IMG/VR virus record: IMGVR_UViG_3300016474_000048
Coordinates: 1-25,779 of that record
Strand: one strand, 5' to 3'
Length of the DNA stretch: 25,779 bases
Origin: a virus
Taxonomy: Duplodnaviria; Caudoviricetes
Shown here: piece by piece, positions 1 to 25,779 of the stretch
Numbering within the stretch: the first letter of the stretch is position 1
How the letters are laid out: the number at the start of each line of letters is the position of its first letter
Notes under the pieces: model-generated
What the model saw: the letters and a program-made list of their open reading frames with translations, nothing else
What the model was told of the DNA's origin: nothing
The model's database searches: none
Program-made: the position numbers and the translations under genes

Positions 1-2041
1 CGTTGCCGGTGTAGCTGCCGAACTTGGAGAAGCCTTCGATCTCGGACCAGAGGTAGGCGACTAGGGTATTTCCATTTGTGGTAAAGTTCGCAAAGCTTCC
101 AGTTGTGAACTGAGTTGATGTTGGCTCTGTATTGTTCCAAGCGCCGACCTGCGTTTGCGCGGCAGCCGTTTCATCTAGGCGAACATTCTTTGTTGCCCCC
201 AGCGATGCGTGGTACGTGAACCAGTTGTCTGCACTTGGGCTACGCTGCTTGGTTATGATGAACTTAGGGACCGCGCCAAGAGAATGAGAGATGTTTCTTG
301 GAGAGGTTCCATCAGCCGTCCAAGTCACGATATCGAAGCCCGGCGTCGCGCCTTTCTTCCAAGCCCAGTCCACATAAGTGGCGGTGTTGGTGTTGAGCTG
401 GGCCAGAGTGCCGACCGTGTAGCCGTTGCTGCTGAAGGCCGTGAGGCCGGTGGTCTCTGTCGTCTCAGCGGTGGTGGTGTTGCTTTCAAGCTGCTTCTGG
501 ACGCCACGCACCGCATCATAGAGGCCGTGGTCCGTAGCCGCGCTGCGGCTCTTGATCCACACCAAATCCGGCGCAAAGGAAAGAGAGGACACCGAAGCCG
601 TCGCACCCGTGCCGGTACGCAGCGTCGCGTCCATGTAGAGCGAACCCTTCTTGATGGAGGGCGTCGCCAAGTTGGCGGTGTTCAAAGCCTTGAAGCCGGT
701 GGGCGCGGTATAGGCAAAAGACCGCTGCCCAAAATTGACATCGAACCCATTGTTGCTTGTGCCGTAAGCATCAAGAGTTGGCGTCATCGAACCAGAAGAA
801 ATTGTGCCGCTCTCGTTTGTTCCACCACTTGGATTCCCAGAATTGTTCCAAGTGCCATTCTTGCCAAACCACACCTTCCGCGTGTCTGCGTCATAAGCCA
901 TCATCAGAACATCGTTGGTGGCTGGAGCAGCAAGAGTATTTGTGACAGAACTACCGTTTACAAGTATGCGGTTGTCGGATGAACTATCCCAAGTCCAACC
1001 GGCTCCCGGGTTGGAGGAAGACGAATACACTCCTCCGGCGACGTTAAAGTCGTCCTTGGTCAAAGAGAACCCACGATTGTGGACTCCACTTGCACTATTT
1101 ACAGTAGCCTCCCAGTACCACTTTCCAGAAGAAAGTGTGAACGTCGAACGAACGATATTTGGGTAGGCATTGCCAACGCTCATGGACAAGTTGGCGTTTG
1201 ACAGGGTCACCTGATACTTTTGAAGCGGATTGAGGACGCAATAGTTCAGCGTCGGCGTGTCGAGCATCTGGTCGAACGTCACGCCGCTCGTCACCGAGAT
1301 GCCGCTGGGCGTGAAGTTGTTTCCGTTGCCCGAGCTGTCCTTGCCGATGGCGGCGGCGGTGGCGGCAGAGGCGTCCGCGAACTTCAGATAGAAGCCGTTG
1401 GTGCCGTAGGTGCCGCTGTACTTCTTCGGAACCCACACGCCGGTGGCGCTGTCGGTCTGGCCGAAGGAGGAAGGCGTCAGGGCTTGGCCGTCGATGAAGT
1501 TCTCTTCGGCTGCATACATGTCGCCGTAGATTGCGGAGTAATCTAGGCGGCGAAGGTAATGGGTGCGAGCGTTGACGTTCCATTGACAGGCAGTAGACGC
1601 GCCGAATGGACCTGTCGTGTACGAAACAGTCTGCCTCGAATTGTTGATGTATATCTGCACACGATCCGTGGATGTCGCGTTCGCAGAGTCGTATACGATG
1701 ACGATATGATACCACGCGCTTGGGTCTCGAAAGACCGCCGACGTAGTCATCTGCAAATTGTACGCGCCGCCAGAAATCTGTGCGATCTGGATCAGATCGC
1801 CAGCGGTGAACTGCACAGAGAAGAAATTGTTGCTGCTTCCGTCTCCGCCATTGAAGACAAGCTGAGTGCCGAGAGCGCCTCGCTTAATCCACCCGCTCCA
1901 AGTCCATTTGATATTGCTGGTCGGCGTCCCAAAAGAGCGCGACATGTACGCGCTATTGGCGGCGCGGAAGCGCAGCGAGTAGGGGACGCTATAGCCGCTC
2001 TGGGAGAGCAGCAGAGCGTTCGCGGAGCCGGGGACGATCAT
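1..2041 (-). CDS. Tail fibre / receptor-binding protein with LamG (ConA-like) and SPRY-like domains; 3' end lies outside the window
   Basis: Absent from the ORF track because it has no stop in the window. ATG at 2041, 4 nt after the upstream stop. Manual translation gives MIVPGSANALLLSQSGYSVPYSLRF...KWTWSGWIKRG...FRDPSAWYHIVIVYD (LamG-like), SGKWYWE...VNFGQRSFAYTAPTGFKAL (SPRY-like), and ends in frame at GFSKFGSYTGN. Confidence 0.85.
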   Translation of the reverse strand, partial: MIVPGSANALLLSQSGYSVPYSLRFRAANSAYMSRSFGTPTSNIKWTWSGWIKRGALGTQLVFNGGDGSSNNFFSVQFTAGDLIQIAQISGGAYNLQMTTSAVFRDPSAWYHIVIVYDSANATSTDRVQIYINNSRQTVSYTTGPFGASTACQWNVNARTHYLRRLDYSAIYGDMYAAEENFIDGQALTPSSFGQTDSATGVWVPKKYSGTYGTNGFYLKFADASAATAAAIGKDSSGNGNNFTPSGISVTSGVTFDQMLDTPTLNYCVLNPLQKYQVTLSNANLSMSVGNAYPNIVRSTFTLSSGKWYWEATVNSASGVHNRGFSLTKDDFNVAGGVYSSSSNPGAGWTWDSSSDNRILVNGSSVTNTLAAPATNDVLMMAYDADTRKVWFGKNGTWNNSGNPSGGTNESGTISSGSMTPTLDAYGTSNNGFDVNFGQRSFAYTAPTGFKALNTANLATPSIKKGSLYMDATLRTGTGATASVSSLSFAPDLVWIKSRSAATDHGLYDAVRGVQKQLESNTTTAETTETTGLTAFSSNGYTVGTLAQLNTNTATYVDWAWKKGATPGFDIVTWTADGTSPRNISHSLGAVPKFIITKQRSPSADNWFTYHASLGATKNVRLDETAAAQTQVGAWNNTEPTSTQFTTGSFANFTTNGNTLVAYLWSEIEGFSKFGSYTGN

Positions 2042-2045
2042 GGCG

Positions 2046-4358
2046 TCACTTCACATCGTTGATGAGCGTGGCGGTGATGCGGCTCGCGCTCTCGACGTAG
2101 TAGAGCAGCACGTCCACCGCATTCGCGGTTGTCGTCAAGGTCGGCGCGGAGCCTCCGGCGAACTTCCAGTTCGAGCCGTAGGCCAGCGTGCGCGAGCCGG
2201 TTGCGTCCTGCGTGATCACGATGGCACCGCTCTGCCCGGCAGTCTGGTTGGTCGGGTTCGCCAGCGTGCGGTTGCCGCCGATGGTCAGGGAGAAGTTATT
2301 CGCCGCCGCGAAGTCCGGCGTGATCGTCGCGGCATCCGTGAGGGCGGTGATGGAACCGCGCTGCGCGACGGAGAACGACTGCACGGCGTTCAGCACCGCG
2401 ACGGTGCCGCTGGCGTTCGGCAGCGTGAACGTCTTGAGCGAAGTCGCCGGGCCGGTGAACTCCATGAAGCCGTTGTTCGTGCCGCCGTTCGCCCCCGGCA
2501 GGATGCCCGACACGTCGGTCGCCAGCGCCACTTGCGCGAAGGACACCGTTGTCCCGTCAGAACGAAGAACGCGGTTCGCTGCACCCGCAACGATAGACGG
2601 CACGCCCGTGCTGCTTGTGACGAGAGCGCCGGTGTTCGCCGTGGCGAGGCCCGCGACCGTGTTGTTGGCCGACGAATAGAGGAGCTGATTGATCGTCGTC
2701 GTGTCGGGGTAGGTTGCCGTCGAGGCGACGAAGTTTGTGCCGTTCGAGCGCAGCACGCCGCCAGCGGTGCCCGCCGTCGAGGGAAAGGTCGCAGTTGACC
2801 ACGACGGCGCGCCCGACGCGCCTGAGCGCAGCATCTGCCCGGCGGTGGCCGTCCCGGCCAGCACCGCAAGCTCGCTCGCCGTTGAGTAGACGACGCCGCC
2901 GTTCGACGCCGTCAGGGCGGCGTTCGTGCCGCCGTTGGCGAGCGGCAGGATGCCGGTCACCCCGGTCGTCAGCGGCAAGCCGGTCACGTTGGTCATCGTG
3001 CCGCTGGCGGGCGTGCCGAGAGCAGGCGTCGTCAGCGTCGCGCTGGCGAAGGTGCCGCCGGTGACCGTCTTGCCGGTGAACGTGAGCGCGGCGGGCAGAG
3101 ACAGCGTGACGCTGGTCGTGCCAGTTGCGGTGAGCTCGTTGGCGGTCCCGGCGACCGATGCGACGCCGCCAATGGACGCGGGCGTGATCGCTGCCGTCGT
3201 CACCGCCGTGAGCTGGCCCTGCGCGTTGTAGGTGATGACCGGGACGACGGATCCACTGCCGGTGGGGCCGCCAGCCGCAATCGTCGATGCGAGGGATAGC
3301 GTCACGTCGGAGGTGAGCGCGCCGCCGCCGGACAGGCCTGTGCCAGCGATGACCTGACGCGAGGTCGAGACGCCATCGGTGATGCCGTAACCAGAGAGCG
3401 TCGTGGGCGTCGCGGTGATCGACGCGAAGGCTGGCGTGATCGTGACGGTCGCCGCAGCGGTGAGGCGACCCTGTGCATCCACGGTGAAGGTCGGAGCTGC
3501 CGTCGCGCTCCCGTAAGAGCCTGCGGAGACAGCGGTGTTGGCAAGCGAGATTGTGCCGGTGCTCGTGATCGGGCCGCCGGTGAGGCCGGTTCCGGTCGCG
3601 ACGCTCGTCACGCCAGTGCCAGCCGCAAAGGTCTCCCACGAGCCGTTCTTGTAGCCCTCGAACACGCCCAGATCGGTGTTGTAGCGGATCATGCCGTTCG
3701 ACGGAGCGCCGGGGCGCTGCGCGGTCGTTCCGCTTGGCACGACGACCGACTCGGCCCCGGGGAGCACGGGGTTGTTGGTGATCGCGAAGGTGGGGTCGCC
3801 GGAGACGCCGGTCGCGTTGGTGATCGTGATCTGGTTCGACGTGCCGGTGAGTGTCCGCAGGGTGTAGTTGCCAGCCGATGTCGCCATCACCGAGCCGGTG
3901 CCTGCGAGGTTCTGGAGGCTCGCGAGCGCACCGGCCGCAGAGATTGTCGGGTTGCCCGAGACACCGTCGCCGTCGCTGACGGAGATGCCGCTGGACCCTG
4001 ACGCGATGGTGCGGGCCGCTGCGCTCGACGAGCCGGTCACCGCGACGATGCCGGTGAGCGTGATGTCCCTGAACCGGGCCAGCTCGCCCTGAACGCCGAC
4101 AGTGACCGTGCTGCCAGCGCCGCCATCGACGAGCGACAGGCCGCTGCCGACCGCGAGCGTGCGCTCGTTGGGCAGAGACGCTTCGGAGTTCACTACGACG
4201 AAGCTCTGCGTCTGCGAAGGCGACGCGGCAAGATCCGCAGCCGTCGCGCGCTTCGTCACGCCGTTCTGCACGACCGGCACCAGCTCGGTGCCAGTGATCG
4301 TGCCAGCGGCCGGTAGTTCGGAGATGCGGGTCGGGACGAGATTGGACGGTACGGTCAT
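2046..4358 (-). CDS. Tail fibre shaft protein, 770 aa, Gly/Thr/Ala/Ser-rich
   Basis: Typical fibre motifs (VPSGTTAQRP..GMIRYNT..FEGY; TVDAQGRLTAA / TYNAQGQLTAV; ILPxANGGTN twice) and a C-terminal ITQDATGSRTL...APTLTTTANAVDVL domain. ATGA overlap with the upstream gene. Confidence 0.85.
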   Translation of the reverse strand: MTVPSNLVPTRISELPAAGTITGTELVPVVQNGVTKRATAADLAASPSQTQSFVVVNSEASLPNERTLAVGSGLSLVDGGAGSTVTVGVQGELARFRDITLTGIVAVTGSSSAAARTIASGSSGISVSDGDGVSGNPTISAAGALASLQNLAGTGSVMATSAGNYTLRTLTGTSNQITITNATGVSGDPTFAITNNPVLPGAESVVVPSGTTAQRPGAPSNGMIRYNTDLGVFEGYKNGSWETFAAGTGVTSVATGTGLTGGPITSTGTISLANTAVSAGSYGSATAAPTFTVDAQGRLTAAATVTITPAFASITATPTTLSGYGITDGVSTSRQVIAGTGLSGGGALTSDVTLSLASTIAAGGPTGSGSVVPVITYNAQGQLTAVTTAAITPASIGGVASVAGTANELTATGTTSVTLSLPAALTFTGKTVTGGTFASATLTTPALGTPASGTMTNVTGLPLTTGVTGILPLANGGTNAALTASNGGVVYSTASELAVLAGTATAGQMLRSGASGAPSWSTATFPSTAGTAGGVLRSNGTNFVASTATYPDTTTINQLLYSSANNTVAGLATANTGALVTSSTGVPSIVAGAANRVLRSDGTTVSFAQVALATDVSGILPGANGGTNNGFMEFTGPATSLKTFTLPNASGTVAVLNAVQSFSVAQRGSITALTDAATITPDFAAANNFSLTIGGNRTLANPTNQTAGQSGAIVITQDATGSRTLAYGSNWKFAGGSAPTLTTTANAVDVLLYYVESASRITATLINDVK

Positions 4359-4657
4359 GGCGTGAGATAGCCCTCGCCGTCTTGCGTGGTCAGGAAGTCG
4401 TTGTCGTCCTGCGAGACAATGCCGTTGGGATCGGTGGCGATGTCGGCGTCCGGCCGCACGAACGGCAGCACGATGTTCTCGGTCTGGCGCGCCGGGAGAC
4501 GATACGGATCGAAGTCGTCGCGGTCGGCCGCGCAGACCTTGAGATCCGGCACGTTCGGATCATCGAACAGCTCGTGCAGAGGCATCTTGCGCGAGCAGCG
4601 TCCGCAGATGCCGATGCCGAGCGTGGGGTTGCCGCGCGTGTCGAGGAAGATCGCCAT
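4355..4657 (-). CDS. Small virion-module protein with CxxC...C motif, 100 aa
   Basis: Start reassigned to MAIFLDTRG at 4657, 2 nt after the upstream stop. Contains ICGRCSRK...LKVC...D..DP. Confidence 0.75.
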   Translation of the reverse strand: MAIFLDTRGNPTLGIGICGRCSRKMPLHELFDDPNVPDLKVCAADRDDFDPYRLPARQTENIVLPFVRPDADIATDPNGIVSQDDNDFLTTQDGEGYLTP

Positions 4658-4659
4658 CG

Positions 4660-5715
4660 TCAGCTCGTGTAAACGCTGATGTTCGGTGCCCAGCGGATCG
4701 GGCTGTTGTCGCGCTCCTCGTCCTCGGCCTCGCGCAGACGCCGGTCGGCGAGCGCGGTGAGGTTGATCATGCGCTCGTCCGGCACCTCGGGAAGCATCGC
4801 CGCGAGCCGAGAGGCGAGCTGGAGAACGACTGCCTCGTACCAGCGCTGCGGGATATCCAGCGTCTGCGGGAGCGTGCCCACGTCCATGATGTAGCGCTTG
4901 CGCCACATCTCGATCTGGCCGTAGCGGTTGCCGAGGTCGGTGACCGGCCAGATGTTGAAGATCGGCGCGTCGCGCTGGCGGTCGAACCAGTACTGGAGCG
5001 GCTTGCCACCGAAGGATCGGTTGGTGAAGGCCGTGTAGTCGTCGCGATTGAGCCGCGACATCGGGACCGCCTGCGGCGTGTTGCCGATGAAGATCTCACG
5101 CGCGCTGATCGTGCCGCTGGTGGCGCGCACGCGGAAATATCGAGCGGCGACGGACGTGTCGAGGTCGAACCATTCCCACACGTTGTCGGTGAAGGCCTGC
5201 GCCGCGACCGTCGTCACCGTCGTCCACGTCGTCGCGTCGTCGCTGCGCTCGAACGCGAGGCCCAGCGTGCTGCTTGACCCCGGGAGGTAGCCGACCGTCG
5301 TCACTGCGGTCTCGGTTGTCCAATCGGCAACCACCGAGCCAGCAGAAGAGGATTGCGTCAGGATCGTGTCGAAGTCGTCGTCGAAGGCGCTCGTGACAGT
5401 GCCGCCAGCCGTCGATGAGTACGCGCCGGAGAGGCGCGTCAGGAGCCTGAAGTTGGCGTTGAGCACGTCCACCGTGCCCGTGAGCGCAGAGATCTGCGCC
5501 CTGCCCTCGTAGACCGGCACGAGCTTGCGCTCGACGCACCAGAGCTGGATGCCACGGTTCGCGAGGCCGGAGAGCAGGAGCCAGAGCTGATCGCGCGCGA
5601 CTTCAAGCTGTTCCGCAGCGAACTGCTGCGGCGTCAGCTTGCAGTAGCGCACCGCATGGTCGATGACCTTGCGGGTCTGGAACGTGGTCTGCGAGATCGT
5701 GCCGGAAACGGCCAT
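4660..5715 (-). CDS. Putative head-tail adaptor / tail tubular protein A-like, with inserted discoidin-like beta domain, 351 aa
   Basis: MAVSGT...LANRGIQLW N-terminus and GKPLQYW...IWP...DIPQRWYEAV C-terminus resemble podoviral adaptors. The middle has AFDDD..T...SDDATTWTTV...ARYFRV. Position between head and fibre genes. Confidence 0.6.
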   Translation of the reverse strand: MAVSGTISQTTFQTRKVIDHAVRYCKLTPQQFAAEQLEVARDQLWLLLSGLANRGIQLWCVERKLVPVYEGRAQISALTGTVDVLNANFRLLTRLSGAYSSTAGGTVTSAFDDDFDTILTQSSSAGSVVADWTTETAVTTVGYLPGSSSTLGLAFERSDDATTWTTVTTVAAQAFTDNVWEWFDLDTSVAARYFRVRATSGTISAREIFIGNTPQAVPMSRLNRDDYTAFTNRSFGGKPLQYWFDRQRDAPIFNIWPVTDLGNRYGQIEMWRKRYIMDVGTLPQTLDIPQRWYEAVVLQLASRLAAMLPEVPDERMINLTALADRRLREAEDEERDNSPIRWAPNISVYTS

Positions 5716-5722
5716 GAGGGGG

Positions 5723-5917
5723 TCACCACTTGCAGGACGGCTTGCTCACCGCACCACCCGTGGCCCGCCGCTGCGGCAGCCCCTTGGTTCCACGCATTCT
5801 ATCCGCCTTCTCGAAGTCCCGTCCAACGGATTGCGGGATCCCCGCCTTCTTCGCGAAGGCGGGGTCGTGCGCGACAGCCCGCATCAGGCGGGCCTGAGCC
5901 TTGGACCGGCTCGGCAT
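5723..5917 (-). CDS. Small basic phage protein, 64 aa (MPSRSKAQARLMRAVAH...)
   Basis: TGATG overlap with the upstream stop at 5917. Contains RATGGAV. Confidence 0.8.
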   Translation of the reverse strand: MPSRSKAQARLMRAVAHDPAFAKKAGIPQSVGRDFEKADRMRGTKGLPQRRATGGAVSKPSCKW

Positions 5918-6393
5918 CAGCACTTCCCGCCGCCGTACATCGGCTTCCCGCGATGCGACGGGACGCCGCCCCGGGCGAGCTTGGTCATCGGCTTGCCGGG
6001 GTGCATGGCAGCCTCATGCTTGTGGACGGCCCGCTTCACGAGCGCCTTGTCCTGCGCGAGGTCGGCCTTGCCGCCGTCCTTCATGCCGCCGGGGATCCGC
6101 GCCCGCGCCATCAGGTCAGGCATCCCCTTCGGCTTGCGACCGCCGGAGGGAGCAGCCGCCCGGGGTGGCTTCGCGGCGGCTGGCATCGGCGGCATGGGAG
6201 CCGGAGCGGGCGGCGGCGTGTAGCCGATGCCGTCCATGCTCTTCGCCGCGCTCAGGCCGCCCTTGGCCGCCTTCTTGACCCGGCCGCCGCCAGCGTAGAA
6301 CTGGACGAGCTTGCGGCCTTCGGGAGCGGAGCTGTCCTTGAAGCCGAAGTCGCTCGGGAACTTGAACTCGCCGTAGCGAAGCGTCTTGCCCAT
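5917..6393 (-). CDS. Basic, low-complexity protein with multiple xxxGG motifs, 158 aa
   Basis: ATG at 6393. Contains YAGGGRV, AAKGGL, MKDGGKA, LARGGV, MYGGGKC and a central Pro-rich tract. Confidence 0.8.
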   Translation of the reverse strand: MGKTLRYGEFKFPSDFGFKDSSAPEGRKLVQFYAGGGRVKKAAKGGLSAAKSMDGIGYTPPPAPAPMPPMPAAAKPPRAAAPSGGRKPKGMPDLMARARIPGGMKDGGKADLAQDKALVKRAVHKHEAAMHPGKPMTKLARGGVPSHRGKPMYGGGKC

Positions 6394-6395
6394 CG

Positions 6396-6551
6396 TTACC
6401 ACCCCTTCTTCATCGCCGAATAGGCGGATTTCGAGATCGTGGACTTGCTCTTCGGCCTGCTGTCGCCTTGGAGCTTCTGGATGTTGATGTTACGCACGAG
6501 CGACGGCTTCTGCGCCTTGAGCGCGCGGAGCTTCTCTGCCTTGGTCTTCAT
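6396..6551 (-). CDS. Small basic protein, 51 aa (MKTKAEKLRALKAQKPSLVRNINIQKLQGDSRPKSKSTISKSAYSAMKKGW)
   Basis: Manual translation, below the ORF-track cut-off. Fills the gap between neighbours with 1-2 nt spacing and has GC3-rich codons. Confidence 0.75.
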   Translation of the reverse strand: MKTKAEKLRALKAQKPSLVRNINIQKLQGDSRPKSKSTISKSAYSAMKKGW

Positions 6552-6552
6552 G

Positions 6553-6813
6553 TCAGCAGTTCCACGCACGCAGCGACTTGTTGATGCGCGAGTTCGGATC
6601 GCGCGCCGTCTTCTCGCTCGTGAGTTTCGCCTTCATGCCGCTCATGCGCGCGCAGAAGCTCGCGCGACGACCGGCATCCTTCTCCGTCTTTGGGTGCGGA
6701 GCTGGCGGCTTCAGGTTCATGCCCTGAGCGCGCGCGGACGCGCGGCCCTTCGCGTTCAGACCGCCCTTCGGGTTCTTGCCCTCGGAGCGCTGCCATGCCG
6801 GTGTCTTCGCCAT
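6553..6813 (-). CDS. Small basic conserved phage protein, 86 aa (DUF6321-like)
   Basis: MAKTPAWQRSEGKNPKGGLNAKGRAS...RRASFCARM...SRINKSLRAWNC. GGAG precedes the ATG at 6813. Family name is from memory. Confidence 0.8.
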   Translation of the reverse strand: MAKTPAWQRSEGKNPKGGLNAKGRASARAQGMNLKPPAPHPKTEKDAGRRASFCARMSGMKAKLTSEKTARDPNSRINKSLRAWNC

Positions 6814-6824
6814 GATCGTCTCCG

Positions 6825-7166
6825 TCAGGATGCGCCGGGCATACCGGCCTGCACGACGGTCATCGCGGCGTTGCCGCTGGTGAACGAGGTGCAGTTGAGG
6901 CGCACGGCACGCACGGGCGTTGTGATGCTTCCGTAGGTCGTCGCGGTGATGGACGCGAGCGGAGCCGCTGCGTCGAACCACGTCGCATTGGTGTTGTAAT
7001 CGGTCGCATAGGCAGCGAACGGATCGTCGAGGCTGTACTGCACCTTCGTCGTGTTGGTGTTGGTGACCACCACCGAGATCCCGAGATTGATCGGGGCGAG
7101 GTACTGGTCGATGACGACGGGGGCCGAAACCCCCGCCGCCGCGAGCGTCACGGTAACCGGACGCAT
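6825..7166 (-). CDS. Small beta-rich structural protein, 113 aa
   Basis: Thr/Ala/Val-rich, ends PVRAVRLN...MTVVQAG, lies downstream of capsid genes. Confidence 0.75.
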   Translation of the reverse strand: MRPVTVTLAAAGVSAPVVIDQYLAPINLGISVVVTNTNTTKVQYSLDDPFAAYATDYNTNATWFDAAAPLASITATTYGSITTPVRAVRLNCTSFTSGNAAMTVVQAGMPGAS

Positions 7167-7182
7167 GGTCTGTTCCGCCCTA

Positions 7183-7917
7183 TCAGGCCTGCGTCACGCC
7201 GAAAGCCCCGACGCGCGTGGCGTTCGGGCCGCAGGCGAGAGCGGTGAGCGCGATGGACAGCACGAGACGGCGCGTGCCGTTGGCGGCATTGCCCGCCTGA
7301 GCGTAGACGCCGCGCACGTCGTTGGTCGTCGCCGTGGCCGGGCTGGTCGTGTCGGCGGCGGTGAACGTGCCCGCGTTGTCCGCGAGCGTCGCGTCCCACT
7401 TGGCCGAGATGACGTAGGCGGCGTCGGTGACGCGCACCGGGATGCCGTAGGCGTCGCGCGTGCCGACCGACAGGTTACCAGCGAGAGCGGCCGAGGCGGT
7501 CACGCCGGTGACGGTGTAGAAGGCCTTCGTGCCGTTCACGGCGGTCGTGCCGTTGAGCGTGCGCGTCTCGGTCATCGCCTGCCCGTACATGTCGGTGCCG
7601 GTGACGGTCACGGTCTGCGTCGTGTCGCCAGCGCTCGACGACGCGAAGCGCAGGCAGCGCCCGGTGCGGTCGAGCGTGACGGACGACGCGGTCATCGTCA
7701 CCGAACCGGCGGCGGCGACCGCCTGCGCGTTCACGATGGACGTGTTCGACGCGGTCGCGGGCACGAGGTCGAAGATGTAGACGCGGCCGAGAGGGCCGAC
7801 GCCGAGATCCATCGGAGACGGCTCCGAGTACGCGCTGCCATCGGGATTGATCTGGACCGGGCCAGCGCCGCCCGCGTAGGCGGTGCCGAGGAAGAGGTCG
7901 TCGCTGAACTGGGGCAT
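7183..7917 (-). CDS. Putative capsid decoration / minor structural protein, 244 aa
   Basis: Strong AAGGAG RBS, directly after the major capsid gene, Thr/Ala/Gly-rich beta composition (VTVTGTDMYGQAMTE...GTKAFYTVT). Confidence 0.7.
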   Translation of the reverse strand: MPQFSDDLFLGTAYAGGAGPVQINPDGSAYSEPSPMDLGVGPLGRVYIFDLVPATASNTSIVNAQAVAAAGSVTMTASSVTLDRTGRCLRFASSSAGDTTQTVTVTGTDMYGQAMTETRTLNGTTAVNGTKAFYTVTGVTASAALAGNLSVGTRDAYGIPVRVTDAAYVISAKWDATLADNAGTFTAADTTSPATATTNDVRGVYAQAGNAANGTRRLVLSIALTALACGPNATRVGAFGVTQA

Positions 7918-7945
7918 TGGGGCTTCTCCTTGAAGAGCTTGCCGG

Positions 7946-7962
7946 GTTGTCGAAGAGGTAAC
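7946..7962. promoter_or_regulatory. Palindromic site GTTGTC-N5-GGTAAC directly after the post-MCP hairpin
   Basis: Intergenic copy of the repeated motif. Confidence 0.55.
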
Positions 7963-7991
7963 CCCCGGCGCGCCATGAAACGCGCCGGGGG
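7962..7991 (-). terminator. GC-rich hairpin after the major capsid gene; weak terminator or mRNA-stabilising stem
   Basis: 11-bp perfect stem CCCCCGGCGCG / CGCGCCGGGGG with 8-nt loop, followed only by TTACCTCTT (poor U-tract). Confidence 0.6.
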
Positions 7992-8001
7992 CAGTCGAGG
8001 C

Positions 8002-8916
8002 TCAGAGACCGGCGGTGCCGTAGAGGCAGCGCGGATCCGTCCAGCCCACGTCGTAGCGCTCGGTGGCCTTGTAGCGCATGGAGTCGGTCTCGAAGTCGCC
8101 CTCCATGCTCTTCTCCATCGAGCGGCGCTTGAGAACCTTCAGGCCCTCGGGCGCATCGGTGTTGATCCACCACGCCGTGGTGGAGGTGATGCGCGAGAGG
8201 TTCTTCTGGCCCTCGGACAGCAGCCCCATCGAATTGACGGGGTTGATGTCGTTGTTCGCCGTGCCCGTGCGGAGGACGCTCTTGAGGAGCACTTCCGCCT
8301 GAAACACGTTCGAGGGAGAGACGACGAGCGACTTCGGCTGGAGCCGGATGCGCTTGCCGTTGTTGTCCACCGCATTGCGGATCTGGATGAGCATCTGCTC
8401 CAGCGAGGTCTGCGACAGGTTCGCTGCCGTGGAGAGCTGGTTGGAGAAGGTGCCGCTCGTGATCGGATGCGAGGTGTTGATCAGCGACACGCCGTCGCCG
8501 CCGACGTAGCTGCCGTTGAAGGCGCGGTTCAGGATGTTCGCGCAGACCGTCTCCTTCGTCTCGATCAGCGACTGCGCGAGGTGCTTCGCGTAGGTCTGGC
8601 CGATGCGGATGTGGTCACCGTCCTCGACGAGCACCTTGGTCAGTGCGAAGGCGAGGCCGTAGACCTTGTAGACGTAGCGCTTGATGAACAGCACGCCACC
8701 CGACTGGTAGGTGACCGCCGTGCCATCCGGCAGCTCCGGCGCAGCGCCGAAGCCGTAGAGCACCGGCTCCTCGTGGTACTGGCGCGGGGTGCCATTGCCC
8801 TCCTTGAACACGCCCTTCCACTCGTCGGCGCGCTGATCGTACACGCCGTCGAAGGACTGCGAGATGATCGGCTCGACGATGGAGCGGAAGTCGGTTGCCC
8901 TCATGGGGACTGCCAT
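8002..8916 (-). CDS. Major capsid protein, 304 aa
   Basis: AAGGAG RBS. Motifs GFGAAPELPDG.AVTY, GGDGVSL..TSHP, PKSLVV.P, EGDFETDSMRYKATERYDVGWTDPR typical of this HK97-fold MCP family. Synteny after the scaffold. Confidence 0.92.
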   Translation of the reverse strand: MAVPMRATDFRSIVEPIISQSFDGVYDQRADEWKGVFKEGNGTPRQYHEEPVLYGFGAAPELPDGTAVTYQSGGVLFIKRYVYKVYGLAFALTKVLVEDGDHIRIGQTYAKHLAQSLIETKETVCANILNRAFNGSYVGGDGVSLINTSHPITSGTFSNQLSTAANLSQTSLEQMLIQIRNAVDNNGKRIRLQPKSLVVSPSNVFQAEVLLKSVLRTGTANNDINPVNSMGLLSEGQKNLSRITSTTAWWINTDAPEGLKVLKRRSMEKSMEGDFETDSMRYKATERYDVGWTDPRCLYGTAGL

Positions 8917-8946
8917 TGGAGTTCTCCTTCTTTCCTATGGCTCGCC

Positions 8947-9525
8947 TTAGAAGGCGACCTTGTTGGAGACATACTGGCTGCGCGCGATCTGGACCCGAAG
9001 GACCGTGTACGCATCGCCCCAGTCGTTATCGACGCCATACCCCTTGTCGAGGATGCGCCACTGGCCCTGATTGGTCGCGCCCACCAGAGACGACGCGATG
9101 GTGGCCTGCGAGAGGCCAGTCGTCGTCGAACCGTTGGTGAAGTTCGTGATGTTCGCCTGATCGCCGATGGCGGTCTGGGCGACCGAACCGTCCGCCTGCG
9201 CCTCGTAGATGATCGTCGGATCATCGTAGAAGTAGGCGATGAGCGAGCCGGTGTCGTAGGTCGTGCTCGCGGGCCAGAAGTTCGAGACCACTCGACGCCC
9301 GCCGCCGGTCGGCGTGTATTCGACGCCAGCGAACACGCCGACGAAGTCCACGCTGTTGGTGGTGACGGGATTGAGCAGGCCCGAGGTCGTGAGCAGGACC
9401 GGCTGGTTCTGGAGGATGGTGGTGCCGTAACCGCTCGAAATGCCACCGGCCAGTGCCCTCGGGCGGATCACGCCGGAGGGATGGAAGACCGGACGGAAAC
9501 CGAACGGAGCGTTCGTTGCGGACAT
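8947..9525 (-). CDS. Conserved head protein upstream of the MCP (cement/decoration-like), 192 aa
   Basis: MSATNAPFGFRP...VGVFAGVEYT...YDDP.IIYEAQ pattern and position. Confidence 0.7.
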   Translation of the reverse strand: MSATNAPFGFRPVFHPSGVIRPRALAGGISSGYGTTILQNQPVLLTTSGLLNPVTTNSVDFVGVFAGVEYTPTGGGRRVVSNFWPASTTYDTGSLIAYFYDDPTIIYEAQADGSVAQTAIGDQANITNFTNGSTTTGLSQATIASSLVGATNQGQWRILDKGYGVDNDWGDAYTVLRVQIARSQYVSNKVAF

Positions 9526-9558
9526 CGCAATGTCCCTTTCTGTCTTCGAGGTTGAGGA

Positions 9559-10107
9559 TCAGTCCTCGTCCGCGAACGTCGGGACGGGGACGGGTTTCCG
9601 CAGCTCCGAAATGCCGGATCCCTCGATCACGTCTGCACCCATGCCACGCGCTTGCTCGCGGATCGCGTCGGCAGTGGAGGTGAGCTTCTCGGCCTCCGAG
9701 AGCGGCGCGTTGTGATGCACCTCCAGCATGTACTTCTCGTACAGCGCCAGAGGGATCTTGAACGCGAGCATCTCGTTGACGCCGATGCAGCCCGCCCACT
9801 CGCCGGTCTTCATCGACGCATACTCCCAGCCGGGAACATCTTCCGGCTTCACGGGCGTGTAGCCCAGTCGGATGCGCGAATGGATCGAGTCGCGAGGGTT
9901 GGTCGTGGTCAGCCAGCAGAGGTGATAGCCCGGGATCTTCGGAAGATCGGGGAGTGCGGCTTGGATGAACTGGCTGCGAAAAGCCTCCAGACGTTCGTCG
10001 TCCGAGATCTCGCGCCGCTCCGTGACCGAGCGATCTTGCATCGCCCTGTTGGTGCGCGCGGGGTCAACGCTCTTCTTGAGCCGGTCGTCCTGATTGGTCG
10101 TCATCAT
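9559..10107 (-). CDS. Conserved head-module protein of unknown function, 182 aa
   Basis: AAGGAG RBS. LP.IPGYHLCW...R.RLGYTPV...IGVNEMLAFKIP pattern, between scaffold and capsid genes. Confidence 0.75.
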   Translation of the reverse strand: MMTTNQDDRLKKSVDPARTNRAMQDRSVTERREISDDERLEAFRSQFIQAALPDLPKIPGYHLCWLTTTNPRDSIHSRIRLGYTPVKPEDVPGWEYASMKTGEWAGCIGVNEMLAFKIPLALYEKYMLEVHHNAPLSEAEKLTSTADAIREQARGMGADVIEGSGISELRKPVPVPTFADED

Positions 10108-10118
10108 GGCGCGCTCCT

Positions 10119-11111
10119 TCAGCGTGCGGGGGTGTTGCTGCGGTCGAACTCAGCGTAGCGACGCAGCGCGTCGCGCCTGAGCTTCGGGTCGTCCCATACG
10201 CCCGCCTCCATCATCGCCTGCTTGCGCTCGGCGGAGACGTAGACCTCGCGGCGCGTGGACGCCGGGGCGTGGTCGCCACGACCGCCCACCGGGGGGCCGC
10301 CGCGACGCTGGGTCTTGCGCTCGGGAGGAGCGTCGTCCTCCTCGGCGTTGAAACGATGAGGCAGGCGCTTCGAGGCGCGCTTCTCCAGCTCGTTCCAGTA
10401 CTCGGTCGAGGCAGGGTCGTAGCCCTCCTTCGCGAGCCGGTCGTCGATGGCGAGCATGATTGCGCTGTCCTCGTTGCCGCCCTGCGGGTCGTACCAGCCG
10501 CGATTGCGCTCGATGAACTCCTTCGCGCGCATCTCGACCAGCGGGTCGATCTTCTGCTCCTGCGGCCGCTGCGCGCGCTCGGCGATGGCGCGACGCTGGG
10601 CGTCGAGCTGCTGCGCCTCGTTCATCGCGCGGTCGCGCAGGCGGATGGCGTCGCGCGCCACCTCACCGTTGCCGGTCTCGACGGCCTTCGCGAGCGCCTC
10701 CTCGGCCTGCCGCGCGCGATACACGGCCTCGTGGAGCCGCTGGTCGATCATCTGCGCCGACTGGCCGAGCTGGCCGTTTTCCAGCGACGCCAGTCGCTGC
10801 GCCAGCTCTTGGTTCTGCCGACGCAGCGCCGACAGCTCGGCCGCGTTGCGCTCGCGCGCCTCGCGCTGCGCCGCCTTGCGGTGCTTCTTCTCCTCGCGCC
10901 GACGTGCGCGGATCGCCTCGCGATCCTCGCCGTCCTCGTCGTCGTCGTCCTCGCGCTGGTCTGCGGCGAGGCGCTCGTCGCCGTCGTCCGCGTCCTCGGC
11001 GGCCTTCTCTTCCTTCGCGGCGGCTTTCTTCTCGCCCTCCTCCTCGTCGTCGAGGGGCATCATCTCGCCAGCCTGCTTGGGATCCTCTTCGTCCAGTGTC
11101 TCGCGTGCCAT
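10119..11111 (-). CDS. Capsid scaffolding protein (putative), 330 aa
   Basis: Start reassigned to MARETLDEE at 11111 (AAGGAG RBS). Acidic N-terminus, long coiled coil, C-terminal W...GYDP...YW.EL..R domain. Confidence 0.75.
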   Translation of the reverse strand: MARETLDEEDPKQAGEMMPLDDEEEGEKKAAAKEEKAAEDADDGDERLAADQREDDDDEDGEDREAIRARRREEKKHRKAAQREARERNAAELSALRRQNQELAQRLASLENGQLGQSAQMIDQRLHEAVYRARQAEEALAKAVETGNGEVARDAIRLRDRAMNEAQQLDAQRRAIAERAQRPQEQKIDPLVEMRAKEFIERNRGWYDPQGGNEDSAIMLAIDDRLAKEGYDPASTEYWNELEKRASKRLPHRFNAEEDDAPPERKTQRRGGPPVGGRGDHAPASTRREVYVSAERKQAMMEAGVWDDPKLRRDALRRYAEFDRSNTPAR

Positions 11112-11131
11112 GTCTCGCTCCTTCAGCAAGA

Positions 11132-11620
11132 TCAGATGAAGGCCTTCACGGCGAGCGGATCGCCCGTGAACCGGCCCACGATGTCGAGGTCGTTGAACAC
11201 GACGAACAGCGCCTTCCCGGCGTCGCCCATCGGCACTTCCCAGCGGTCGCCGCCGTACTTCGGCACGCGCACGAACTCGCCCGGGTCGCACCAGATGCCC
11301 TCGGCCCACGGCTGCATCGTCTCGCGATTGCAGAACGCGAGCGGGCCGACTGCGCGCACGAGCGCGACCTGCGTGTTCCACTTCTCGGTGTCCTGCGTGT
11401 CCTCCGGCAGGATCAGGCCCGACTTCGTCTTCTTCATCGGGTTGCGGATCTGCACCACGACGCGCGAGCCATATGGCTCGAACATCGGGTTCACGTCGGG
11501 GAAGGCGAAGTCGTGGTCGCCGTTCCATGCGAAGCCCAGCCCGGGGCGTTGCTTCGCGTCGGCGACACTCGCCGACAGGGTTCGCGCAACACGCGCGACA
11601 GTCTTCAGCGCAGCCGTCAC
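11132..11620 (-). CDS. groES: GroES/Cpn10-like co-chaperonin
   Basis: FEPYGSRVVV...KKTKSGLILP...VRAVGP...GEFVRVPKYGG...FNDLDIVG matches the Cpn10 signature. GTG start overlaps the upstream stop; exact start uncertain. Confidence 0.85.
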   Translation of the reverse strand: MTAALKTVARVARTLSASVADAKQRPGLGFAWNGDHDFAFPDVNPMFEPYGSRVVVQIRNPMKKTKSGLILPEDTQDTEKWNTQVALVRAVGPLAFCNRETMQPWAEGIWCDPGEFVRVPKYGGDRWEVPMGDAGKALFVVFNDLDIVGRFTGDPLAVKAFI

Positions 11621-11808
11621 AGCTCGCTCTCCTTTCTGTCGATGTCCTTGAGAACCGCGTCGATCACATTCAGTGCCTGCTGCAAACCGGAGTAGATGCC
11701 GCAGACCCGTCCGTACTCGAACGAGTCGCGTCCTGCGGGGGCTTGCAGCGCGCCATGAGCAGCTCTCGCTTGCTCGGCTTTCAGCGCACTTATGATCCGC
11801 TCGATCAT
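11617..11808 (-). CDS. Small conserved helical phage protein, 63 aa
   Basis: SFEYGRVCGIYSGLQQA pattern, typical of the ORF between portal and phage GroES. Confidence 0.75.
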   Translation of the reverse strand: MIERIISALKAEQARAAHGALQAPAGRDSFEYGRVCGIYSGLQQALNVIDAVLKDIDRKESEL

Positions 11809-11825
11809 GTTACCGCCGTGGTAAC
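11809..11825. promoter_or_regulatory. Palindromic site GTTACC-N5-GGTAAC abutting the start codon of the 63-aa gene
   Basis: Perfect inverted repeat filling most of a 21-nt intergenic gap. Confidence 0.65.
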
Positions 11826-11829
11826 CTGT

Positions 11830-11946
11830 TCAGCAAGAGGCTTTCTTGCCGCCCTTCGCCGAGCCGCCCTTCGCCATCGCGGCGGGCTTCTTGCCCATCG
11901 CCATCTGCTTGTGCTGGGAGATCGGTCCCTTGCTCTTCGCCGCCAT
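11830..11946 (-). CDS. Tiny basic peptide, 38 aa (MAAKSKGPISQHKQMAMGKKPAAMAKGGSAKGGKKASC)
   Basis: Manual translation, below the track cut-off. Strong AAGGAG RBS, two AKGG motifs. Confidence 0.75.
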   Translation of the reverse strand: MAAKSKGPISQHKQMAMGKKPAAMAKGGSAKGGKKASC

Positions 11947-12006
11947 GTCGCTTCTCCTTCAGGTTCTGGGGTTTGGTCGGCCGCTATTGCGGCCTGTCGT
12001 TGGGGG

Positions 12007-12165
12007 TCAGCCCTCGCGCTTCTCGTTCGCCCTCGGGGCGGTCTGCTCGTTGAGCTGCATCCCGATGGTCGTGAAGACCGGGGCCACGTCGGAGTAGGGC
12101 AGACGCCCCAGCGCGTGGATGATGACGTTCACATGCGCTTCGCTCAGTCTCAGAACGAAATCCAT
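12007..12165 (-). CDS. Small hypothetical protein, 52 aa (MDFVLRLSEAHVNVIIHALGRLPYSDVAP...)
   Basis: GAGGAGAAGGA RBS before the ATG at 12165. ALG.LPY..VA pattern seen in small phage proteins. Confidence 0.7.
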   Translation of the reverse strand: MDFVLRLSEAHVNVIIHALGRLPYSDVAPVFTTIGMQLNEQTAPRANEKREG

Positions 12166-12178
12166 CGTCCTTCTCCTC

Positions 12179-14644
12179 TCACGGTGATGGGTTGATGCCG
12201 GTGCCGGTCGAAACCGCCACCCTTTCTCCGCTGACGATCTCCAGAGCTGCGAGGTCGCGTGCGGTCTGGTTGTCGGCATCGTTCATGCCGACGCGCGCAT
12301 CGACCTCGAAGGTCGAGCGCTGGTTCTCCTGATCCTGCTTGAACTGCTCGGCCTGCATCTTGGCCGCGCGGTCCTTCTCGCGGTCGGCGATGCGCGCCGC
12401 GTCAAGCTGCGCCTTCGCCTGATCGGCCTGCGCCTTGCGCGCAGTCTCGGCCTGCGAAGCCTGCGCCGCGAGGATGGTCGGATCCTGCGGCATCTGCGGC
12501 TGCATCGACTGGATGTACTGCATCGCCTGCGCGATGATCGGAGGAAGACCCGCGAGAGCCTGCTGGCCTTCGGCGATGACGCGCGACGACGCGGTCGCGA
12601 GCAGGATGTCCATCTCGCGCGACACGTCGTCGTCCTTGTCCATCAGCTCCGAGATGTCGGTGCCGGTTGCCGTACTGGTAACCTCGAAGACATGGCTCGC
12701 ATACCAGAGCGTGACGTGATCCTTGATGTGTTCGAGGATCGCCGGGACGAAGCGCGGAGCGATGATCGGGCTGCCGCCGAAGACCGGCGACTGCATGAAG
12801 TCGAGATGCACCTGTATGTGCGCGAGGTGCTCCTGCTCGGGGAACGCGACCACCGGCCGCCCCATCGTCGCGGCGACGTTCTCGTTCACCGCGTTCATCT
12901 TCTTCGGCTCCTGCTTGTCCAGCAGGAGCTTCTCGCTCTCGGGGATCTTCAGCCGACGCAGCAGCAGCTCCTCGACCTTGCGGATATCGTAGAGCTGCGG
13001 CAGCGCCGCCGCGCGCGCGACCACGGCTTGGATCTGCGCGAAGCGCTGCGTCTCGGAGAAGATGTTCGGATCGGAGACCGGGATCACGTCCACCGGCCCC
13101 TCGTAGTCGGCGCGCCGCACGATCAGCTCGCCGTCCTCCTCCACCAGCACCTTCTCGTCGAGGTACATGCGGTTGAGGCGATGCAGCACTTCGAGCGTGC
13201 GCTGCATGGCGACGTGCAGGCGCGAGTGGATCGCGGAGAACACCGTCATGCCCTGCTCGATCAGGGCGAGCGTGGTGCCGACCGGCATGTTCGGGTTCGC
13301 GCCGTCCGACAGGTTCTCGAACGTCGTCCGCACGACGCCGCGACCCGACTCAAGCAGGAAGCCGAGCAGCTTGAACAGCACCTCGCTCGGCGGGTTGAAC
13401 GGGACCGGCATGGCGAGCTTGCGAACGTCGTCCACGTTCAGGCCGCCCTCGATCTCCGTCACGCCAGTCGCGGTGAGGTTCAGCGACTGGCCGCCAGCCG
13501 TGCCGCCCTTCAGCTTCAGCAGCGTCGGGAAGTTCTGGATGTGGGCGCTGTCGAGCAGCGCGCGCAGCGCGCCGGTAGCGGCACCGGAGAGGCCGCCGAT
13601 CATGTGCGGCAGCCCGATGGGGTATGCCCCGCGCCACGGGACGAACGGCCACTCGACGATGTGCGTCAGCTCCTCGCGCAGCTCGTCTTCCTCGTCCCAG
13701 TTGCGATACACCGACAGGACATCCTCGGTCGCCTTGTCGATGGTGATGATGTACGGGCACGGCGCGCCGTCGTCGTTGTCCTCGATGTCGAGGTGCGCGT
13801 AGATCTCGAAGATCGTGCGAAGCCCGTCGCTGTTGTAGGGATCCGCCTCGCGGCCCTCGATCTTGTCGTTCGCCTTCTGCGACTTCGACTCCTCGGGCAG
13901 CGGCGGGTCGGGCGGGAGATCCACGTCGCGATACATGCCCGCGCGCACGCGGCTCTCGTACTCCTGCCGCGTGATGTACTGGACGTGCGTCTTGCGCTCG
14001 GCCGAGTAGAAGCTCGTCGCGGCGAAGGGGATGTACACGTCGTCGATGGGGACGAAGAGCGTTGTCGGGCGCTTGCGCCGCTTGTCCCAGAACAGCTTCA
14101 GGTACTGGCCGCCGCCCAGCGGGAGCTGCGTCAGGAGCTGCTCCAGCTCCGGCCGAAACTCCTTCATGGAGACCGTGAGCTGGCGGTTCATGTGCTTGGT
14201 CTTGCGCTGCGCCTTGTCGAGCTTCTCCTGCGTGACCTCGCCGGGGATGAAGTCCTTCACCGGCCCGGTCGGCGGGAACAGCTCCTTCATCGCGCGCGCG
14301 GCGAAGTCCACGCAGGCCTCGGTCAGCATCGGATGCACGACGCGGCTCGCGCCCTCGAACTGCGCGCCGCCGGGCGCATCGTCGCCCAGCCCCGTGCGCC
14401 GCAGGCCCTCCTCGTACTGCTCGTCGCGCTTCTTGCGCGCCTGCTTGTCGCGCTCGACGTGCTCCAGCAGCGACGTGGCGGCCTCTCGCAGGACCGTGGG
14501 ATCGAGCACCTCGACGAGGTTGTCGTAGAACTCCCCCTCGCCCTCTCCCGGGCCGTCGTCGAGCGTGACGATTGCGCCGCCGTCGTCCGTGTCGCGGATC
14601 TCGGCGTCGTCTTCGATCTCGAAGCTCTCGTCCTGTTCGGCCAT
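12179..14644 (-). CDS. Portal protein, 821 aa
   Basis: FEGASRVVHPMLTEACVDF.ARA..ELFP..GPVK, PVGTTLALIEQG..VFSAIH.RLH, VIPVSDPNIFS, C-terminal Gln/Ala-rich coiled coil (P22-like barrel). Position after terL. Confidence 0.9.
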   Translation of the reverse strand: MAEQDESFEIEDDAEIRDTDDGGAIVTLDDGPGEGEGEFYDNLVEVLDPTVLREAATSLLEHVERDKQARKKRDEQYEEGLRRTGLGDDAPGGAQFEGASRVVHPMLTEACVDFAARAMKELFPPTGPVKDFIPGEVTQEKLDKAQRKTKHMNRQLTVSMKEFRPELEQLLTQLPLGGGQYLKLFWDKRRKRPTTLFVPIDDVYIPFAATSFYSAERKTHVQYITRQEYESRVRAGMYRDVDLPPDPPLPEESKSQKANDKIEGREADPYNSDGLRTIFEIYAHLDIEDNDDGAPCPYIITIDKATEDVLSVYRNWDEEDELREELTHIVEWPFVPWRGAYPIGLPHMIGGLSGAATGALRALLDSAHIQNFPTLLKLKGGTAGGQSLNLTATGVTEIEGGLNVDDVRKLAMPVPFNPPSEVLFKLLGFLLESGRGVVRTTFENLSDGANPNMPVGTTLALIEQGMTVFSAIHSRLHVAMQRTLEVLHRLNRMYLDEKVLVEEDGELIVRRADYEGPVDVIPVSDPNIFSETQRFAQIQAVVARAAALPQLYDIRKVEELLLRRLKIPESEKLLLDKQEPKKMNAVNENVAATMGRPVVAFPEQEHLAHIQVHLDFMQSPVFGGSPIIAPRFVPAILEHIKDHVTLWYASHVFEVTSTATGTDISELMDKDDDVSREMDILLATASSRVIAEGQQALAGLPPIIAQAMQYIQSMQPQMPQDPTILAAQASQAETARKAQADQAKAQLDAARIADREKDRAAKMQAEQFKQDQENQRSTFEVDARVGMNDADNQTARDLAALEIVSGERVAVSTGTGINPSP

Positions 14645-14658
14645 TGTCGTCCTCGAAA

Positions 14659-14675
14659 GTTGCCGGAATGGTATC
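14659..14675. promoter_or_regulatory. Palindromic site GTTGCC-N5-GGTATC overlapping the portal promoter -10
   Basis: One mismatch to the consensus; intergenic. Confidence 0.6.
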
Positions 14676-14696
14676 CGCGTTTACATGCAGAGGCAA
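14668..14696 (-). promoter_or_regulatory. Sigma70-like promoter upstream of portal
   Basis: TTGCCT-17 nt-TACCAT in the 53-nt intergenic gap. Confidence 0.6.
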
Positions 14697-14697
14697 A

Positions 14698-17600
14698 TCA
14701 GGAGATCTGGCCCGCGTCCACGGCGGCCTCGGCGGCGTTTCCAAGCCCCGCCGCTGCCGCTGCCGCTGCCGCTGCCGCGTCTGCCTCGGGATCGCCAGTG
14801 CCCGGTCCAGAGGCACCGCCACGAGACTGGCTTGTCCCCGCGATGGCGTTATCCACAAAGGAATCGTTGAGAGACGTGCCGAACAAGCCGAAGCTGAGAT
14901 TGTTTCCGATGCCGGACATCACTTGCGATGCGGTCAGGCCGGGGAAGGCGTAGCCGGGGTTCGCCGCCCGCGCCGCATCGAGAGCTGCGTCGTACTCGCG
15001 CGCTTCGAGCGCGGTTCCAAGAGCCGTGCCTGCGAGGCCGAGGCCGGGGATCCCGGTGAACATGGATCCGAGCTGCCCCATGACGCCGAGCGCTCGTCCC
15101 GCGCTCATGCCGGGGACGGAGACGCTGCGCGTGTCCACGGTGGCTTGACCCGCTCCTCCCGGCGTCCCGGCGCTGCCCGGCGTGAAGCTCGACAGGCCAG
15201 AGGCGATGGCGGTGTCGGCCTGCTGCTGCGGCGTAGGCCACGAGTACTCCATCGCCGGAGACGACGCGCGCCAGCCATCGCTCATCGCCTGCGGCCTCAT
15301 GCCGTAAGTCAGCATGTCGTCGCTCACCGCGCCGCCCTCGGCGTAGCGGTTCACGATCTCGATGGGCGCGTCGTCGAACATGACGATGTTGCGGGTGCCA
15401 GTTCCAGCGGCACGAGATCCTGCATCGAGGTAGCGAATGCCGGGAACGCCTGCCTCGCGGAGGACATTCGTCGCTTTGATCCTGCCGGGCTTTGTAGCCC
15501 AGTTGGAATTGGGGTTGTCGGAAAGTTTCTTTGCAAGCTCAAAATACTCATCCAACCCAGTCGGCGTCCTGATCGGCATCTCCAGCCGACTTGAATCTCT
15601 CCAGATCGCATCCTTGAGGTAGTGGTCGAACACCTGTCGTGCCTCTTGCGGCTGCTCTGTCCACCACCCGTCTTCGGTTATGAACTTCTCTTTTGGAACG
15701 TGAAGATTGACATCGTACATGTAGGCCTTCGGCTCGATCAGATCACCGCCGCTCCAGTCGATCTTGAACTGCTTGTTCTTCAGCGCATCGATTGAATACC
15801 GGATGTCGCGCAGCCAGTCTTCGCTCGCGTCTGGGCGAGCGTACAGGCTGTCGTCGAGCGCACGGATTGCGGCAGCCTCGTCTCCGCCGTAGCTCTTGAG
15901 TGCGTTCTCTATGAATTGAGCCTGCCGTTCGGTCGCGCCAGACGGCAGCGAAATACGCATGACCGTCGGTGTAAACTGCGGCTCCGCCATCTCTTCAAAC
16001 GACCTCTTGTAGCTCTTCGCCACGTCTGGGTTCTCCGCGAAGTACAGCCCGTGACCGTAGACCTGAGCGCCTTCGCCGGTCCCGATCTTGCCCATGTCGA
16101 ACTCGTCGAACTTGTGCGGCGAGCCGTGATAGGCGCGCAGCGGTGACTGGACACGCACGAGCGAACCGCGTCGGAAGCGCGCGAGGCCGCCCTCATCGAC
16201 TTCGCCGCCATCGGCGTAGCCCCAGCGCTGCCTGACGACATCGTCGAACGACTTCAGGATCTCGTCCGTCGCGCCCGGCGTCGTGAAGGGCTTGCCGTCC
16301 ACGGTCCAGAGCGTCGTGTTCGGATCGAACTGCGTCCAGACCTTGCCGCGTCCGACGCGATCCAGAAGGCGTTCCGTCAGGATCGGCGAGAGGTTGTTCG
16401 CAAGCACGAGCTGGTTCGCGCGTGTCTCGAACGCGGGATCGGCGAGCTGCGCGCGCCGGAAGAAGTCGGGGTCGTTCGCCAGATCCCAGTTGATCTGCTG
16501 CTTCAAGCCGAAGCGATGCGCCGACTTCGCGAGGTCCGGCCGCGTGAAGATGAGCGAGCGCGACGAAGTGTCGGGGAACGTCCCCTCGATCCCGTGCAAG
16601 TTCGCGTGGTCGCCGATGTCGCGGCCGATGAACGACGACATGTCGAAGTCTGGGTTCGACGGGATCGCGGCCGTGTTCGGGTGCGTGTGCATCGTGACGC
16701 CGAAGCCGTGCGGGCCGGGGGCGTGATACGGATCGACATGCAGCGCGGACGGGTGCTGGAGCATCGTGCCAGCGTTGGGGCGCGGCTTGATCAGGTCGAT
16801 CTCGTGCGGGCCGCCGGACAACACGTTGCTCGCGAACACCGGGACGTTGCGCGGGTCGCTCGCGACGGAGAGCGCGACCGGATCGGGCGCGGAGAAGAAG
16901 CCGTGCTCGATGTTCTTGTTGATCGTGTCCTGCGCCGCGCTCGACCATGTGTGCTTCGTGCCGGGGATCGAGTAGTCGATGGCGTCGAACACCTCGTTGA
17001 TGTCGCTCGGCAGCGGGACGTTCCTGATGTCCCGCTCGGTGGACGCGCGTTCGAGGCTCTCCGCGACCTTCTTCGCCTCCTGACGCGAGAGCTGCCCACC
17101 GGGGCGGACCTTGCCGCCGCGCTGGTATCCCTCCATGCCGAACGAGGCGTAGATCTTCGCCATCACGCTCTCGGGCGCGGTGTTGGGATTGATCACGATC
17201 CCCGCGTCCTCCGGCTGGTCCGCGATCTCCTGATCGCGCATGAGCGCGTTCTCGTCTTGCAGCTCGCGCATCATGCGCTGGAGCGCGGCGTCGTCGGCCT
17301 CGACCTCGCCGCCATCGGCGTACCTGAAGTCGCTCTTGCTTCCGTATGTCACGTCGCGGCCGACGACCAGAGGACCGACTTGCACGACCTCTTCAGCGCG
17401 CGTGACCGGCTGCATCGTGGTGCGGTCGTAGAAGTAGCCGTGGCGCTCTGGGTCCATCCCGATCTGCTTCCAGCGCGACGGCTCTTCGAGGGCCTGCTTC
17501 ATGCGCGCGAGCGCCTCTTCGTCGCTCATCGGGTTCCACTCACCGCGCATGACCGCGAACGGAGACTTCGCTCCACCGGCGGCAACATCCAGCGCCTTGC

Positions 17601-18036
17601 CCTCTGGCACGATCATGGCGACGTTGTTCGCGGAAGACGTGGACGAGTACGCGGTCGGCTGCTTTGTCTGCGGACGATGCACGGAGTTCACCCACGCGCC
17701 GCTGCCGGTGTACGCAGGGATGTCGAGCCGCAGCTCGGTGCGCTCGCCAGCCGGGATGTTGGCGGTCGCTCCGTACTGAGCGCGCTTCGGCTCTGACAGG
17801 GCGGCCAGCGCGTCCTCGCGCGATGTCGGCATGGGCGCGCTCGCGTAAGGCTCGACCGGCTTGTAGGCACTGACGAGCGCGTCGTACTCCTCGCGCGTCA
17901 GCGTGCCGTCGCGCAGCTTCTGGGCCGCGTTCGTGAGCTGCGGCACGCGCTCCGTCACGTCCTTGTGCGACATGCCGAGGCGAGATCCTGCCTGCGAGAG
18001 CGGGCCGCTCGTGCGGCGAAGGGAGCGCTGGGACAT
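14698..18036 (-). CDS. Multidomain (polyvalent) protein, 1112 aa: unknown domain, JAB/JAMM domain, ART-like domain, Gly/Ala-rich membrane-like tail
   Basis: Start reassigned to MSQRSL at 18036. Contains HTHPNTAAIPSNPD (HxHx7SxxD) and YHGSPHKFDEF...GHGLYFAE. Linkers YADGGEV, YQRGGKV, YADGGEV, YAEGGAV. Confidence 0.85.
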   Translation of the reverse strand: MSQRSLRRTSGPLSQAGSRLGMSHKDVTERVPQLTNAAQKLRDGTLTREEYDALVSAYKPVEPYASAPMPTSREDALAALSEPKRAQYGATANIPAGERTELRLDIPAYTGSGAWVNSVHRPQTKQPTAYSSTSSANNVAMIVPEGKALDVAAGGAKSPFAVMRGEWNPMSDEEALARMKQALEEPSRWKQIGMDPERHGYFYDRTTMQPVTRAEEVVQVGPLVVGRDVTYGSKSDFRYADGGEVEADDAALQRMMRELQDENALMRDQEIADQPEDAGIVINPNTAPESVMAKIYASFGMEGYQRGGKVRPGGQLSRQEAKKVAESLERASTERDIRNVPLPSDINEVFDAIDYSIPGTKHTWSSAAQDTINKNIEHGFFSAPDPVALSVASDPRNVPVFASNVLSGGPHEIDLIKPRPNAGTMLQHPSALHVDPYHAPGPHGFGVTMHTHPNTAAIPSNPDFDMSSFIGRDIGDHANLHGIEGTFPDTSSRSLIFTRPDLAKSAHRFGLKQQINWDLANDPDFFRRAQLADPAFETRANQLVLANNLSPILTERLLDRVGRGKVWTQFDPNTTLWTVDGKPFTTPGATDEILKSFDDVVRQRWGYADGGEVDEGGLARFRRGSLVRVQSPLRAYHGSPHKFDEFDMGKIGTGEGAQVYGHGLYFAENPDVAKSYKRSFEEMAEPQFTPTVMRISLPSGATERQAQFIENALKSYGGDEAAAIRALDDSLYARPDASEDWLRDIRYSIDALKNKQFKIDWSGGDLIEPKAYMYDVNLHVPKEKFITEDGWWTEQPQEARQVFDHYLKDAIWRDSSRLEMPIRTPTGLDEYFELAKKLSDNPNSNWATKPGRIKATNVLREAGVPGIRYLDAGSRAAGTGTRNIVMFDDAPIEIVNRYAEGGAVSDDMLTYGMRPQAMSDGWRASSPAMEYSWPTPQQQADTAIASGLSSFTPGSAGTPGGAGQATVDTRSVSVPGMSAGRALGVMGQLGSMFTGIPGLGLAGTALGTALEAREYDAALDAARAANPGYAFPGLTASQVMSGIGNNLSFGLFGTSLNDSFVDNAIAGTSQSRGGASGPGTGDPEADAAAAAAAAAAGLGNAAEAAVDAGQIS
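14750..14778. repeat. Hexamer microsatellite (GCCGCT)x4.8 encoding poly-Ala
   Basis: Directly visible; encodes the 10-Ala run near the C-terminus of the 1112-aa protein. Confidence 0.9.
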
Positions 18037-18043
18037 GTCGATC

Positions 18044-19492
18044 TCACGCTGCGTATGGGTTGAGCTTCGGCTTCGGCGGCGGCGCTGCCTCTTCGGGGCG
18101 GCGCTTGAAGCCGGTGGCGGACAGGAGGTTGCGGTCGGCGAACAGACGCCACGCCTGCGTCGTCGCATCGACGAAGTCGTCGTGCTTCGTCGAGCCTTCG
18201 CCAGTGAACACGCAGAGCTGGGCGAGCAGCGGCTCGGCCCATGTGCGCGGCGCGCCCGAGATCTTCTGGCTCTCAGGCAGCCACACGAGGCCGTTCGCCG
18301 GTAGGTGCGAGACCGCGTGCAGGCGCGAGAGCTTGTCCGCGTTCCCCGGGTTGTAGGCGTGCGCCAGCACGCCCTCGCGCTCCAACATCTGCCGCAGCGA
18401 GATGCCGCTGCCCTTGTCCTCGATCAGCAGCAGATCGACCTTCTTGCCGCTGTTGCGGACGAGCGCCGGTCCGAACAGCGGCTTGATCATCGGCACGTCC
18501 ACCTCGCCGTACTCGACCTCCAGCTCCTTCCGCACGCGCGTGATCAGGTCCGGCATCGAGAGCCAGTCCTGCCAGCAGTCGAGCAGCATCACGCTCGGCC
18601 GCTTCTCGTGCTCGAACACACCCCACACGGTGCAGGCTGTCGGGTCGCCCTCGCCGGTCTTCTTGTCGCGCGTGCGCTCGGTGAACGCGGTGTCGAGCGA
18701 CATCAGAACGAACGAGAGTTTCGGCAGCGGCTTGTTCGCGGGCCACAAGCGGAACCACGTCCGCTTGATGATGCCGCTCTCCTCTGGATCGATCAGCTCG
18801 CCGTAGATCTCCTGCCGCCCGAGCTGCGTGCCCTCGTACTTCACGAGCTGGTCGAAGAACGTCGGCGCGAGGTTCGCCTTGTTCTCGTAGGTGGTGCCGC
18901 GCGTGATCACGCAGCGCTTGTCCTTCACCAGATCCTGCACGAGCGGGATCGGTCGCGGCGTCGTCGTGAAGCACACGCGCGGGCGCTGGCCGAGGCGCAG
19001 GCCCATCATCAGCATGTCCCACGTCTCCTGCGCGCGCTGCCACGCGGCCAGCTCGTCGCACCACGCGCGATGGCACTGCGGGCCGCGCAGTCGGTCGGGC
19101 TTCTCCGCCGAGAACGCGCGGATCGTCGCGTCGTTGTAGAGCGTCAGGATCAGGTCCGAGCGGTTGTAGTCCTTCACCAGCTCGTGCGGGACGGTCGCGA
19201 GCAGTCCCGCCGGACCCTCGAAGCAGACGTGCTGCGCGTCGCTCCACGTCGGCGCGACGACGTGGCTGATGCTCTTCGGATCCGCGAGCGCTTCGCTCGC
19301 GACCCAGTTCGCGCCGCTGAAGGTCTTGCCGAAGCCGCGCCCCGCCATGATGCCCCAGATGAGCCAGTCGCCCGGCGGCTCGGTCTGGTTCGCGCGCGCA
19401 CGCTCTAGGAACGCGAGCCGCCAGCGCACGACGCGGAGCTGCTCGACCGAGAGCTTCTCCAGCACCTTCGGGTCGAGATCACCGAGCGGCAC
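18044..19492 (-). CDS. terL: Terminase large subunit, 482 aa
   Basis: Walker A AGRGFGKT, LRGPQ, Walker B AWCDE, coupling motif TTTP, nuclease SLDTA...IEDKGSG...HDDFVDA. Confidence 0.96.
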   Translation of the reverse strand: MPLGDLDPKVLEKLSVEQLRVVRWRLAFLERARANQTEPPGDWLIWGIMAGRGFGKTFSGANWVASEALADPKSISHVVAPTWSDAQHVCFEGPAGLLATVPHELVKDYNRSDLILTLYNDATIRAFSAEKPDRLRGPQCHRAWCDELAAWQRAQETWDMLMMGLRLGQRPRVCFTTTPRPIPLVQDLVKDKRCVITRGTTYENKANLAPTFFDQLVKYEGTQLGRQEIYGELIDPEESGIIKRTWFRLWPANKPLPKLSFVLMSLDTAFTERTRDKKTGEGDPTACTVWGVFEHEKRPSVMLLDCWQDWLSMPDLITRVRKELEVEYGEVDVPMIKPLFGPALVRNSGKKVDLLLIEDKGSGISLRQMLEREGVLAHAYNPGNADKLSRLHAVSHLPANGLVWLPESQKISGAPRTWAEPLLAQLCVFTGEGSTKHDDFVDATTQAWRLFADRNLLSATGFKRRPEEAAPPPKPKLNPYAA

Positions 19493-22400
19493 GGCTCTTC
19501 ATCTGCCTGAGCGCGCCGCGCGCCCTGCCTCCGCGTTTGAACGTCGGGGTGTCGCTCATCACGGCGTAGGGCATCCCGGTGTAGCGCTCCATCTCGATGT
19601 CGAACGGAGAGCGCTCGCGCGGATAGCCGAGCTGCACGCCGCCTTGGTTCGCCATCGGATCGAGGTCGCCGTAGTGGCCCGCGCTCGGCGGGATCACCAC
19701 GTCGAAGCCCTGCGGCATCGGCAGGGGCTGCGGGATCGACTGCGCCGCAGCCGACGCGACCTCGCCGCTCTCGGGCACCGGCATCGGAGCCGCTGGCTCC
19801 TGACGCGCAGGCGCAGTTGCGGGCGCAGCGGGGCGGCGCGCCGGTTCGTCCTTGAGCTGCGTGCCGTACTTCTTGCCGCGCCACCAGAACGTCTGCTCGC
19901 CGCCCGAGAGCGCACGCTGGCGCGCGAGGCGGAAGGCGCGGCCGAACGACATGTTGCTGTAGTTGGCAAGCTCGACGGGTCCGCCGTCGGCCTTCTTCAC
20001 CTCGTCCTTCGGCTCCGCCTTCTTCTTCGACTTCTCGGTCGAGGCCCACTCCGGCATCAGGCCGAGCTTCTGGTCCGCGTAGATCGTGTCCGCGCCGCTG
20101 GCCTTCGCGTTATGCTCCGCGTTCGGCCCGAAGTTCAGGTAGCTGTTCTGGCCGCGAAGCTCGACGGCGGCAGCGGGCCGCGCGTCGGGCGAGTACATCG
20201 GCGCATGGTTCAGCCACGCGCGCTCTTCGCCCTTGTGGCGGAAGAACGGGTTGCCCGGGCCGAAGTGACCGAAGGCATCATGCACGACGCGGAAGGCATC
20301 GTTCACGACTGCGTTGTCCTTGTCGCCGAGCCTGCCGATGGGCGTCAGCAGCGGATGCTTGAACGTCGAGAGCAGCTCGGCGTTCGCGTCCGTCGTGCCG
20401 AAGCCGAAGTCGGTCGGATAGGTGTAGAGCCGGTTGTTCTCGACGATGTCGGCGTAGCCCAGCGCGGGCGAGCGCGCGTAGGGATCCTCCATGCCCGGCT
20501 TCAGGAAGCGAATGTCGAGACCGCTGTCCTTGATCTTGTCGAGCTGCGCCATCGTCTCGTCTGCGAGCGCCTGATACGAGCGCTGCACGCGCGGATCGCC
20601 GGGATCGTGCTTCATCTCGTCGTATGCGCGAGAGAGCCTGCGCGCGAGTTCTTCGTCGAACTCTGGATACTCGCGGATGACGTGCTCGCCCGGGCGACCG
20701 ACCGACTGCATGTAGCGCGCAGCGGCGTCTTCGAGTTCTGGGATCGGCAGCGTCTCGACGCGACCGATGGTCGGGATCTCGACCGTCGCAGGCTTGCCGG
20801 GCACGCTCTTGTATCCCGTTCCCTCGCCGACGCGGCGCGGCCTGCCACGCCCCATCATCACGAGCGCGCCCGTGCGCGGATTGACGGGACCGCCGTCAGC
20901 GAAGCCATCGATCTTCTTCGGGCCGTCGAGTACCTCGTATGGCAGATCGCCGCTCGCGCGCGTCTTTTCGCTGGTGAAGCGCGCGGGCTGGTCTACGTCT
21001 CCGCCAGAAGCGTAGCCAACCATTCCACCATGAGACTTGGTGATGTCGTTGCTCTTGGGATTGAATTCACCGCTATTCCCGATGGCGGACTTCAACTGAC
21101 TTGGATTAAAAACAATTGTCTCAAGTCCTTCGCCGGTTTCCGGGTTAAACTTTACGTCAGAATAATCGTTGATATGGAAAATTCCATCATATCCAGCATC
21201 TTTCATCTTCTTCACATCATCAGGATGCAAAGTCATCGGCCAGTCATAGGACTTGGCACCAAACTCCTTCCTTAGCTCTTCCTTGCCCTCTTTGTCGCTA
21301 TTAGTAACGTAAAGAGGGTTTTCGATCTTCACATAGAGGGGCATGACATTTGCCCCTTCCCTGAATTCCCCCCTTCGCATGACATTGTGTGCCGCTGGCT
21401 GGCTATGCTTGTGCGGTGTCAGCCAGATGGCAGGGCCGGAAAGGCTCGGGTCATGGCCCCCCGGAATGAACTCGGAGAAGTGCTTTGAGGTCACATGGTA
21501 ATGCACCCACGGCTTGCCCTCTCCGTCGATTGCCCTGCTGTTGCCGAACCAGTTTCGGAAGTTCTCAGGCGAGGCAGCCTCGCGTGTCATCGGCGGAGCT
21601 TTCCCCGCGTCTGTCTTGCCCGCAATCCGAGCCGCGAAGCGCAGGAGCGCACCCGTGCGAGGGTTGACGGGACCACCATCGGCATATCCATCGACCATGC
21701 CGCCGTCCGCGTGTCCCGTCATTGCCTCCATGCCGGTGCCGAGCGCGGTGCCGAAGCCCGTGCCCATCAAGACGTTCCTGCCGAACTCCGGCCTGATTAC
21801 CGGCAAGAAGAACTCGGCCGCCGCGTTGCCAACTGCCCCCGCGCCGCTTGCTGCTGCGCGGACCGCGTCAGCCGCCCTGCCCTGACCAAGTGCGTCGTTC
21901 GCCGCCTGCTTGAGCGCTCCGATGCGAGGGCCAGCGAAGCGCACGCCATCGGAGACGCGCTTGGCAACGCCGAGAGGCAACATCGGCACCTGTCCGATCA
22001 TCGTGCCCAGAGCAGCGCCCGCGTGCTCGATGGGGCCGCTCGGCGGCTTGATGCCCATCTCGCTGTTGATCGCCGCGCGCAGCTTCTCCATGTGCTCGTT
22101 CGCATCGTTCGCGAACTGCGGCACGAACGCTTCGCCGCCGGGGATCATCCCGACCAGCGTCGGCGTCGATGCCACGTCGTAGAGGATCCCCGGCGTCTTG
22201 CCAGCGTTCCACCACACGACCGGGTTGCCGTCGTCGTCGAACGCGGAGTACTGCGCGCGCATCCCGGCCGCAGCCTGATCGAGGAAGCGCCGCGCCGCGC
22301 TGCCGCCCTGCTCCCGGCGTCGTGCGATGTCGCGGTCGTACTGCGCGCGATCAGAGGCGATGCGTTCATCGGCCTCGCGCTTGAAGCGCTCGCTGTCCTT

Positions 22401-24542
22401 CTCGACCTTGCCGCCGTCGTCGTAGCGCATCGCGTTCATGAGATCCTCGTGCGTCGTCGTCGTTCCGCTCGTCGCATCCCACACGCCGTGATGCGTGAGG
22501 TGCTGGTACATCGGATCGAAGCGCGACGGCATCGACACGCCGAGCACGCGCTGGCGCTCGTTCAGGCGATGCACGGCCTCGTCTCCACCAGTGACCGGCA
22601 GGCTCTCTCCACGCGAGAAGTACTTGCTGCTCGTGTCGTCGGGCGTGTGCAGCTTGAGCTGGCGCGCGTCGAGCGTCGCGTTGTCGCCGCGCCCGAGCAT
22701 CGACGACATGAAGCCGCTCTTCGCCGCGTCGATGTTCTTCACGCGCTTCATGAAGTCGCGCCACTCCTGCGGATCGCTCATGCCGTAGGACGAGCGCGCG
22801 ACGAGGTCGGAGATCTCGCCCGCAGCGTCGGGCATGTAGCGCGCGCCGTAGGCGAGCTGCTCGCCGAGCTTGTTGTAGTTGCCGAACGGCTTCATGACGC
22901 GCACGGCGTCCTCGATGGCGTAGCGGTCCTGCAATCCGCGCACGGCCGCGTCGAGGTAGCGCTGGCCCATCGGCGTGACGAGCCAGTCGGCGAACGCGCC
23001 CTCGGGGCGGATCTTCCGATCAGGGCTGGAGAGCGGCAGCCCGAGGTCTTCGAGCTTCTTGCGGTTGATCGCCTGCCGCTGCATCGACGACACGGTGATG
23101 CCATACGCCTTCGCGACATCGCGCGGCGAGAGGCCCTCGGTGTCGGCGCGCTTCGCCTGATCGATCATGAAGTCGCCGAACGGCACGACGTGCTGCGGCA
23201 GCTCGAACTCGCCTCTCGCGTTCTGCGGAAGCGCGCCCGGCTGCGCGAGATCCTCGCGCACGTCTTCGAGCGGACGCCACTTCCAGTCGTCGATCTTGTT
23301 CGACGGCGGGTCGGCGTATGCGTTGCGCTTCACGTTGCCGCCGCGCTTGAAGCGCTTGAGCACGTCGTTCACGTCGCCGACCTTCTTCGTCGCGTCGATG
23401 TAGTCGCCGAGCTGGTCGATGGCTTGCTGGTCGAGGACGCGCTGCGGGATCTTTTCGCTGATCGCGGACGACATGCCGAAGGAGCGGTGATCCGTCCCCG
23501 TTGGCTTCTTTTGCGCGCGCCGTTCCTGATACCACGGCTCGAACAGCAGCGACCTCGGGATCGGAACCTCGAAGCCGCCGTAGTACGGATCCCTGCGCGT
23601 TGGCGGCACGCCCTTCGCGATCTCGTGCGAGTAGTCGGGATGCGGCAGCTTCGTCTCGCTCGTCTCGCGCAGCGGCTTCCTAGGATCGATGCCGATCAGG
23701 AGCTGGCCGCCGTACATCTCGTTCGGCATCGCGAGCGGACGCAGCAGCGGATCGGAGAGCGCGTAGCGCGCCTCGGCGATGTTGGGGAAGCCAGCGTCGT
23801 AGTACGACACCATGTCCATGTGCTTGTACAAGCCGTCGCGATTGCCCGGCCGCTTCATCCACTCGTCGAGCGCTGCCTTGTCCTTGAAGCCCGGGAAGCT
23901 GGCCCACTCGGCCTCGCCCTTCGGGTTCTTCGCCTTCCGCAAGTTCTCCTCGAACTTCCGCAGCTCGTCGGCGCTGATCGTCGAGCGCGCCATCATGTCG
24001 TCCACGAGGCCGCGCATCATCGTCGTGCGGTCAACGGACTTCGGGTTCATCGTCATGAACACGCCGGTCACCGGCTTGCCGGTCTTGTTCATGATGTTGA
24101 GCGCGCCCGTGCGGATGCCCTCGGCCTGCGCCATCGCGTTCGCCCACGCGCCGTGGTTCGCGCCGAGCGGATAGTCGAACCCGCCGTCGAGGCGCAGCAG
24201 GCTCGCTGGCTGTTCGCCTGCGAGCGCCTTGAGCGTGCCGACCGCGCTCGTGTCGCCGACGAGCGGGATCGCGACGGTGTTCTGGATCTTGCCGAGGTCA
24301 CCGGTCGTCAGCGTCTTCCTCGGCTTGAACTCATCGCCGCGCTCGACGACGTTGCGCCCCGGGGTGCGCGTGCGCTCGAACTCATCCTCGGAGATCACGC
24401 GGTTCGACCACGGCAGATCGCGATTGCCGGTGCGCTCGTTCTGCTGGAGCTTGTCTTCGAGTTCGCGCTGGATCGTGCCCGGCGGAAACTGCGGCTGCTG
24501 CGACGGCGCGCGGCTTCCGATCTTCAGTCCACGACCCGCCAT
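19479..24542 (-). CDS. Giant multidomain (polyvalent) protein, 1687 aa: unknown domain, HhH-GPD-like, hydrophobic module, ART-PolyVal-like, HDxxGH domain, short C-terminal motif
   Basis: AAGGAG upstream of the ATG. NFRNWFGNS...GKP..HYH.T...YDGI...ETIVFNPSQLKSAIGNSGEF is ART-PolyVal-like. Nine xxxGG linker motifs. Confidence 0.88.
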   Translation of the reverse strand: MAGRGLKIGSRAPSQQPQFPPGTIQRELEDKLQQNERTGNRDLPWSNRVISEDEFERTRTPGRNVVERGDEFKPRKTLTTGDLGKIQNTVAIPLVGDTSAVGTLKALAGEQPASLLRLDGGFDYPLGANHGAWANAMAQAEGIRTGALNIMNKTGKPVTGVFMTMNPKSVDRTTMMRGLVDDMMARSTISADELRKFEENLRKAKNPKGEAEWASFPGFKDKAALDEWMKRPGNRDGLYKHMDMVSYYDAGFPNIAEARYALSDPLLRPLAMPNEMYGGQLLIGIDPRKPLRETSETKLPHPDYSHEIAKGVPPTRRDPYYGGFEVPIPRSLLFEPWYQERRAQKKPTGTDHRSFGMSSAISEKIPQRVLDQQAIDQLGDYIDATKKVGDVNDVLKRFKRGGNVKRNAYADPPSNKIDDWKWRPLEDVREDLAQPGALPQNARGEFELPQHVVPFGDFMIDQAKRADTEGLSPRDVAKAYGITVSSMQRQAINRKKLEDLGLPLSSPDRKIRPEGAFADWLVTPMGQRYLDAAVRGLQDRYAIEDAVRVMKPFGNYNKLGEQLAYGARYMPDAAGEISDLVARSSYGMSDPQEWRDFMKRVKNIDAAKSGFMSSMLGRGDNATLDARQLKLHTPDDTSSKYFSRGESLPVTGGDEAVHRLNERQRVLGVSMPSRFDPMYQHLTHHGVWDATSGTTTTHEDLMNAMRYDDGGKVEKDSERFKREADERIASDRAQYDRDIARRREQGGSAARRFLDQAAAGMRAQYSAFDDDGNPVVWWNAGKTPGILYDVASTPTLVGMIPGGEAFVPQFANDANEHMEKLRAAINSEMGIKPPSGPIEHAGAALGTMIGQVPMLPLGVAKRVSDGVRFAGPRIGALKQAANDALGQGRAADAVRAAASGAGAVGNAAAEFFLPVIRPEFGRNVLMGTGFGTALGTGMEAMTGHADGGMVDGYADGGPVNPRTGALLRFAARIAGKTDAGKAPPMTREAASPENFRNWFGNSRAIDGEGKPWVHYHVTSKHFSEFIPGGHDPSLSGPAIWLTPHKHSQPAAHNVMRRGEFREGANVMPLYVKIENPLYVTNSDKEGKEELRKEFGAKSYDWPMTLHPDDVKKMKDAGYDGIFHINDYSDVKFNPETGEGLETIVFNPSQLKSAIGNSGEFNPKSNDITKSHGGMVGYASGGDVDQPARFTSEKTRASGDLPYEVLDGPKKIDGFADGGPVNPRTGALVMMGRGRPRRVGEGTGYKSVPGKPATVEIPTIGRVETLPIPELEDAAARYMQSVGRPGEHVIREYPEFDEELARRLSRAYDEMKHDPGDPRVQRSYQALADETMAQLDKIKDSGLDIRFLKPGMEDPYARSPALGYADIVENNRLYTYPTDFGFGTTDANAELLSTFKHPLLTPIGRLGDKDNAVVNDAFRVVHDAFGHFGPGNPFFRHKGEERAWLNHAPMYSPDARPAAAVELRGQNSYLNFGPNAEHNAKASGADTIYADQKLGLMPEWASTEKSKKKAEPKDEVKKADGGPVELANYSNMSFGRAFRLARQRALSGGEQTFWWRGKKYGTQLKDEPARRPAAPATAPARQEPAAPMPVPESGEVASAAAQSIPQPLPMPQGFDVVIPPSAGHYGDLDPMANQGGVQLGYPRERSPFDIEMERYTGMPYAVMSDTPTFKRGGRARGALRQMKSRAAR
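20862..21692 (-). repeat. Pair of 48-nt diverged direct repeats (20862-20909 and 21645-21692) encoding DG[YF]ADGGPVNPRTGAL
   Basis: 15/16 aa identical; 39/48 nt identical, with mismatches almost all at third codon positions. Confidence 0.9.
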
Positions 24543-24546
24543 CGTC

Positions 24547-24885
24547 TCACTCCTTGCGCTTCAGCACCGACATGATCTCGCCGAGCAGCGTGACGCGCGT
24601 CGCGTCCTCGACCTTGATCGGCCCTCCGTCCTTCCCCGTGATCTGCGTCTGGGCGAGCTTCGGGTGGACATACGGCGCGGCCGAACGCGCGGCATCGAGG
24701 CGCATCTCCGGCGGCTGGTTCTCGTCACGCATGACGCGGATCATGTATTCGAGCGGCGTCAGGCCGCTCTCGGCGATGGCGCGTTCACGCGCGGCCGTGG
24801 CCTTGTTCCGGCATCCCTTGCGCGATCCGCCGACCCTCCGCTTGGGGGGTGGCATTTCCGGCGCACTATGCGTTGAAGCGGACAT
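24547..24885 (-). CDS. terS: Terminase small subunit (putative), about 112 aa
   Basis: GGSRKG.RNK.T...TPLEYM..VM...RLDAA..AAPYVHPKL...ITGKDGGPI pattern; first gene of the late operon. Alternative start at 24855. Confidence 0.7.
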   Translation of the reverse strand: MSASTHSAPEMPPPKRRVGGSRKGCRNKATAARERAIAESGLTPLEYMIRVMRDENQPPEMRLDAARSAAPYVHPKLAQTQITGKDGGPIKVEDATRVTLLGEIMSVLKRKE

Positions 24886-24902
24886 GTTGCCACAACGGTA
24901 AC
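24886..24902. promoter_or_regulatory. Palindromic site GTTGCC-N5-GGTAAC abutting the terS start codon
   Basis: Consensus copy of a motif repeated about 9 times in the window. Confidence 0.65.
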
Positions 24903-24923
24903 CGCAACGGTCGCGCGCCGCAA
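24895..24923 (-). promoter_or_regulatory. Sigma70-like promoter upstream of terS
   Basis: TTGCGG-17 nt-TACCGT, ending 9 nt before the ATG at 24885. Confidence 0.5.
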
Positions 24924-25136
24924 GCGTGTGGTGCGAGCCGCGCTCATCGGGCGCGCGTTCGCGTGGAGCTGGACGCTGGCGAGCCGGTGGAGGATGCACC
25001 GCCCGATGCAGCTCGCGCGGGCATGGGCCACGTCGCTGGCCGGTCTCATCGCGCCGGGGAAAGGGACGGCGATGACCGACGTGGAGGTGACCATACCGGC
25101 AACCGCGTGAGCGTGTAAACGCCGACCTCGATCCAC

Positions 25137-25290
25137 TCCCCCTCTCCCTCTCTCTTATATATTATTATAAATCATTAAAAGTATAATTATATATATAGAT
25201 GGGGGGATGATGAGTAGACAGGGGTTGGGGTGGTACAGGGGGTGTATACTAGAACAACCATTATCCTTTTCTCGTTTTCTTGCATTATCC
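25137..25290. other. AT-rich, low-complexity non-coding island between divergent transcription units
   Basis: CT-tract, about 45 nt of almost pure A/T (25155-25200), G-runs, then a T-rich tract, in otherwise GC-rich DNA. Confidence 0.8.
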
Positions 25291-25337
25291 CGGCGGAGGT
25301 GCCAGATAGGCAACCCCACGACCCGAGGATGCCCGCC

Positions 25338-25779
25338 ATGCCCCTGCCCGACCACGCCAGCCCTGCCGCCCCCGGCTCGCTGCACGACGCGACGCGCGAG
25401 CGCATCGCTCTGGCGCTCGACCGCCGCCGGAGCGGGCTGCGCGCGAGCTACCTCGTGCGCTACCACGCGGCCCGCGCCAACCTCGACCCGGCGGAGATCG
25501 AGGAGATGCTCGTGCAGCTCGTCGAGCTGCGCCGCGCGGTCGCGCTGCGCGCGGTGAACGGCTCGCTCTGGATGCTGCCTCGGCGCGTGCGGCTGGACGG
25601 GCGTGCGGTGGTTCTGGCGCTGCCCTCGCCGCTCGCCCCGGGCGAGGAACTGGTCGAGGACGCCCAGCGGCTGGCCGAGATCCTCGCGCGCGACGCTGGC
25701 CGCCGCGCCGCAGGCCAGCGCGCCGGGACGGATCCCGAGCACGTCGCCGCCCGGGCCGAGGCGCTCGTGGCGCGCGCTG
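25338..25779 (+). CDS. Hypothetical protein, possibly winged-helix DNA-binding; 3' end lies outside the window
   Basis: Not in the track (no stop). GAGG precedes the ATG at 25338 (alternative ATG 25329). MPLPDHAS...TRERIALALDRRRSGLRASYLVRYHAARANLDPAEIEEMLVQLVELRRAVALRAVNGSLWML, GC3-rich and open to the window end. Confidence 0.6.
   Translation, partial: MPLPDHASPAAPGSLHDATRERIALALDRRRSGLRASYLVRYHAARANLDPAEIEEMLVQLVELRRAVALRAVNGSLWMLPRRVRLDGRAVVLALPSPLAPGEELVEDAQRLAEILARDAGRRAAGQRAGTDPEHVAARAEALVARA

Follow-up and report, generated by a model that had tools for sequence, protein, structure and literature searches.

The two giant proteins encoded in the head-packaging block of this phage contig are strings of modules joined by a seven-residue Gly-Gly motif. 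Comparison with homologues shows that the motif bounds the modules and, as read from the sequence junctions, is the crossover point at which they are lost, inserted and exchanged. We tentatively propose, with a probability of about 0.4, that the motif is a portable tag with which cargo proteins dock in the phage particle, to be loaded there and later ejected with the DNA.

Two polyvalent proteins with a Gly-Gly motif at their joints

The window, by which we mean the whole stretch of 25,779 bases under analysis, is a whole virus contig, itself a genome fragment, and is read here on the minus strand; it breaks off inside a tail gene, before the ejection genes. Along the minus strand the order is terS, the gene for giant protein 1 (1687 aa; 19479..24542), the gene for the terminase large subunit (terL; 18044..19492), the gene for giant protein 2 (1112 aa; 14698..18036, a start backed by homologues with the same first residue), the portal gene (12179..14644) and a GroES-like gene. 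These are followed by a scaffold-like gene, two conserved genes without assigned function, the major capsid gene (8002..8916), small genes, an adaptor-like gene and then tail genes up to the contig limit. The GroES-like gene of the head block (window 11132-11620) is common to the whole group. Among database records, Caulobacter phage RW and its kin (RW capsid 82% and portal 57% identical) come nearest, together with MW202545, CRP-901/902, HTVC023P/027P, DSL-LC04 and Pag-Yong1. The earlier note, made from the sequence alone, had likened the giants to phage polyvalent proteins. That they are such proteins, in a head-packaging block, is borne out by the order terS-giant 1-terL-giant 2-portal and by the ART-PolyVal domain, whose scores of 62.9 bits in giant 1 and 33.6 bits in giant 2 exceed the curated cut-off of 31.2 and hence make both of them polyvalent proteins in the sense of PMC5512222; each chain combines several unrelated, separately distributed modules.

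All 13 motif copies listed in that note are present, in frame and on the minus strand: nine in giant 1 (at 23351, 22424, 21713, 21686, 21038, 21014, 20903, 19994 and 19541) and four in giant 2 (at 17322, 17127, 16218 and 15345). With the pattern proposed there, giant 1 holds 9 copies where 0.37 are expected (at most 3 in 2000 shuffles) and giant 2 holds 4 against 0.19 (again at most 3 in shuffles); the 15 other proteins of the window give 2 matches in total. Since this pattern had been fitted to the same 13 copies, other proteins were used for an independent matrix, trained solely on 149 of them (one near-identical match left out). The matrix recovers 12 of the 13 copies, missing the one at aa 1169, together with 2 in small proteins of the window, with 0.6 expected. 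The terminase large subunit has no motif copy and the portal protein no matrix match. The capsid protein has one look-alike below the matrix threshold (Tyr-x-x-Gly-Gly at aa 70, window 8709), which is retained in close relatives and may be coincidence or mimicry. The resulting consensus is [YFKR]-A-x-G-G-x-V. Its Gly codons differ among the 13 copies and its aromatic, Ala, GG and Val positions are constant; this variation in codons places the signal at the protein level, and we accordingly judged a DNA-level site unlikely as the motif's function.

Searches with aa 398-1520 of giant 1 as query returned 8818 representatives at 50% clustering. Among the best 150 of these 8818, 132 have at least one loose copy and 91 have three or more, and the 149 that remain after exclusion of the near-identical one hold 516 copies against 64.5 in shuffles. 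The last GG lies fewer than 30 residues from the protein end in 63 of the 131 motif-bearing homologues and fewer than 10 in 18 of them. A helix-like word follows the motif in 85 of 449 copies and precedes it in 20 of 449.

The copies divide giant 1 into intervals of 397, 309, 237, 9, 216, 8, 37, 303, 151 and 20 aa, and giant 2 into intervals of 238, 65, 303, 291 and 215 aa. The earlier note had placed them at the junctions of 200-400-aa modules. Homology upholds the borders, but the spacing is uneven, with intervals of 8, 9, 20, 37 and 65 aa; some segments, namely the doublets, the short spacers and the tails rich in Gly, Ala and Pro, may lack a domain fold.

The giant 1 module at aa 398-706 (22425..23351) starts at copy 23351 and is also found as stand-alone proteins with the motif at their end; it gave no Pfam match over the cut-off and no convincing PDB match. 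This module of ~300 aa is widespread and has many invariant residues (Asp, Arg, Gln, paired His) but no family, and we take their pattern to be reminiscent of helix-hairpin-helix glycosylases. The next module, at aa 707-943 (21714..22424), starts at copy 22424, is Gly/Ala-rich and has few homologues. Beyond it lies an indel cassette (aa 953-1213; 20904..21686) with ART-PolyVal at aa 1006-1160 and the doublet 21038/21014. A 53-nt direct repeat (family D8), which encodes the motif and its leader, is present at 21642..21694 and, 81% identical, at 20859..20911. GC content is lowest for the region in the kilobase with this cassette (window 20900-21900), at 0.585 where about 0.67 is usual, as would be consistent with the cassette having been acquired recently. 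The module at aa 1214-1516 (19995..20903) is zincin-like by pattern only, zincin-like MPTase domains being frequent but not universal in polyvalent proteins: it has an invariant H-D-x-x-G-H (aa 1421-1426) followed by a Glu at aa 1439, gave neither a Pfam nor a PDB match, and also occurs stand-alone, without the motif, in other phages (L093, L094, L097). The H-D-x-x-G-H pattern resembles an HExxxH zincin variant described for polyvalent proteins in the available part of PMC5512222. A Pro/Ala-rich tail (aa 1517-1687; 19479..19994) carries the last copy (19541), 20 residues from the C-terminus. Giant 2 consists of module 1 (aa 1-238; 17323..18036), a module at aa 304-606 (16219..17127) with a weak Prok-JAB match (E 0.038, under the cut-off), and an ART-PolyVal module at aa 607-897 (15346..16218; Pfam match at aa 631-709).

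Modules are lost, inserted and exchanged at the motif

That the giant genes are arrays of cassettes with the motif as the cassette border, as the earlier note had supposed, is corroborated by close relatives. In one whose portal is 100% identical (L001), exactly aa 953-1213 of giant 1, i.e., the ART cassette, is missing, and within the 53-nt repeat the junction sequence changes over from copy 1 to copy 2. The same loss is seen in two further relatives (P0146 and L089). As the longest exact match between the diverged repeat copies is only about 11 nt, we judged assembly collapse unlikely as the source of the deletion. In giant 2, one relative (P0008) has a module inserted and the ART module exchanged, and two others (P0007/P0010) have another module in place of module 1; in each case the sequence rejoins at the motif. 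Module 1 and the ART module are also found singly as genes of their own with the motif at the end (L091 and L090, respectively), stopping a few residues past the copy, and further homologues have the same modules in different orders (P0018, P0024).

Across the wider set, homology coverage by the 149 proteins falls at the motif copies. Local blocks longer than 100 aa, 188 in number although representing only about four modules, end at most 25 aa from a copy in 174 cases (23% expected) and cross one in 15. The module borders are here set by homology, not by structure models of the giants. Repeat families spanning motif copies have 71-92% DNA identity.

The replacement of module 1 (P0007, P0008, P0010) and the module at aa 304-606 are distant paralogues that share M-H-T-H-P and a weak JAB-like match. 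The second ART-PolyVal module (15346-16218) has a middle that is hypervariable among otherwise 90-100% identical relatives (L001, L002, P0003-P0017), with breakpoints within the module, away from the motif.

The motif on small proteins and in related genomes

Outside the region covered by the earlier note, the motif is found in three short ORFs of the window, with 161, 66 and 38 aa, and in part lies just 2-10 residues before the stop. The 161-aa basic protein (5917..6402, minus strand) has up to four motif-like copies, the last one two residues from the stop. The 66-aa basic protein (5723..5923, minus strand), the N-terminal part of which matches PHROGs labelled virion structural protein, and the 38-aa basic ORF (11830..11946, minus strand) each have one copy near the C-terminus. 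Copies in the 161-aa and 66-aa proteins are retained in three relatives (L411-L413). In a survey of 80 portal relatives, covering loci over 9 kb, most of the longer loci are without giants and have small motif-bearing genes past the capsid gene.

We further scanned the named genomes (as 50-kb stretches) and five near-complete IMG/VR genomes, using our own gene calls. Copies fall mostly in terminase-portal inserts, in small basic genes and in the last late genes, often about 12-21 residues from the C-terminus; proteins marked in this way near the C-terminus include likely ejection proteins. One 449-aa protein has 7 matrix matches. Matches per genome number 1, 12, 3, 6, 2, 3, 0, 7, 14, 7 and 9, with 0.3-1.0 expected; Caulobacter phage RW has 3, HTVC023P 0 and G004 1, and the count is 0 in CRP-901, 1 in QDWS535, 0 in MW202796, and 1 each in G013 and G014. 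The tag is common in the group, not universal, and the few or no matches in RW, HTVC023P, G004 and CRP-901 indicate that it is dispensable for this head type.

An element of ejection-position proteins and tape measures beside the motif

In the relatives, the first ejection-position protein ends in an element, here termed GEFV, which motif copies flank in proteins of the clade. In Caulobacter phage RW, the C-terminal 90 aa of gp066c have a copy at each end and match tape measure families in PHROGs. Against the PDB, this C-terminus recovers the Douge tape measure (E 5e-10) and JBD30 (E 0.24); lambda was not matched in this search to E 1, and the link to lambda therefore depends on the common pattern and on alignments in which lambda is included. 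The GEFV match of RW and one profile match to lambda arise by construction. Of 24 records searched, 10 have the element, including all 9 portal relatives that are at least 72% complete; CRP-901 is among those in which it was not found. A dozen extra genes lie between the portal and GroES genes of CRP-901 (L082 35261-45129), without the motif and without the element, and this phage may use a different signal. GEFV was likewise not found in the giants, where profile matches cover motif flanks only; an apparent match on giant 1 was rejected as an artefact of such flanks within the profile.

GEFV keeps an Asp and a Glu. Where it is doubled, copy 1 keeps the Asp and only copy 2 keeps the Glu in 111 of 120 proteins of one lineage, and a second lineage has the same split in three loci; such a division would fit one composite site of a dimer, either catalytic or binding. 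The monomer model is of low confidence (pLDDT 61), and its best structural match, at Z 2.6, is uninformative in either direction. Stand-alone small proteins composed of two GEFV-type elements are encoded at L419:18330-19055 and in L448 and L452, the gene in L419 adjoining a motif-rich gene of 834 aa. Ten of 11 GEFV-bearing genomes have 1-14 matrix matches against 0-1 in 5 genomes without it, in statistics that ignore phylogeny; crAss001 has 2 matrix matches and no detected GEFV element.

Two proteins known from phage particles carry the motif. In lambda gpH, copies at 733 and 778 lie on either side of the GEFV element. In crAss001 gp45, a cargo protein by mass spectrometry and cryo-EM (PMC10172136, available part), copies lie at 260, 329, 559 and 825, and the modelled portal-bound piece (425-552) begins, by our count, inside a degenerate copy, Ala425-Phe-Gly-Gly, and continues through its GG, as would suit a copy left uncut. 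The possibility that this portal-bound domain is a GEFV homologue was unsupported (profile probability under 1%, both alignments being shallow), as was an ESM Atlas lead to the crAss cargo domain PF25725 (score 0.84) upon profile comparison and HMM search. For JBD30, the available text of PMC11445458 predicts that segment 1022-1066 is a hook anchoring the tape measure during ejection and reports no peptidase motif in it. In the available parts of two further reports, either only the far C-terminus is resolved or fragmentation is remarked upon (PMC13033339, PMC11661146).

Docking, cutting and other readings of the motif

If the motif is a docking tag, cargo proteins would use it to bind a partner within the particle during assembly, and the docked cargo would be packed and then ejected with the DNA. 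Every cargo gene would encode a tag close to its end; tags would come to lie at the joints whenever cargo genes fuse, additional copies would add avidity, and the DNA of the tag and its leader would offer microhomology for the gain and loss of cassettes. The leading candidate for the partner is the GEFV element in which the first ejection-position protein ends, and the portal is another. We infer that the giants are such cargo, with the tag bound by the partner. Docking is favoured over cutting by the 63 of 131 proteins with under 30 residues past the last GG, by the doublets and arrays that the copies form, by the passage of the gp45 model through a GG, and by the finding that no protease travels with the motif. 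Against docking stand the scarcity or lack of the tag in RW, HTVC023P and CRP-901, the presence of the motif in siphophage tape measures, which are tail proteins for which capsid loading is not needed, the cutting of lambda gpH near its copies, and the 0.2-1.0 matrix matches per genome that fall by chance in unrelated genes. The earlier note had offered a cleavage site or a loading tag as the motif's function; the second of these fits the spread of the motif, but for the first many copies would yield no useful product.

Somewhat less probable, though the strongest of the rivals, is that a protease recognizes the motif and cuts the giants, as polyproteins, into effectors at maturation or after ejection, the enzyme possibly being a GEFV dimer or a host peptidase. 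According to the available text of PMC12617516, which describes site and catalyst as unknown, a C-terminal piece of ~14 kDa is cut from lambda gpH in a glycine-rich region. A cut at the first gpH copy would leave 12.2-12.3 kDa, which is short of the reported ~14 kDa, and that paper puts the cut in the glycine-rich region. The flanking of GEFV by copies in both lambda and the clade proteins speaks for cutting, as does the Asp/Glu split, which is what a composite dimer site would lead one to expect. The tendency of motif and element to co-occur, in phylogenetically non-independent genomes, points the same way, but the low-confidence GEFV model goes with no detected protease signature. Segments that follow the motif can look like native N-termini, but they resemble leaders only weakly (12 of 18 N-termini and 28 of 92 segments past the motif). 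Phage prohead proteases are known to have repeat sites at close spacing (PMC5694885, available part). Cutting at many of the present copies would free only 2-20 residues, and the doublets are 8-9 aa apart. The start of the gp45 model at 425 could reflect a cut just before it.

A protease was not found among the 19 and 17 window proteins scanned, the contig being a fragment, and the capsid protein matches protease-capsid fusion profiles over their later part only. None of the 11 GEFV-bearing genomes has the zincin-like module of giant 1 in its available sequence, whereas G013 and G014, both with chance-level motif counts, do have it, a distribution that rules it out as a group-wide cutter, though action in cis is conceivable. 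A conserved 182-aa gene (window 9559-10107), with 1751 homologues, separates the scaffold-like gene from the capsid gene. Its product is modelled with confidence (pLDDT 80) and gave no Foldseek match in the PDB at E 0.001 and no named ESM Atlas neighbour. Docking and cutting are compatible readings, as the T4 targeting sequence serves loading and is itself cut (PMC5694885, available part).

It is unlikely that a single Gly-Gly code serves podophage ejection and cargo proteins, crassvirus cargo and siphophage tape measures alike, being read and perhaps cut by a GEFV dimer with a composite Asp/Glu site. We regard as improbable a role at infection instead of assembly, in which the motif would act by self-pairing or channel-threading to set the order of protein exit, or would be recognized by a factor of the host. 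The motif is common to tape measures and podophage cargo, both of which traverse the tail, and the proposed ejection hook of JBD30 (segment 1022-1066; PMC11445458, available part) would suit such a role; the hook is itself a prediction, however, and concerns the GEFV element, which is absent from both giants. The least probable reading is that of a neutral hinge or recombination scar, spread via copying of gene ends and kept for in-frame module exchange, which the L001 crossover within a motif-coding repeat and the DNA identity of the repeat families would suit, but which sits poorly with retention of the motif at extreme C-termini and in 38-66-aa proteins without need for a hinge, with fixed aromatic, Ala, GG and Val residues under varying synonymous codons, and with its occurrence in both crAss001 and lambda despite their very different DNA.

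Relation to known systems and significance

The polyproteins pp220 and pp62 of ASFV are cut at Gly-Gly-X and adenovirus proteins at (M/I/L)xGG-X, in both of these eukaryotic viruses by a dedicated cysteine protease. A Gly-Gly core in a repeated site is common to these systems and to the present motif. The adenovirus parallel drawn by the earlier note nevertheless fails in register by one position, the bulky or basic residue lying three positions before the first Gly here and two in the quoted adenovirus site.

Like the giants, previously described polyvalent proteins are multi-domain, with ART-PolyVal, and are encoded among portal-terminase genes (PMC5512222). The available part of that paper predicts that they are packed and possibly processed; it names MPTase domains as likely processing enzymes and gives no junction motif, and the word 'linker' occurs 0 times in its main text. 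The giants, in contrast, have one joint motif, which is also found on non-polyvalent proteins. The same aromatic-Ala-x-Gly-Gly word stands beside GEFV in the C-terminus of lambda gpH, in Douge gp16 (8zdo) and in JBD30 gp46 (8rk3). These tape measures belong to the tail and have one or two elements, whereas the giants carry the word without the GEFV element. Another likeness is offered by crAss001 gp45, a demonstrated podophage cargo in which four copies are clear and copies delimit the portal-bound piece; it is treated as a single chain through the portal, cleavage going unmentioned in the available text of PMC10172136. The T4 capsid targeting sequence and the SPN3US gp245 motif are likewise short loading peptides on internal head proteins and are linked to proteolysis, being N-terminal propeptides removed by the prohead protease (PMC5694885, available part). 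The T4-type signal is a single N-terminal propeptide of 10-20 residues, whereas the present motif is internal or C-terminal and multi-copy.

Polyvalent proteins and loading signals are thus known kinds. The description of the motif is new as far as found: none turned up in a literature search covering titles, the starts of abstracts and mainly open papers, supplements excluded. This window newly shows that very close relatives gain and lose cassettes at the motif, supplies motif counts for 150 distant homologues, and rules out the zincin-like module built into giant 1 as a general cutter.

These results bear on how podophages choose their cargo and on whether polyvalent proteins are cut into effectors. 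The motif lets domain borders be read directly in the 8818 matches (50% clustering), a very large unannotated set, and it gives exact testable residues in lambda, crAss001, Caulobacter phage RW, HTVC027P and Pag-Yong1. For lambda gpH, whose cleavage site is given as unmapped in a paper of 2025 (PMC12617516, available part), it suggests where the cut may lie. A portable loading tag would be the podophage counterpart of the T4 capsid targeting sequence. If GEFV reads or cuts the motif, the element would represent a phage protease or peptide reader of a kind not yet described, able to free the effector domains of polyvalent proteins, and this would account for the unmapped cleavage of lambda gpH.

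Follow-up and report, generated by a model that had tools for sequence, protein, structure and literature searches.

A predicted JAB/JAMM metallopeptidase module as exchangeable cargo of GG-segmented phage polyproteins

Background

Animal viruses deploy deubiquitinases against ubiquitin and ISG15 immunity. Our literature search found no tested phage counterpart of these enzymes, the only related statement being speculation on siphophage tail proteins in the accessible part of one preprint (bioRxiv 2023.09.04.556158), which also describes the bacterial Bil system as acting late in infection on the tail tips of siphophages. In the consulted portions of the respective papers, characterised JAB domains are peptidases with a zinc/Glu/Ser chemistry (PMC3239186), the Tox-JAB1 and DUF4329 groups are proposed to be nucleases (PMC3482391), and the C-terminal slot of MuF toxins often holds nucleases (PMC5576092). 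Phage polyvalent proteins, as portrayed in part of Iyer et al. 2017 (PMC5512222), are large multi-domain late-gene products with ART-PolyVal domains and swappable enzyme modules, and are probably virion-borne.

Here we analyse a 25.8-kb virus record (positions 1 to 25,779; "the window" below) encoding two proteins, A and B, that share several of these properties: each chain holds several unrelated enzyme domains, is mosaic between relatives and is encoded among virion genes. One module of protein A carries a JAB/JAMM-type zinc-site motif, and we consider this module, with a probability of roughly 0.5, to be an accessory injected metallopeptidase (as predicted) aimed at a host protein. An injected effector fits this genomic context.

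Genomic setting and module architecture

The terminase, portal and capsid genes all lie on the minus strand and the source phage is podovirus-like. Large ORFs encoding A and B flank the terminase gene, with four and eight GG motifs, respectively, and one ART-PolyVal domain in each protein (Pfam). The main features are:

8002–8916, minus strand: major capsid protein (context gene)
12179–14644, minus strand: portal (context gene), with 57% identity to a Caulobacter phage RW protein and 32–36% to those of HTVC023P and CRP-901
14698–18036, minus strand: GG-segmented polyprotein A, 1112 aa, between terminase and portal
14701–15330, minus strand: C-terminal Gly/Ala-rich module of A, common to the JAB-less orthologues L004 and L007
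15325–15345, minus strand: GG linker YAEGGAV, from the sequence
15331–16203, minus strand: ART-PolyVal module of A (Pfam PF18760, E 7.6e-8), with a hypervariable middle
16198–16218, minus strand: GG linker YADGGEV following the JAB module (YADGG, 16218–16204)
16219–17112, minus strand: JAB/JAMM (MPN+) module, with a predicted helical lobe ahead of the last core strand
17107–17127, minus strand: GG linker YQRGGKV preceding the JAB module (YQRGG, 17127–17113)
17302–17322, minus strand: GG linker YADGGEV, a swap point between the upstream module and a paralogous JAB in near-identical phages
17308–18036, minus strand: N-terminal module of A
18044–19492, minus strand: terminase large subunit (context gene)
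19479–24542, minus strand: GG-segmented polyprotein B, 1687 aa, with eight linkers
19980–20888, minus strand: HDxxxH...GEE metallopeptidase-like module of B, by sequence motif

The earlier note had placed the JAB module between two GG linkers, and YQRGG and YADGG are indeed found at its borders. A GG pattern that was fitted to this same window occurs in four and eight copies, against means of 0.04 and 0.08 in the shuffled control. Proteins A and B contain no cysteine in 2799 residues, the portal, terminase and capsid protein containing 2, 8 and 2, respectively; the homologues P0009–P0011 are also cysteine-free. Among the 24 runs listed for positions 16000–18000, 18 contain at least half of the words of this stretch, and these runs are mostly of freshwater, estuary or aquatic origin. 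Contigs from one RNA run span the JAB module and were not taken as a sign of expression.

Variation is also seen at other modules. Within the ART-PolyVal module, positions 15457–16028 hold other sequence in at least three of the four runs compared while the module ends are constant, which marks this part as a hypervariable insert. In P0008 (residues 960–1172) and P0011, the ART slot is occupied by a module with a GHEGRHR-type motif and no Pfam match, which also forms the first modules of L020 and L021 and which we take to resemble ParB/Srx.

Motif conservation and sequence relatives

The motif itself was confirmed as an exact match: HTHPNTAAIPSNPD (16689–16648, minus strand) fits HxH-x7-S-x2-D, and its HxH, S and D form part of a set of residues (E, H, T, H, P, S and D) that is invariant in 7/7 aligned homologues with pairwise identities of 21–51%. 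The zinc-site motif arose by chance in 43 of 20,000 shuffles of protein A. The residues concerned are:

16648–16689, minus strand: predicted HxH-x7-S-x2-D zinc-site motif, from sequence and conservation
16723–16812 (approximate limits), minus strand: lineage-specific insertion of ~30 residues, containing the GPHEIDL Glu
16906–16908, minus strand: conserved Glu at the catalytic position (IEHGFF), invariant in 7/7 homologues

The candidate catalytic Glu originally put forward, that of GPHEIDL (16801–16803), has to be abandoned in favour of the last of these, as it lies inside the lineage-only insertion and corresponds to Ser in P0008. The E-to-H spacing is 73 residues in the window versus 40–51 in other lineages. 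A 32-residue deletion in P0007 also removes the GPHEIDL Glu; its cluster mate P0014 does not have the deletion, which was therefore given no weight.

The homologue family is small, with nine proteins among 3244 and 7995 longer candidates and six clusters in a HMMER search of 1.84 billion representatives. A word index returned no same-length homologue among 1193 candidates, whereas the HMMER search did give two solo proteins; single-sequence searches of the PDB, PHROGs and GenBank phages gave nothing useful. Prok-JAB (PF14464) matched the motif region alone at 11.7–18.4 bits, below the 25-bit cut-off.

Predicted fold and the nucleic-acid alternative

AlphaFold2 modelling of the window module with three sequences was unusable (pLDDT 34.5), and fold evidence comes from the homologue P0010, 32–33% identical to the window module, modelled with seven sequences at pLDDT 81.1 and pTM 0.84. 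When this model was compared with 48,161 chains (VIA), rows 1–24 were all MPN/JAB proteins, where we take 8tyy to be BilC and the Npl4, eIF3f and Prp8 rows to be MPN. The best match was Sst2 (Z 6.0, rmsd 4.3, 141 aligned), with RadC (rmsd 3.9, 110 aligned) and BilC at 4.5, Cap3 at 4.1 and BubC at 4.0; a second fold comparison gave a top Z of 6.4. Together with residue conservation, these matches uphold the proposed JAB/MPN assignment, although the Z-scores of the model are middling, and what carries the assignment is their agreement with one another plus the motif. For P0010, Foldseek placed BRCC36- and CSN5-containing entries in its first four PDB rows, none of its PDB matches reaching E ≤ 0.001, and 12 of 14 weak profile matches in the PDB were AMSH-type JAMMs (E 0.27–0.59). 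The fold alignments stop at model residue 239–241, past helices at 167–232 (DSSP), from which we infer a helical lobe of ~70 residues inserted ahead of the last core strand; AMSH presumably carries its specificity insertion at about the same place.

Among predicted viral structures, the top match to P0010 is unnamed (E 6e-4); next come uncharacterised proteins and minor capsid proteins that match over most of the model. The latter include C-terminally extended minor capsid proteins (209–242 columns, TM 0.34–0.39, E 0.011–0.042), which are probably of the MuF type. The top Atlas clusters are unnamed and mostly viral (0.90–0.92), the nearest named ones being Tox-JAB1 and DUF4329 (0.86, lead level). 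Other Foldseek rows, at E about 0.1, are Acidianus two-tailed virus ORF273 and ASFV F317L. Weak whole-length matches (BFVD, PDB) comprise the same ORF273, a structural protein, together with EsV-1-200 and other giant-virus proteins; judging from these models, they may form a wider viral clade combining JAB and lobe.

These comparisons bear on the best-placed alternative: an injected effector with nucleic acid or nucleotides as its substrate, along the lines suggested for RadC and Tox-JAB-1/2. We regard this as possible, with a distinctly minor share of the probability. The named Atlas neighbours belong to groups with proposed nuclease function, the extended minor capsid proteins would be counterparts of toxins that often end in a nuclease, and RadC and deaminases come after the JAMMs in the fold ranking. 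The modelled fold does not tell peptidase from nuclease clades, because the highest Z is 6.4 and RadC reaches 4.5. A peptidase is preferred since characterised JABs and the closest solved structures are peptidases, while the modules are near neutral (pI 5.8–6.7) and no HhH domain was seen in the module by Pfam; moreover, for RadC-type JABs the consulted parts of PMC3482391 and PMC3239186 offer the nuclease role as a proposal made from context. These arguments for an injected metallopeptidase over a nuclease are soft.

Distribution of the JAB module relative to the GG motif

The earlier note had suggested that the module might process the xxGG linkers in cis or in trans, and that its presence should then be compared with that of the GG motif across related phages. 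Twelve relatives were available as whole records (eight IMG/VR contigs of 85–100% estimated completeness and four GenBank phages). By the GG pattern, ten of these have ORFs with the motif on the strand of the capsid gene, and CRP-901 and HTVC023P have none. No JAB was detected in any of the ten with PF14464, the family profile, a divergent-form profile or loose patterns, the near-identical G023 being recovered as a positive control for the PF14464 search. The expected co-occurrence was thus not seen. The JAB-less records include G001, with a cysteine-free 1513-aa protein holding four motifs, and MW202545.1, whose proteins hold four and seven; most of the other eight have one to three motifs per protein. 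Closer to the window, the partial loci L004 and L007 (86% and 82% terminase identity, within a range of 80–86%) encode orthologues in which the linkers and the C-terminal module are kept and the JAB is absent. The GG motif of this phage clade is not dependent on JAB.

Several weak matches were dropped during these searches: a 75-aa frame of G007 against PF14464 (E 0.004), a W01 portal helix against A3 (E 0.018), an opposite-strand ORF of G017, a 98-aa ORF of G002, and an HTHP-S-D occurrence in a 1776-aa ORF of L118, an unrelated protein. JAB-like modules with ~23 residues inserted between HxH and PSxGD were observed within GG polyproteins of L020 (8469–9437) and L021 (5054–5914), at about 50% terminase identity. 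The family profile misses these modules, and hhalign gives them a weak link to the JAB family (probability 36%, E 0.0004). A more distant JAB could escape detection; the loose patterns that catch L020 and L021 give nothing credible in the 12 records.

A role as linker protease, whether in cis or trans and whether dedicated or an optional local one, accordingly appears improbable. It would agree with the cleavage of ubiquitin-like proteins by JAMMs after the C-terminal Gly (PMC3239186, in part), with the GG motifs that adjoin every polyprotein copy of the JAB, and with the divergent modules of L020 and L021, which indicate that the domain recurs in this setting and that profiles can miss distant forms. 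The 0/10 result and the linker-bearing, JAB-less orthologues speak against it, as do the duplicated paralogues and the 21–51% identity among homologues, which, set against a constant linker, are a misfit to a fixed substrate, and the occurrence of the module as a swapped unit or alone with one C-terminal GG tag. Complex prediction for the window module with zinc and a 36-residue linker peptide scored 0.05 versus a mark of 0.32, in a run whose controls did not fold, and was given no weight.

The accompanying remark that the window has no other obvious maturation protease needs qualification in view of the metallopeptidase-like module of protein B (19980–20888). This HDAFGH...GEERAW module is similar to the HEXXXH clade of zincins in polyvalent proteins, with Asp in place of Glu; it is nearly invariant in L001, L004–L006 and L120, and a distant copy occurs in a GG-tagged solo gene of G003. 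It was set aside as a candidate linker protease, its profile being unmatched in G001 and MW202545.1.

Module exchange and the GG motif as an end tag

In P0001, P0007 and L120, a paralogous JAB takes the place of the first module of A, and contigs from two of the four runs compared switch at position 17314, within the GG linker. Two JAB paralogues occur in one protein in P0001, P0007 and P0008, the last combining both with a different downstream module, and P0009–P0011 have other JAB copies in other slots. P0012 and P0013 are solo JAB genes (275 and 293 aa) with one GG motif each, and they stop 10–11 residues past its first position; for P0012 the searches gave no genomic context, three matches spanning 32–36 query residues being discarded as chance. 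A solo ART-like gene in L004 has the same GG ending. When the window and the 12 records were counted together, 16 of 40 ORFs with the motif had its final copy no more than 35 residues from the stop, versus 5.3 expected, in a count of stop-to-stop ORFs that may contain a few false frames. Caulobacter phage RW, a relative available in culture, carries the motif in a single ORF of 584 aa and showed no JAB in these searches.

The JAB module thus behaves like cargo. On our reading of the sequences, the polyproteins would be head-to-tail fusions of tagged cargo genes, and the repeated linker DNA would also serve as exchange points, since L001 and L120 lack the ART module of protein B that lies between two similar linkers. 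An end tag of this kind in solo genes makes packaging versus cutting testable with a tagged reporter.

Related motifs were observed elsewhere. An NPRTGAL- or RLAGAL-like motif follows some GG linkers (window 21686 and 20903) and also opens solo genes (L004 4329–5099; L007), which suggests a putative second, N-terminal tag. Small basic late proteins encoded at 5917–6402 and 5723–5923 on the minus strand contain several GG motifs, and their counterpart in MW202545.1 is 452 aa long with seven; these are possible multivalent docking or scaffold proteins. In a distant group of larger phages (L022–L024, L027, L029, L030, L032–L034), a 430–450 aa ORF with one YAxGGQV is located upstream of the terminase. 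The ORFs of W01 (MK929790.1) ending at 34435 and of G003 ending at 40164 continue after the GG motif with a conserved G-P-G-T-G-R-S-D...L-S-D-G-E-Y-V, presumably resembling a motif found close to the C-terminal end of tape-measure proteins of siphophages, and this stretch could point to the origin of the tag.

Proposed function

As an accessory injected metallopeptidase, the module would be expressed late and its polyprotein loaded into the head through GG tags, each marking the C-terminal end of a cargo unit, before being ejected into the host with the phage DNA. A virion-borne cargo is favoured because the late-gene position and the ART-PolyVal neighbours match phage polyvalent proteins as described in part of PMC5512222, and ejection, indirectly, because A, B and P0009–P0011 have the cysteine-free signature of such cargo. 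In the host, zinc would be held by two His and Asp, with the Glu activating water and acting as proton shuttle and the Ser stabilising the intermediate of peptide hydrolysis, while the inserted helical lobe would select the target. The JAB block would then likely cleave a host protein, one candidate being a Gly-terminated conjugate made by a bacterial defence system of the ubiquitin-like type. The patchy occurrence of the module, its duplication and its rapid divergence agree with a variable target in the host.

Ubl-type defence conjugates (Bil, Bub, or CBASS Cap2/CD-NTase) are the leading named target because they are the sole bacterial JAMM substrates with a phage link that we found in the literature, and they account tentatively for about half of the weight of the metallopeptidase reading. 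No Ubl, E1 or E2 gene was found among the 18 proteins scanned in the window, which covers part of a genome; such genes need not accompany an enzyme directed against a host defence. The predicted helical lobe and the 23-residue insert within the motif of L020 and L021 may block a ubiquitin-type groove, and late action of Bil fits poorly with the early cargo of a podovirus-like phage. The more specific proposal of a phage-specific JAMM clade, loaded into the capsid through a C-terminal GG tag, injected, and stripping Ubl or CD-NTase conjugates in the first minutes of infection, is likewise a tentative one. If true, it would make the module a deconjugase that the virion brings in against ubiquitin-like immunity of bacteria, with divergence and duplication keeping pace with host variants. 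The solo versions are compact forms open to direct assay against Bil, Bub and CBASS.

A peptidase might instead act on non-linker assembly proteins of the phage itself, for instance stripping host Ubl from virion parts late and before packaging. The late operon would suit this role, and a similar anti-Bil function has been speculated for DUB domains of siphophage tail-assembly proteins (accessible part of bioRxiv 2023.09.04.556158). We consider it quite unlikely given its accessory distribution, a cysteine-free cargo signature that indicates ejection and the absence of a tail-assembly context. Least probable is a non-catalytic MPN-fold binder or decoy. Two lineages with large insertions close to the active site might suggest it, but all five catalytic positions are invariant and two near-identical copies differ by 11–12 synonymous versus 3 non-synonymous codon changes.

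Comparison with known systems

The injected metallopeptidase that we favour can be set beside several described families. JAMM/MPN+ peptidases (AMSH/Sst2, CSN5, BRCC36, Rpn11, PfJAMM1, BilC, Cap3 and BubC) share with the module the MPN fold (Z 4.0–6.4) and the full E/HxH/S/D set, from which it differs in its identity of 8–14%, its putative lobe and the lack of Ubl, E1 and E2 genes in the window. Tox-JAB domains, in the consulted part of PMC3482391, are conflict-system cargo with reported viral members and a signature of E, H[ST]H, S and D, the Tox-JAB-2 form of which is present in the module family. In contrast to them, the module has no match to PF15659 or PF14220 and spans about 270 aa rather than about 155, and RHS repeats and an immunity gene were not seen. 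RadC (PF04002) is similar in its JAB fold, whereas the module has no RadC Pfam match at E ≤ 10, lacks the HhH domain and has the motif HTHP-x6-S. The polymorphic MuF toxins that temperate phages carry (Jamet et al. 2017, PMC5576092, in part) resemble protein A in being head-associated carriers, encoded close to terminase and portal, of an enzyme domain that varies. Protein A differs in having no MuF domain and many tandem modules, and the corresponding fold matches are weak.

Our literature search found no description of the JAB family or the GG tag of this phage clade, although supplements of the polyvalent-protein, polymorphic-toxin and MuF papers may hold related sequences. The phage polyvalent proteins remain the nearest parallel. 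In the part of PMC5512222 considered here, their JAB belongs to the RadC clade and is listed as confined to conjugative-element polyvalent proteins, unlike the JAB of protein A, their processing is assigned to zincin MPTases, and the GG tag of A and B was not seen in their description. Set against that description, the exchangeable JAMM module would be a novel form of the cargo carried by phage polyvalent proteins.
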